Virus record (IMG/VR): IMGVR_UViG_3300045988_056052
Strand: one strand, 5' to 3'
Origin: a virus
Length of the DNA: 40,041 nt
Shown here piece after piece: positions 1 through 40,041 of the stretch. How positions within the stretch are numbered: position 1 is the stretch's first letter; each line of letters begins with the position of its first letter. A program made the translations under genes and the position numbers. The notes under the pieces are model-generated. The model was not told the origin of the DNA and did no database searches. It saw only the letters and a list, made by a program, of their open reading frames with translations.

Positions 1-99
1 ATAATTCTAACGTCAAGAAGTTCACGTATTATAAAGTCTATTCCGGACGCGGTACATGTAAGAGATGCCGCAGAAAAAGTATGGGGATGGCAAAAAAAC
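1..99. repeat. Terminal 99-bp direct repeat, identical to 39943..40041 (circular-assembly overlap or terminal redundancy)
   Basis: Read directly: bases 1-99 (ataattctaacgtcaag...ggcaaaaaaac) recur exactly at the 3' end of the window. Both copies lie in the portal reading frame. Confidence 0.95.
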
Positions 100-1328
100 T
101 TTCGGAGGACATCGCAGATCTTCTTCTGAATGAGCGCGTGATGATCACGCTGGAAGATGAGTCGACTCAGAAATTCGTGAAAAAAGTTCTAAACGATAAT
201 CATTTTCTTGTGACGGGAAACGACTACCAGGAACGAAAAGCTTATACCGGAACAGTAGCATATATCCCGTATCTCTATAACGCAACCGTACAGGAAGATG
301 GAACAGTATCAGACGGAAAAATCGGGATTAATTATGTAGATGCGAAGAATATTTATCCAGTCAGCTGGAACAACGGAAGCGTAACAGAGTGCATTTTTAC
401 ATTTATCCATACAATTAGACAAAAGAAATACGTGCAGATTCAGTTCCATAGAATGGACGAAAACGGCATGTATGTCATCGAAAACAATGTGCTGGAATGT
501 TCAAAAGGGAGCGCAGAGGGGCGAGAGCTGACGGAACAGGAATGGAAGCGGCTGAAGCCTTTTGCTAATTTGGCAGCAAGAACGGAGACAGGATCCACGA
601 ATCCACAGTTTGTTATTGACCGTCTGAACATCACGAACAATGCGGATGAAAGTAATCCTATGGGAATCGCGATATTTGCTAATTCTATTGATGTGCTGAA
701 AAAACTGGATATGGAATATGATTCTTACTGCAATGAGTTCGATCTTGGCAGAAAAAGGATTTTTGTTGCTCCTGAAATGCTGTCGAACATAGACGGTACT
801 CCGGTATTTGACCCGGAAGACAGCGTATTTTACTCACTCCCGGAAGATTATGATAAGAGCCAGACAGGATTGATCAAAGAGGTGGATATGAGCCTCAGAG
901 TAGAAGAACACAGCAAAGCGATCAATGATGATCTGAATTATCTGTCACTGAAATGTGGATTCGGAACAGAAAGATATCGGTTTGATGGTACTGGCGTAAA
1001 AACTGCAACAGAGGTAATATCCGAAAATTCAGATATGTACCGGATGCTAAAGAAGCATGAAATCATCCTGGATGATGTGCTGAAGCAATTAATTCAGATC
1101 ATTATCCGACTCGGGATTGTGACAGGGAACGCACTGGATATAAATACAGATATTGTGATCGCTTTTGACGATTCTATTATCGAGGATAAAGGCGCAGAGA
1201 GGCAGCAGGACCGTCAGGATGTCAGCATGGGAGTGATGCGGCATGAAGAATACCGTGCAAAATGGTATGGGGAGACCGTGGAGCAAGCAAGGCAAAATCT
1301 ACCAGAGCAGAATCAGGTGATGGAATAA
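3..1328 (+). CDS. Portal protein (SPP1 gp6-like), C-terminal part. The true start is ATG 39855 across the circular junction; track ORF 81..1328 begins at an internal Met.
   Basis: The frame is open from base 3. It is continuous and in the same frame as ORF 39855..40041 through the 99-bp overlap (1416 nt in total). It sits immediately after TerL. Size and N-terminus (MNIFNYFRKKGID...) are typical of Firmicutes siphophage portals. Confidence 0.85.
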   Translation, partial: NSNVKKFTYYKVYSGRGTCKRCRRKSMGMAKKLSEDIADLLLNERVMITLEDESTQKFVKKVLNDNHFLVTGNDYQERKAYTGTVAYIPYLYNATVQEDGTVSDGKIGINYVDAKNIYPVSWNNGSVTECIFTFIHTIRQKKYVQIQFHRMDENGMYVIENNVLECSKGSAEGRELTEQEWKRLKPFANLAARTETGSTNPQFVIDRLNITNNADESNPMGIAIFANSIDVLKKLDMEYDSYCNEFDLGRKRIFVAPEMLSNIDGTPVFDPEDSVFYSLPEDYDKSQTGLIKEVDMSLRVEEHSKAINDDLNYLSLKCGFGTERYRFDGTGVKTATEVISENSDMYRMLKKHEIILDDVLKQLIQIIIRLGIVTGNALDINTDIVIAFDDSIIEDKGAERQQDRQDVSMGVMRHEEYRAKWYGETVEQARQNLPEQNQVME

Positions 1329-1329
1329 T

Positions 1330-2094
1330 ATGCGAGATGATTACAAGAATCAGATGGCCAGTAAGATTGCTGGAAGATATCAAGATTTAGAACTCCGAAT
1401 CATGAAGGATATTGTCCGGCGAATCAAGAAAACCGGAAAGATTACAAGCACAGCAGACTGGCAGATTAACAGATTGCTTATTTTGGGTTATTCTTCAGAA
1501 GACATTGAAAAGGAAATTAAGAAAACGCTCGATGCTTCTTATCCAGAAATGTTTGAGTTGTATGATAAGGTAATTGATTGGGAATATGTCAGGAATAAGG
1601 ACATATATGAACAAATCAACGTAGAGCACATACCATTTGACCAGAACGAGCAACTTAAGCAGATTACAGATGCAATTATTGATCAAAGTTTTGCAGATTT
1701 GGAAAATATAACAAACTCGCTTGGTTTTTACTTAGATTATGGAGATGGTAAAAAGGTTATAACACCGCTGGCGCAGGTTTATACAAATTATCTTGATTCA
1801 GCATGTTTCGATATTGTAACCGGAGCATTCGATTACAACAGTGTGTTGCGTAGAGTTGTGACTCAGCTCACCAATAGTGGACTTCGACAGATCGATTATT
1901 CCTCCGGAAGAGCCAATCGGGTTGATGTAGCTGCAAGGAGAGCTGTCATGACTGGCGTTGCAAAGCTTACGCATAAGATAACCGAATATCATATGGAACA
2001 GCTCGGTTGTGAATATGTGGAAGTAAGCTGGCATGCAGGGGCAAGACCTTCACATTCTGTATGGCAGGGAAAAGTTTACAAATGGAATAAATAG
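1330..2094 (+). CDS. Minor head / head-morphogenesis protein (MuF / SPP1 gp7 / minor capsid protein 2 type), N-terminal half only
   Basis: It follows the portal. It ends with the family motif VEVSWHAGARPSHSVWQGKVY and then stops (KWNK*). The rest of the family motif resumes at 3228. Confidence 0.8.
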   Translation: MRDDYKNQMASKIAGRYQDLELRIMKDIVRRIKKTGKITSTADWQINRLLILGYSSEDIEKEIKKTLDASYPEMFELYDKVIDWEYVRNKDIYEQINVEHIPFDQNEQLKQITDAIIDQSFADLENITNSLGFYLDYGDGKKVITPLAQVYTNYLDSACFDIVTGAFDYNSVLRRVVTQLTNSGLRQIDYSSGRANRVDVAARRAVMTGVAKLTHKITEYHMEQLGCEYVEVSWHAGARPSHSVWQGKVYKWNK

Positions 2095-2097
2095 TAC

Positions 2098-2126
2098 TTG
2101 ACTTTTCGTGGCACAATAATTACAAT
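2098..2126 (+). promoter_or_regulatory. Sigma-70-type promoter of the inserted cassette (TTGACT-17 nt-TACAAT)
   Basis: TTGACT at 2098-2103, a 17-nt spacer, TACAAT at 2121-2126. It lies 4 nt after the MuF N-half stop codon and 34 nt upstream of the RHH start. Confidence 0.6.
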
Positions 2127-2141
2127 TTAATTGTGGCACAA
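2108..2141 (+). promoter_or_regulatory. Putative operator: direct repeat GTGGCACAA x2 flanking the -10 element
   Basis: GTGGCACAA occurs at 2108-2116 and 2133-2141 (25-bp period), bracketing TACAAT. This is a plausible autoregulatory site for the downstream RHH protein. Confidence 0.45.
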
Positions 2142-2159
2142 AAAAGCGAGGTGAATGAT

Positions 2160-2330
2160 ATGAGTCCACGAACAGGAAGACCTAAGATAGATAAACCAAA
2201 GACAATAGAGGTTAAAGCGAGAATTGATGAAGAAACAAATGAAAAATTGATGAAATATTGTAAAGAAAATCAGTTAAACAGAACCGATGTTGTGAGAATG
2301 GGGATTGAAAAGGTTCTTGAACACAAATAG
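2160..2330 (+). CDS. Ribbon-helix-helix (CopG/Arc-like) DNA-binding protein, 56 aa
   Basis: SD GAGGTG then ATG 2160. The sequence MSPRTGRPKIDKPKTIEVKARIDEETNEKLMKYCKENQLNRTDVVRMGIEKVL has the RHH beta-strand / helix / helix pattern. The track ORF starts earlier, at 2133. Confidence 0.7.
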   Translation: MSPRTGRPKIDKPKTIEVKARIDEETNEKLMKYCKENQLNRTDVVRMGIEKVLEHK

Positions 2331-2444
2331 AACGTTGCCACGCTACCAACGAAAACAACGTTCTATCAAACCGAAGGAATCCCTTCATGAAATATTTTAA
2401 CATGTCTTGGGATTCCTTGCAATGAGAAAGCGAGGAGAAAACAA

Positions 2445-3161
2445 ATGCAGTTACCAGAAACAGTAGAAGTAAAAGGAATGAAAGTTCTTACGACTCGGCA
2501 AATAGCTGAAGCGTATGGAGTGTCTAAGGACAAGATAATTTACAATTTTAACTATAATAAAGACAGATATGTTCTTGGAAAACACTATATTGAGGTGTTT
2601 GGGGAAGAATTAAGGAGATTGAAAAGGACATGTGAAATTCAAAGCTCCTTCAAATACGCCAAGACATTGTATCTTTGGACAGAGAAAGGTGCATTGCTCC
2701 ATGCCAAATCTTTGAACACGGATAAGGCGTGGGAAGTATATGATTATCTGGTGGATTTTTACTTCCGAGCAAAGGAAGAACCGAAAGAAACAAAGCCTGT
2801 TCCTGTTGATACAGTACCAGTCGTAAGTAGGCAGAAAGATAAGAAGCTTCCACAGATTGACAATCCAATCGGGGTACTTAAGCTGTTGCTTCAGGTAGCA
2901 GAAGATAATGGCATTGGAGTGAGTTCCTACCCGTTCAAGACGTTTGAGAGCGTATTGAAAAACGGAAACATCGGTATCAGAACTGGCGTGACGGTCGAAA
3001 AGGCATGTTATGAACTGGCGTGGGAGCTGTCTCATGCGTTTATCCACTATCGGAATGGGGATTTGATTAAGAGTCCGCTGGCAAAGGATTACAATGATCA
3101 GGCAACACGGTCAGCTGAGTTGATCCTGAAAGTTCTGAATGTAAAAATGAGTCAATTGTAA
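2445..3161 (+). CDS. ORF6N/KilA-N-type DNA-binding domain fused to an ImmA/IrrE-like domain (antirepressor-like)
   Basis: The N-terminus (VLTTRQIAEAYGVSKDKIIYNFNYNKDRYVLGKHYIEV...LYLWTEKGALLHAKSL) looks like ORF6N. The C-terminus GIRTGVTVEKACYELAWELSHAFIH parallels AIRKDMNTVQKACTLAEELGHHH of the ImmA homologue at 21645..22109. Confidence 0.65.
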   Translation: MQLPETVEVKGMKVLTTRQIAEAYGVSKDKIIYNFNYNKDRYVLGKHYIEVFGEELRRLKRTCEIQSSFKYAKTLYLWTEKGALLHAKSLNTDKAWEVYDYLVDFYFRAKEEPKETKPVPVDTVPVVSRQKDKKLPQIDNPIGVLKLLLQVAEDNGIGVSSYPFKTFESVLKNGNIGIRTGVTVEKACYELAWELSHAFIHYRNGDLIKSPLAKDYNDQATRSAELILKVLNVKMSQL

Positions 3162-3175
3162 AAAAACAGTTATTT

Positions 3176-3210
3176 AAAGAGAGTCTTATTTAAGGCTCTC
3201 TTTTGTTGTG
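3176..3210 (+). terminator. Rho-independent terminator closing the cassette
   Basis: A 10-bp stem, agagagtctt (3178-3187) / aaggctctct (3192-3201), with loop attt, followed by tttgttgtg. Confidence 0.65.
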
Positions 3211-3227
3211 GAGGGGGTGATGCGAGC

Positions 3228-3308
3228 ATGGCAGATTATCCAGACTTTGTCAGTAGTACAGGTTATGGGACCGGTGAAGGATTAGGAGGTTGGAACTGCT
3301 ACCATTGA
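3228..3308 (+). pseudogene. Restart of the MuF gene (C-terminal half): 26 codons ending at an in-frame TGA
   Basis: SD GGAGGGGG then ATG 3228: MADYPDFVSSTGYGTGEGLGGWNCYH, then TGA at 3306-3308. The same frame continues open (HEYYPFFPGISQRNW...) into ORF 3456..4193. Confidence 0.6.
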
Positions 3309-3455
3309 CACGAGTATTATCCGTTCTTTCCTGGCATTTCACAGCGCAACTGGACAGATGAATGGCTGGATGCGAAGAACGAGGAAGAGGCAGAACCTAA
3401 GACGTTTGACGGCAGAGAGTATACCCTGTATGAAGCAAAACAAAGGCAACGCCAA

Positions 3456-4193
3456 ATGGAGACAGCCATGAGGGCACAGCGTGAAAAAGTCAAATTATTG
3501 CAGGATGGTGGTGCTGATCAGGACGAAGTCATTCTGCACAAAGCGAAATATCAAGGGCAGCTTAACGAGTATTCCCGGTTCTGCAGGAAGATGGGTCTCA
3601 CGGAAGAGCTTGAGCGTATTTATCTGGACATGAAAGGGAGAGCTGCGCCAGATGCAAGAAAAATGTCGTTAAATGATACGAGTGACAAGTGGAAGCGTGC
3701 AGCGAGATCAGAGCTTAAGAAAGATGAAGAATCATTGTCATGGCGAGAAAAAGAAACGGCAGTTATATATGATTCAAATGGAAAATATCTGTTCACAAAA
3801 CGGGGGGATGAAAGAAGTGTAAGTTTTACAAAGTCAGAAATCAAAAAAATGAAGAATTGTATTGTTTCACATAATCACCCGTCTGGAGCATCGTTTTCTC
3901 TGGCGGATTGGACAGTCTTTAAAAGAGCTAAGTTGCAAGAACTTAGAGCCATAGGGGAAGACAAGGTTTATTATATTCGAGTCGGTGAAAAAGCTGAACA
4001 ATTATGGAATATGCCTGATGATGACTTTATTGAGCTGTATGAGGATATACGAAAGAAAATACGAAAAGAGTATCATAATCTGTACAAGAGTGGTAAAATA
4101 AATAAAAAAGAACGATTGCTACTGAGTTCCGATGAGTACAATAGGATTATCGCTGAGAAAGTAGGAGTAAAGTATGGAAAAGAATATTTCTAG
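3456..4193 (+). CDS. MuF C-terminal region plus JAB/MPN-like domain (longest uninterrupted ORF of the C-terminal half)
   Basis: It is in frame with 3228..3308. The N-terminal part is the helical MuF tail (QRQMETAMRAQREKVKLL...). The C-terminal part has E(98/100)...H139-N-H141-P-S-G-A-S-F-S148-L-A-D151, a JAMM-like signature with spacing one residue shorter than canonical HxHx7SxxD. Confidence 0.7.
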   Translation: METAMRAQREKVKLLQDGGADQDEVILHKAKYQGQLNEYSRFCRKMGLTEELERIYLDMKGRAAPDARKMSLNDTSDKWKRAARSELKKDEESLSWREKETAVIYDSNGKYLFTKRGDERSVSFTKSEIKKMKNCIVSHNHPSGASFSLADWTVFKRAKLQELRAIGEDKVYYIRVGEKAEQLWNMPDDDFIELYEDIRKKIRKEYHNLYKSGKINKKERLLLSSDEYNRIIAEKVGVKYGKEYF

Positions 4194-4323
4194 GTCTGAA
4201 AAGAAAGTTAATATTTCTGAGATGCCACCAGGCAAAAGTTTTGATGATTATACAGATGATACAATTTTTGTTTTAGACGATTCAGATGATGACAATTGGG
4301 AAGAAGAGGAAAATATAGATTAG
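4174..4323 (+). CDS. Small, highly acidic protein (49 aa), overlapping the end of the MuF-JAB ORF
   Basis: SD GTAGGAG then ATG 4174: MEKNISRSEKKVNISEMPPGKSFDDYTDDTIFVLDDSDDDNWEEEENID. It is too short for the ORF track. The last 27 residues include 14 Asp/Glu. Confidence 0.45.
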   Translation: MEKNISRSEKKVNISEMPPGKSFDDYTDDTIFVLDDSDDDNWEEEENID

Positions 4324-4381
4324 CTACCACCAGTCAATATGGCCGGTGGTATTTTTGTACTCGTTTTCAGGAGGTGATCCA

Positions 4382-4669
4382 GTGATTGAAATAAGAATAG
4401 CTTCAAATAGTATCCACATGACGGGACATGCCTGCCGGAAAGGTGCAGACGGCATTGACAGGGTGTGTGCCGGAGTATCTGCACTTACCTGTAATCTGAT
4501 CAATTCGCTCAGAGACCTGACGGGAGACCGGATCAGAGCCGATACTGGAAGTGGAATGACAATAATTGAATGGGAAAAACTATCAGATGGTGGAAAACTT
4601 CTGATGGATTCTTGGTTCCTTGGGGTTACAGATATTAACAGGGAATACAACTGTATAACATTTATGTAG
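4382..4669 (+). CDS. prp: Prp-like (ribosomal-processing cysteine protease / DUF464 family) capsid-maturation protease
   Basis: SD AGGAGG then GTG 4382. The sequence VIEIRIASNSIHMTGHACRKGADGIDRVCAGVSALTCNLINSL carries the GHA...D.VCA.VSAL His/Cys signature of Prp. It lies directly upstream of scaffold and capsid. Confidence 0.75.
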   Translation: MIEIRIASNSIHMTGHACRKGADGIDRVCAGVSALTCNLINSLRDLTGDRIRADTGSGMTIIEWEKLSDGGKLLMDSWFLGVTDINREYNCITFM

Positions 4670-4695
4670 AAAACATCCTTCGGGGTGTTTTTATT
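4670..4695 (+). terminator. Terminator-like hairpin between prp and the scaffold gene
   Basis: aaaacatcc-ttcg-ggggtgtttt followed by tatt. Probably partial or attenuating, since the head genes continue downstream. Confidence 0.4.
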
Positions 4696-4756
4696 ATGTC
4701 CAAAACGTGAAGACGGAAAAAGCTCAGAGCCTGTCGAGGCAAAACGGAGGTATGAA

Positions 4757-5368
4757 ATGTATAAAAAAAGAATGATGTTACAGCTCTTTGAAGACGGCGC
4801 AGGAGCTGGCTCTGGTACACAGGGGGGAAATGCCGGGAATGGAGATGGTGGAAACGGATCCACTGGTGGCGCATCCGGAGCACATGAAACCGGAACATAT
4901 ACCTATGAACAATTGGAAGAGATTGCAAGTTCGCGAGCGAAAAAGTCGGAAAGAGCAGCTCTTGCAAATTTCTTCAGAGGTCAGGGAATGACAGAAGACG
5001 AGGTAACTCAGGCAATCAGCCAGTTCAAAACAGAGAGAGCTAAAAACCAGCCGAACGTAGCACAGTTACAACAGCAGTTAGCAGAATCTCAGAACAAGGT
5101 CCGGCAGATGGAAAATGAAAAATTCTTGTCCGGCAAAGGAGTAAAGGCGGACGATCTGGACTATGTAACTTTTAAAATCTCCAAAATGGTAGATGATAAA
5201 ACAACATTTGAAAAGGCAGCAGAGAAGTTTTTGAAAGAGAATCCAAGATATACAGGCGGTGGCTCTTATCGCATCGCAGATTCTTCAGTAGGAAATGCAT
5301 CCGATGGTTCCGGTGGGAACATGAACGCTTCCATCAATGACCGGATCAGAGCTGCCGCACGAAGATAA
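4757..5368 (+). CDS. Capsid scaffolding protein
   Basis: SD GGAGG then ATG 4757 (the track ORF starts upstream at 4685). It is Gly-rich and coiled-coil-like, sits immediately before the major capsid gene, and has the N-terminal leader MYKKRMMLQLF. Confidence 0.75.
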   Translation: MYKKRMMLQLFEDGAGAGSGTQGGNAGNGDGGNGSTGGASGAHETGTYTYEQLEEIASSRAKKSERAALANFFRGQGMTEDEVTQAISQFKTERAKNQPNVAQLQQQLAESQNKVRQMENEKFLSGKGVKADDLDYVTFKISKMVDDKTTFEKAAEKFLKENPRYTGGGSYRIADSSVGNASDGSGGNMNASINDRIRAAARR

Positions 5369-5382
5369 CGGAGGTAGAGTAA

Positions 5383-6363
5383 ATGCAGAATAGAAGAATG
5401 AATTTAAGATTGTTTGACACAGATGCAAATATCATTGATCGTACCGGAGCAGAGGCTCTGATTCCAATTCAGGAATCCAATGAGATCATCCAGGGAACAA
5501 TCGCACAGTCAGCTGTACTGTCAAGGGGCCGTAAGCTGGCAAACATGACAAGCAAGCAGTATAAAATGCCGGTACTGGATATGCTGCCGATTGCTTATTT
5601 TGTAAATGGTGATAACGGACAGAAGAAAACTACGAAACAGGCATGGGATAAGAAATTTATCACTGCCGAAGAGATTGCAGTTATTGTTCCGATTCCGGAA
5701 GCAGTCCTGGATGATTCCGAGTACGACATCTGGGGAGAGGTAAAGCCAAGAGTAACAGAGGCGTTTGGAAAGGTTATCGACAGTGCGGTATTATTTGGTG
5801 AAAATAAACCGTCTACATGGAGAGATGATGTGGTTGCAACCGCAACAAAGGCAAATGCTGTTATCACATTAGGAACGGCTGACAGTCTGTATGACAAGAT
5901 CATGGCAGAAGACGGGGTGATTGCACACGTTGAAGACTGTGGATACTTTGTGAACGGCCATATGGCAGATATTTCCATGAGAGCTAAACTCAGAGGTCTG
6001 AAGAATGCAAACGGAGATCCGTTGTTCAAGCAGGATCTGCAGGGCTCTACCCAGTATGCGCTGGATGGATCACCGATGAATTTCCCGAACAATGGTGCAT
6101 TTGATAAGTCAAAGGCGCTTATGATTTCCGGAGATTTCTCACAGCTGGTATATTCCATCAGACAGGATATTACTTTTAAGCTGTTTACGGAAGGTGTTGT
6201 TCAGAATACAGATGGCACAATCGCATACAATCTGATGCAGAACGATATGGTTGCGCTTCGTGCAGTGATGCGTCTTGGATGGGAAATCCCGAACCCGATC
6301 AATTCACTGAAGACAGACAAGACCAAGAGATGTCCGTTTGCAGTTCTGAAATCCGGTGAGTAA
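5383..6363 (+). CDS. Major capsid protein (HK97 fold)
   Basis: 326 aa, strong SD, positioned after the scaffold. The leader MQNRRMNLRLF resembles the scaffold leader. Sequence character is typical of the Phage_capsid family. Confidence 0.85.
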   Translation: MQNRRMNLRLFDTDANIIDRTGAEALIPIQESNEIIQGTIAQSAVLSRGRKLANMTSKQYKMPVLDMLPIAYFVNGDNGQKKTTKQAWDKKFITAEEIAVIVPIPEAVLDDSEYDIWGEVKPRVTEAFGKVIDSAVLFGENKPSTWRDDVVATATKANAVITLGTADSLYDKIMAEDGVIAHVEDCGYFVNGHMADISMRAKLRGLKNANGDPLFKQDLQGSTQYALDGSPMNFPNNGAFDKSKALMISGDFSQLVYSIRQDITFKLFTEGVVQNTDGTIAYNLMQNDMVALRAVMRLGWEIPNPINSLKTDKTKRCPFAVLKSGE

Positions 6364-6379
6364 GGGAAGGTGATGATCT

Positions 6380-6793
6380 ATGCAGGTCACGTATGGATAT
6401 TATGCAGACGAATATGGAGGAAGAACCATTCCGGAACAGGACTTTCGAAAAGCCGAAAGGCAGGCGGAAGCCTATATCCGGCATTTGACTTATGTGAAAG
6501 GTGATCTCTTTGCTGTGGAAAATGACGCGGTAAAAGATGCTGTTTGCGCTGCAGCAGAGGTTTATTACAAATACAATGCACAGCAGCAGTCAGAAACCCC
6601 GTTGGTGAAGTCAGAAAATAATGACGGATACAGTGTCACTTATGTTACAGAGCAGACGGATGGAAAGACAGCAGAAGAGATTGTGAAGAAAAAGGTATAT
6701 GATGCGGTATATCCTTATCTTCTTCCTACTGGATGGCTGTCAAGAAAGGTGGGGATGCGTTGTGATCACAAATATGGATGTGACTGTTTATAA
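6380..6793 (+). CDS. Head-tail connector (gp6-like DNA-packaging/connector protein)
   Basis: Position directly after the capsid gene; its size; N-terminus MQVTYGYYADEYGG..IPEQDFRKAERQAEAYI is typical of gp6-like connectors. Confidence 0.6.
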   Translation: MQVTYGYYADEYGGRTIPEQDFRKAERQAEAYIRHLTYVKGDLFAVENDAVKDAVCAAAEVYYKYNAQQQSETPLVKSENNDGYSVTYVTEQTDGKTAEEIVKKKVYDAVYPYLLPTGWLSRKVGMRCDHKYGCDCL

Positions 6794-7163
6794 CAGGAAA
6801 TACGATGAGACCACTCATTTTGATACCTGGTCCCGGACAGTCTTGCACGGCGTTCATGTTTATGTAGATCATAAGACCGCAGTTTCAGATAACGGTCTGA
6901 ACAGTGCGGAAGTCTATAAGATCCGTATTCCTGCGGATATTCCAGAAGCAGATCAGTATCTCCCGCCGGAAGAATATGCTTGTTGTGGAGGCTTCGGAAA
7001 CTGGACTATACAGAACGGGGATCAGATCGTGCTCGGTGAGTGCTGTCAGGAGATTGAGAAACCGGCGGATTTGAAAAAGCTGTTCCAGAGGCATTGCAAG
7101 GTGACAAGCTGGTCAGACAACCGGTTCGGATCAATACCTCACTGGAGGGTCGGAGGTGAGTAG
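6762..7163 (+). CDS. Head-closure / head-tail adaptor protein (start uncertain: GTG 6762 or ATG 6774)
   Basis: ORF in the connector block. The track start at 6699 overlaps the previous gene by 95 nt. SD GGTGGGG precedes 6762. Confidence 0.5.
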   Translation: MITNMDVTVYNRKYDETTHFDTWSRTVLHGVHVYVDHKTAVSDNGLNSAEVYKIRIPADIPEADQYLPPEEYACCGGFGNWTIQNGDQIVLGECCQEIEKPADLKKLFQRHCKVTSWSDNRFGSIPHWRVGGE

Positions 7164-7547
7164 ATGGCTGGCAAGAAAGCATTTTCAATCAATACGCCAC
7201 GTGGAAGTATCACCATGGTTACGAATGCAGACGGATCGGTAACGGCAGAACTGAAATGGGCACCTGGCTTTTCAGAACGAAAAGAGGGTGCTTTTTCCAA
7301 TGCACAGGAATTCGTCGATTCAGAATGCCTGCGGTATATGAATCCGCTGGCACCGAGAAGAACTGGAATGCTGATCAAGTCCGGAACGCTTGGAACGGTG
7401 ATCGGATCCGGATCAATCGAGTATATCACTCCGTATGCACGTCGCCAGTACTATGAACACAAGGCAAGGTCAAAATGGTTTGAAACCATGAAAGCAAGCA
7501 AGAAGGATGTTATAAGGGAAGGGGCAGAGAAGATTGCAGGAAAATAA
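7164..7547 (+). CDS. Head-tail joining protein (HK97 gp10-like / minor capsid)
   Basis: Synteny, plus the motif APRRTGMLIKSG, which resembles the gp10-family DTG.L..S motif. Confidence 0.5.
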   Translation: MAGKKAFSINTPRGSITMVTNADGSVTAELKWAPGFSERKEGAFSNAQEFVDSECLRYMNPLAPRRTGMLIKSGTLGTVIGSGSIEYITPYARRQYYEHKARSKWFETMKASKKDVIREGAEKIAGK

Positions 7548-7956
7548 GAAGACGCCAATCATCGAAAGTATCCGGGAATATGTGAAGTCTTACCCAGGCA
7601 TTGACAATCGTCGGATCAATATCGATTATCTCGGTGATGGAATGGAATACTCCATTGATCCGATCGGAGCAGACCCTATATACAAGAAATATGTGGATGG
7701 TTCCTGCCTGAAACAGTTCCAGTTCGCTCTGACAAGCAAGGAGGCTTATGACGGGGACGCCAGAACCGGAATCGCAAACAGCGGGTTCTATCAGGATTTC
7801 GAGGAGTGGACACAACAGAACAATATGAATGATATCGTACCGGAGCTGGACGGGCATGACGCTATTCGAGTGGAAGTGCTGCAGTCCGGCTATTTGTTTA
7901 GCACAGAGGCAGATCTGGGACGGTATCAGATGATTTGCAGAGTAATTTACAAATAA
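7534..7956 (+). CDS. Tail-completion / tail-terminator-like protein
   Basis: ORF overlapping the previous stop, immediately upstream of the tail tube gene. Called by synteny only. Confidence 0.45.
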   Translation: MQENKKTPIIESIREYVKSYPGIDNRRINIDYLGDGMEYSIDPIGADPIYKKYVDGSCLKQFQFALTSKEAYDGDARTGIANSGFYQDFEEWTQQNNMNDIVPELDGHDAIRVEVLQSGYLFSTEADLGRYQMICRVIYK

Positions 7957-7966
7957 TACAGGAGGT

Positions 7967-8482
7967 ATGAAAATGGAAACAGCTGATGGAAAAAAGAAGT
8001 TGGTTGGGAGACATAAGCGAGTCGCGTTTATGGATGTAACAGGTGATGGAAAGACTTATACAAGAATGACCGGCTTTACATCAATGTCAGAAAGTAAAAA
8101 TGCTATTGAATACAGCAGACATTACGTGGATGAGGAGAGTGAACGAACAGATGTAGTCGGATATGCAACATCAAATGATTATGAATTTGACCGTTATACA
8201 AATGACCATGTGCAACAGAAAATTGCGGAAATTTCAGATGATGAACTTCTCGGATCTGATGCACAGGTATCTATTGTTTCTGTAGATTTATATGATGTAA
8301 AGGAAGAAAGTCCGAATACATGCGTAGCGAGAAAGCGCGAATGGAGCGTTGTTCCAGACAGCTCAGGAGATGGAACAGACGCTCTGATTTACAAAGGAAG
8401 TCTGAAAGCCAATGGTGAAAAGATCAAAGGAACAGCCACTACCACAGACGGCTGGAAGACTTGTACATTTACAGCAGAGTGA
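7967..8482 (+). CDS. Major tail (tube) protein
   Basis: 171 aa with SD AGGAGG. It is the last gene before the chaperone pair and tape measure. Ends with TGA. Confidence 0.7.
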   Translation: MKMETADGKKKLVGRHKRVAFMDVTGDGKTYTRMTGFTSMSESKNAIEYSRHYVDEESERTDVVGYATSNDYEFDRYTNDHVQQKIAEISDDELLGSDAQVSIVSVDLYDVKEESPNTCVARKREWSVVPDSSGDGTDALIYKGSLKANGEKIKGTATTTDGWKTCTFTAE

Positions 8483-8499
8483 GAAAGAGAGGTTAGCTA

Positions 8500-8898
8500 A
8501 TGGGAATTTTTAAGTTTGGAGATCTTGAAGCGGAGATCGATTTTACAGACGCTGATTTCCTGGAAAACCTGGAAGAAGCAAAGAAATTGTTACAGGAAGA
8601 AGCAAAGATGACTCCGGTTACAGGGAAGGCGGCAGACATCATCCGTGCCCAGTGCCGGTGTTACTTTAACTTCTTCGACAGGGTTATCGGAGACGGGGCA
8701 CATGAAGCAATGTTCTGCGGAAAGACAAGCCTGAACCTGTGCATTGAAGCTGTAGAGGCGTTGGAAAAGTTCGAGAATGCGGACGTTGAAAGAATCAATG
8801 AAAAGTATAGTGAATATACCATACAGCAACATGGGAACAGGCAGCAGAGAAGGAACTATAATAAGCAGAAGAACAGGAAGTACTCCAACAACAAGTAA
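8500..8898 (+). CDS. Tail assembly chaperone
   Basis: Position between the tail tube gene and the Gp15-like/TMP genes. Acidic N-terminus and basic tail. Confidence 0.55.
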   Translation: MGIFKFGDLEAEIDFTDADFLENLEEAKKLLQEEAKMTPVTGKAADIIRAQCRCYFNFFDRVIGDGAHEAMFCGKTSLNLCIEAVEALEKFENADVERINEKYSEYTIQQHGNRQQRRNYNKQKNRKYSNNK

Positions 8899-8901
8899 GA
8901 G

Positions 8902-9462
8902 ATGAACATTTTAATTGATAAATTTCCGGAATTTGTATCAGTGGACGGAAAGGAATATCCGGTGGAGACAGATTTCCGGGAATGGATAAGACTAATGAAA
9001 CTGGTAGAGGACGACAGTGTACCGGAGAATATCAAATGTGGTCTACTGATGCAATGGTACACAGACGCGATACCGGACGACCTGGAAGCTGCGATTGATG
9101 CACTCGGCGAGTTCCTCGCCATGAATCCGGACGAGAAAGAAGAAATTGCACCGGTGCAATCATCCAAACAGGTCTATTCTTATGATGAAGATATGACATG
9201 GATCTACAGTGCATTCAGGGAAGTGTATGGTATTGATCTGCAGAAAATTGAGTATATGCACTGGTGGGAGTTTCAGACATTATTTACAGGGCTTCCGGAA
9301 AGCACAGAGATTAAGCAGAGAATGATGTACCGAAGTATAGATCTCAGAACTGTAAAGGATAAGGATGAGCGCAAAAGAATCAAGAGAATACAGGATGCCA
9401 TTGCGCTGAAGAAGAGAAAGAGAAAAATGACAGACTACGAGATTGGGGATATGTTTGCGTGA
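8902..9462 (+). CDS. Bacteriophage Gp15-family tail assembly protein
   Basis: MNILIDKFPEFVSVDGKEYPVETDFREWIRL matches the remembered Gp15 family N-terminus (..tDFR..i). Located upstream of TMP. Confidence 0.6.
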   Translation: MNILIDKFPEFVSVDGKEYPVETDFREWIRLMKLVEDDSVPENIKCGLLMQWYTDAIPDDLEAAIDALGEFLAMNPDEKEEIAPVQSSKQVYSYDEDMTWIYSAFREVYGIDLQKIEYMHWWEFQTLFTGLPESTEIKQRMMYRSIDLRTVKDKDERKRIKRIQDAIALKKRKRKMTDYEIGDMFA

Positions 9463-9470
9463 CAAAGAAA

Positions 9471-9617
9471 ATGATGATCAACATCCCGACAGAACGCAAA
9501 TGGTACAGGTGTCCTTATTGTGGAAAGAAACTGCTGATATACGAAGATACAGCCAAGTGCAATGGCGTGTATCTTAATTGTCGGGAATGCAGGAGAGAAG
9601 TGAAGATTAGGATTTAA
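9471..9617 (+). CDS. Small Cys4 zinc-ribbon protein (Cys-rich KTR-like), 48 aa
   Basis: MMINIPTERKWYRCPYCGKKLLIYEDTAKCNGVYLNCRECRREVKIRI contains CPYC...CREC. It is too short for the ORF track. Confidence 0.5.
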   Translation: MMINIPTERKWYRCPYCGKKLLIYEDTAKCNGVYLNCRECRREVKIRI

Positions 9618-9661
9618 GCACATGTGAGCCGTTGAGCCGTGCTATCAGAAAGGGTGATAGT

Positions 9662-12328
9662 ATGGCGGACGGCTATTTGAATTTTGATACAAAAATTAAT
9701 GAAAAAGGGTTCAACGACGGCATAAAGAAACTGGGAAGCCTCGGGAAAAGTGGATTATCGCTTGTAACGAAAGCAACTGCAGGAGCAGTAGCTGCTATTG
9801 GAACAGGAGCGGCCGCAATCGTAAAGACATCACTTGATGTGGTGGCAAATATGGAGCAGCAGGTCGGCGGAGTAGAGACACTGTTTAAGGACAGTGCATC
9901 GACGGTAATTAAAAATGCCAATATGGCGTATAGGACAGCTCAGATTTCCGCGAATGAGTATATGTCCACGGTAACGAGCTTCTCGGCATCATTGCTGCAG
10001 GGGCTTGGTGGAGATACTGCGAAGGCAGCAGAAATTGCGAATACAGCACTGATTGATATGGCAGATAATGCTAATAAGATGGGCACGAACATGCGCGACA
10101 TCCAGAATGCTTATCAGGGATTTGCAAAGCAGAATTACACCATGCTCGACAACCTGAAGCTGGGATATGGCGGTACACAGGCGGAAATGATCCGACTGAT
10201 CAACGACTCAGGCGTTCTGAACGAAAAGATAGAAGATCTCGATAACGTTACGTTCGATCAGATGATCCTCGCAATCCATAAGATCCAGGAGAATCTTGGA
10301 ATAACCGGAACATCTGCAAAGGAAGCGTCAACTACAATTGAGGGATCTGTTAACTCTGCGAAAGCTGCATGGGAGAACTTTGAAGCAGGTGTGATCAGCG
10401 CAAATGACCTTGTAGATACTTTCTGGACAGCTTCACAGAATATCTTCAATAATTTGGAACAGATTATTCCGAGGCTAGGAAAGACCGGAATGGATGTCGT
10501 GGAATCATTATCCAGCAAGATCGGAGAGTCAGTTCCACAGCTGAAAGGGTTCGCGGATGCGGTCGGAAATGTGGCTGATAAACTGGGGAGCATGGACTCA
10601 GATCAGCTGATGAATCTGGGAAAGATGTCAGCGGTTCTGTTGGGAGCAGCACCTGCTTTCAGCGTAATAGGAAAAAGCGCAGGAACATTCGGTGACGTAC
10701 TGGATGGATTAGGAGATATAAGCGGGGGAGTTACAGCAAAACTGAACAAGCTTCCGGGAGATGTAAAAAGCCTGGGGGCTAAGCTGCAGTCTGGAGCAAA
10801 GGTGTTTGGGAATGCAAGAGATGCGATACTGCTCCCATTCCAAGACTTATCTCCGAAACTCTCAGGAATATTCAGCAAGATGACTGGCTCGATCAGTTCG
10901 GGACCGATTGGAAAGTTAGTTGGTGATTTTACGGAGATTCCAAAAGGAATAGCATCCTCATTCGGACAGATCGGACCGGCGATATCCAGAAAGTTTCCGA
11001 AAGCAATCTCTGCACTGAATAGTTTTGGAAGCCAAGTGAGTGGAGTCTTTGGCGTGATAACGAACGGAGCAACTGGATTTGGTTCGTTACTGGGTGATGC
11101 ATTTGGCCAGGTATTACCGAGGGTGTCTGGATTTGCAAGCCAGTTCGTTGGTTATCTTGGAGTTGCTGGAGATGCATTTGCACCAATTTTATCAAAAGCA
11201 GCTAGTTTTATTCCGCATCTGATTACTTGCATGAATTTTGCAGCGCTGGCGGCGGTAGTTGCAGTAGGACTCGGATTATTATACAGCCAGTTTGGAACAC
11301 AGATCGACCAGCTTCTGCTTCTGGCACAGACAAAAGGACCGGAGATTATTTCCAATCTTGGAAATGGAATTACAGCAGCACTTCCGGGATTGATGGGGCA
11401 GGGCGCAACGCTGATTTTGGGATTGATGAATGCAATCACAGCGAATCTGCCGGCACTTATTTCTACGGGCGCAAGTATTATAGCAACACTTGTGAGCAGT
11501 TTGGCAGAACAGCTCCCGCAATTAATTCCGGCAGCGGCAAGTATGATTCTGACACTGGTGGAGGCGCTGATCAGCAATCTCCCACAGATTATCTCGTCAG
11601 GACTTGATTTAATGATGGGGCTCGCACAGGGGATCGCAAATGCAATCCCGCAGGTGACAGCGAAAGCGCCGGTCATTATTGGAAAACTGGCATCTACGAT
11701 TATTACGAACCTGCCAAAGATCATACAGACCGGTATTCAGATTCTCACACAATTGGCGGTCGGACTGGTAAAAGGAATTCCGACCCTGCTTGGTAAGATC
11801 CCGTCCATGATCAGCCAAATCAAGAATGCATTCACCAGTGTGGACTGGGGAAGTGTCGGCGTTAATATTATCAAAGGAATTGCAAGCGGACTTAGCAGCG
11901 CGGCAAAGAGTCTGGCAGATGCAGCAGCAAATGCAGCAAGCAATGCCCTTGACTGGGTGAAATCAAAACTTGGTATTCATTCACCGTCCCGTGTGTTCCG
12001 TGATCAGGTAGGTAAGATGATGGCTCTTGGTATGGGAATCGGATTTGAGAAGAATATTCCAGTCAAGAGCATGAGCGCAGGAGTCAAGAGAGCTGTAGGA
12101 AGCCTGAAGAAGTCAGCTGAATTGATTACAAGCAGAAGCACATCCAACAACAGCGTGGATGGAATACGAAACCATCCGGTATGGGGCGGACCAACGGATC
12201 AGACGGATTATGACAGATTGGAGAGGATACAGATGAAAGCGGCCAAGACGATAGCGAAGAGACCAATATATCTTGGAACAGAGCGAATCGACAAGCCACT
12301 GCCGAAAGGAGCGGTACCGCAAGTATGA
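9662..12328 (+). CDS. Tail tape measure protein
   Basis: About 890 aa, Ala/Gly/Ile-rich and repetitive, with a hydrophobic central region and a C-terminal LGIHSPSRVF motif. ATG 9662 has a better SD than the track start at 9632. Confidence 0.9.
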   Translation: MADGYLNFDTKINEKGFNDGIKKLGSLGKSGLSLVTKATAGAVAAIGTGAAAIVKTSLDVVANMEQQVGGVETLFKDSASTVIKNANMAYRTAQISANEYMSTVTSFSASLLQGLGGDTAKAAEIANTALIDMADNANKMGTNMRDIQNAYQGFAKQNYTMLDNLKLGYGGTQAEMIRLINDSGVLNEKIEDLDNVTFDQMILAIHKIQENLGITGTSAKEASTTIEGSVNSAKAAWENFEAGVISANDLVDTFWTASQNIFNNLEQIIPRLGKTGMDVVESLSSKIGESVPQLKGFADAVGNVADKLGSMDSDQLMNLGKMSAVLLGAAPAFSVIGKSAGTFGDVLDGLGDISGGVTAKLNKLPGDVKSLGAKLQSGAKVFGNARDAILLPFQDLSPKLSGIFSKMTGSISSGPIGKLVGDFTEIPKGIASSFGQIGPAISRKFPKAISALNSFGSQVSGVFGVITNGATGFGSLLGDAFGQVLPRVSGFASQFVGYLGVAGDAFAPILSKAASFIPHLITCMNFAALAAVVAVGLGLLYSQFGTQIDQLLLLAQTKGPEIISNLGNGITAALPGLMGQGATLILGLMNAITANLPALISTGASIIATLVSSLAEQLPQLIPAAASMILTLVEALISNLPQIISSGLDLMMGLAQGIANAIPQVTAKAPVIIGKLASTIITNLPKIIQTGIQILTQLAVGLVKGIPTLLGKIPSMISQIKNAFTSVDWGSVGVNIIKGIASGLSSAAKSLADAAANAASNALDWVKSKLGIHSPSRVFRDQVGKMMALGMGIGFEKNIPVKSMSAGVKRAVGSLKKSAELITSRSTSNNSVDGIRNHPVWGGPTDQTDYDRLERIQMKAAKTIAKRPIYLGTERIDKPLPKGAVPQV

Positions 12329-13107
12329 TTGTATATTATGAAAATTCAAAAGGGGAGCAACTGAATCTTCTGAAGGCTCCCTATAGGACTATGAAGACAG
12401 ACTGGTTTGATGCGGACTGGTCAGAGTCTTCTAACGGGTATGAAAAGACCGTGACAATTGACGTATTCGGGAAACGAAACGAATTCCGGTCGAATATGGA
12501 GCAACTCTATAAGATCATAGCAGTTGATGCGGAAAATGAAGTATATGGAAGGCTGTATGTAAATGGAGCTTATTTACGATGCAGGATATTAAAATCGGCA
12601 AAGGAAGGATGGAAAGGTTACGTCTATTCCGAGGTGGGACTTACCTTTCAGGCACCGGAGCTTGTGTGGGTGGTAGAAACTGGAAAACAATTCTTTCCAC
12701 AGCCCGAAGAAGAGGCAGCTGCAGGTATTGATTTTCCGTATAATCATCCGTTCGACTTTGCAGGAGTGAAGCGCGGGACCGCTGTGTGGGAAGTAGAGCA
12801 TATTATTCCGAGTGATTTCCAGATGATTATCTACGGACCATGCGTGAATCCAAGAATCTTAATCAATGATTATCCTTATGAGGTATTTGTGACACTGGAA
12901 CGAAATGAATATCTTGTGATCGACAGCAGATCTTGTAAGGTTATGAGATATTTATCAAATGGAACTGTGCAGAATGCATTTAATGAGAGAGCGCTGGAAC
13001 ATAGCATATTTGAGAAAATTCCTTCCGGGCTTTTAAATATCAACTGGTCGGGAGACTTTGGTTTTGATTTGACCTTATTTTTGAACAGGAGGGAGCCGCC
13101 GTGGTAA
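12325..13107 (+). CDS. Distal tail protein (Dit)
   Basis: Immediately downstream of TMP and overlapping it. 260 aa. Confidence 0.65.
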   Translation: MIVYYENSKGEQLNLLKAPYRTMKTDWFDADWSESSNGYEKTVTIDVFGKRNEFRSNMEQLYKIIAVDAENEVYGRLYVNGAYLRCRILKSAKEGWKGYVYSEVGLTFQAPELVWVVETGKQFFPQPEEEAAAGIDFPYNHPFDFAGVKRGTAVWEVEHIIPSDFQMIIYGPCVNPRILINDYPYEVFVTLERNEYLVIDSRSCKVMRYLSNGTVQNAFNERALEHSIFEKIPSGLLNINWSGDFGFDLTLFLNRREPPW

Positions 13108-14090
13108 CACTGGCAGATAAGAATCTACATGAGATTGGATATGTGAAAGATGCTAATTTTACTGCAGATGTGAATGGAGAGTACGAGTTTTCAGTTCAGA
13201 TCGCAAGATCAAACTGGTATCCGGAATTGAACTTTTCCAGTTATATATACATTGTTGGTACAGAATATGGTGGAATTATCGGTGAGATCCTGACGGATAC
13301 CACACTTGATTATGTGGAAGTGAAAGGGATCACCTGGCGTGGATTTTTGCAGTACAAAGTGATTGAGCCGCCGGCAGGATCTGATTACAAGAAAGTAACA
13401 GGGGAAATACATCAGGTTATGAAAGCATTGATTGAACCGGAGTTTAGTGGCTTGTATGTAGTGTCTTCCAAGAATACAGAAATCACGGTCAGTAATTATC
13501 TGTTTGACCGCTACTGTACCTTGCTTGCAGGGATTAGCAAGATGCTGAAAAGCAAAGAGTATAGGTTGAACATCCGGTTCCTTCGGGAGCATGGAGAACC
13601 GGGATATCTGCTGATAGAAGCAGTTCCTGTTGTAGATTATTCAAAAAAACTGGAACTGTCGAAAGACATGCAGCTGAATTATACAATGGATGATAAGCGG
13701 AATGGAGTGAATCATCTGATCGTAGCAGGAAAGGGAGAACTTCAGGAAAGAAATGTATTCCATCTGTATGTACAGAAAAACGGTAGTATTGGAAAAGAAA
13801 AATATTATACTGGGCTGGATGAAATCACGGAGGTGTACGAAAATACATCAACGGAGACGGATGAACTTGAGAAAAATGCAATTGAACGACTTCAGGACCG
13901 AATGAATAAGAAGACATTCAAAATGGATGTTGCAAGTCTTGGACTTCAGGTCGGTATTGGAGATATCGTAGGAGGCAGAGATTACCTGACCGGGATGTAT
14001 ATGTCAAAGCCTGTAAAGAACATCATCTATGAAATCACAAATGATGTAGAATCAATTACTTATAAATTGGAAGGAGAAGATGAAGAATGA
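13101..14090 (+). CDS. Tail-associated protein (siphovirus Gp37-like / Tal-like)
   Basis: GTG start overlapping the Dit stop. The N-terminus VTLADKNLHEIGYVKDANF... resembles the Gp37-like family. Confidence 0.55.
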   Translation: MVTLADKNLHEIGYVKDANFTADVNGEYEFSVQIARSNWYPELNFSSYIYIVGTEYGGIIGEILTDTTLDYVEVKGITWRGFLQYKVIEPPAGSDYKKVTGEIHQVMKALIEPEFSGLYVVSSKNTEITVSNYLFDRYCTLLAGISKMLKSKEYRLNIRFLREHGEPGYLLIEAVPVVDYSKKLELSKDMQLNYTMDDKRNGVNHLIVAGKGELQERNVFHLYVQKNGSIGKEKYYTGLDEITEVYENTSTETDELEKNAIERLQDRMNKKTFKMDVASLGLQVGIGDIVGGRDYLTGMYMSKPVKNIIYEITNDVESITYKLEGEDEE

Positions 14091-14920
14091 AAATTGTATC
14101 TGGAAGAACCGGATCACCCCATGTGACTTCGCAGCAGTTCCGGCAGATGCTGGAAGGAATACTGGGACAGGACAGTTATATTCTCACGAGCGGAGAAAAT
14201 TTAAAGCCGGAATTGAGTTCCAATAATCTGCTCAAGATCCGGAGCGGGATGATGTGCCATCATGGATGTATTTCCTGTGTGGAAATCGGAACTTATGATG
14301 AGGTCACTCTGACGAATGGATCACATGGAATGCAGAGAATTGACCTCGTGGTAAACCGGTATACCAGGAATGCGGAGACAGAGGTTGAAAAATGCGAATG
14401 GAAGGTGATCACCGGGACAGCAAAGGCGAGCAGCCCAGCAGTTCCGACATATACGAAGAGCAATCTTCAGGATGGAGATCTTGTAGATGAGTGTCCGGTA
14501 TTTGAAATTCACTACAATGGAATCAATGTTACGGAGGTGAAGAGCCTGTTGAGTGTAGTGGGATCACTTGCTGAATTAAATGGCAAATCATATGAGCTGA
14601 TCAAAGTCAGTGATAACAGATATGTGAAGAAATACGCAGACGGACGCTTTGAAGCATATGGTCATATAGCAATCAAGGATCTTGTATTTGCAAATCAGAT
14701 TGGATCAAGCGGTGTTTATTACGCTCAATATCAGAATTTAAATATTGGGATTACTGCTAAAACCATTTCATCTGTACAACACACGGCAAATAACTCTGGT
14801 GTTGTATGGACTGGCAATGCATCTGTGTCTGGAATCGCCATGAAAGGAACTATCTTGCAATATGGTAATACTTCCAGAGCAACAGATTTAAACTATGATG
14901 TTAAGGGAACCTGGAAATAA
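14087..14920 (+). CDS. Tail fibre / baseplate-associated protein (unknown family)
   Basis: ATGA-coupled to the previous gene. 277 aa in the distal tail block. Confidence 0.5.
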   Translation: MKIVSGRTGSPHVTSQQFRQMLEGILGQDSYILTSGENLKPELSSNNLLKIRSGMMCHHGCISCVEIGTYDEVTLTNGSHGMQRIDLVVNRYTRNAETEVEKCEWKVITGTAKASSPAVPTYTKSNLQDGDLVDECPVFEIHYNGINVTEVKSLLSVVGSLAELNGKSYELIKVSDNRYVKKYADGRFEAYGHIAIKDLVFANQIGSSGVYYAQYQNLNIGITAKTISSVQHTANNSGVVWTGNASVSGIAMKGTILQYGNTSRATDLNYDVKGTWK

Positions 14921-15045
14921 CTCACAATTCTTATTTCTAAGGAATTGGCAGTGGTTTTGGATTCACATCCGGCGCAGGTCGGGTGTCTTTGTTATGCGCT
15001 TTTATATATGCAACATAGAAACATGATTCAGAGAAAGGAAAAGAT

Positions 15046-15417
15046 ATGAAAATTATATTCAACGATGGTCAGGAGCTGACAGTGCAGGATGTATCCATTC
15101 AGGCTGATGGTGGTCTTCTGGTCAAAACAATCTCAGCAACAGAGGATGAGATCAAAGCAATTTTTTCAGACTCCATGACAACAAAGAAGATGACAGTCCA
15201 TGAGCGTGGATCAGAGCTTGCATGCTATGAAAATTATACGAAGTTTGATGCTGTTGTGAAGTATACAGCGGGCATTCTTGGAATTGTCATGTACCAGGAA
15301 GAGCAGGCACCGGAAGACCGAATCAAGGCACTTGAGAAAGAAAAGGCAGACATGAAGGAGAAGATTGACCAGTTAGAGGGCTGTATTCTGGAAATGTCTG
15401 AGCTGGTATATCAGTAA
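15046..15417 (+). CDS. Tail-module protein with a C-terminal coiled coil (XkdW-like position)
   Basis: ORF with SD AAAGGAA. C-terminal heptad-like sequence KALEKEKADMKEKIDQLEG. Confidence 0.45.
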   Translation: MKIIFNDGQELTVQDVSIQADGGLLVKTISATEDEIKAIFSDSMTTKKMTVHERGSELACYENYTKFDAVVKYTAGILGIVMYQEEQAPEDRIKALEKEKADMKEKIDQLEGCILEMSELVYQ

Positions 15418-15473
15418 TGGTAACTCTATTAACCAATTTATTCATAATGCTACAAAACAACGGAGGTAAAGAA

Positions 15474-15617
15474 ATGATGGCAATGTTATGGGCACAGCAG
15501 ATTATGTTGGGAAAGAAAACGTATGAACAGGTTCCAAGACTTTTGAAAGATAAGGTAAAAGAGATCCTGAAAGATTCCGGAATGGGCGAACTTGTTACAG
15601 ATGAGACACAGGAGTAG
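15474..15617 (+). CDS. Small tail-module protein (XkdX-like position), 47 aa
   Basis: SD GGAGG then ATG 15474: MMAMLWAQQIMLGKKTYEQVPRLLKDKVKEIL. The track start 15417 lacks an SD. Confidence 0.45.
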   Translation: MMAMLWAQQIMLGKKTYEQVPRLLKDKVKEILKDSGMGELVTDETQE

Positions 15618-15629
15618 AGGCGAAAACAG

Positions 15630-16514
15630 ATGGCAGTAAAAACAGCACAGTATATATTTAATGGTCAGACGATTAATCTGACATACAATTCAACATCAGG
15701 AAAATGGGAAGCGACGGTAACTGCACCAAGTAAATCCAGTTATAGCCAGACGGACCACGTTCTGGGCGGTACGGTAAAGGCTACAGATGTGGCAGGAAAT
15801 ACAACGACCGTTGATCAGAGCCATGCAACACTTGGTTCCTCTCTGAAGATCAGAGTCAAAGAGAAGGTAGCTCCGGTAATCAGTATCACTGCACCGACAG
15901 CCGATTCTTATATTACAAACGCAACACCGACCATCAAGTTTACGGTAACAGATGCAGATTCTGGTGTAAATTCCGGTACAATCGCAATGAAGCTGGATGG
16001 TACAGCCGTTACAGTTACAAAGACAGCAATCACAGGTGGATATGAATGCAGCTATAAACCGACTACCGCACTGAAAGATGGAAGTCACACAATTTCTGTG
16101 ACAGCATCAGATAATGATGGAAATGCAGCTTCAGCGAAGACAGCAACCTTTACAGTGGATACAGTACCGCCGACTCTGACGATTACAGCACCGGCAGAAG
16201 GTCTTGTGACAAATAAGACAACTATTACTGTTACAGGTAAGACAGACGATGCAACATCTAAGCCGGTTACAGTTACTGTAAATGGTGCAGCGGCTACAGT
16301 TGGGACAGATGGATTCTTTAGCAAGGATGTAACGCTGACCAATGGTGCAAACAAGATTACGATCATTGCCAAGGACAAAGCAGGTAAGACTACAACGATC
16401 ACGAGAAATGTAACGCTTGATACAGCCGCTCCGGTGATCAAGTCTATCACCCTGACTCCGAATCCGGTTGATTGTGGTAAGACCTTTGTGATTGCTGTAG
16501 AGATTACGGACTAG
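15630..16514 (+). CDS. Ig-like (Big-type) repeat protein, likely fibre or decoration/adhesion protein
   Basis: Thr/Val-rich tandem beta-sandwich units (..ITAPTADSYITNATPTIKFTVTDADSGV.., ..LTITAPAEGLVTNKTTITVTGKTDD.., ..ITLTPNPVDCGKTFVIAVEITD). Confidence 0.7.
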   Translation: MAVKTAQYIFNGQTINLTYNSTSGKWEATVTAPSKSSYSQTDHVLGGTVKATDVAGNTTTVDQSHATLGSSLKIRVKEKVAPVISITAPTADSYITNATPTIKFTVTDADSGVNSGTIAMKLDGTAVTVTKTAITGGYECSYKPTTALKDGSHTISVTASDNDGNAASAKTATFTVDTVPPTLTITAPAEGLVTNKTTITVTGKTDDATSKPVTVTVNGAAATVGTDGFFSKDVTLTNGANKITIIAKDKAGKTTTITRNVTLDTAAPVIKSITLTPNPVDCGKTFVIAVEITD

Positions 16515-16525
16515 GAGGTTCTGTT

Positions 16526-16819
16526 ATGGTTGTGAAGGCAACCGGCAAGGTAGACGGGAAAGAGGTTATCTTTGAACGGGCAGAAGGGGATCTGTGGAAA
16601 GTCACGATCCCCTATGATCTTGATGGGATGTATGTGGTAGAAGTGACTGCAGAAGACGAGGCGGGTAATATAGCATTTTGCACGAAGTTACTGTTAATCG
16701 TGGATCCAGCTACTCTATGCATCCATCTCATACCATATGAGTATACCGTGGAAGTAGTTCAGGAAGAATTTTGTGTGGATGTGGTTCATCCGTGTCATGG
16801 GAGGTGCTGTTGTGAATAG
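16526..16819 (+). CDS. Ig-like domain protein with a Cys-rich tail
   Basis: WKVTIPYDLDGMYVVEVTAEDEAGN resembles the preceding Ig-like units. The C-terminus is HPCHGRCCCE. Confidence 0.45.
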   Translation: MVVKATGKVDGKEVIFERAEGDLWKVTIPYDLDGMYVVEVTAEDEAGNIAFCTKLLLIVDPATLCIHLIPYEYTVEVVQEEFCVDVVHPCHGRCCCE

Positions 16820-17081
16820 AGTAAGATTTATCCAGGGTGAGGACAAACATGTCAAACTGCTGGTAAGAAGTCCGAATAATGAACCATTTACCATTCTGGC
16901 AGCATCTTACAGTCTGTCACGGTTTGGAGAAGTTGAATCTCATGGAGAATGTGAGATCAATGGTCATTATCTGGATATTAAAATTGCACCAGTGCAAAAG
17001 GCGAAGTCTTATATACTGGAAGTTACTTATGTGGTTGCTGATTCAACGAGGAAAGTAAGGATAGAAGTAGAGGTGGTATGA
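16812..17081 (+). CDS. Hypothetical tail-module protein
   Basis: SD GGGAGG then GTG 16812, overlapping the previous stop. The track ORF starts at 16773. Confidence 0.45.
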   Translation: MNRVRFIQGEDKHVKLLVRSPNNEPFTILAASYSLSRFGEVESHGECEINGHYLDIKIAPVQKAKSYILEVTYVVADSTRKVRIEVEVV

Positions 17082-17242
17082 TGCTGACAATCACGGAAAT
17101 CAAATTGAGCAAAAATCCTGTCGGGACAGGGGAAAAGTTTACCATATCTGTGCAGATTCAGGAGACAGCAGATTATCCGTATGACTATCCTTATGATTTC
17201 CCGGTATCCTGCACGGTCACAGCGAAACCGAAAGAAACATAA
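17078..17242 (+). CDS. Small Ig-like-module protein, 54 aa
   Basis: ATGA-type overlap with the previous stop. TITEIKLSKNPVGTGEKFTISVQIQE parallels KSITLTPNPVDCGKTFVIAVEITD at the end of 15630..16514. Confidence 0.4.
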   Translation: MMLTITEIKLSKNPVGTGEKFTISVQIQETADYPYDYPYDFPVSCTVTAKPKET

Positions 17243-17314
17243 AAATGATTTTCAGAGGGACTGAATATTGTATCATCAAATTACCCTGAGCTGTTTAAAT
17301 AAGAAGAAACTCGT

Positions 17315-17342
17315 TTGAATTAACTGACAACCGTGATATACA
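17315..17342 (+). promoter_or_regulatory. Candidate lysis-cassette promoter (TTGAAT-16 nt-TGaTATACA, extended -10)
   Basis: Read directly in the 158-bp non-coding gap upstream of 17401. Confidence 0.35.
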
Positions 17343-17400
17343 GGTGGTACACAAAAACACCGAAAACCCCGGAGTTTATGCGGCTCATGGAGGTATTGCT

Positions 17401-17634
17401 ATGGCAGCAGGAGCTATCATTATAACGTTATTGGAGTTGATTGTCGGAACTATTGTAAATATCATATTGGGATGGAATGTATGGGACTACAGCAATCTTC
17501 CAGGAAATCTGCTTGGACAGATTTGTCCGCAATTTACGGTATTGTGGTTCTTCCTGTCGGCTGTAGCCGTCTATCTAGATGATTGGATAAGATACTTGCT
17601 GTGGGGAGAAAAACGGCCAAAATATAAATTTTAG
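17401..17634 (+). CDS. Small 2-TM membrane protein resembling the C-terminal half of PF06541 ('putative ABC-transporter type IV') proteins
   Basis: SD GGAGG, 7 nt, ATG 17401. The motif GWNVWDYSNLPGNLLGQICPQFTVLWF resembles the family W-DYS motif. The track ORF (17344) extends upstream without an SD. Confidence 0.55.
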   Translation: MAAGAIIITLLELIVGTIVNIILGWNVWDYSNLPGNLLGQICPQFTVLWFFLSAVAVYLDDWIRYLLWGEKRPKYKF

Positions 17635-17649
17635 AAAGGAAGGATTGAA

Positions 17650-18114
17650 ATGATGGATAAGATTATCACATTGCTGTCAAGCAATTCATTTGTAAAAATT
17701 TTGCTGATAGCGGTTGCTCTAGATACGATACTTGGTGTACTCAGAGCGATTAAAGAACACAAATTCAACAGCTGCGTAGGAATCGACGGAGCAATTCGGA
17801 AAGCAGGAATGCTCCTGTCAGTAGGATTCCTTATGGCAACGGACGTGATTATGCATATTAATGTATTAGGCATGGTACCTGAGAAATATGTACAGATTCT
17901 TGGAATTGATAAGATGGGAATCTGCGAATTCTTCAGTCTACTATTCATATTGTACGAACTGGTTAGCATCCTCAAGAATATGACATTATGCGGACTTCCA
18001 GTACCAACCAAAATCAAGAAATGGATTCAGAAATTCCTCGATGATATGACAGAAGAGCTTCCGAAAGAAGCAGCCAAGGAATTGCACCAGTGCAAGAAAG
18101 GAGAAGAATCATGA
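17650..18114 (+). CDS. Holin (phage_holin_4 / TcdE-like)
   Basis: N-terminus MMDKIITLLSSNSFVKILLIAVALDTILGVLRAIKEHKFNS, several TM helices, located upstream of the endolysin. Confidence 0.7.
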   Translation: MMDKIITLLSSNSFVKILLIAVALDTILGVLRAIKEHKFNSCVGIDGAIRKAGMLLSVGFLMATDVIMHINVLGMVPEKYVQILGIDKMGICEFFSLLFILYELVSILKNMTLCGLPVPTKIKKWIQKFLDDMTEELPKEAAKELHQCKKGEES

Positions 18115-18287
18115 CAGAACAGACAATTAAAGAAACAATTAAGAGTTTCGCTTACGGACTTTCAGCAAAGGAAATCTCCGATAACGAAGGAACATCACTT
18201 GAAGTTATGGAGAAGTTCGCAGAGGAACACGCTGCGGAGATTGAGCAGAAGAAAGCAGAATTGAAGGAAGGTGGATGGTATGAGTAA
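18111..18287 (+). CDS. Small acidic protein between holin and endolysin
   Basis: ATGA overlap with the holin stop, SD AAAGGAG. MTEQTIKETIKSFAYGLSAKEISDNEG... Confidence 0.45.
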   Translation: MTEQTIKETIKSFAYGLSAKEISDNEGTSLEVMEKFAEEHAAEIEQKKAELKEGGWYE

Positions 18288-19350
18288 TCTGATTATTGAC
18301 GTATCTTATCATAATGGAGTCATCAACTGGGAAAAGGTAAAAGCATCTGGTTGTGCCGGAGCTATTCTCCGCTGTGGATATGGAGATGATATCGCATCAC
18401 AGGACGATAAGCAGTGGATTCGCAACCTTGCAGAGTGCGAAAGACTTGGAATTCCGGTAGGAGTCTATCTGTACAGCTACGCTACTTGTGACAGACAGGC
18501 GCAGAGCGAACTTGATCACATCTTGAGATTGATTAAAGGGCATACATTCCAGTTACCAATTTTCATTGATGTAGAAGAGCCGGGAACACAGAACTATGCT
18601 CCTAGATGCTGTGAAATCGTCTGCGAAGGACTTAAGGCGAATGGATATATTCCGGGAATCTACGCTTCACTGAGTTGGTTTAGCAACCATCTTGGAAGTG
18701 TACGTGGCAAGTATATTGAATGGATGGCAAGATACAAGAATCTTCCGGAAGATACATACAAGGGACAGTACGCAATTTGGCAGTATTCCTCAGATGGTTA
18801 TGTAGATGGAGTCAGCGGAAGAGTAGATGTGAACCATTGCTACATGGAGTTTGGTGGAACTGTTCAGCCTGTTACACCGTCAGCACCTTCTAAGCCAGCA
18901 GAGAAGAAAGACTTAGGACAGGTCGATATTACATATCAGGCTTTCACGGATAGATGGTGGCCACCAGTAGTGAACAAGATTGATTGGGCTGGAAAAGGTG
19001 ATAATGTTCCAATCAAGTGGCTTGCGATCAAAGTTAGCAAGGGAAGTATCCGTTGTCGAGTATACACAAGAAAGAGTGGTTGGCTTCCGTATCTTACATT
19101 CGGCAATAGCTATGATCTGAATGATAAAAAGAACGGAATCCTCGGAGATGGTTCAGAGATTCTTGCTATTGAGCTGTACTACATCACACCGGATGGATAT
19201 AAGTACAAGATGGTTCATTACAGAGTTTCTGTTAGAGATAACTCTAACTTCTACGGTGAGCAGATCGACACGTTAAAAACCAACGGTGCAGACGGTTATG
19301 CGGGGGACAAGAAGAGATTCGTGGATAAGTTCCAGGCTTGGATTGAGTAG
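18280..19350 (+). CDS. Endolysin: GH25 muramidase plus an uncharacterised C-terminal (wall-binding?) domain
   Basis: MSNLIIDVSYHNGVINWEKVKASG..ILRCGYG...GIPVGVYLYSYA is the GH25 pattern. The ATG 18280 start is preferred over the GTG start at 18271. Confidence 0.85.
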   Translation: MSNLIIDVSYHNGVINWEKVKASGCAGAILRCGYGDDIASQDDKQWIRNLAECERLGIPVGVYLYSYATCDRQAQSELDHILRLIKGHTFQLPIFIDVEEPGTQNYAPRCCEIVCEGLKANGYIPGIYASLSWFSNHLGSVRGKYIEWMARYKNLPEDTYKGQYAIWQYSSDGYVDGVSGRVDVNHCYMEFGGTVQPVTPSAPSKPAEKKDLGQVDITYQAFTDRWWPPVVNKIDWAGKGDNVPIKWLAIKVSKGSIRCRVYTRKSGWLPYLTFGNSYDLNDKKNGILGDGSEILAIELYYITPDGYKYKMVHYRVSVRDNSNFYGEQIDTLKTNGADGYAGDKKRFVDKFQAWIE

Positions 19351-19357
19351 AAAAGAT

Positions 19358-19388
19358 GCCCCAGAGCAGTTCGCTTTGGGGCTTTAAT
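19358..19388 (+). terminator. Rho-independent terminator of the late/lysis operon
   Basis: A 10-bp stem gccccagagc / gctttggggc with a 5-nt loop, followed by tttaatatt. Confidence 0.7.
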
Positions 19389-19407
19389 ATTGTATCATTT
19401 TCTTCTA

Positions 19408-19434
19408 TTTTCGTGTTGCATTTCGTGTTGCATA
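19408..19434 (+). repeat. Tandem TTCGTGTTGCA x2: putative integrase arm-type site (P arm)
   Basis: tttcgtgttgcatttcgtgttgcatag recurs (1 mismatch) at 19627..19651, on the other side of the tRNA-like core. Confidence 0.5.
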
Positions 19435-19520
19435 GTTTTCTAATATCGTATATTTTCACCATTTTATGAGAATTATTCTAATATGCTAGAATCCTAGAAC
19501 CCTTGTATTTACTGGGAAAA

Positions 19521-19553
19521 ACAAAAAACCCAGCAATCATAACGATTACTGGG
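19521..19553 (-). terminator. Minus-strand terminator downstream of int and the tRNA-like core
   Basis: Hairpin cccagcaatc-ataac-gattactggg (1 mismatch), preceded on the + strand by aaaaaa, which is a U-run on the minus strand. Confidence 0.5.
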
Positions 19554-19554
19554 C

Positions 19555-19607
19555 TTACAGGGGATGAGAGAATCGAACTCCCACAGAAAGTGTTAAAACC
19601 CCTGTAA
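19555..19607 (-). other. Candidate attP core: tRNA 3'-half-like sequence (T-arm plus acceptor 3' strand) bounded by a 9-bp inverted repeat
   Basis: The minus strand reads gggagTTCGATTctctc-atcccct-g (T-stem/loop and acceptor 3' strand). TTACAGGGG (19555-19563) and CCCCTGTAA (19599-19607) form a perfect inverted repeat. No D arm or anticodon arm is present. Adjacent to int. Confidence 0.5.
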
Positions 19608-19619
19608 AATCAATGATTG

Positions 19620-20723
19620 TTATGATTCATGTTGCATTTCGTGTTGCATAGACTCAAAATAGTCGATTGCAATCTTATTCATTTTATCTTCCATGTCCGG
19701 AAGAGTGTGACGGTAGACTTCTTTCAGTACCGAATCATTTCCCCATCCACCAGATTGCATGATATATGCATCTGGTATACCAAGTGCATGCTGGACAGAA
19801 GCGTTGTAATGCCTTAAGTCATGGAAACGAAAGTGCGGTATCTCTAATTTCTTAAGCAGATTTCCAAACAATGTTGTTAATGTATTCGGATTCATGTCTA
19901 CAGTGTCGGTTGGTAGTTTCAAGAACTTCTCGATTACGAACGATGGGTAGTTCACATATCTGTCACCAGCATAAGACTTAGGTGCTTTTACAATCCATTC
20001 CCCCTCGTCATTCATAACCATTGTTTTTGTAACGTGGATTGTGTGATTCTTAATGTCAGACTTTTGCAATGCACAGATTTCGCCTCTCCGCATAGCTCCA
20101 AACGCTGCGAGAAGAATCGGCACTTCCATGATAGTTCCTTCTGATGCACGAACAATCTTTTTGATGTCCTCTTCTGTAGGAATGTAAATATTGCTCCTAA
20201 GTTTCTTCGGAAGAGTGATATTGATTACGATTCCAGGACGAAATCTTTTCATTACCGCACTGATCAGACCGTTCATGTCACGAACAGACTTAGGTGACAG
20301 CTCTGTAGATGCATTATTAATCACTTTTTGAATTACGCTTTGGGTGAGTTCTTTCAGCTGATACTCCTTAAGCGGTACCATGCAATTGTGTTGCATGCTC
20401 TTGTACTTCCTGATACTGGACGGAGAGAGGACAGCGGACCGTTCCTGTATATACTTTTCCAGTGCATCACCGAAAGTCATTTGCACTTCTTCATCTTTCT
20501 TGATTTCTTTGTTATCTGCCCATTCAGCAGCCATTGCTTCAACTTTTCTTTTTCCTCTTGCCGATGGATCATCACAAGTGAAAGACTTATAGATTCTTTT
20601 CTGCTTCTGCTTTTTTGTTTTCGGATCAATAACTGGTTTTCCATCCTTATCCACCACATTTTCATAGTGTGAGAATACCAGACATCTCCATGATCCGGAA
20701 GGTAACTTCTTAGCTGTTGCCAT
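19620..20723 (-). CDS. int: Tyrosine integrase (phage integrase family)
   Basis: 367 aa with motifs AMRRGEICAL (Arg), HDLRHYNAS (H-x-x-R) and GGWGNDSVLKEVYRH (Tyr). Next to the tRNA-like attP core. Confidence 0.9.
   Translation of the reverse strand: MATAKKLPSGSWRCLVFSHYENVVDKDGKPVIDPKTKKQKQKRIYKSFTCDDPSARGKRKVEAMAAEWADNKEIKKDEEVQMTFGDALEKYIQERSAVLSPSSIRKYKSMQHNCMVPLKEYQLKELTQSVIQKVINNASTELSPKSVRDMNGLISAVMKRFRPGIVINITLPKKLRSNIYIPTEEDIKKIVRASEGTIMEVPILLAAFGAMRRGEICALQKSDIKNHTIHVTKTMVMNDEGEWIVKAPKSYAGDRYVNYPSFVIEKFLKLPTDTVDMNPNTLTTLFGNLLKKLEIPHFRFHDLRHYNASVQHALGIPDAYIMQSGGWGNDSVLKEVYRHTLPDMEDKMNKIAIDYFESMQHEMQHES
19627..19651 (+). repeat. Second copy of the tandem repeat (P' arm), overlapping the int 3' end
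   Basis: tcatgttgcatttcgtgttgcatag. On the minus strand it encodes the integrase C-terminal tail MQHEMQHES*. Confidence 0.5.
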
Positions 20724-20929
20724 ATAATCATCTCCTTTTTATAAAAAATGGTATAAAAATAACAGCCTAGCAACAGAACAAGAGTTCTGATTGATTGACT
20801 GCTCCGAAGATGATACAATATTCATTGGATTTTGGAGTATCTCTTCGGAGTTACTAAAAGAAGCACATTGGCGTGTGTTTCTTTTAGTTGACCGTTCCTG
20901 TTGGCGCAGGAGCGGTTTCTTTTTTGGTA

Positions 20930-21559
20930 TTAATTAAAAGAAAGTCTGCGAACTTCATTTGCAGTATTGGTATTACATTTGATTTCCTTTTGAACTCTCG
21001 TTCCTGTTTCTGTAGATTCGAATACTAAAAATGCAACGGTATCTAATTCCTGCTGTTTTGTCGTAGTAGTTGTGTTGACTTTTGTTTTCTTTCCGAGGGA
21101 TGCGCCGACGACGGCACCGACAGGTCCAGCAACTGCAGCACCAATTAGTGCGCTGCCAGCACGACCGTGAGTTTTATTATTTCCGGTTGTTTTGCTGATT
21201 AAATTGTATTGAGGACCATCCCAAATAAAATCAACCAGTTTAAAGTGTCCAGCGCCTTCCTGAAAAGAATTTCCGAAATAGTATAAACCATTTCCATCTT
21301 TACGGAATTTTAAACCACCTATATTGTATTGTGTTTCAGCTTTTTTTAAGGCTTTGATGCGATCGCGCTCAGCCTTTTCGGCTTGTCGCTTCTCCCAGTC
21401 AGCTAAATGTTCTTCTGGAGTCTTTTTGGCAGTGGCTTCAAAGAAGCTGCGGTCGTCTTCAGTCAATGTAGAAATTTCATTATTTTCTATTTTTTGCCTT
21501 AAGTCAGCATATCTAGAAGCGTTATCCCAGCTTCCTTTTAATTTGTCTAAAAAACCCAT
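20930..21559 (-). CDS. Lysogeny-module moron: coiled-coil N-terminus plus a glycine-zipper hydrophobic segment (function unknown)
   Basis: 209 aa with SD GAGAGGGA. Contains GSALIGAAVAGPVGAVVGASLG, a GxxxG-type zipper. Located between int and the ImmA/repressor genes. Confidence 0.65.
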   Translation of the reverse strand: MGFLDKLKGSWDNASRYADLRQKIENNEISTLTEDDRSFFEATAKKTPEEHLADWEKRQAEKAERDRIKALKKAETQYNIGGLKFRKDGNGLYYFGNSFQEGAGHFKLVDFIWDGPQYNLISKTTGNNKTHGRAGSALIGAAVAGPVGAVVGASLGKKTKVNTTTTTKQQELDTVAFLVFESTETGTRVQKEIKCNTNTANEVRRLSFN

Positions 21560-21644
21560 GTTTTTTTATCCCTCTCTTTCTTTTGCGAGACCTGTTCCTT
21601 ACGAGCCACCACTGCTCGTATATATAATCCCTTGTGAGGTTATA

Positions 21645-22109
21645 TCACATCATTTCAACCACTACCAGATTCGGAATGAAGTATATAATATAGTTATCAA
21701 CGGTAGTATATACTCCATACTTATCACGGTAGCAACTGATACATTCTTCCAGATATTCTTCTGTAACATCCAGAAAGTCTGCAATTTCATATTTATTTTG
21801 ACATCCAGCATTGAATGCGTGGATGATTCCCATAAGTCCGATCAGGCGGTTGTAGCCGTGCAATCGGGCTTGACGTTCCTGTTTACGGTTTTGTACGGAA
21901 TTTATATCTATAATATCACCAACGGATGTGTGGTGATGTCCAAGTTCTTCAGCCAGTGTACAGGCTTTTTGAACTGTATTCATATCTTTTCTGATTGCGA
22001 CAGTACCGTCACAATACAATCCTTTTATTCGATCACTGTGAAATGTATAATCTATAACATCTATACCGTCCCCGCAGGCTTCGTCTTGTAAACATTCGTA
22101 TGTGTTCAT
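21645..22109 (-). CDS. ImmA/IrrE-family metallopeptidase (COG2856-like)
   Basis: SD GGGAGGTG then ATG 22109 (MNTYECLQDE...). Motif KACTLAEELGHHHTS. Immediately downstream of the XRE repressor, the canonical pairing. Confidence 0.8.
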   Translation of the reverse strand: MNTYECLQDEACGDGIDVIDYTFHSDRIKGLYCDGTVAIRKDMNTVQKACTLAEELGHHHTSVGDIIDINSVQNRKQERQARLHGYNRLIGLMGIIHAFNAGCQNKYEIADFLDVTEEYLEECISCYRDKYGVYTTVDNYIIYFIPNLVVVEMM

Positions 22110-22163
22110 ATGTATAGCACCTCCCACTACAGCATATCCGTTTATCTATCCAATAAAAATGTT

Positions 22164-22484
22164 TTATTTTCTTCTGTTCTTTACAAATGCAGCGAAGTTT
22201 TTGATTTCTTCCATTTCAGACTCAGTGTATTCTTCACCGTCGAAGTGGGCGGCGAGAGTGGCAGGATGATAAGTATTGTCTATAACCATTTTTTCTAATT
22301 CATCTGCGGTAATTCCTAAAGCATTACATATCTTACAAACATTAACATACCCTGCTTTTTCAGCACCACGTTCCAATATAGCTTTTACAGTTGAATATGG
22401 AAGACCAGATATTTTTACGATATCTGCAACTTTCATATTCTTATTTTCCATTAGTTTTTTCAATAATTCAGCACGTTGATCCAT
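22164..22484 (-). CDS. XRE-family HTH repressor (CI-like)
   Basis: MKVADIVKISGLPYSTVKAILERG is an HTH_3 pattern. Divergent from the Cro-like gene and paired with ImmA. Confidence 0.85.
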   Translation of the reverse strand: MDQRAELLKKLMENKNMKVADIVKISGLPYSTVKAILERGAEKAGYVNVCKICNALGITADELEKMVIDNTYHPATLAAHFDGEEYTESEMEEIKNFAAFVKNRRK

Positions 22485-22540
22485 TTTCTGTACCTCCTTG
22501 AATTGATATTACAATATTGCGTAACGAAAGTAAATAGAAA

Positions 22541-22560
22541 ATTGCAAAATATTGCAAAAA
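22541..22560. promoter_or_regulatory. Tandem half-site repeat ATTGCAAAAT / ATTGCAAAAA upstream of the -35
   Basis: Two direct 10-bp units sharing the ATTGC half-site with the palindromic operators. Confidence 0.4.
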
Positions 22561-22565
22561 ATATG

Positions 22566-22594
22566 TTGACAATTGCGCAATAATGCAATATAGT
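22566..22594 (+). promoter_or_regulatory. Rightward early promoter (TTGACA-17 nt-TATAGT)
   Basis: TTGACA at 22566-22571 and TATAGT at 22589-22594. The spacer contains the palindrome ATTGCGCAAT. Confidence 0.6.
22572..22581. promoter_or_regulatory. Operator palindrome ATTGCGCAAT (inside the promoter spacer)
   Basis: A perfect 10-bp palindrome. The same core recurs at 22613-22622. Confidence 0.55.
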
Positions 22595-22611
22595 AAAAAT
22601 ACGAATTGCGG

Positions 22612-22623
22612 AATTGCGCAATT
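22612..22623. promoter_or_regulatory. Operator palindrome AATTGCGCAATT (just downstream of the predicted +1)
   Basis: A perfect 12-bp palindrome, 41 bp centre-to-centre from the first. Preceded by an extra half-site, ATTGCG, at 22605. Confidence 0.55.
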
Positions 22624-22669
22624 TGAAAATGCGGACTGCATTGGAGAAAGGTTGATAGTTACTGGAACA

Positions 22670-22819
22670 TTAAAGCTCCTTTTCAAGGTGGAATGCTAAC
22701 GGAGTTTCTCCGAAGCAACCAGTATAAGACAGAGCGACTATCTTATAACCAAGTTTTATCCACTTCTCAGCTAATGTTTTGGAATAAGTAATTCGTTTTA
22801 TAGTACCACCTCCTTTCAT
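22670..22819 (-). CDS. Small protein (49 aa) in the switch region, antisense to the early leader (DUF5659-like?)
   Basis: MKGGGTIKRITYSKTLAEKWIKLGYKIVALSYTGCFGETPLAFHLEKEL. Too short for the ORF track. No clear SD. The family call is from memory only. Confidence 0.35.
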   Translation of the reverse strand: MKGGGTIKRITYSKTLAEKWIKLGYKIVALSYTGCFGETPLAFHLEKEL

Positions 22820-22845
22820 AGAGGCGATTTGCAGTCCGCATCAAT

Positions 22846-22854
22846 ATTATAGCA
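22846..22854 (-). promoter_or_regulatory. Leftward extended -10 promoter (TGcTATAAT on the minus strand)
   Basis: The reverse complement of 22846-22854 reads TGCTATAAT. It faces the rightward promoter at 22566 and overlaps the SD region of the Cro-like gene. Confidence 0.45.
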
Positions 22855-22871
22855 GAAGGGAGTGAGAAAAG

Positions 22872-23093
22872 TTGCCAGAAGTAAAAGTTGATAATCTGGA
22901 AGCGGAAATGAAACGAAACAAAATTTCGCGTTCTGACATTGCCAATTTACTGGGATTGTCATACAGAACTATTCATTCCAGATTTAATGGCGAATCAGAA
23001 TGGGGATATGCTGAATGTGTTAAAGTGCGAGATGCATATTTCCCAAACATGACATTAGACTACCTGTTTGAAACAGAAGAGAAAGTGAGGTGA
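22872..23093 (+). CDS. Cro-like XRE-family HTH protein (TTG start)
   Basis: SD AAGGGAG then TTG 22872. ISRSDIANLLGLSYRTIHSRFNG is an HTH. First gene of the rightward operon. Confidence 0.75.
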   Translation: MPEVKVDNLEAEMKRNKISRSDIANLLGLSYRTIHSRFNGESEWGYAECVKVRDAYFPNMTLDYLFETEEKVR

Positions 23094-23098
23094 GAGCA

Positions 23099-23338
23099 AT
23101 GAAGAAAAAGATTATCAATAAGAGAGTCAATGGAGATTCTGAAGAGCTGCACGCATTGAAAGGCTTTAAGGTCTTAGCTGTTGGCAACGGAACAATCGGA
23201 GAAGAGTGTGCGTTGAGTATCATGCTGATGAACGAGAACAACGTTGCTGTTGATTTAAGTATCACAGATGACGGAGCGTACCTCAGCGATTTCTACGCAC
23301 TGACAGAGGACATGATTCCACGCACTTATGATGACTAG
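23099..23338 (+). CDS. Small acidic early protein (79 aa), unknown function
   Basis: SD GAGGTGAGAG then ATG 23099. No recognisable motif. Confidence 0.55.
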   Translation: MKKKIINKRVNGDSEELHALKGFKVLAVGNGTIGEECALSIMLMNENNVAVDLSITDDGAYLSDFYALTEDMIPRTYDD

Positions 23339-23352
23339 AGAGGTGAGAGGAG

Positions 23353-23601
23353 ATGCCAAAATTAAAAATATCTGACAGGGAAAGGCAGAACAGAATACTT
23401 CTTGCAATCATTGAGTCAGGAAAGACTATGACAGCTATTGATACTCAGAAGCTTTCAAAACTGACCGGTATCCCGCCGAGCACTCTGTACCAAAGATTAA
23501 GTCAGCCGGATAATATCCGAATCAGTGAATTAAGAGAAATCCTAAGGGTGCTCAAAATCACTGATGAGGAAAAGGCGAAGATAGGTAGGGAAGTGATATG
23601 A
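23353..23601 (+). CDS. Small HTH protein (82 aa)
   Basis: SD GAGAGGAG. TQKLSKLTGIPPSTLYQRLSQPDN is HTH-like. Confidence 0.6.
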   Translation: MPKLKISDRERQNRILLAIIESGKTMTAIDTQKLSKLTGIPPSTLYQRLSQPDNIRISELREILRVLKITDEEKAKIGREVI

Positions 23602-23744
23602 GAGATTGTAGTTTCTGTAAAGAAAAAAACAGATGCATGGAAAGAAGTAGATGTATTCCGTGTTCATCATTTAAGAAAGAAGGTGAGAAAAATGAATCAG
23701 ATCGATATGATCGACATCCAAAGAAGAGCAATCCAGATAGTTAA
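23598..23744 (+). CDS. Possible Cys-rich mini-protein (48 aa)
   Basis: ATGA-coupled to the previous stop. MRDCSFCKEKNRCMERSRCIPCSS contains CxxC...C...CxxC. It overlaps the next ORF by 53 nt, so this call is uncertain. Confidence 0.3.
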   Translation: MRDCSFCKEKNRCMERSRCIPCSSFKKEGEKNESDRYDRHPKKSNPDS

Positions 23745-23874
23745 TACCAAGAGAGAGCCAAGAAGAATTGAGCATGATGACAGAGAAGAAACAACGTCAG
23801 CGGTTATGACAATAGTTGCGATGGGATTGGTAGTTGTCTTAGGAATCGCAACATGGGTTATCTTCGGATATTAA
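23692..23874 (+). CDS. Small protein with a C-terminal TM helix
   Basis: SD GAAGGTGAG then ATG 23692. The C-terminus is AVMTIVAMGLVVVLGIATWVIFGY. Confidence 0.5.
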   Translation: MNQIDMIDIQRRAIQIVNTKREPRRIEHDDREETTSAVMTIVAMGLVVVLGIATWVIFGY

Positions 23875-23959
23875 AAAAGAGTGCCCAGAAAAGGCGGCAA
23901 CCTTCGGACACTCGGAAATTAGTCAATTACATTATAAGAAAAGAAAGAAAATTAGTCAA

Positions 23960-24175
23960 ATGATTGAAGCAACAAGAATAAAAACAAACGATAAGGATGG
24001 TTGTCAGGTAGAAGCAAGTGGAAGTATTGGTGATCTTATGATGGAGTATAAAGCAATAACGGAAGCTCTCTTCAAAACGGTCAGTAGAGAGGCTGGATTA
24101 GGACTCGCAGAGGAACTCTTTATGAAAGCAATAAGAATGACAATTGAGGGAGAGAAGAATGAACGATCCGTTTGA
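23960..24175 (+). CDS. Hypothetical early protein
   Basis: 71-aa ORF in the operon with no motif. Preceded by the direct repeat AAATTAGTCAA x2. Confidence 0.5.
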   Translation: MIEATRIKTNDKDGCQVEASGSIGDLMMEYKAITEALFKTVSREAGLGLAEELFMKAIRMTIEGEKNERSV

Positions 24176-24818
24176 AGTATTTGATTTTAAGGACGAAAAG
24201 GACTGGTTAAGTGGAAGAATGAACGGCATCGGTGGAAGCGATGCGAGCGCAGTGGTCGGGATGAATCCTTACAAGAGCAACATCAATCTGTTTGAAGAGA
24301 AGACTGGGAGAAGAATTCCGGAAGATATTTCTGGAAAATCCTGTGTGATCTATGGAAAATACGCAGAAGGACCAATCAGGGAATTGTTTAAGTTGGATTA
24401 TCCGGAATATGTGGTAGAGCATCATGAGTTCAGGATCCTGCGAAGCATCCAATATCCATTTATGCAGGCGTCACTGGATGGGGAGCTGACTGATCAGGAC
24501 GGCAGACGAGGAATTCTTGAGATCAAGACAACCAATATTTTGCAGAGTATGCAGAAAGAAAAGTGGAGAGACCGGATTCCGGATAATTATTACATACAAG
24601 TTCTGCATTACCTGCTGGTCACAGGATATGAGTTCGTTGAATTGTGTGCTCATCTGAGAACAGAATGGGGCGGAGAGAAGCGAACGACAGTGAAACATTA
24701 TCACATAGAAAGAGCAGAAGTTCAGAATGATCTGGATATGCTGCTTAGAGAAGAAACGAAGTTTTGGAATTATGTAGAGAGTGGCAGGAAGCCACCGCTC
24801 ATACTTCCAGAGATATAA
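24159..24818 (+). CDS. YqaJ-type (lambda Exo-like) recombination exonuclease
   Basis: MNDPFEVF...GIGGSDASAVVGMNPYKS is the YqaJ N-terminal signature. Located upstream of RecT. Confidence 0.85.
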   Translation: MNDPFEVFDFKDEKDWLSGRMNGIGGSDASAVVGMNPYKSNINLFEEKTGRRIPEDISGKSCVIYGKYAEGPIRELFKLDYPEYVVEHHEFRILRSIQYPFMQASLDGELTDQDGRRGILEIKTTNILQSMQKEKWRDRIPDNYYIQVLHYLLVTGYEFVELCAHLRTEWGGEKRTTVKHYHIERAEVQNDLDMLLREETKFWNYVESGRKPPLILPEI

Positions 24819-24835
24819 ATACAAGGAGGAACAAA

Positions 24836-25711
24836 ATGGAATTAAGAATTACTAATCCGGAAGAAAATGGATTTTTGAAAGAGATCCAGTGGAACCAAGA
24901 GGAAGTCAAATCATGGGTTGCTGCAAGAGTGCAGGATTATAAGACGATCGCATATACTGCAGATCAGGCGAAAGACATGAAGAGAGATCGTGCAGATCTT
25001 AATAAGTTAAAAGCTGCATTCGAAGACGAGAGAAAGCGTCTGAAGAAAGTGTGTATGGAACCGTATAACCGGTTTGAACAGCAGGTGAAAGAAATTACAG
25101 CACTGATTGATGAACCAATTCAGTTAATTGATTCTCAGCTGTCTGAAATCGAAGAGAGACGCAAGCAGCTGAAACAGAAAGAGATAGAAGAACTTTTTGA
25201 AACGATCGGATTTCAGGACTTCATTACGCTGGAAAGAATCATGGATCCGAAGTGGCTGAATGCAACGGTATCTCTTAACAAGATTGAAGAGCAGATGAAG
25301 AACTTGCTGTTTAGAGTCGGTACTGAAGTTTCTACGATCAATAGTCTTCCGGAGTTTAGCTTTGAAGCACTGGAGAATTACAAGAAGACGCTTGACTTAA
25401 ATATGGCCATTGCAGAAGGACAGAGACTTGCAGACATTCAGAAGCGGAAACAGCAGTATGAAGAAGAACAGAAACGTATTGCTGAAGAAAAAGCAAGACA
25501 GGAAGCAGAAGAACTTACAGCTAAGCAGCAGGAAGGTGATGAGACAGTCAAAGAAGCTACACCGGTTAATGAGACTGTTATTGTAAGAGAAGAGCCAGTT
25601 GCTGCAGACCTGATCCAGTTAGACTTCCGTGTATTCGGAACAAGAGAGCAGATCATGGCATTACGTAACTATATGATTGAGAATCAGATTAAATTTGGAA
25701 AGGTGGAATAA
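24836..25711 (+). CDS. DUF1351-family protein (recombination-module partner)
   Basis: SD AAGGAGG then ATG 24836. MELRITNPEENGFLKEIQWNQEEVKSWV...DRADLNKLKAAFEDERKRLKK is typical of DUF1351. Lies between Exo and RecT. Confidence 0.7.
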   Translation: MELRITNPEENGFLKEIQWNQEEVKSWVAARVQDYKTIAYTADQAKDMKRDRADLNKLKAAFEDERKRLKKVCMEPYNRFEQQVKEITALIDEPIQLIDSQLSEIEERRKQLKQKEIEELFETIGFQDFITLERIMDPKWLNATVSLNKIEEQMKNLLFRVGTEVSTINSLPEFSFEALENYKKTLDLNMAIAEGQRLADIQKRKQQYEEEQKRIAEEKARQEAEELTAKQQEGDETVKEATPVNETVIVREEPVAADLIQLDFRVFGTREQIMALRNYMIENQIKFGKVE

Positions 25712-25714
25712 AAG

Positions 25715-26629
25715 ATGGCAGTACAGAACAGTTTAGCAAACAGACAGACGAAAACAGGAATGGCTGCATACCTGACGCAGGATGCAGTAAAGAAACAGAT
25801 CAACAGTGTGGTTGGTGGAAAGAATGGGACAAGATTCATTTCCAGTATCGTATCAGCAGTTCAGACAACACCGGCTCTACAGGAGTGTACAAATCCAAGC
25901 ATCCTGTCAGCAGCATTACTCGGAGAAGCATTGAACCTTTCCCCGTCTCCACAGCTTGGCCAGTTCTATATGGTCCCGTTCGATAACAAGAAGAAAGGCT
26001 GCAAGGAAGCGCAGTTTCAGCTTGGCTATAAGGGATATATTCAGTTGGCAGAACGTTCCGGATACTACAAGAAATTAAATGTTCTTGCAATCAAGGAAGG
26101 GGAACTGATTCAGTATGATCCTCTGAATGAAGAAATCGAGGTGGAACTGATCGATGATGATGTGGTTCGCGAAGAGACTCCGGCAATGGGATATTATGCT
26201 ATGTTTGAGTATGAGAATGGGTTCCGTAAGACCATGTACTGGTCCAAGAAGAAAATGCTTGCACATGCGGAGAAGTATTCCCAGGCATTTAAGAGAAATG
26301 GTGGAGCAAAGTCCTTGGAGCTTCTGGAACAGGGGAAGATTCCAGAAAAGGAACTTTGGAAATATTCTTCCTTCTGGTTTAAAGATTTTGATGGAATGGC
26401 ATTGAAGACGATGCTACGTCAGCTGATCAGCAAATGGGGAATCATGAGCATCGATCTGCAGAATGCCATCGATAAGGATATGGCAGTCATCCATGAAGAT
26501 GGAACAACGGATTATGTTGAGACTCAGACAGAACAGGATAATGTTGTTGCCGATCAGGAGCTGCAGGAAGTAAAAGAAGAGAAAGAAACAGAGTCAGAAA
26601 GAAGCGTAGAGGATGAGTTTTTCAAATAA
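25715..26629 (+). CDS. recT: RecT-family single-strand annealing protein
   Basis: LLGEALNLSPSPQLGQFYMVPF...FQLGYKGYIQLAERSGYY is the RecT core pattern. Confidence 0.85.
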   Translation: MAVQNSLANRQTKTGMAAYLTQDAVKKQINSVVGGKNGTRFISSIVSAVQTTPALQECTNPSILSAALLGEALNLSPSPQLGQFYMVPFDNKKKGCKEAQFQLGYKGYIQLAERSGYYKKLNVLAIKEGELIQYDPLNEEIEVELIDDDVVREETPAMGYYAMFEYENGFRKTMYWSKKKMLAHAEKYSQAFKRNGGAKSLELLEQGKIPEKELWKYSSFWFKDFDGMALKTMLRQLISKWGIMSIDLQNAIDKDMAVIHEDGTTDYVETQTEQDNVVADQELQEVKEEKETESERSVEDEFFK

Positions 26630-26653
26630 TGATAAGACGAGAGGAGAAGTGTT

Positions 26654-27103
26654 ATGCAGCACATTAATTTAGAAACATTTGCAAATGGAGCATTTACCGC
26701 CCAGGTGAACCGGGCAATGGAAGAAGTCACAAAGAATATCCAGGATCCGAATACAGATGCAACAGTGGCAAGAAAAATCACTATAACAATTGGATTTAAA
26801 CCAAATCAGGAAAGAAACTTTGTTGCTACTGGTGTACAGACAAAAACAACGCTTGCGCCGGCACTCGGAGCAGTGACAGCGATTTCAATGGGAAAAGATA
26901 TCACAACCGGAGAGGTGGAAGCTGTTGAGATTGGAAATCAGATCCCGGGGCAGATGTCCCTCAATGACATGAATCAGGAACAGGAGGCTTCAACGGTTCA
27001 GATCATTGATGGAAAAGCCGTAGATACTGCAACCGGAGAAATCCTGGAATCAAAAGATACAGGAAACAAAGTAGTTGATTTAAGAAAAGCAAGAGAAGCA
27101 TAA
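26654..27103 (+). CDS. Conserved phage protein, unknown function
   Basis: 149-aa ORF with an SD, in the recombination/replication block. Confidence 0.6.
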   Translation: MQHINLETFANGAFTAQVNRAMEEVTKNIQDPNTDATVARKITITIGFKPNQERNFVATGVQTKTTLAPALGAVTAISMGKDITTGEVEAVEIGNQIPGQMSLNDMNQEQEASTVQIIDGKAVDTATGEILESKDTGNKVVDLRKAREA

Positions 27104-27116
27104 GGAGGAAGCAAAG

Positions 27117-27863
27117 ATGTTTGAGGGATTAAGAGATGCATTTGAATATGTAACAGGATTGAAAGAAGAGTCTATGAAACCAATTGTGGAGACAATAAAT
27201 GGAAAAATTTATTGCAATAAGAATCTTGTGAGATATGGCAAAGAGGATCTTGCGAGTTCGCTTGATGTAAATACACTTTCCGCAATGGTAGATTATATTA
27301 AGGGGATGCCGGAGGAGCTGAGAGAAAAGATGGTGTTACATATTATATCACCAACACATGTGAAGTTATTTTCTGGGCTTTTGGATGAAAAACGCCGTGA
27401 GTATCTGATTGAAAGTGTGGCAATTGTTAATGAATTTCAATTTGATAAGTACTATGATCAGGAACGTTTCCTGATTGAGCTTCAGGCAAACTTCGCAACG
27501 AATGAGGATCTTGAAACGCTCCTGCAGGTATCCGGGAATATTCAGGCAGGTACGACAGCTTCTTATTCGGATGATGGAATCTCACAGAAAACAACGATTA
27601 AATCCGGCGTACAGAGAGCAGATGTTATTGTTCCAAATCCGGTAAAACTGATTCCTTACCGTACGTTTCAGGAAGTAGAACAGCCCTCCAGCTTGTATGT
27701 GTTCCGTATCAGAGATGATGGTGGAGATCCGAAATTCAAGCTGGTAGAAGCTGATAATGGTTTATGGAAGAATGCAGCAATGAAAAAAATCAAAGAATAT
27801 TTTGAATATGAGCTTGCAGAGACACCGATCATGAAAGAAGGAAGATTAACCATTATCGCATAA
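27117..27863 (+). CDS. Conserved phage protein, unknown function
   Basis: 248-aa ORF with SD AAGGAGG. Confidence 0.6.
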   Translation: MFEGLRDAFEYVTGLKEESMKPIVETINGKIYCNKNLVRYGKEDLASSLDVNTLSAMVDYIKGMPEELREKMVLHIISPTHVKLFSGLLDEKRREYLIESVAIVNEFQFDKYYDQERFLIELQANFATNEDLETLLQVSGNIQAGTTASYSDDGISQKTTIKSGVQRADVIVPNPVKLIPYRTFQEVEQPSSLYVFRIRDDGGDPKFKLVEADNGLWKNAAMKKIKEYFEYELAETPIMKEGRLTIIA

Positions 27864-27976
27864 AAATGATATCTCCTTATAAATTGGATAAATGTCACAC
27901 ATGCAACTTGTAAAGGATGTTTCTCCTGTGCCGGATATTAGATGCGGTAATCCGGTACAGGAAGAAAGGGGAAGGA

Positions 27977-28417
27977 ATGAAATCAGTAACATTTCATGTT
28001 CCGGGCAAGCCACAAGGAAAGGCAAGAGCCCGAACGGTTTACAATAAAAGCGTAGGTCACTCGGTTAGTTATACACCAGAGAATGATCTGTTGTATGAGA
28101 ATCTGATTAAAGCAATGTATATCACTGCTGCCAAAGGAACTCGATTTGAAAAAGAGATCCCAATAGCTCTTCGAATCGTAGCAAGATTTGAACCACCGAA
28201 GAGTACTTCGAAAAAGAAACAGCAGCAGATGATTTCCGGAGAACTTCATGTTATGAAGAAGCCGGATATTGACAATATTGTAAAGGTTGTAGCGGATGCG
28301 CTGAATGGCGTGGCCTACAAAGATGATACTCAGATCGTATTTGTCGCTGCAAAGAAAGCATATTCAGCCGAGGAAGGATTGGATGTGATCGTGGAGGAAT
28401 ATAAAGCAACAGAATAA
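27977..28417 (+). CDS. rusA: RusA-family Holliday-junction resolvase
   Basis: ATG 27977: MKSVTFHVPGKPQGKARART...KPDIDNIVKVVADALNGVAYKDDTQI are the RusA motifs. Confidence 0.85.
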   Translation: MKSVTFHVPGKPQGKARARTVYNKSVGHSVSYTPENDLLYENLIKAMYITAAKGTRFEKEIPIALRIVARFEPPKSTSKKKQQQMISGELHVMKKPDIDNIVKVVADALNGVAYKDDTQIVFVAAKKAYSAEEGLDVIVEEYKATE

Positions 28418-28428
28418 ACAGGAAGGCG

Positions 28429-29274
28429 GTGGCAGCGTTGCCAAGACCAAAAAAGAATGGCCTAGACTACTTTCCACTTGATGTTGATTTCCTCGAAGAT
28501 CCCAAAATAAAGATACTGAAAGCCAGATATGGCAGAGACGGTATTGTATTATATATCTACCTGTTGTGTGAGATATATAAGCAGGGATATTACCTGCAGA
28601 TAGATGAAGATTTTGAATATATTATATCTGATGATCTAAAAATTGATCAGAACAAGGCGAAGCAGGTCTTGAACTTCTTGCTGTCACGGTCACTGTTTGA
28701 TAACACACTTTTTCAGTCGGACAAGGTCTTGACCTCTGCCGGAATACAGAAAAGATTTCAACTTGCAGTCAGAGAACGAGCAAGGAAAAATCCGATAGAA
28801 GTTGGAAGGTACTGGCTTTTAAAAAAAGAAGAAACAGAACCTTTTATTAAGTGTACCCATTTTAGTGATTTATCCGAGATAAAAGAGAGTTATTCCCGGA
28901 AAAACGATTGTAATTCCACGGAAAAATCCCTAAAGAAAAGTAAAGTAAAGAATATAGATAATATATTAGGATTCAGCCCGGAACTTGAACAGGCATTTCA
29001 AATGTATATTCTTGTCCGTTCTAATAATTATGGAGACATAATACCGGAACAGATCCAAGCACTTCGAGAGGATTTGATCCAATTGAGTGATTCAGAAGTT
29101 GAACGCATTGCTATTGTTAAGAAGGCAACAGCAGGAGGATGGAAATCATTTTATAAGACACCATGCAAGGAGAAGCAGAGCAGAACCAAGAAGGCAGCAG
29201 TTAAGGACAATAACAATTTTAAGAGAAGGCAGTATGATATGGATGATCTTGAGAATCGACTGTTGGGAAGGTAG
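28429..29274 (+). CDS. Replisome-organiser-like protein (DUF4373 / Lin1244-type N-terminal domain)
   Basis: GTG start. LPRPKKNGLDYFPLDVDFLEDPKIKILKARYGRDGIVLYIYLLCEIYK is typical of DUF4373. Confidence 0.7.
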   Translation: MAALPRPKKNGLDYFPLDVDFLEDPKIKILKARYGRDGIVLYIYLLCEIYKQGYYLQIDEDFEYIISDDLKIDQNKAKQVLNFLLSRSLFDNTLFQSDKVLTSAGIQKRFQLAVRERARKNPIEVGRYWLLKKEETEPFIKCTHFSDLSEIKESYSRKNDCNSTEKSLKKSKVKNIDNILGFSPELEQAFQMYILVRSNNYGDIIPEQIQALREDLIQLSDSEVERIAIVKKATAGGWKSFYKTPCKEKQSRTKKAAVKDNNNFKRRQYDMDDLENRLLGR

Positions 29275-29280
29275 AGAAGA

Positions 29281-29598
29281 ATGGGTGAAAGTAAAATAAG
29301 AAAATGTATTATCTGCGGACGGCTCATCACGGCATCAAGAAGATATGCATACTGCAGTGATGAGTGTGCAGGTTATGCTAGCAAAGAGCGTGCTAGAGCA
29401 AAAATGCGTGAAATACAAGAGGAACATAGAAAATTTATTACAGAGACCAGGCAAAAGAAAAATATGAAGAAGCCTGGAAGAAAATCGAAGCAGCATAAAA
29501 ATGAGCTCATAAGAATAGCTGTTGAGGCAAGAGAGCATGGAATGAGCTACGGTCGGTATGTTGGAATTTATGAATACCAGAAGGGGATGAAAATTTAA
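29281..29598 (+). CDS. Zinc-ribbon protein with a C-terminal HTH-like motif
   Basis: CIICGR...YCSDEC, then a basic linker and AREHGMSYGRYV. Confidence 0.55.
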   Translation: MGESKIRKCIICGRLITASRRYAYCSDECAGYASKERARAKMREIQEEHRKFITETRQKKNMKKPGRKSKQHKNELIRIAVEAREHGMSYGRYVGIYEYQKGMKI

Positions 29599-29599
29599 A

Positions 29600-30043
29600 A
29601 TGAGTAGAATGATGGACGCAGATAAATTTCTTTCCTGGCTGAGTGAGGTCGAGGGTGAGATCAGGAAAGAGAAGATGAAAGAATGTCAGCCGGATCGGTA
29701 TGATGACGGGTTGATGGCGGCAACAGGAACCATCAGGGAGTATGTTGAGAAGATGTGCAAGATCGACGAGGCTGACAAAGGACATGGCTGGATACCAGTG
29801 ACAGAAAGACTTCCGGAAGATGAAAGAGATGTACTACTCACACTTGAGTCAACGAACGGTAACGGATACAGAGAGTACAGTGTAGGATGTTACATCCAAG
29901 TGTTTGACGAGGACACAGAAAAGCACTGGCTTGATAGACAGTACGGATACCTTGAGTGGGATAGATACTCAAACGGACACGGTGGATGCTCACTGTACAG
30001 AGTTACAGCATGGATGCCGATTCCGAATCTGTACAAGGGATAA
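29600..30043 (+). CDS. DUF551-domain protein
   Basis: GWIPVTERLPEDERDVLL is the DUF551 signature. Confidence 0.65.
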   Translation: MSRMMDADKFLSWLSEVEGEIRKEKMKECQPDRYDDGLMAATGTIREYVEKMCKIDEADKGHGWIPVTERLPEDERDVLLTLESTNGNGYREYSVGCYIQVFDEDTEKHWLDRQYGYLEWDRYSNGHGGCSLYRVTAWMPIPNLYKG

Positions 30044-30161
30044 AGACCATGAACAGACAAGAAAAAGAGGATCAGGCGCAGATTGAGTACCTGAGACGAT
30101 GGAAAGAGAAGAAACAGAAGAGAAAGAATCTGTCAGAAAAACTGAGAAAGAGAGGCACGAA

Positions 30162-30719
30162 ATGAAATACAAAGTTGGAGACAAGGTAAAAGTTAGAAGT
30201 GACTTAAAAACATCGGTGTTGTATGGCAGTTTATACGCAGCTGCTGAAATGATAAAGAAAAAGATTGTAACGATTACATACGTGTATGATGGTTGCTACA
30301 AAGTTGTAGAAGATGACTATGCGTGGACAGATGAAATGCTTGAGGGATTAGTAGAGGACGAACTGACAGCGGAAGAAGCAATTATACTTAGAGGCGAAAT
30401 GTGTGAGGGAAGGAGTTGCAGTCGTTGCAAGCTGAGTGCCTATAACAATGGCACGGGTATTACCTGTAATGAATTAGCGGTAAAACATCCTGAACGATAT
30501 ATCGAAGTCCTCAAACAGTACAAGAAAGACCATGAAAAGAAAGAAATTGAAGTTGTGAAGAAAACCTGTTGCCTTGTAATAGACGAAAAAAGAACGATTG
30601 TTCACGAAGAGGAAATTGACAATCATGATTCTTGCGAGGAAGTGCTGAAAAGATATTGCGAAGAGCATGATGGAAAATTCTTTGCTATTGCGGAATGTAG
30701 ATATGAGGTAAAGGAGTAG
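30162..30719 (+). CDS. Hypothetical protein (start uncertain; the track ORF begins at 30099)
   Basis: ATG 30162 has SD AGAGAGG and is ATGA-coupled to a possible 38-aa basic ORF at 30049..30165. It contains CSRC and other Cys residues. Confidence 0.55.
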   Translation: MKYKVGDKVKVRSDLKTSVLYGSLYAAAEMIKKKIVTITYVYDGCYKVVEDDYAWTDEMLEGLVEDELTAEEAIILRGEMCEGRSCSRCKLSAYNNGTGITCNELAVKHPERYIEVLKQYKKDHEKKEIEVVKKTCCLVIDEKRTIVHEEEIDNHDSCEEVLKRYCEEHDGKFFAIAECRYEVKE

Positions 30720-30721
30720 GC

Positions 30722-30937
30722 GTGAATGTTGGAGAAAAGATAGATTACATGATTCAATGCTTACAGGTGGCGAAAGCTGAGTGTGAGTATTTGGACGAAT
30801 GGAATGCCAAAGACTGGGAGGATGACCGAGACATGCAATGGTTGTGTTCCAACAGACAGCCAAATAAGTCGCTGATTAAGGACAACCTTAGAAATGCAGC
30901 GAGAATGGGATTCCAGCTTGTGAATGAGGTGAAGTGA
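30722..30937 (+). CDS. Hypothetical protein
   Basis: 71-aa ORF with a GTG start and SD AAGGAG. Confidence 0.5.
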   Translation: MNVGEKIDYMIQCLQVAKAECEYLDEWNAKDWEDDRDMQWLCSNRQPNKSLIKDNLRNAARMGFQLVNEVK

Positions 30938-31095
30938 TGATGACGGTAAGAGAAGAACAGGTACTTTGCAAACTGCATGAATTTATCGATGCAAACGATA
31001 TTAATTGTGCAGAAGATGTGACGCAGCGAGATAGCATAAGTGAACAGTGCGTAGATCTTGTGGCAGAGTTGGTTGATACGCTTTGCTATAAATAA
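30937..31095 (+). CDS. Hypothetical small protein (52 aa)
   Basis: TGATG-coupled start: MMTVREEQVLCKLHEFIDANDINCAEDV... Too short for the ORF track. Confidence 0.4.
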   Translation: MMTVREEQVLCKLHEFIDANDINCAEDVTQRDSISEQCVDLVAELVDTLCYK

Positions 31096-31160
31096 CATTA
31101 AATTACAGAAAGGAGACGGAGCTCCGGCCGGGCAAAGATATATCGGCTCCTTTCGAGAAG

Positions 31161-32189
31161 ATGTATATACAAGAAGATGACTTGAAACTAAATGACTGGC
31201 AGTTCTCACAAAGAAAATATCTGCCATATGAAACAAAGCTACGGCTTACAGAAACCCGTATAAGAGAATGGCATTACAACTGGGAAGGGCAAGTGTATTT
31301 AAGCTATTCTGCTGGACTTGATAGCACAGTGCTACTACATATGATCCGAAAAATATTAGGAAATGATGTCCCGGCTGTATTCTCCAATACAGGTTTGGAA
31401 TTTCCGGAAATCGTGAGATTTGCAAGGAAAGCACCGGGAGAGTTTGTAGAGATATATCCGAGAGAAAAGGATGGAAAGAGGATTACATTTAAACAGGTCG
31501 TTGATCAATACGGATTCCCGCTTGTGTCGAAAGAAACGGCATTGAAAATACATAAGTTGCGACACGGGAACTTATCAGATCGGTATAGAAACTATCTGCT
31601 GAACGGGGACGAGCGTGGAAAGTTCGGAGTTTTGGCAAAAAAATGGAAGTTTCTGTTGGACGCAAAATTTGATACATCTGAGAAGTGCTGTCACATTATG
31701 AAGAAGAAACCATTTAAAGAATACGAAAAGCGCACCGGCAGAAAACCATATATCGGCACAACACAGGATGAGGGATTCATGCGAGCGCATCTATACGCAA
31801 GCACAGGATGTAATGTGTATGACGGGAAGAAAATTAAATCACAGCCGTTAGGATTTTGGAACAGACAGGATGTATTAAGATACGCGGTCGAAAATGATGT
31901 GGAAATATGCTCTGTGTACGGAGATATTAAGCAAGATCAGCAAGGCAACTATTATACGACAGGAGAACAACGAACAGGATGTATGTTCTGTGGATTCGGA
32001 GCGCACCTGGAAGAAGAGCCAAACAGATTCCAGAGAATGTCCATAACACATCCGAAATGTTATGAAATCTGCATGAACCTTGAAAACAACGGGGTGAAGT
32101 ATAAAGATGCGTTAGAAACATGCGGAATTGGTACAGAAACATGGGAGCAGATGGGGCAAATGGATATATTTGATTTTTTGGAGGTATAA
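31161..32189 (+). CDS. PAPS-reductase-family PP-loop ATPase (DndC/IbrA-like fold)
   Basis: VYLSYSAGLDSTVLLHMI is a PP-loop (SGGxDS-type). Also EKCCHIMKKKPF and a C-terminal Cys cluster, TGCMFCGFGAH. Confidence 0.75.
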   Translation: MYIQEDDLKLNDWQFSQRKYLPYETKLRLTETRIREWHYNWEGQVYLSYSAGLDSTVLLHMIRKILGNDVPAVFSNTGLEFPEIVRFARKAPGEFVEIYPREKDGKRITFKQVVDQYGFPLVSKETALKIHKLRHGNLSDRYRNYLLNGDERGKFGVLAKKWKFLLDAKFDTSEKCCHIMKKKPFKEYEKRTGRKPYIGTTQDEGFMRAHLYASTGCNVYDGKKIKSQPLGFWNRQDVLRYAVENDVEICSVYGDIKQDQQGNYYTTGEQRTGCMFCGFGAHLEEEPNRFQRMSITHPKCYEICMNLENNGVKYKDALETCGIGTETWEQMGQMDIFDFLEV

Positions 32190-32192
32190 AGA

Positions 32193-32588
32193 TTGCACAT
32201 TGAATTAAAAGAGATAGACAAAGACACATTGAAAGTTGGAGATGTAGTAGGAGTGGCGAGAGAAGTAAACTACGGATGGGTTTCATCATTCCGGCATAAA
32301 CTGATTTTTCCGGCACAAATCACAAGAATCACTCCAAAGCGAACCAAATTCTTTACGGATAAGTTTGGAGAACATGACAAAAGAGAAGTATTTTATGAGT
32401 GTGATAGTGAAGCTGAGAAAGAAACTTTTCTTGCTAAGGCATTTTATGCTATTAAAAACGGAATATTTGAGTTAACCGAATTGAAAAGAAATGATCGCAT
32501 CGGAAGAATCAGCGATGAAGATTTGCCGGAAGTAGCTGAACACATGGAAGCAATGATGAAGATTTTGAAAAAGTACAGAAAGGAATAA
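32193..32588 (+). CDS. Hypothetical protein between the two PP-loop genes (TTG start)
   Basis: 131-aa ORF starting 4 nt after the previous stop. No motif recognised. Confidence 0.5.
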   Translation: MHIELKEIDKDTLKVGDVVGVAREVNYGWVSSFRHKLIFPAQITRITPKRTKFFTDKFGEHDKREVFYECDSEAEKETFLAKAFYAIKNGIFELTELKRNDRIGRISDEDLPEVAEHMEAMMKILKKYRKE

Positions 32589-32740
32589 CGAATCCTCGGT
32601 AAACCGAGGTTGTATCAAGATTAGTATGGTGAATTGGTACATAAAGATTGACGGAGTGGCTGTGCCTAAATAAGCACTTAATAATGCATCCAAGCCGATT
32701 GTTAATCTATCCACGATACATGGATTTGTAGCGTGGTGTT

Positions 32741-33451
32741 ATGAAAGTATGTTGGTTTTCAACAGGAATAAGCAGTTTTGTAGCGTGTTATTTAGCAAAG
32801 GATGTAGACGAGATTATATATACTCATGTACCGGATCAGCATCCTGATTCTTTGAGATTTTTGCACGATTGCGAAAGGATATTGGGTAGAAAAATTACAA
32901 TCTTACAATCTGATAGATTTTCGTCAGTAGAGGATGTGATGAATCTCACTCACACAATGAACACTCCTTTTGGTGCTCCGTGCACAAGATATCTCAAAAA
33001 AGAAGTTAGGAAAAAATGGGAAAGAGAAAATCCTGACCATCACACTTATGTTTGGGGATTTGATGTAAACGAAGCAAAGAGAGCTGAAAACACTTGCAAA
33101 GCATTAAGCGACTACGATCATGAATTCCCACTTATAGAAAATGGACTCACGAAAGAAGAAGCTCACGGCATTGCGAACAAGCTCGGACTTAAAAGACCTA
33201 TTATGTATGACATGGGTTATCCGAATAATAACTGTATCGGCTGCGTTAAGGGCGGTATGGGATACTGGAACAAAATTAGAGTCGATTTTCCAGAAGTATT
33301 TGAACTTAGAGCGAAACAAGAACGTAAGTTAGGACGTAGCTGCATAAATGGTGTATTCCTGGATGAATTAGAACCAAACAGAGGAAACATTAATACAGAA
33401 GTCATGGAAGACTGCACAATAGCGTGTCAGCTTCTGACTTGGAATAAATAA
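32741..33451 (+). CDS. Second, divergent PAPS-reductase / adenine-nucleotide alpha-hydrolase-fold protein
   Basis: MKVCWFSTGISSFVACYL is a degenerate PP-loop (STGISS). LKRPIMYDMGYPNNNCIGCVKGG resembles the LY..GY.SIGC motif of the family. Confidence 0.6.
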   Translation: MKVCWFSTGISSFVACYLAKDVDEIIYTHVPDQHPDSLRFLHDCERILGRKITILQSDRFSSVEDVMNLTHTMNTPFGAPCTRYLKKEVRKKWERENPDHHTYVWGFDVNEAKRAENTCKALSDYDHEFPLIENGLTKEEAHGIANKLGLKRPIMYDMGYPNNNCIGCVKGGMGYWNKIRVDFPEVFELRAKQERKLGRSCINGVFLDELEPNRGNINTEVMEDCTIACQLLTWNK

Positions 33452-33465
33452 CAGTACCTTGACAA

Positions 33466-33494
33466 TTGAATATTGATGGTTGGAGTGGTATAAT
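33466..33494 (+). promoter_or_regulatory. Promoter of the AT-rich moron (TTGAAT-17 nt-TGgTATAAT, extended -10)
   Basis: TTGAAT at 33466-33471, TG at 33486-33487, TATAAT at 33489-33494. Confidence 0.55.
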
Positions 33495-33526
33495 TTCCGT
33501 ATTGAACATATCAAAAAGGAGAAATC

Positions 33527-33982
33527 ATGGATAGATTGATTGAGTTTTTAACAACAAAAGTTGGTTATGTGTTGACAGTTATATTAGGATTTATTGTGCC
33601 AGGAAATGTTTTGATTTTTGTCTGGAATAGGAATATGTATTTGGAGATTGATATTATAAAATTATTGATTTTATCATTTTCTATTTCATTTGTCGCATTG
33701 ATTCCCAATTTGATAGTTGTTATTGCTATGAATTTTATTAATGGTGTAAATAAAAGCTCAAATAACAAAGAAGAAACAAAATTCAATATATTATATAACA
33801 TTGGATTCTCAGTTGGACTTGTTGTAATTGAAATGATTTTTGTTATATTCATGGCAATATGTACGAAGAATTTTCAACTTAAGACTTATATTATGTATAC
33901 AGGGCTAGCAATAACGGGAATAATAATTATATACAGCGTTGTTATATTACTAAAACAGTTAATAAAGAAAATAAGAAAATAA
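33527..33982 (+). CDS. 4-TM membrane protein, AT-rich moron
   Basis: SD AAGGAG. Four hydrophobic helices. Visibly much more AT-rich than the flanking genes. Confidence 0.7.
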   Translation: MDRLIEFLTTKVGYVLTVILGFIVPGNVLIFVWNRNMYLEIDIIKLLILSFSISFVALIPNLIVVIAMNFINGVNKSSNNKEETKFNILYNIGFSVGLVVIEMIFVIFMAICTKNFQLKTYIMYTGLAITGIIIIYSVVILLKQLIKKIRK

Positions 33983-33988
33983 AATGTT

Positions 33989-34024
33989 TACCAACCATCA
34001 ATATTCGGTGGTTGGTATTTTTTT
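33989..34024 (+). terminator. Rho-independent terminator of the moron
   Basis: Stem taccaacca / tggttggta followed by ttttttt. Confidence 0.7.
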
Positions 34025-34036
34025 ACGCTTTTTTAA

Positions 34037-34051
34037 GGAGAAAGGAACGAA
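34037..34051 (+). repeat. Copy 1 of the 15-nt intercistronic element GGAGAAAGGAACGAA
   Basis: Exact copies occur at 34037, 34684 and 34993, each just upstream of a start codon. Confidence 0.8.
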
Positions 34052-34056
34052 ATATA

Positions 34057-34677
34057 ATGGCAAAATTTAATATTGAGGTAGAACTTGATTGGGTAGACGA
34101 GGAAGCCGGATACACAATTGATGAAGAAATTAAAGAACAGGTTGTAAGAGGTGTTAAGGATGCACTTCTTAGAAAAGCAACAGATGAAGCAGTGCAGAGA
34201 GTGGATAAGGCTATTGCAGATAAGATTCTTGAAGCAGAAGAAACAATTCAAGATACTGTAGACAAATTTGTTAAGACTGTATCTGAAGAAAAGATTGCAG
34301 AGATTATGATTCCTGTAAAAGAAGATTCTTGGAGTAGCAAAGTAGCATATATACCGTTGTCTGAATATGTAGGAAAGCGGTTTGGATTGTTTCTTACAGA
34401 GAAGAGATACGATAGAGACGGACACGCTTCAAGTTATTCCAGTGAAAGAAAACTATCTGCTGCCGATCTCATTACGAGACAATATTTGGAAAAAGAACTT
34501 GGTGCAAAAGTAGAAAATATGATTGCTACTGCAAAAAGAGAAGTGGAAGAAAGTCTTGTGAAGTCGCTGGAACAAAAATTAAAAGAGAATCTTGCGAAAG
34601 AAACGATCGAGAGAATGAATATTCCTGATGTTTTAAAGAGATTCAGCGAGATGGCACTTGAAGATAGAAAGGAATAG
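34057..34677 (+). CDS. Hypothetical acidic / coiled-coil protein
   Basis: ATG 34057 follows the conserved element. The track start at 34012 lies inside the terminator U-run. Confidence 0.6.
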   Translation: MAKFNIEVELDWVDEEAGYTIDEEIKEQVVRGVKDALLRKATDEAVQRVDKAIADKILEAEETIQDTVDKFVKTVSEEKIAEIMIPVKEDSWSSKVAYIPLSEYVGKRFGLFLTEKRYDRDGHASSYSSERKLSAADLITRQYLEKELGAKVENMIATAKREVEESLVKSLEQKLKENLAKETIERMNIPDVLKRFSEMALEDRKE

Positions 34678-34683
34678 CAGATG

Positions 34684-34698
34684 GGAGAAAGGAACGAA
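34684..34698 (+). repeat. Copy 2 of GGAGAAAGGAACGAA
   Basis: Exact 15-nt match. Confidence 0.8.
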
Positions 34699-34704
34699 AA
34701 CAAC

Positions 34705-34989
34705 GTGGAGTACACAAATCAAAAAGAAATAGATGCGCTAAATGAAAAGTTAAAAAAGATAGATGAAAATCTAAAACTTGGAAGATTTGGCGTGAATGAA
34801 AGTAATAAGGCTATAAATGCCGGTTTGACCATTGCGGTAAAGGGAAACAAGAAGAAAATAGATGCTTTAAAAGATATTGGATTCAAAATTGTAGATCGAT
34901 TCAAGGAACAAGATACGTGCGTAACATGGTATAGCAGTGGAAGATATAGAGGTTATAAAATGTTTGTGACTATGGAGAAGCCTTTATAG
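34705..34989 (+). CDS. Hypothetical protein (GTG 34705 preferred; track start ATG 34681)
   Basis: By analogy with copies 1 and 3, the element is an untranslated initiation region, and GTG lies 6 nt after it in the same frame. Confidence 0.5.
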   Translation: MEYTNQKEIDALNEKLKKIDENLKLGRFGVNESNKAINAGLTIAVKGNKKKIDALKDIGFKIVDRFKEQDTCVTWYSSGRYRGYKMFVTMEKPL

Positions 34990-34992
34990 TAG

Positions 34993-35007
34993 GGAGAAAG
35001 GAACGAA
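34993..35007 (+). repeat. Copy 3 of GGAGAAAGGAACGAA
   Basis: Exact 15-nt match, followed only by a 12-codon ORF (35010) and a 37-codon ORF (35021..35134). Confidence 0.8.
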
Positions 35008-35187
35008 TTATGAAATTAAGATGGTTGATGATTTTGGAATTCCGGTAAATGTTGAAATTAACCATGCAGATGATTTCGTGAATATGATTGTTTCAGCTAG
35101 ACAGATCAAGTGTGAATTCAAGTATTCTGTGTGATGATTTGGACCAATATGAATACATGGAAGAATGCCCGGATTATGTAAAGGAGA

Positions 35188-35535
35188 ATGAAGATGAAAA
35201 TTGTAAAAGGCAAAGAACAGGAATATAAAGACTGGTATGAAAAAAACAGTGATCCATACGGTAGAGCGTGTTTTACATATGCTGAAAGATGGGCCGGAAT
35301 GATGGAAGAGAAGATAGAAGCATCAGAAGAAGACGAAACGAAAGTTATTGTTGATAATGCAAAGCAGCTGAGCTATGAAGCGGATAAAGAGAGAATCACA
35401 GGATTTATGTACGGGGCAGCTGTCAGTATTCTTTCTAAATACTGGGAATACGGAGAATGTCTAAGAAAATGGCACAACAAAGATTATGGATATGACGGTG
35501 ACGGCGTTGCAAATCCGGCGGTTATAACTGTTTAG
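35188..35535 (+). CDS. Hypothetical protein
   Basis: 115-aa ORF with SD AAGGAG (ATG 35188 or 35194). Confidence 0.55.
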   Translation: MKMKIVKGKEQEYKDWYEKNSDPYGRACFTYAERWAGMMEEKIEASEEDETKVIVDNAKQLSYEADKERITGFMYGAAVSILSKYWEYGECLRKWHNKDYGYDGDGVANPAVITV

Positions 35536-35553
35536 TTGGAAAGGATAGCGAAG

Positions 35554-35829
35554 ATGAATGGTAAAGACTTTATAAGAGCACTTGAAGAAGCCATGCTAAA
35601 AATAGAGTTGTCAAATAAACACATTTTGTTTATGCATCCTGAAGATATCGCAATACTTGATTTGGACAAGGTGAGCAGCAGTGTGTATCTTGTTGAAGAA
35701 AGAAGATTGGAACATGGGAAAGTAATAGCGATTACAGATGAAGAATTTAAAAGAATTGTATGGGATGCAATCAAAAACAATAAAGTGAAGCATCACAGAG
35801 GAAGGAAGAATGAAGATGAGAATCATTAG
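35554..35829 (+). CDS. Hypothetical protein
   Basis: ATG 35554 with SD GGAAAGGA. The track start is TTG 35536. Confidence 0.5.
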   Translation: MNGKDFIRALEEAMLKIELSNKHILFMHPEDIAILDLDKVSSSVYLVEERRLEHGKVIAITDEEFKRIVWDAIKNNKVKHHRGRKNEDENH

Positions 35830-36118
35830 TCAGGATGGCGAGTTTGATTTGCCTTACGAAGAAACAACGTTACAAGCTTTTTACAGTGGAAAAGTAATTG
35901 CGTTTCCATTGAGCGACCTTGCAAGTGATGATTTTATTCCAATGGCAACGTATTCAAGCAAAGAAAAATCAATCAAAGCTATGGAAATGTGCAGAGAGAA
36001 GTACCTTTCAAGAATGGAGTTAGATGGTGGCTATGACGTTGTACACGGTTGCTATGTGCAGCCTAATTACTGGGTATTGCCTAAAGTATTCCAGTTTCCA
36101 GCAGATGATGAGATTTAG
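35810..36118 (+). CDS. Hypothetical protein
   Basis: 102-aa ORF overlapping the previous gene's end. Confidence 0.5.
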   Translation: MKMRIISQDGEFDLPYEETTLQAFYSGKVIAFPLSDLASDDFIPMATYSSKEKSIKAMEMCREKYLSRMELDGGYDVVHGCYVQPNYWVLPKVFQFPADDEI

Positions 36119-36132
36119 AGAGCGAGGAAGAA

Positions 36133-36441
36133 ATGAAAGAGCCAAGCGAAAAGAAAGCGAAAATGAGACTTAAACCAGTAGTAAAGGCAAGTGAGTTTGT
36201 GAGATTCGGATTCAAGCCTTGCCGAGGACTTCCGAAAAGCGCAGAGAGTTACTATCTCTGCGTGAAGAACGGACACAGAGTGATGTTTGTGGACAGTAAG
36301 CATTTTACGGAATCTGGATGGCCGATCAAAGATGCAAGGATACACAAGAATCCAAACTGTAAATTCAGCGACAAGCGGACTGCAACCGAGATTGAGTGTG
36401 AGTTGGTTGTGAATGGCTTGCTGGAAGAGGTGAAGGAATGA
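36133..36441 (+). CDS. Hypothetical protein
   Basis: 102-aa ORF with SD GAGGAAG. Confidence 0.5.
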   Translation: MKEPSEKKAKMRLKPVVKASEFVRFGFKPCRGLPKSAESYYLCVKNGHRVMFVDSKHFTESGWPIKDARIHKNPNCKFSDKRTATEIECELVVNGLLEEVKE

Positions 36442-36764
36442 AAGAGAGATTAACAACATACCACTGTGGAAAAGCAGTGATTAAGGACAAGAATAAGCTG
36501 TCAGAAGCTATTGAGAAGTTAGCTGAGTTTGAGGAAAAAGAAAAATGTGGAGAATGGCTTGATGCTATCGAACTTGCGAAAATTGCTATTGCTCTGCAAA
36601 GCCAGAAGCACATTCCAGTAAAGCCGATTATCTTAGATGTACTGAACGGAGATATCGACTATGTATGCCCTTTATGCGATAAAGAGGTAATGTCGGATGC
36701 GGAAAGCAGAAACAACTATTGTGGCGAATGCGGTTGTAAATTTGATTGGAGTGATGAACAGTGA
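36438..36764 (+). CDS. Zinc-ribbon-containing hypothetical protein
   Basis: ATGA-coupled. Contains CPLCDK...CGECGC. Confidence 0.5.
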   Translation: MKERLTTYHCGKAVIKDKNKLSEAIEKLAEFEEKEKCGEWLDAIELAKIAIALQSQKHIPVKPIILDVLNGDIDYVCPLCDKEVMSDAESRNNYCGECGCKFDWSDEQ

Positions 36765-37030
36765 AAAGAAGTACAGACACACGCTGGAGTCCTGCAGAGA
36801 TCCAGCAGAACCAAAAAGAACATTATGCTGCTATGGCAGAACATCAGACGGATCAGAAAGCCAGCAAGGACTTTCATCGTCCGGCATACCAAGCAGGCAA
36901 TCTGATCAAAGCACAGGGGCAGCAGTTGTGGCATGGAGATGTTACTGGATATATAGCCAGAAAATACAAGATAGGGAGTGATACCATTGGAGACAATGAC
37001 GAAGGAGAGGCTGGAAGCATACAGAAATAA
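36761..37030 (+). CDS. Possible small HTH protein (GTG start)
   Basis: GTGA-coupled to the previous gene. GDVTGYIARKYKIGSDTI is HTH-like. It overlaps the next ORF by 53 nt. Confidence 0.4.
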   Translation: MKRSTDTRWSPAEIQQNQKEHYAAMAEHQTDQKASKDFHRPAYQAGNLIKAQGQQLWHGDVTGYIARKYKIGSDTIGDNDEGEAGSIQK

Positions 37031-37424
37031 CAAGACAGAAATATTGTCATTGAAATATATTTTAAATAACCGATGGCAATCAGAAACAATGATAGGGAAT
37101 GATGTGATTTTAGATTATAGCAAAGGATATCCAATTCCACAGAGTATTATTGGCTTTGATCAAGAAAAGTATGAGAGGCTTCAGGAGCGTGATCTGAAGA
37201 GAAAAGAGCGTCTTGAGAAGGAGTGTGAAGAAGTGGAGAAATTTGTTGAAGACATAGAAGACACACAATTACATAGTATTTTCAGAATGTATTACATAGA
37301 TGGTGTTCATCCGGTAAACCAGATGCAGGTAGCGGAACAGATGCATCTGGAGAGAAGCACAATCAGCAAGAAAATAGACAAGTATCTTCAACTTTCACAC
37401 AAATCACATCAATCACAGTTATAA
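36978..37424 (+). CDS. Putative late-gene transcriptional activator (ArpU/RinA / sigma-70 region-4-like)
   Basis: C-terminal MYYIDGVHPVNQMQVAEQMHLERSTISKKIDKYLQ resembles a region-4 HTH. It is the last regulatory-type gene before terS. Start uncertain (36978, 36987 or 36996). Confidence 0.5.
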   Translation: MIPLETMTKERLEAYRNNKTEILSLKYILNNRWQSETMIGNDVILDYSKGYPIPQSIIGFDQEKYERLQERDLKRKERLEKECEEVEKFVEDIEDTQLHSIFRMYYIDGVHPVNQMQVAEQMHLERSTISKKIDKYLQLSHKSHQSQL

Positions 37425-37490
37425 TGATAATTGAGCCAAAGGCGGAAAACCGACGGCTCGTTAAAACTCCATAGACAAAAACCTAGAGAG

Positions 37491-37518
37491 GACAACCTGG
37501 CGACAGGTTGTCTTTTTC
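37491..37518 (+). terminator. Rho-independent terminator
   Basis: gacaacctg-gcga-caggttgtc followed by tttttcg. Confidence 0.7.
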
Positions 37519-37519
37519 G

Positions 37520-37548
37520 TTGCACAATGTTGAAAATAGGGATATAAT
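37520..37548 (+). promoter_or_regulatory. Promoter (TTGCAC-17 nt-TATAAT) of the small membrane-protein moron
   Basis: TTGCAC at 37520-37525 and TATAAT at 37543-37548, directly after the terminator. Confidence 0.55.
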
Positions 37549-37596
37549 GAATGTAGGTGTAGTGCTTTAAGGATTGGGCGGATAGGAGATAGGAAA

Positions 37597-37884
37597 ATGA
37601 ATAAGGAATTAATTGAATCATTATCACTTCCAGCGAGTGAAATGATGAAAGGAGTAATAGTTTCGGCTATAGTGATTATAGCGTACATGGTAATATTATT
37701 TATAGGGAGTAAGTATCAAAAAGTTGATTGTATTCAAAAAATAGCAAATATATTAGCTGCGTTTGCAGTATGGATAGAATTGTTATTTGGGGATATGTAT
37801 GAGTTGTTCGGAAATCACGATTTGACATATTTTTTGATAGCAGGAACATTAATTACATTAATTAATACTATGTGGTCGAAGTAA
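37597..37884 (+). CDS. 3-TM small membrane protein (moron)
   Basis: SD AGGAGA. 95 aa with three hydrophobic segments. AT-rich. Confidence 0.65.
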   Translation: MNKELIESLSLPASEMMKGVIVSAIVIIAYMVILFIGSKYQKVDCIQKIANILAAFAVWIELLFGDMYELFGNHDLTYFLIAGTLITLINTMWSK

Positions 37885-37891
37885 TTGTTTG

Positions 37892-37916
37892 AAGGCACCC
37901 TCCGGGGTGCTTTTCT
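37892..37916 (+). terminator. Rho-independent terminator
   Basis: aaggcaccc-tccg-gggtgcttt followed by tct. Confidence 0.65.
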
Positions 37917-37931
37917 AATACCCAAAATCTT

Positions 37932-38003
37932 GGACCATTAGTTCAGTGGTATAACATTCGCCTCATAAGCGAAATGTCGTAGGTTCGATCCCTGCATGGT
38001 CCA
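37932..38003 (+). tRNA. tRNA with CAT anticodon (Met, or Ile2 if lysidine-modified)
   Basis: Folded by hand. Acceptor ggaccat/atggtcc. D arm gttc-agtggta-taac. Anticodon arm ttcgc-CTCATAA-gcgaa. Variable loop atgtc. T arm gtagg-TTCGATC-cctgc. Discriminator A, no encoded CCA. 72 nt. Confidence 0.8.
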
Positions 38004-38019
38004 TCAATAATAAACAGGA

Positions 38020-38532
38020 ATGGAAGGTGGTGAAGTGGCAGGTTATGAAAACATAAGAGATAAAGGATTTGATAAGCGAAGTACGGAAGAACTACGGGAA
38101 ATACAATCCCGTGGAGGTAAGAAAAGTGGCGAAGTAAGACGTAGGAAGGCAGACTTCCGGAAGACGTTGAACCTGCTGCTTACTGCGGAAATAGATAATG
38201 AAGAATGGAAGCCGGTTTTAGAGTCGCTTGGTGTTGAGTGTACTCTGGAATCGGCTTTGCTTATGGCTCAGATCAAGGAGGCAATGCGGGGAAATACAAA
38301 GGCTGCATATTTTGTTGCCCAGTATGCTGGACAGAATGCACAGACTGCTGCGGATGATAAAGAACAGCAACGCAGGACAGAACGGATGGAAGCTGATACA
38401 GAGAAAATTCGTAGAAGCTCTGGAAATTCCGAGAATGTGGATGAAGGAGTAGAGATTATAAATGACGCACCAGAAGAAACAAGTCAGGATATCGGATATA
38501 GTGATTCCGAAGTATCTGCCGATATTCAATAA
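38020..38532 (+). CDS. terS: Terminase small subunit
   Basis: Position upstream of TerL. RSTEELREIQSRGGKKSGEVRRRKA is typical of Firmicutes TerS N-termini. Confidence 0.7.
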   Translation: MEGGEVAGYENIRDKGFDKRSTEELREIQSRGGKKSGEVRRRKADFRKTLNLLLTAEIDNEEWKPVLESLGVECTLESALLMAQIKEAMRGNTKAAYFVAQYAGQNAQTAADDKEQQRRTERMEADTEKIRRSSGNSENVDEGVEIINDAPEETSQDIGYSDSEVSADIQ

Positions 38533-39868
38533 CCGAAGTATCAAGCATATCATCCTGACGTCTGGTCGTGCCGGGACGAAATCCAGCTATGCAGCCATCC
38601 GGTCAGATTATCAACTTGTATCAGATGCCAATGGCTCTGTGGTTGTGCTGCGTAAGCATCATAACAAGCTGCGGAAAACAGTTTACAAGGAGATGCTCCG
38701 AGGAATCAACCGTTTGGAGATTCCGAAAAGTAAGTTCCGGATTACAAAGTCTCCAATGGAGATCACTTATAAGAAGTATGGAACAACGATGTATTTTGCC
38801 GGATCAGATGGCATTGATGATACGAAAGGTATTATTGATGAGGATAAGCCAATCAAGTTAGTTGTGCTGGATGAGTTGACAGAGTTCTTTGATGATGGTG
38901 AGGGAGAGGATGAGTTAAGTAATATCGAAGCTACTTTTGTTCGTGGGAATAAAGGTGGTTTCCAAATGATTTATCTGTATAACCCACCGAAGAATCCAAA
39001 TGCACCGATCAACCAGTGGTGTAAGAAGATGGAAAAACGTCCTGACTGCGTACATATCCATACAGATTACAGAGATGTACCTGCTGCCTGGCTGGGACCG
39101 GATTTGATTGCTTCGGCCAAGGCAATGGAGGTTGCTGATCCGAAAATGTACAGATGGGTATGGCTTGGAGAATCAGTTGGTGTTGATGAACTGATTTATT
39201 ATATGTTTGGAGAAAGGCACAGACAGAAGCCAAATCCGGATAGAAGATATGACAGAATCTACATTGGCGGTGATTATGGTCAGCAGAATGCAACAACATT
39301 TCAGGCATTTGGTCTTGATACTTACAGGAAAAAGTTTCCGGGATTAGGAGAGTATTATCATAGTGGGCGAGAGACAGGGAAGCAGAAAAGTCCGTCTGAG
39401 TATGCACAGGATCTTGTTGAGTTCATGGATGAATTACATGAACAATATGATAACCGACTCTTTTATATTTTCCTGGATCCATCAGCAAAAGGATTGGCAG
39501 AAGAAATAAAGAGAGCAACCAGGAAAAGTGTGGACTATCAGGTGTTTCTTCGTGATGCAGAGAATGATGTAGCATTAGGCATTAGCCGTGTACAAAAGGT
39601 TTTGGTATTTGACATTATGTCTATTGCTCCAAAGCAAGAAAATGCAGTAAATGAGTTCGGGGTATATGAATACGATAAGAAATCAATTGAAAAAGGGAAA
39701 GAAGTTCCTGTAAAAGAGAATGATCACTGTATGGATGCGATTCGTTATGCAGTGATGGGAGCATGGAGCAAGATGAAATACTGGTTGCCATCAGATGATT
39801 TGACAAAGGAGATTGATATTTGCGATTTCGGCAGCAGGGAGGTGAGAGAAGACGATGAATATATTTAA
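38462..39868 (+). CDS. terL: Terminase large subunit (PBSX family)
   Basis: Walker A motif ILTSGRAGTKSS, Walker B motif LVVLDELTEF, and a C-terminal nuclease region (...NDHCMDAIRYA). Start may be ATG 38462 or GTG near 38501. Confidence 0.9.
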   Translation: MTHQKKQVRISDIVIPKYLPIFNNRSIKHIILTSGRAGTKSSYAAIRSDYQLVSDANGSVVVLRKHHNKLRKTVYKEMLRGINRLEIPKSKFRITKSPMEITYKKYGTTMYFAGSDGIDDTKGIIDEDKPIKLVVLDELTEFFDDGEGEDELSNIEATFVRGNKGGFQMIYLYNPPKNPNAPINQWCKKMEKRPDCVHIHTDYRDVPAAWLGPDLIASAKAMEVADPKMYRWVWLGESVGVDELIYYMFGERHRQKPNPDRRYDRIYIGGDYGQQNATTFQAFGLDTYRKKFPGLGEYYHSGRETGKQKSPSEYAQDLVEFMDELHEQYDNRLFYIFLDPSAKGLAEEIKRATRKSVDYQVFLRDAENDVALGISRVQKVLVFDIMSIAPKQENAVNEFGVYEYDKKSIEKGKEVPVKENDHCMDAIRYAVMGAWSKMKYWLPSDDLTKEIDICDFGSREVREDDEYI

Positions 39869-40041
39869 TTATTTCAGAAAAAAAGGAATTGATACAGTAG
39901 ATGCTTCGTTTTACCGGAAGATCGATGAGTGGACCAGTTGGTATAATTCTAACGTCAAGAAGTTCACGTATTATAAAGTCTATTCCGGACGCGGTACATG
40001 TAAGAGATGCCGCAGAAAAAGTATGGGGATGGCAAAAAAAC
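39855..40041 (+). CDS. Portal protein, N-terminal 62 codons (continues at base 100 of the window via the circular junction)
   Basis: SD GGGAGGTGA then ATG 39855, overlapping the terL stop. MNIFNYFRKKGIDTVDASFYRKIDEWTSWYNSN... runs off the window in the same frame as 3..1328. Confidence 0.85.
   Translation, partial: MNIFNYFRKKGIDTVDASFYRKIDEWTSWYNSNVKKFTYYKVYSGRGTCKRCRRKSMGMAKK
39943..40041. repeat. Second copy of the 99-bp terminal repeat
   Basis: Identical to 1..99. Confidence 0.95.

Follow-up and report, generated by a model that had tools for sequence, protein, structure and literature searches.

A predicted RadC-related JAB hydrolase as an exchangeable cargo of MuF minor head proteins, encoded in a phage genome behind a conserved in-frame TGA

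Introduction

RadC-like JAB domains recur in phages, plasmids and prophages and rank with the most frequent of their unexplained domains. To our knowledge, a substrate is known for none of them. RadC proteins are predicted to lack a Ubl-tail groove and to act on nucleic acids (PMC5512222; PMC3482391), and the Tox-JAB proteins are predicted to be nucleases rather than Ubl peptidases, Tox-JAB-2 reportedly being related to proteins of large eukaryotic DNA viruses (PMC3482391). MuF proteins have been proposed to deliver their cargos together with the phage DNA (PMC5512222); the main text of the report on MuF polymorphic toxins does not mention JAB, RadC or MPN (PMC5576092).

Here we describe a domain that follows the helical tail of a MuF protein in IMG/VR virus record IMGVR_UViG_3300045988_056052. 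The window, i.e. the whole 40,041-nt stretch that was analysed, is a complete circular assembly with a 99-nt terminal overlap.

Results

The domain under study and its predicted catalytic residues are encoded as follows.

3663..4193, + strand: JAB/JAMM-fold domain (encoded by nt 3663-4190), from an AF2 model, Foldseek, BFVD, hhalign against YicR and a family search
3753..3755, + strand: codon of the JAMM-set glutamate E100, which is invariant in alignment A2 (column E31)
3870..3908, + strand: predicted metal-ligand and catalytic motif H139-N-H141-P-S-G-A-S-F-S148-L-A-D151, from alignments, a shuffle test and comparison with YicR

Residue numbers (E100, H139 and so on) refer to the ORF at 3456-4193 on the + strand, counted from the ATG at 3456. 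In this frame nt 3870-3908 encode HNHPSGASFSLAD, directly preceded by ...KNCIVS, with E100 lying upstream in R-E98-K-E100-T (3744-3758). The reading frame and an alignment of 41 relatives place a JAMM/RadC-like motif exactly where the original prediction had put it; the spacing, HxH-x6-S-xx-D, is, as also predicted, one residue shorter than that of canonical JAMM proteins (HxH-x7-S-xx-D), and is the norm of the family, occurring in 147 of 175 domain instances, compared with 7 of 175 for the canonical form. In the 41 diverse relatives (20-44% identity), E100, G109, H139, H141, S148 and D151 are the only invariant columns, and these are the predicted JAMM catalytic set plus one glycine. The catalytic set that characterises JAB/JAMM (MPN+) proteins (E100, H139, H141, S148 and D151) is complete in the window protein, with a spacer of x6 rather than x7. 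Of the two glutamates originally put forward, E98 and E100, the functional one is predicted to be E100, because it is invariant among the 41 relatives and E98 is not. The pattern H.H.{6,7}S..D arose in 87 of 200,000 shuffles (4.4e-4) of the window protein, which has four His in all; given this rarity, and the invariance of the motif residues in 41 relatives, chance does not explain the motif.

In one variant (P0003) the motif is wholly missing. Eukaryotic complexes often contain inactive MPN domains, and these two observations would fit a JAB fold retained solely for structure or binding, without catalysis; we consider this extremely unlikely, however, as none of the five catalytic residues changes among relatives of 20-44% identity, in which almost all other positions do.

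The AF2 model of the domain (pLDDT 87, pTM 0.82) was compared with the PDB using Foldseek, as had been suggested for the proposed JAB/MPN-like fold. The best four matches are all JAB proteins (probability 0.97-1.0), namely PfJAMM1 (5ld9/5lda; E 4e-3, probability 1.0) and RadC (2qlc; E 6e-3, probability 0.99), with all subsequent matches at a probability of 0.14 or less; together with the model confidence and the complete catalytic set, they uphold the proposed fold. The TM-scores of the JAB matches are modest (0.36 and 0.46) because of extra helices, and no PDB match reached E<=1e-3. The best BFVD matches are the C-termini of 'minor capsid proteins', and the structural matches include proteins of large eukaryotic DNA viruses, which are not assigned to Tox-JAB-2.

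At the sequence level, hhalign of alignment A2 (41 relatives) against alignment A3 (E. coli YicR/RadC) gave a probability of 93.8% (E 1.8e-7), the HNHPSG...S..D motifs lining up with a one-residue gap. The Pfam RadC profile (PF04002) scores the window protein at 11.5-11.7 bits, below its gathering cut-off of 22.1; RadC is nevertheless the commonest weak Pfam match, found in 8 of the 41 relatives, in none of them above the cut-off. Two polyvalent proteins (P0017 and P0028) reach the RadC gathering score as whole proteins, with no single stretch passing alone; in P0028 the best RadC stretch falls within the stretch matched by our domain profile. Searches of PDB sequences (phmmer and two profile searches) returned either nothing or RadC at E 0.28 only, the latter beside spurious designer-propeller matches. 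The helix-hairpin-helix domain that is N-terminal in chromosomal RadC/YicR (PF20582) gave no match, the domain being preceded by the MuF helical tail instead. There was likewise no match to the Pfam Toxin-JAB1 family, and DUF4329 was matched in one of the 41 members (E 2.5e-3).

No family for the domain alone was found in Pfam, NCBIfam or PHROG. The family is large, numbering 3073 cluster representatives at E<=1e-3, of which at least 923 remain at E<=1e-10; of the best 158 matches, 85 contain a MuF-type domain, and in 123 the JAB domain lies at the extreme C terminus. On the basis of these comparisons and the model, the domain is a predicted JAB/JAMM metallohydrolase of a large RadC-related clade without a current family model. 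It is basic (pI 9.26) and is found mostly at MuF C-termini or repeated in polyvalent proteins, although stand-alone versions of about 190 aa also occur.

Two other phage contigs (L140 and L141) encode an intact MuF of 567 aa whose JAB domain is 99% identical to that of the window, and MuF and JAB also share one polypeptide in P0011, in P0019 and in gp13 of Dorea phage DO134P1. In close relatives, about 20 other types of cargo, including Toxin-deaminase (PF14424), the PBECR-type RNase PBECR2 and DUF6883, follow the same ...ERIYxDMxGR junction, and in about half of the MuF relatives the cargo is absent. Read from these alignments, the JAB domain is one of about 20 swappable C-terminal cargos of the MuF minor head protein. 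The earlier view of it as a variable MuF C-terminal domain thus stands with respect to the shared slot and the intact 567-aa fusions, but not with respect to a continuous carrier in the window, where MuF and cargo are not one polypeptide and the gene lies in three pieces (1330-2094, 3228-3308 and 3309-4193).

The exchangeability of the domain bears on whether it might be a cis-acting processing peptidase that frees MuF or neighbouring effectors at head maturation or after ejection, rather than an effector itself. Releasing peptidases are frequent in polyvalent proteins and polymorphic toxins (PMC5512222; PMC3482391), and in polyvalent proteins up to four tandem JAB copies accompany ART, kinase and protease domains. 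However, the commonest architecture is MuF plus JAB alone, which leaves nothing else to release; versions exist that stand alone; its place at the MuF junction is taken by bona fide toxin domains in sibling genes; and the window phage has a Prp protease gene of its own. We therefore regard a processing role as very unlikely.

A small ORF is located at the 3' end of the JAB-coding region.

4174..4322, + strand: 49-aa acidic ORF (pI 4.05, 17 D/E), overlapping the end of the JAB ORF by 20 nt and identified through homologues in other contexts

Homologous acidic ORFs of 42-50 aa lie 3' of the JAB domain in six further cases (L002, L006, L009, L030, L143 and Dorea phage DO134P1), giving seven contexts in all, and are kept regardless of the type of MuF that precedes them. 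Phage DO134P1 is cultured, its MuF-JAB fusion being gp13 and the acidic partner gp12. The position and charge of the acidic ORF suggest that it forms a candidate effector-inhibitor (immunity) pair with the JAB domain.

The original prediction saw in the packaged domain an isopeptidase that strips ubiquitin-like conjugates formed by host defences (Bil, CBASS Cap2), i.e. an anti-defence effector. A full JAMM catalytic set is present, the best PDB match, PfJAMM1, cleaves the ubiquitin-like SAMP2, and the proposed delivery of MuF cargos with the DNA (PMC5512222) would suit such a role. RadC, however, matches equally well in the PDB search and is the sole family backed by sequence profiles; among the 50 PDB matches listed, BRCC36 (probability 0.13) is the only Ubl-specific JAMM besides PfJAMM1, and no entry is described as Cap3, Bil, Rpn11, AMSH or CSN5. 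The predicted lack of a Ubl-tail groove in the RadC and toxin JAB clades (PMC5512222; PMC3482391), the alternation of the domain with nucleic-acid-targeting toxins, and an immunity-like acidic partner, for which a harmless deconjugase would have no need, also argue against deconjugation. Literature searches for anti-defence activity of phage or plasmid RadC/JAB proteins, and for phage-borne JAB effectors acting against Bil or CBASS, returned nothing relevant. The isopeptidase proposal thus gains no specific support, and we hold it to be quite unlikely; a RadC-like predicted hydrolase is, from the sequence relationships, the better reading.

The MuF gene of the window is interrupted, and its parts are arranged as follows.

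1330..2094, + strand: MuF (Phage_min_cap2) N-terminal piece, 254 aa, ending ...WQGKVYKWNK* (Pfam PF06152, phrog_581)
2095..3227, + strand: inserted cassette of about 1.1 kb that splits MuF, from comparison with intact relatives, Pfam, PHROG and promoter scoring
2098-2126, in the cassette: promoter-like site TTGACT-17-TACAAT, score 10/12
2133 or 2160 to 2330, in the cassette: ribbon-helix-helix (RHH) gene, with weak RHH/RelB Pfam matches and a match to a PHROG repressor family
2445-3161, in the cassette: ORF6N antirepressor-like gene (Pfam ORF6N, E 4e-18; PHROG anti-repressor)
3178-3209, in the cassette: hairpin with T-run, read by eye and not called by the terminator scan
3228..3308, + strand: 26-codon mini-ORF MADYPDFVSSTGYGTGEGLGGWNCYH, preceded by the RBS GGAGGGGG at 3210-3217 and ending in the in-frame TGA at 3306-3308
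3309..3662, + strand: helical C-terminal piece of MuF, HEYYPFFPGIS...ERIYLDMKGRAAPDARK, continuing the frame of the mini-ORF, with no start codon before 3456

The N-terminal piece matches PF06152 with an E value of 3e-77, covering only positions 2-244 of the 366 in the profile, and the minor head protein family phrog_581. The C-terminal piece aligns with gp19 of Ruminococcus phage RG-TP1, an uninterrupted MuF homologue, and with the intact MuF of L140; where intact relatives have about 77 nt, the window has about 1237 nt (2078-3314). The original ORF at 3456-4193 was placed in the right frame, but 3456 is only the first ATG in a frame that is open from 3309, immediately after the in-frame TGA. 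A group I or group II intron was rejected as the cause of the interruption, Rfam returning nothing at its gathering threshold across the window and nothing at E<=1 in 1900-3500; the promoter-like site, the genes and the RBS that the insert contains mark it as a gene cassette. In other split loci the cassette instead contains an RHH gene with an HNH endonuclease gene. The HNH/AP2 protein of the type-A cassettes is 222 aa long. An intact MuF allele, a candidate homing target of the HNH cassettes, reads ...AACTGCTACCACGAGTATTATCC....

The TGA is flanked by His codons (CAT TGA CAC) and is present in all cassette-bearing loci, about 37 counting the window, from three collections. The mini-ORF peptide is nearly unchanged across related loci, with one Val-to-Ala variant, and its variable columns number 0, 1 and 7 at codon positions 1, 2 and 3; for the 49 codons that separate the TGA from the first ATG, the numbers are 17, 11 and 43. 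Wherever the contigs cover them, the frames downstream of the TGA all end at a normal stop, are 268-302 aa long and carry at least five different cargos. The pN/pS of the start-less frame after the TGA is 0-0.23 among closely related split loci, which suggests purifying selection beyond the TGA, although inheritance or recombination from intact genes could give the same signal. The cassette-bearing loci thus combine a conserved in-frame stop with downstream coding constraint, as is characteristic of stop bypass.

Several routes of expression were considered and rejected. Genome-wide reassignment of TGA or a suppressor tRNA does not fit, in that the only tRNA is tRNA-Met and TGA ends at least eight ordinary genes as well as other cargo ORFs. 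Selenocysteine insertion or a stimulatory RNA 3' of the TGA was discarded, as the predicted folds differ between loci, no conserved RNA structure being seen across them, and synonymous sites vary freely. Reinitiation nearby is disfavoured, the first in-frame ATG lying 50 codons on; the TTG used by gene callers in relatives is CTG in the window, and among relatives this codon 10 varies between ATT, ATA, TTG, TTA and CTG. A promoter with the TTGACA at the TGA as its -35 element has no acceptable -10. The conservation of the TGA and of the frame behind it suggests a putative bypass, by readthrough or by a 6-nt hop.

Alternatively, the JAB piece may be dead in the window genome, the cassette and TGA having inactivated the C-terminal part of MuF, with the conservation inherited from intact genes invaded by a selfish homing cassette. 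The frame lacks a start codon from the TGA up to 3456, and most cassettes carry an HNH endonuclease. The locus is also a mosaic, the cassette ends being near-identical in all loci, the flanks mosaic, and the split sequences falling into seven clades among the intact ones; the window C-piece shares 97.9% identity with an intact gene, and defective variants (L002 and P0003) are in circulation. Set against this are the number and diversity of the split loci, with an open frame behind the TGA wherever covered and several cargos, and the low pN/pS between closely related ones. Moreover, an RBS, an ATG and 26 MuF-like codons come with the cassette, in exact register with the C-piece. The window genome is complete and circular, and a viral-particle metagenome is the source of one of the cassette-bearing loci. 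Inactivation is, in our view, unlikely.

Discussion

The reading that we favour, and consider probable on present sequence and model evidence, is that the domain is a predicted active RadC-related JAB hydrolase carried as a MuF cargo, i.e. a virion-borne effector with an acidic inhibitor, which in the window phage is made via UGA bypass. The JAB domain would enter the capsid on MuF and then pass with the DNA into the next host cell to act as an effector, whereas in the producing cell or lysogen the 49-aa acidic protein would hold it inactive in the manner of an immunity protein. With respect to the substrate, a nucleic acid, a nucleotide-linked molecule or a non-Ubl amide bond seems likelier than a ubiquitin-like conjugate, because of the predictions made for RadC and Tox-JAB; such a substrate would also suit an enzyme that is itself basic (pI 9.3) and is paired with an acidic protein.

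In the window phage a mobile cassette appears to have cut MuF into pieces, and production of the cargo piece most likely depends on ribosomes that initiate at 3228 and then pass the UGA at 3306. Passage may occur by readthrough at the leaky UGA-C context or by a 6-nt hop from His CAU to His CAC, which would restore exactly the ancestral ...NCYH-EYYPF... sequence; by either route, the yield of a potentially harmful protein would stay low. A more ambitious proposal, which we advance tentatively and regard as possible rather than probable, is that a mobile cassette that split MuF in a lineage of Dorea phages, with a UGA between His codons (CAU UGA CAY), uses recoding to dose a virion-borne toxic effector, JAB or other, and that JAB and its partner are a new hydrolase-inhibitor pair.

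The clade comprises at least 900 clusters, almost always on MuF or in polyvalent proteins, has an acidic partner and is represented in the cultured phage DO134P1, and is thus a tractable system. DO134P1 gp13/gp12 offers a way to ask what RadC-type enzymes do and whether MuF cargos are injected. Should ribosomes indeed bypass the UGA, a Firmicutes phage would provide a rare natural example of programmed readthrough or hopping. In that case the split MuF loci would also call for caution in annotation, as gene callers give truncated proteins of 245-275 aa there.

Among known systems, the closest are the RadC-like JAB proteins (PF04002; E. coli YicR; C. tepidum RadC, 2qlc; polyvalent-protein RadC, Iyer et al. 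2017, PMC5512222), with which the window clade shares the JAB fold, the E...HNHPSG...S..D signature, a phage virion-associated multidomain setting and the lack of a known substrate. It differs from them in an HxH-to-Ser loop shorter by one residue, in lacking PF20582, in its RadC score (11.7 versus 22.1 bits), in having its own N-terminal helix, C-terminal helical hairpin and E-x-R-A-V motif, and in the acidic partner ORF seen in seven contexts. Tox-JAB-1 and Tox-JAB-2 (DUF4329; Zhang et al. 2012, PMC3482391) are likewise C-terminal exchangeable JAB modules with an immunity gene next to them, a candidate one here. The window domain, however, has HNH rather than H[ST]H, is carried by MuF and not by RHS or T6SS/T7SS proteins, has a small acidic protein as partner instead of Imm65 or NTF2, and resembles these families little in Pfam, with no Toxin-JAB1 match and a weak DUF4329 match in one of 41 members. 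With the MuF polymorphic toxins (Jamet et al. 2017, PMC5576092) the locus has in common the MuF N-terminal carrier, a hypervariable C-terminal domain, a small downstream ORF and an association with temperate Firmicutes phages, but the carrier gene of the window is in pieces. The Ubl JAMM isopeptidases (PfJAMM1, 5ld9, the top PDB match; CBASS Cap3; the Bil deubiquitinase) share the fold and catalytic residues and differ in the HxH-to-Ser spacing; no Ubl, E1 or E2 gene was noticed in passing near the window domain.

With respect to the split gene, nrdA of Aeromonas phage Aeh1 is reportedly split by the free-standing homing endonuclease mobE, and genes of this type share with the split MuF loci an essential-type structural gene cut by an endonuclease-bearing cassette with a translation start of its own. 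The minor capsid protein A1 of Qbeta is said to be made by UGA readthrough and is, like the MuF cargo piece, a minor virion protein behind a leaky UGA, the bypass being putative in our case; short ribosomal hops are a route to minor capsid proteins as well. What distinguishes the window from all of these cases is that the restart ORF itself stops after 26 codons, between two His codons.

Sequence motif, fold and family of the JAB domain

The ORF at 3456-4193 (245 aa) encodes the stretch SLSWREKETAVIYDSNGKYLFTKRGDERSVSFTKSEIKKMKNCIVSHNHPSGASFSLADW, with nt 3870-3908 giving H139-N-H141...S148..D151 and nt 3747-3755 giving E98/E100 (numbered from the ATG at 3456); the original prediction had placed the motif and E98/E100 at exactly these positions, as confirmed when the coordinates were checked in frame. 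The protein has four histidines, and the pattern H.H.{6,7}S..D arose in only 87 of 200,000 shuffles of it, so the JAB motif is real rather than a chance match. An alignment of 41 relatives, drawn from the profile-search representatives and sharing 20-44% identity with the window protein, has E100, G109, H139, H141, S148 and D151 as its sole invariant columns; a spacer one residue short is typical of the family (147 of 175 domain instances). One family member, P0003 (ENA contig, 258 aa), is identical to the member P0001 except that it lacks 17 residues, SHNHPSGASFSLADWT, i.e. exactly the catalytic motif; this may be an allele inactivated in nature or else a variant arising from assembly.

Residues 70-245, modelled with AlphaFold2 on a 7-sequence alignment, gave a pLDDT of 87 and a pTM of 0.82. 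The best four Foldseek matches in the PDB are to Pyrococcus JAMM1 (5ld9, 5lda) and Chlorobium RadC (2qlc), with E 4e-3 to 2e-2 and probability 0.97-1.0; all matches below these have probability <=0.14. The predicted model with its PDB matches, together with the invariant residues, shows that the JAB fold was correctly assigned. Among predicted viral structures (BFVD), the best matches (E ~1e-10, TM ~0.7) are the C-terminal parts of 'minor capsid proteins' of 485-630 aa from gut siphoviruses, followed by phage proteins named MPN or RadC (E 1e-3 to 1e-4). Proteins of large eukaryotic DNA viruses also fit the model (E 1e-4 to 1e-2), examples being Frog virus 3 3R, Ectocarpus virus EsV-1-200, and proteins of iridoviruses and Heterosigma virus, as well as an ASFV-like F317L homologue; Tox-JAB-2 (DUF4329) has been reported in such viruses (Zhang 2012, PMC3482391).

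An exhaustive profile search shows the family to be very large: 3073 cluster representatives have E<=1e-3, and 923 have E<=1e-10. Sequence models detect the domain poorly. Against Pfam RadC the window protein scores 11.7 bits versus a cut-off of 22.1; RadC is the commonest weak Pfam match of the relatives (8/41), none of the 41 passing the cut-off. No family for the JAB domain was found in NCBIfam or PHROGs, and the family HMM, searched against PDB sequences, matched RadC 2qlc at E 0.28 only. Profile-profile comparison with an E. coli YicR/RadC alignment, however, gave a probability of 93.8% (E 1.8e-7), with the HNHPSG...S..D motifs lining up with a single gap. Two polyvalent members reach the RadC gathering score over the whole protein, with no single stretch passing, and in the member P0028 the best RadC stretch falls inside that matched by the JAB family profile. 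On these grounds the domain is classed as a divergent JAB-superfamily clade whose nearest relative is RadC and which no current model covers; PF04002, as it is now defined, does not include it.

A split MuF gene and its cassette

Positions 1-99 are repeated exactly at 39943-40041 (a 99-nt terminal overlap), with the portal gene spanning the junction; the window is therefore an entire phage genome of 39,942 bp, circular or terminally redundant. In it, the ORF at 1330-2094 matches positions 2-244 of the 366-position Phage_min_cap2 (MuF-type) Pfam model, the remainder of which is found 1.2 kb downstream. Open from 3309, the frame of the JAB ORF reads, with its upstream in-frame sequence, ...GGDAS-MADYPDFVSSTGYGTGEGLGGWNCYH-TGA-HEYYPFFPGIS..., whereas the homologue gp19 of Ruminococcus phage RG-TP1 is uninterrupted (...WQGKVWSKEQLVTVCGLGTVTGLLGANCYHEYYPF...). 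By blastn against L140, a relative with an intact MuF gene, ~1237 nt of the window (2078-3314) stand where the intact gene has ~77 nt. The features of this cassette are as follows.

2098-2126, promoter-like site (10/12 match)
Within the cassette, ribbon-helix-helix (RHH) gene (Pfam/PHROG)
Within the cassette, ORF6N antirepressor-like gene (Pfam/PHROG)
Within the cassette, hairpin with T-run (read by eye; the terminator scan made no call)
3228 (ATG) to 3306-3308 (TGA), mini-ORF of 26 codons with RBS GGAGGGGG

Rfam searches found no intron. Two cassette types occur: most loci carry an RHH gene, a small ORF and an HNH/AP2 endonuclease of 222-228 aa (phrog_374, E 3e-86), and the second type, that of the window, an RHH gene and the ORF6N antirepressor-like gene. 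The HNH/AP2 gene present in most loci suggests that the insert is a homing-type mobile element. The ends of the cassette, …VYKWNK-stop and the mini-ORF peptide, are shared by all loci, bar one Val-to-Ala variant of the peptide. A near-palindromic or repeated pair, GTGGCACAA / ATTGTGGCAC, flanks the -10 of the cassette promoter in the window (2108-2139), and in type-A (HNH/AP2-bearing) cassettes the equivalent place is occupied by another inverted repeat, a perfect one, GTCCGTACA…TGTACGGAC; these repeats are plausible operators of the cassette RHH repressor. In the related Logan contig L002 (5900-6010), the portal gene is joined out of frame to mid-MuF (…PEDYKERYIAKSSYTASVDLER-stop), with the portal C terminus and the MuF N-terminal half deleted and MuF-C, JAB and the acidic ORF described below kept; the contig represents a defective prophage or else an assembly chimera.

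The in-frame TGA

The arrangement ...TGGAAYTGYTAYCAY-TGA-CAYGARTAYTAYCC... is present in 15 IMG/VR contigs, 2 Dorea genomes, 16 metagenome contigs and 3 ENA/Logan contigs, and TGA occurs in ~37/37 cassette-bearing loci, including the window (IMG/VR, GTDB genomes, metagenomes, ENA/Logan). Searching with any codon allowed at this position returned the same contigs, with TGA every time, and the mini-ORF start was found solely in those same 15 viral contigs; cassette and TGA are therefore completely linked. The preceding codon is always His (CAT), as is the following one (CAC or CAT), the window having CAT TGA CAC at 3303-3311. Elsewhere in this genome TGA serves as a normal stop, and the sole tRNA is tRNA-Met.

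The 16 distinct split sequences vary, by codon position 1/2/3, in 0/1/7 columns of the mini-ORF and in 17/11/43 columns of the 49 codons from the TGA to the first ATG. For the post-TGA segment, split loci give a pN/pS of 0-0.23, equal to that further downstream, and the post-TGA frame is open to a normal stop wherever the contig covers it, with at least 5 different cargos. By these sequence comparisons, coding constraint persists past the TGA, and the start-less frame is under apparent purifying selection. Recombination could mimic this signal, if a homing cassette repeatedly invaded intact genes, since the locus is mosaic, with split alleles interspersed among intact ones as 7 clades, and the C-piece of the window shares 97.9% identity with an intact gene. 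That the C-piece is a dead gene is argued against by the complete circular assembly of the window and by one cassette-bearing locus from a viral-particle metagenome. The TGA is a candidate site of programmed readthrough or of a 6-nt hop. A hop would restore the ancestral NCYH-EYYPF exactly; the alternative would be readthrough, UGA being notoriously leaky when the next base is C.

The cargo slot and a candidate acidic partner

Among the best 158 family matches, 85 have a MuF-type domain (35 of the min_cap2 and 51 of the Mu_F type), 123 carry the JAB domain at the extreme C terminus, 29 have tandem JAB copies (up to four) and 19 exceed 700 aa; in long proteins the domain adjoins ADP-ribosyltransferase, kinase, XkdF protease or pyrophosphatase domains. 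Runs of 2-4 tandem JAB-like copies occur in P0017, P0027, P0028, P0036 and other polyvalent proteins of 600-1900 aa, with neighbours including inorganic pyrophosphatase domains. In some phages (related loci L009, 1654-1684, and L163, 3023-4664) the JAB domain is a separate ORF overlapping the end of a Mu_F-type MuF by ~30 nt.

In two IMG/VR contigs an intact MuF of 567 aa ends in a JAB domain 99% identical to that of the window. Where the NCYHEYYP motif is uninterrupted (110 IMG/VR contigs), about half of the genes for MuF end after ...GRVAPVPKRFRR and the rest run on into ~20 unrelated C-terminal domains, including BURPS668_1122-type toxin deaminase, PBECR2 RNase and DUF6883. Several sibling cargos have no Pfam match. 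Following …ERIYxDMxGR in loci L011-L137, most non-JAB cargos are preceded by a common ~60-aa linker (ATNxKxQNxxFxxEMIxNAxxDxxQYxxYKxxLGDxxGSLxxFxQxKYND), which JAB cargos lack and which looks like a pre-toxin recombination module.

A further ORF begins before the JAB ORF ends.

4174-4322, + strand, acidic ORF of 49 aa (pI 4.05, 17 D/E)

Homologous acidic ORFs of 42-50 aa follow JAB in the related loci L002, L006, L009, L030 and L143 and in the cultured Dorea phage DO134P1 (gp12, after the JAB-bearing gp13), and a homologue follows every close JAB relative examined, whether JAB is fused to a min_cap2 MuF or a Mu_F-type MuF or stands alone. Their consensus is K-V-K-I-S-E-x-P-x-x-K-x-F-E-D-Y-P-E-D-T-x-F-V-L-D, then an acidic tail to W-E-D. 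The JAB domain is basic (pI 9.26), and by position and charge the two look like a toxin-immunity or enzyme-inhibitor pair, the acidic ORF being a candidate inhibitor or immunity protein.

Predicted function and relation to known systems

The analysis supports a putative Zn-hydrolase cargo that would need neutralisation in the producer cell. A Ubl isopeptidase, the entire basis for which is the shared fold and the JAMM1 match, appears quite unlikely: the RadC match is as good, BRCC36 (Foldseek probability 0.13) is the single Ubl-specific JAMM among the 50 PDB matches listed, the sibling cargos in the MuF slot are nucleic-acid toxins, and a harmless deconjugase would need no immunity-like partner. 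Literature searches found no precedent for a JAB cargo acting as an anti-defence Ubl isopeptidase. Of the original prediction, the frame of a virion-delivered effector is reasonable, and already established for MuF cargos, but the specific isopeptidase function directed against Bil or CBASS is unsupported.

Swapped C-terminal domains are the pattern of polymorphic toxins and polyvalent proteins (Zhang 2012, PMC3482391; Jamet 2017, PMC5576092; Iyer 2017, PMC5512222). JAB is not mentioned in the main text of Jamet (PMC5576092); Iyer (PMC5512222) covers polyvalent proteins with RadC domains and Zhang (PMC3482391) toxin JABs, both predicting nucleic-acid targets, not Ubl tails. The newness is limited but real, comprising a very large RadC-related JAB clade without a current model and with a dedicated acidic partner and, in this lineage, a MuF gene in pieces, its cargo-bearing part lying behind a universally conserved in-frame UGA.

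Follow-up and report, generated by a model that had tools for sequence, protein, structure and literature searches.

Two separately acquired PAPS-reductase-like genes in a temperate phage of gut Lachnospiraceae, one of them in a mobile cassette with a conserved hairpin-bearing leader

The window analysed in this study is the whole stretch of 40,041 nt of the IMG/VR virus record IMGVR_UViG_3300045988_056052, which comes from a temperate phage of gut Lachnospiraceae. Two PAPS-reductase-like genes, ORF1 and ORF3, are located with a third frame, ORF2, in a variable 'nin-like' region flanked by replication genes and a late regulator. The features of this region and of the window that are discussed below are the following.

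31161..32189, plus strand: ORF1, PAPS_reduct-domain protein (Pfam PF01507, phrog_424, PADLOC BrxP/SspD; invariant residues from 26 homologs).
32193..32588, plus strand: ORF2, 131-aa protein without family match (small N-terminal beta domain and two long helices in the model).
32589..32740, plus strand: conserved 152-nt leader of ORF3 with four predicted hairpins (homology profiles, folding).
32594-32609, plus strand: terminator-like hairpin CCTCGG-TAAA-CCGAGG, the first in the leader (folding).
32711..32736, plus strand: start-proximal stem-loop CCACG.ATACA[TGGATT]TGTA.G.CGTGG (folding, covariation).
32741..33451, plus strand: ORF3, PptA-family protein of the PAPS/APS-reductase fold (PDB 21fy_C, phrog_424, SspD, AlphaFold model).
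32589..33490, plus strand: mobile ORF3 cassette of ~0.9 kb, consisting of the leader, the gene and about 40 nt (sliding identity profiles against loci L017, L018, L019, L020, L003 and L097).
35188..35535, plus strand: homolog of Tad4, a Type I Thoeris inhibitor (Pfam PF25186, E = 4.6e-34, 117.5 bits against a cut-off of 25, full length).
37931..38005, plus strand: tRNA with anticodon CAT (ARAGORN, Rfam).

A sequence-only reading of this DNA had described two divergent PP-loop genes bracketing an ORF of unknown function, and had proposed that they might form a nucleic-acid modification module. The three ORFs were verified at these coordinates, with lengths of 342 aa (ORF1), 131 aa (ORF2) and 236 aa (ORF3). 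ORF2 starts with a TTG codon 3 nt past the stop of ORF1, and a gap of 152 nt (32589-32740) separates it from ORF3. The ORF1 motifs quoted in that reading (SYSAGLDST, KCCH and GCMFCGFG) were all found. As for ORF3, WFSTGISS was found as quoted, but the second motif reads MYDMGYPNNNCIGC, one N having been lost in the quotation.

ORF1 matched the Pfam PAPS_reduct domain PF01507 (E = 3.3e-19, 70 bits against a cut-off of 22.5) and phrog_424 (E = 1.6e-48). In PADLOC, where no curated cut-off applies, it matched BrxP (3.3e-13) and, over part of its length, SspD (4.6e-6). ORF1 has a canonical PP-loop, S50-A-G52-L-D54-S55, for which the family consensus is SGGLDS. Its S, G, D and S do not vary among 26 homologs, and the same homologs share the invariant cysteines C176-C177, C217, C274-x-x-C277 and C304. 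From these residues, ORF1 is predicted to be an ATP pyrophosphatase with an Fe-S cluster.

ORF3 belongs to the family of PptA from Vibrio phage vB_VhaP_VH-5 (QGH73774.1), the structure of which is deposited as PDB 21fy chain C. The homology is full-length: residues 3-230 of the 236 in ORF3 align with PptA residues 29-262 at 37.9% identity (E = 8.5e-45 with the single sequence, 7.6e-58 with a profile). A literature search found no primary paper or function for PptA. ORF3 also matched phrog_424 (E = 7.5e-39) and PADLOC SspD (1.3e-9, again without a curated cut-off), the latter with residues 11-196 aligned to positions 12-201 of the 277 in the profile. It had no Pfam or NCBIfam match of its own, cysH models included; the family members P0379, P0396, P0420, P0442 and P0463 pass PF01507. 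Its AlphaFold model (pLDDT 84) matched CysH and APS reductases with a probability of 1.0 and TM of 0.5-0.6 in a fold library dated 8 April 2026, which is older than PDB 21fy.

The PP-loop of ORF3 (S7-T-G9-I-S11-S12) has no Asp, and across 98 diverse family members only its S, G and S are conserved; PptA has Pro in place of the Asp. The residues conserved in these 98 members are C81, K86, R114 and N164-C165-x-G-C168-x-K170, with C81, C165 and C168 reaching 98-100%. The C-terminal tail E-D-C225-T-I-A-C229 is flexible and of low pLDDT, and its two cysteines are about 90% conserved. PptA shares with ORF3 the S-x-G-x-x-S loop, C81, K86, NNNCxGCxKGG and the C-terminal E/D-C-x-x-x-C, and it is likewise a stand-alone phage gene. 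It differs in that it is carried by a lytic T7-like vibriophage, in which it lies behind the gene for RNA polymerase, and a leader hairpin has not been noted there. Several family members contain LAGLIDADG inteins, inserted in the NNNCxGC motif directly after NNNC, and the family includes a fusion protein, P0420, with a D12 N6-adenine DNA methylase (PF02086, 2.5e-38).

The assignment of both proteins to the PAPS-reductase/PP-loop superfamily, which had been proposed from the letters alone, is thereby upheld by profile matches far beyond chance, and the contrast of a true PP-loop in ORF1 with a degenerate one in ORF3 is borne out by family conservation. The word 'divergent' was also well chosen: neither BLASTP nor profile-profile comparison (hhalign) found significant similarity between ORF1 and ORF3, and their relation is visible only through broad family profiles and the fold.

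We analysed the gene content of 112 related loci (80 seeded with ORF3 and 32 with ORF1), with partners sought within 6 kb. ORF3 occurred alone in 57 of its 80 loci, with ORF2 in 14 and with ORF1 in 9; none of them held all three genes. Among the 32 ORF1-seeded loci, ORF1 was alone in 10, with ORF2 in 15, with ORF3 in 6 and with both in one. PptA-type genes are stand-alone in the T7-like Vibrio phage VH-5 and many other phages, as are ORF1-type genes in many unrelated phages. ORF2 matched nothing in Pfam, PHROG, NCBIfam or PADLOC; against the PDB, it showed only a weak SH3-like similarity (E = 0.1), and its AlphaFold model has a low pLDDT of 56. All of its 932 homologs are from phages of gut Clostridia. 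In 36 of 60 ORF2-seeded loci (60%) there was no PAPS-reductase-like gene within 5 kb, and in the other 24 ORF2 adjoined such a gene, with three different clades represented. ORF2 is a facultative, unrelated passenger of the hot-spot and not an obligate partner. ORF1 and ORF3, both of common and mobile accessory types, stand alone and were acquired separately; they are not one machine, and the proposed three-gene module is not sustained.

The homolog of Tad4 lies 1.7 kb downstream of ORF3. In the related loci, C5 and N6/N4 DNA methylases, orphan DNA methylases among them, are frequent neighbours at variable positions. The region is an anti-defence/accessory hot-spot, marked by Tad4. According to a 2026 survey, the PAPS reductases of phages are also found clustered in anti-defence hot-spots.

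The separate acquisition of ORF3, which had been suggested from the spacer of 150 bp upstream, is supported by our data, but these 152 nt are to be read as the cassette's own conserved leader and not as a scar left at a junction. This leader lies directly 5' of ORF3 in 55 of the 112 loci, irrespective of the upstream gene, and homology to other phages starts sharply at about 32590. It is 100% identical where the ORF3 protein is 83-85% identical. Selection as the only cause of this identity was considered and rejected, as the identity remains at 94-100% in the adjoining 5' coding sequence, which indicates that recent mosaic recombination contributes. The cassette is mosaic inside, its ends being 92-100% and its middle 52-76% identical to other phages. 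The fold of the leader has a z-score of -2.1. No Rfam family matched the leader or the hairpin, and a consensus scan for promoters gave nothing within the leader; sites in the region were no more numerous than in shuffles.

The start-proximal stem-loop occurs once in the window. Within its 3' arm, which stops 4 nt short of the ORF3 ATG, lies GGTG, the sole Shine-Dalgarno-like sequence. The hairpin was evaluated by alignment-free folding with controls and then in a trimmed alignment. Such a hairpin was found in 22 of 34 distinct ORF3 upstream regions (65%), compared with 42 of 1336 control genes (3.1%; Fisher 4e-23). In the alignment, which comprises related sequences and was trimmed to the hairpin, 91.9% of the cells were paired, compared with 27-54% in slid registers, and four pairs showed double changes; the covariation score was 0.40, compared with 0.20 in shuffles, and none of 500 shuffles scored as high. 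More than 20 stem variants were found. In all 62 cases in which a start codon follows the motif, the gene is PAPS-reductase-like; these genes belong to three clades in Clostridia phages. RNAalifold predicted no pairs on the MAFFT alignment of the leader, because MAFFT had placed the divergent arms out of register.

Taken together, the conserved structure and the compensatory changes beyond those of the controls indicate that the leader hairpin is a putative structured cis-regulatory RNA, and translation of ORF3 appears to be gated by this hairpin, which would cover the ribosome-binding sequence. Stand-alone phage PAPS-reductase-like genes are already known; what is new here is the leader hairpin and the cassette of ORF3. 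The position of the stem-loop about 4 nt 5' of the start, with the SD-like GGTG in the 3' arm, resembles Shine-Dalgarno-occluding 5' hairpins such as translational operators, RNA thermometers and CsrA sites. The CsrA consensus has GGA in the loop, and about half of the variants of our hairpin do as well. Unlike these known elements, the ORF3 motif is specific to PAPS-reductase-like genes, has no Rfam match and is known here from sequence. We also considered that the hairpin may be an operator bound by the PAPS-reductase-like enzymes themselves, which would mimic their true nucleic-acid substrate; we regard this as a long shot. If it were true, the very abundant phage 'PAPS reductases' would each work as a single protein, recognising in DNA or RNA a defined stem-loop or a site with CCA/TGG, which the enzyme would thiolate or modify in another way. 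It would give a direct handle on their substrate.

In terms of function, the explanation to which we give about an even chance is that ORF1 and ORF3 are separately acquired accessory genes that protect the phage genome from restriction, each acting on DNA or on the host DNA-phosphorothioation (PT) machinery. The fold and family, the independent assortment, the boundaries of the ORF3 cassette and the anti-defence neighbourhood are observed; from these, we infer the role on DNA and in restriction. The fusion to a Dam methylase in relatives, the similarity to SspD and BrxP, and published anti-Dnd genetics favour such a DNA-directed anti-restriction role; the inteins at the cysteine motif of PptA-family members, the methylase neighbours and Tad4 point the same way. 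Piel et al. (2022; preprint 10.1101/2021.05.05.442762) reported that p0018 of Vibrio crassostreae phages, a gene for a PAPS-reductase::Dam fusion in a variable region, is genetically linked to escape from the host Dnd system. That experiment transferred a pair of genes at once, and with the reductase domain joined to Dam it did not isolate what the domain alone contributes. The same reductase::methylase architecture is found in P0420 of the PptA family. ORF1 and ORF3 differ from p0018 in having no fused methylase, and the likeness of P0420 to p0018 is one of architecture. With this genetic precedent, and with stand-alone phage PAPS-reductase-like genes being very common and already annotated, the earlier statement that the pair falls outside known pathways was too strong. 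Its suggestion of a nucleic-acid role, here taken as DNA modification or anti-restriction, is probably still the best reading, and ORF1 and ORF3 may modify DNA in this phage.

The intact PP-loop and the CC/CxxC cysteines of ORF1 suggest that it would most likely work as has been suggested for DndC and SspD, adenylating its target with ATP and passing on sulfur via an Fe-S or persulfide centre. ORF3 retains three invariant cysteines, an APS-reductase-like Lys and the Cys-bearing C-terminal tail and is missing the PP-loop Asp; it would probably carry out thiol/Fe-S chemistry and bind an adenine nucleotide, with no alpha-beta cleavage of ATP in the classical manner. No DndD/SspC/BrxC-type NTPase was found among the scanned ORFs of the phage window, and either protein would thus act alone or borrow host partners, for example IscS or Dnd/Ssp ATPases. 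PT systems are reported to be present in gut Bacillota.

The PT subunits SspD, DndC and BrxP are of the same superfamily, and ORF1 shares with them the PP-loop, the CC dyad and the CxxC motif. The differences are that ORF3 has no PP-loop Asp, that neither protein matches DndC profiles (no PADLOC match at E<=0.01 and no NCBIfam match), and that the partners DndA/D/E, SspB/C and BrxC/Z/L, which are treated as required in published data, were not found among the scanned ORFs. The established PT systems all need a PAPS-reductase-domain protein and a P-loop NTPase, and gut isolates without the pair had no PT. No ParB, methyltransferase, TGT/DpdA or Dnd partner had been recognised in the sequence-only reading, and it holds for the scanned ORFs, which were most of those of at least 90 aa in the window; among them, DndD, DndE, DndA/IscS, SspB (nickase) and SspC (ATPase) gave no match. 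The missing P-loop NTPase speaks against the protective role proposed above, as does the fact that a related phage protein, from locus L030, matches DndC in the same library in which ORF1 and ORF3 do not. The fold and cysteine pattern of ORF3 would also fit a true sulfonucleotide reductase, which is a further point against it.

Several other explanations were weighed. The proteins may be decoys or inhibitors that mimic DndC/SspD and titrate or poison the host PT-modification or PT-sensing complexes, or drain the sulfur or nucleotide donor. The absence of an NTPase partner for autonomous PT synthesis, the family-wide loss of the catalytic PP-loop Asp in ORF3 and its nearly end-to-end alignment with the SspD profile agree with it, and the anti-Dnd phenotype seen in Vibrio fits it just as well. 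However, the strict conservation of cysteines, Lys and Arg in the 98 members and the inteins at the CxxC motif argue for a working active site, and relatives fused to a Dam methylase of the active type point to the phage's own DNA as the target, so we consider this reading unlikely. A co-operating module, in which ORF1 adenylates nucleic acid, ORF3 delivers or reduces sulfur and ORF2 serves as an adaptor in one pathway, would suit the division between a complete and a degenerate PP-loop. Reductase-like pairs are sometimes adjacent (ORF1 with ORF3 in L100 and L101, and a third-clade reductase in tandem with ORF3 in L056), and ORF2 does adjoin such genes in part of its loci. Against this stand the single trio in 112 loci, the many loci without a partner, the ORF2 loci without a reductase-like gene, the stand-alone PptA-type genes of other phages, and the cassette of ORF3 with its own terminator-like hairpin and leader. 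A single pathway is therefore very improbable in our opinion.

That one or both genes are auxiliary metabolic genes, encoding genuine PAPS/APS reductases of the CysH type that increase sulfate assimilation in the host, is favoured by public annotation and by a 2026 study of Bifidobacterium prophages. The closest solved folds are indeed CysH and APS reductases, and the degenerate PP-loop of ORF3 is like that of CysH. Compared with the motifs of APS reductases, ORF3 has a similar C(x4)K, the Fe-S-type CxxC pattern and an E/D-C on a flexible C-terminal tail. The catalytic C-terminal motif of CysH is ECG[LI]H, which the tail of ORF3 resembles but does not equal; the CysH-like 'ETCGIG' of ORF1 is variable in its family. 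On the other hand, ORF1 scored only 27-44 bits with the NCBIfam cysH/CysD models, whose curated cut-offs are 154-746 bits, and it keeps the intact PP-loop of an ATP pyrophosphatase. No cys pathway genes were found near ORF1 or ORF3; the neighbours are methylases and anti-defence genes. The Dam fusion in relatives and the presence in small lytic T7-like phages also disagree with a metabolic role, and we regard it as quite unlikely. Finally, the proteins may modify tRNA, either the tRNA(CAT) of the phage or those of the host, in the manner of TilS (the version raised from the letters), TtcA or ThiI. In favour of this, TilS and many tRNA thiolases are PP-loop enzymes, and TilS and NcsA are among the weak fold matches of the ORF3 model (rmsd about 12). 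In addition, C4-G69, C5-G68 and C29-G41 of the phage tRNA resemble the tRNA-Ile2 determinants of E. coli, and AUA makes up 17% of Ile codons. But a tRNA-CAT was present within 6 kb in none of the 80 ORF3-seeded and in 2 of the 32 ORF1-seeded loci, these two being close relatives of this phage; Vibrio phage VH-5, which carries PptA, has no tRNA; and no tRNA-binding domain or TilS/TtcA family match was found in the proteins. To our knowledge, TilS is universal in bacteria, and with a host TilS a phage copy would be unneeded. A functional link of tRNA(CAT) to ORF1 or ORF3 is thus not supported by these comparisons, and we consider the tRNA explanation extremely improbable.

The phage 'PAPS reductase/cysH' is among the auxiliary genes most frequently reported from gut and marine viromes and is routinely read as sulfur metabolism. 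ORF1 and ORF3 behave as mobile anti-defence cassettes, with independent assortment, methylase and Thoeris-inhibitor neighbours and Dam-fused relatives, and this behaviour calls for caution toward such annotations. PptA is the solved representative of the ORF3 family, so its function will be transferable once it is described. The leader hairpin is a concrete and testable candidate regulatory element common to three enzyme clades, and it could reveal the timing of expression and possibly the recognised target.

The sequence-only reading placed three neighbouring genes in a possible nucleic-acid modification module, and its coordinates for them were exactly right.

ORF1, 31161-32189: 342 aa, PAPS_reduct-domain protein
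ORF2, 32193-32588: 131 aa, TTG start 3 nt past the ORF1 stop
ORF3, 32741-33451: 236 aa, PptA family, phrog_424

Its PAPS-reductase family call was also borne out, for ORF1 by a clear PAPS_reduct domain (Pfam, 3.3e-19) and phrog_424 (1.6e-48), and for ORF3 by phrog_424 (7.5e-39), PDB entry 21fy and the fold. The quoted motifs are present in the ORFs, but that of ORF3 was given one Asn short. ORF3 matched nothing in Pfam or NCBIfam; it matched the PADLOC SspD profile (1.3e-9) and, in the PDB, a single sequence (21fy chain C, "PptA"; 8.5e-45, by profile 7.6e-58), to which it is 37.9% identical. PptA has the same sequence (100% identity) as a "hypothetical protein" from Vibrio harveyi phage vB_VhaP_VH-5, a T7-like phage in which its gene comes after the RNA polymerase gene and whose genome has no tRNA. 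On the AlphaFold model of ORF3 (pLDDT 84, pTM 0.80), CysH and APS reductases superposed with TM 0.5-0.6 and phage "PAPS reductases" with TM up to 0.78. ORF1 and ORF3 showed no similarity by BLASTP or profile-profile comparison, indicating that they are not recent duplicates. ORF2 had no match in any library searched (family profiles, PADLOC, PDB), and its model was of low confidence (pLDDT 56).

The PP-loop is invariant in the ORF1 family as S-x-G-x-D-S (consensus SGGLDS), as are the cysteines C176-C177, C217, C274-x-x-C277 and C304. A PP-loop of this kind is characteristic of ATP pyrophosphatases that adenylate their substrate, and APS reductase and DndC-type proteins have CC...CxxC as their Fe-S pattern. 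ORF1 itself scored far under the cut-offs of NCBIfam cysH/CysD and did not match the DndC profiles. The ORF3 family comprises 1,533 clusters at 50% identity (800 with E<=1e-10), in most cases stand-alone proteins of 230-270 aa. Among 98 diverse members, S7, G9, S12, D36, R39, C81 (100%), K86, R114, N164, C165, G167, C168 (100%) and K170 are conserved, and C225/C229, on a flexible C-terminal tail, are conserved in about 90%. The PP-loop Asp is missing throughout these members, as it is in CysH.

The window appears to hold an entire temperate genome of siphovirus type, laid out as follows.

0-17 kb: portal, capsid and tail genes
after the structural genes: endolysin, integrase, repressor region on the minus strand
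next after the repressor region: RecE/RecT, RusA, replisome organiser
29-37 kb: accessory block
35188-35535 (+): Tad4 (Type I Thoeris inhibitor) homolog, full length (PF25186 in Pfam, 4.6e-34)
after the accessory block: late regulator, tRNA(CAT), terminase
37931-38005 (+): tRNA(CAT)

The accessory block also holds the Tad4 gene, 1.7 kb downstream of ORF3, which places ORF1-3 in an anti-defence/accessory hot-spot. The closest relatives have Lachnospiraceae hosts (ORF3 identity 94% in Mediterraneibacter, 84% in Dorea). Following ORF3, a small membrane-protein gene (33527-33982) has a good sigma-70-like promoter before it (TTGAAT-17-TATAAT, with TG; 33466-33494, +) and a strong hairpin of terminator-like form behind it (33989-34017, +), a moron-like arrangement. 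Between the minor capsid and later head genes, a 238-aa protein (2445-3161, +) carries an ORF6N domain (PF10543, 4.4e-18), usual in antirepressor-like proteins, and its gene looks like a moron-like insertion into the structural module.

Viral loci seeded on ORF3 or ORF1 were fetched, and all of their ORFs were scored with family HMMs.

Co-occurrence of the three genes in related viral loci
ORF3-seeded, n=80: ORF3 alone 57; with ORF2 14; with ORF1 9; all three 0
ORF1-seeded, n=32: ORF1 alone 10; with ORF2 15; with ORF3 6; all three 1 (L097)

The three-gene module fails on these counts, since all three genes stood together in a single locus. ORF2 varies in position (before or after ORF3; 14 nt to 2.5 kb past ORF1), and it is at most a facultative associate, since of 60 ORF2-seeded loci, 24 had a PAPS-reductase-like gene within 5 kb, from three clades, and 36 had none. 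ORF3 has no fixed neighbour, and the commonest recognisable ones, as verified, are C5 and N6/N4 DNA methylases in variable positions. ORF1-type genes stand alone in unrelated phages of Clostridium perfringens, C. difficile, Ruminococcus, Enterobacter and Vibrio, and ORF3-type genes in phages of Vibrio, Pseudoalteromonas, Pseudomonas, Xanthomonas, Rhizobium, Synechococcus and Bacillus and in many Mycobacterium phages. In one related locus (L021, ~5945-6003), the opening ~18 codons of a gene resembling ORF2 (MKIELKEIDKDTLKVGD) join the ORF3 start directly; this looks like a deletion of the remaining ORF2 and the whole leader.

The "150-bp spacer" before ORF3 had been read as a sign of separate acquisition. 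Separate mobility was upheld, but the stretch is not a spacer: it is a 152-nt leader that always travels with ORF3, whatever gene lies upstream, and was seen in 55/112 loci. Homology in identity profiles begins at ~32590 and stops at ~33490, with unrelated DNA on either side, so that leader and ORF3 form a cassette of ~0.9 kb. Its interior is mosaic (ends 92-100% identical, middle 52-76%). The leader is 100% identical where the ORF3 protein is 83-85% identical, and recent recombination accounts in part for this perfect identity. A 15-codon mini-ORF (MVNWYIKIDGVAVPK) with no obvious Shine-Dalgarno (SD) sequence also lies within the leader (32626-32673, +).

The last 26 nt of the leader form a stem-loop.

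32711-32736: stem-loop; its 3' arm, which stops 4 nt ahead of the ATG, holds the sole SD-like sequence

Independent folding of each distinct upstream region gave the same architecture with differing arms. A hairpin with dG <= -10 kcal/mol whose 3' arm lies no more than 6 nt from the start codon was found in 22/34 distinct ORF3 upstream regions, against 42/1,336 other genes of the same loci. In the trimmed alignment, 91.9% of cells are paired, with double changes at four pairs, and slid registers pair 27-54%; the covariation score was 0.40 compared with 0.20 +/- 0.03 for shuffles, 0/500 of which reached 0.40. The hairpin also turned up in an independent set with one genome per species: roughly half of its Clostridia loci had it, with many further compensatory variants, and it was missing from Bacteroides, Bacillus and proteobacterial homologs. 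Hairpin-less ORF3 genes bear a canonical AGGAGG-type SD. In 1.3 Mb, there were 62 places where the 3'-arm motif precedes a start codon that opens an ORF of 80 aa or more, and 62/62 ORFs were PAPS-reductase-like: 60 were of ORF3 type, and the remaining 2, with SGGKDS PP-loops, came from other clades, one being DndC/BrxP-like. The motif is also borne by relatives of the other clade. The hairpin is absent before the window's own ORF1, and no Rfam family matched it. It may be a translational operator (possibly autoregulatory or CsrA-bound), a 5' stabiliser or a cassette boundary.

In many loci, a second short conserved motif lies 12-35 nt upstream of the hairpin, even where the leader otherwise differs (AGCATGGGAAGC in e.g. 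L018, L022, L057 and L080; TAGCAA in L037, L040, L060 and L065; ATGCATCCAAGCC at ~32684-32700 in the window); it could be a promoter element or processing site. Near ORF3 homologs, two C5 DNA methylase genes (L034:4497-5807, L064:6777-7838) have strong start-proximal hairpins of unrelated sequence (-15.1 and -14.1 kcal/mol), which may point to occluded start sites as a common trait of DNA-modification genes in this hot-spot.

The PptA-family protein P0420 is fused to a D12 N6-adenine DNA methylase. This is the architecture of a Vibrio-phage anti-Dnd gene, a PAPS-reductase/methylase fusion through which, together with a neighbour gene, Vibrio phages evaded the Dnd system of their host (Piel et al., preprint, 10.1101/2021.05.05.442762); a 2026 survey cites the gene in this sense. 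In several other family proteins (P0379, P0396, P0400, P0477), a LAGLIDADG intein is inserted precisely at NNNC|xGC, marking this active-site motif as critical. A neighbouring C5 DNA methylase (L077:362-2950) is also intein-bearing (Hint + LAGLIDADG). The methylases and Tad4 in the neighbourhood are a further functional clue. Known DNA phosphorothioation (PT) systems (4/4) use a PAPS-reductase-domain protein always paired with a P-loop NTPase, whereas this window has none: neither a DndD/SspC-type P-loop NTPase nor Ssp partners were found among the window ORFs scanned, and the absence of ParB, methyltransferase, TGT/DpdA and Dnd partners noted earlier was confirmed there. From the Dam fusion, the intein site, the nearby methylases and Tad4, and the PT comparison, we favour a DNA-directed anti-restriction role, autonomous or with borrowed host partners, and give it a roughly even chance.

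A decoy of the host PT machinery seems rather unlikely, and we consider true sulfonucleotide reduction to be unlikely. Co-operation of the genes as a module is improbable on the co-occurrence counts. tRNA modification, raised earlier as a TilS-like link to the tRNA(CAT), is very improbable, as a tRNA-CAT lay within 6 kb in 0/80 ORF3-seeded and 2/32 ORF1-seeded loci, the latter two both from close relatives of this phage. This tRNA is not an initiator (G1-C72 present, three anticodon-stem G-C pairs absent). Its pairs include C4-G69, C5-G68 and C29-G41, which by E. coli rules suggest a lysidine-dependent tRNA-Ile2 rather than tRNA-Met. A tRNA-Ile2 would be served by host TilS; AUA accounts for 17% of the Ile codons counted over 18 genes of the phage.

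The earlier observation itself was sound, but the pair is neither a module nor unusual. ORF1 and ORF3 are independently mobile and ordinary representatives of a very common superfamily of phage genes with a putative biochemical role. Among the new results, those of greatest use are the link to PptA, the fusion with Dam, the anti-defence setting and a leader hairpin specific to reductase-like genes.
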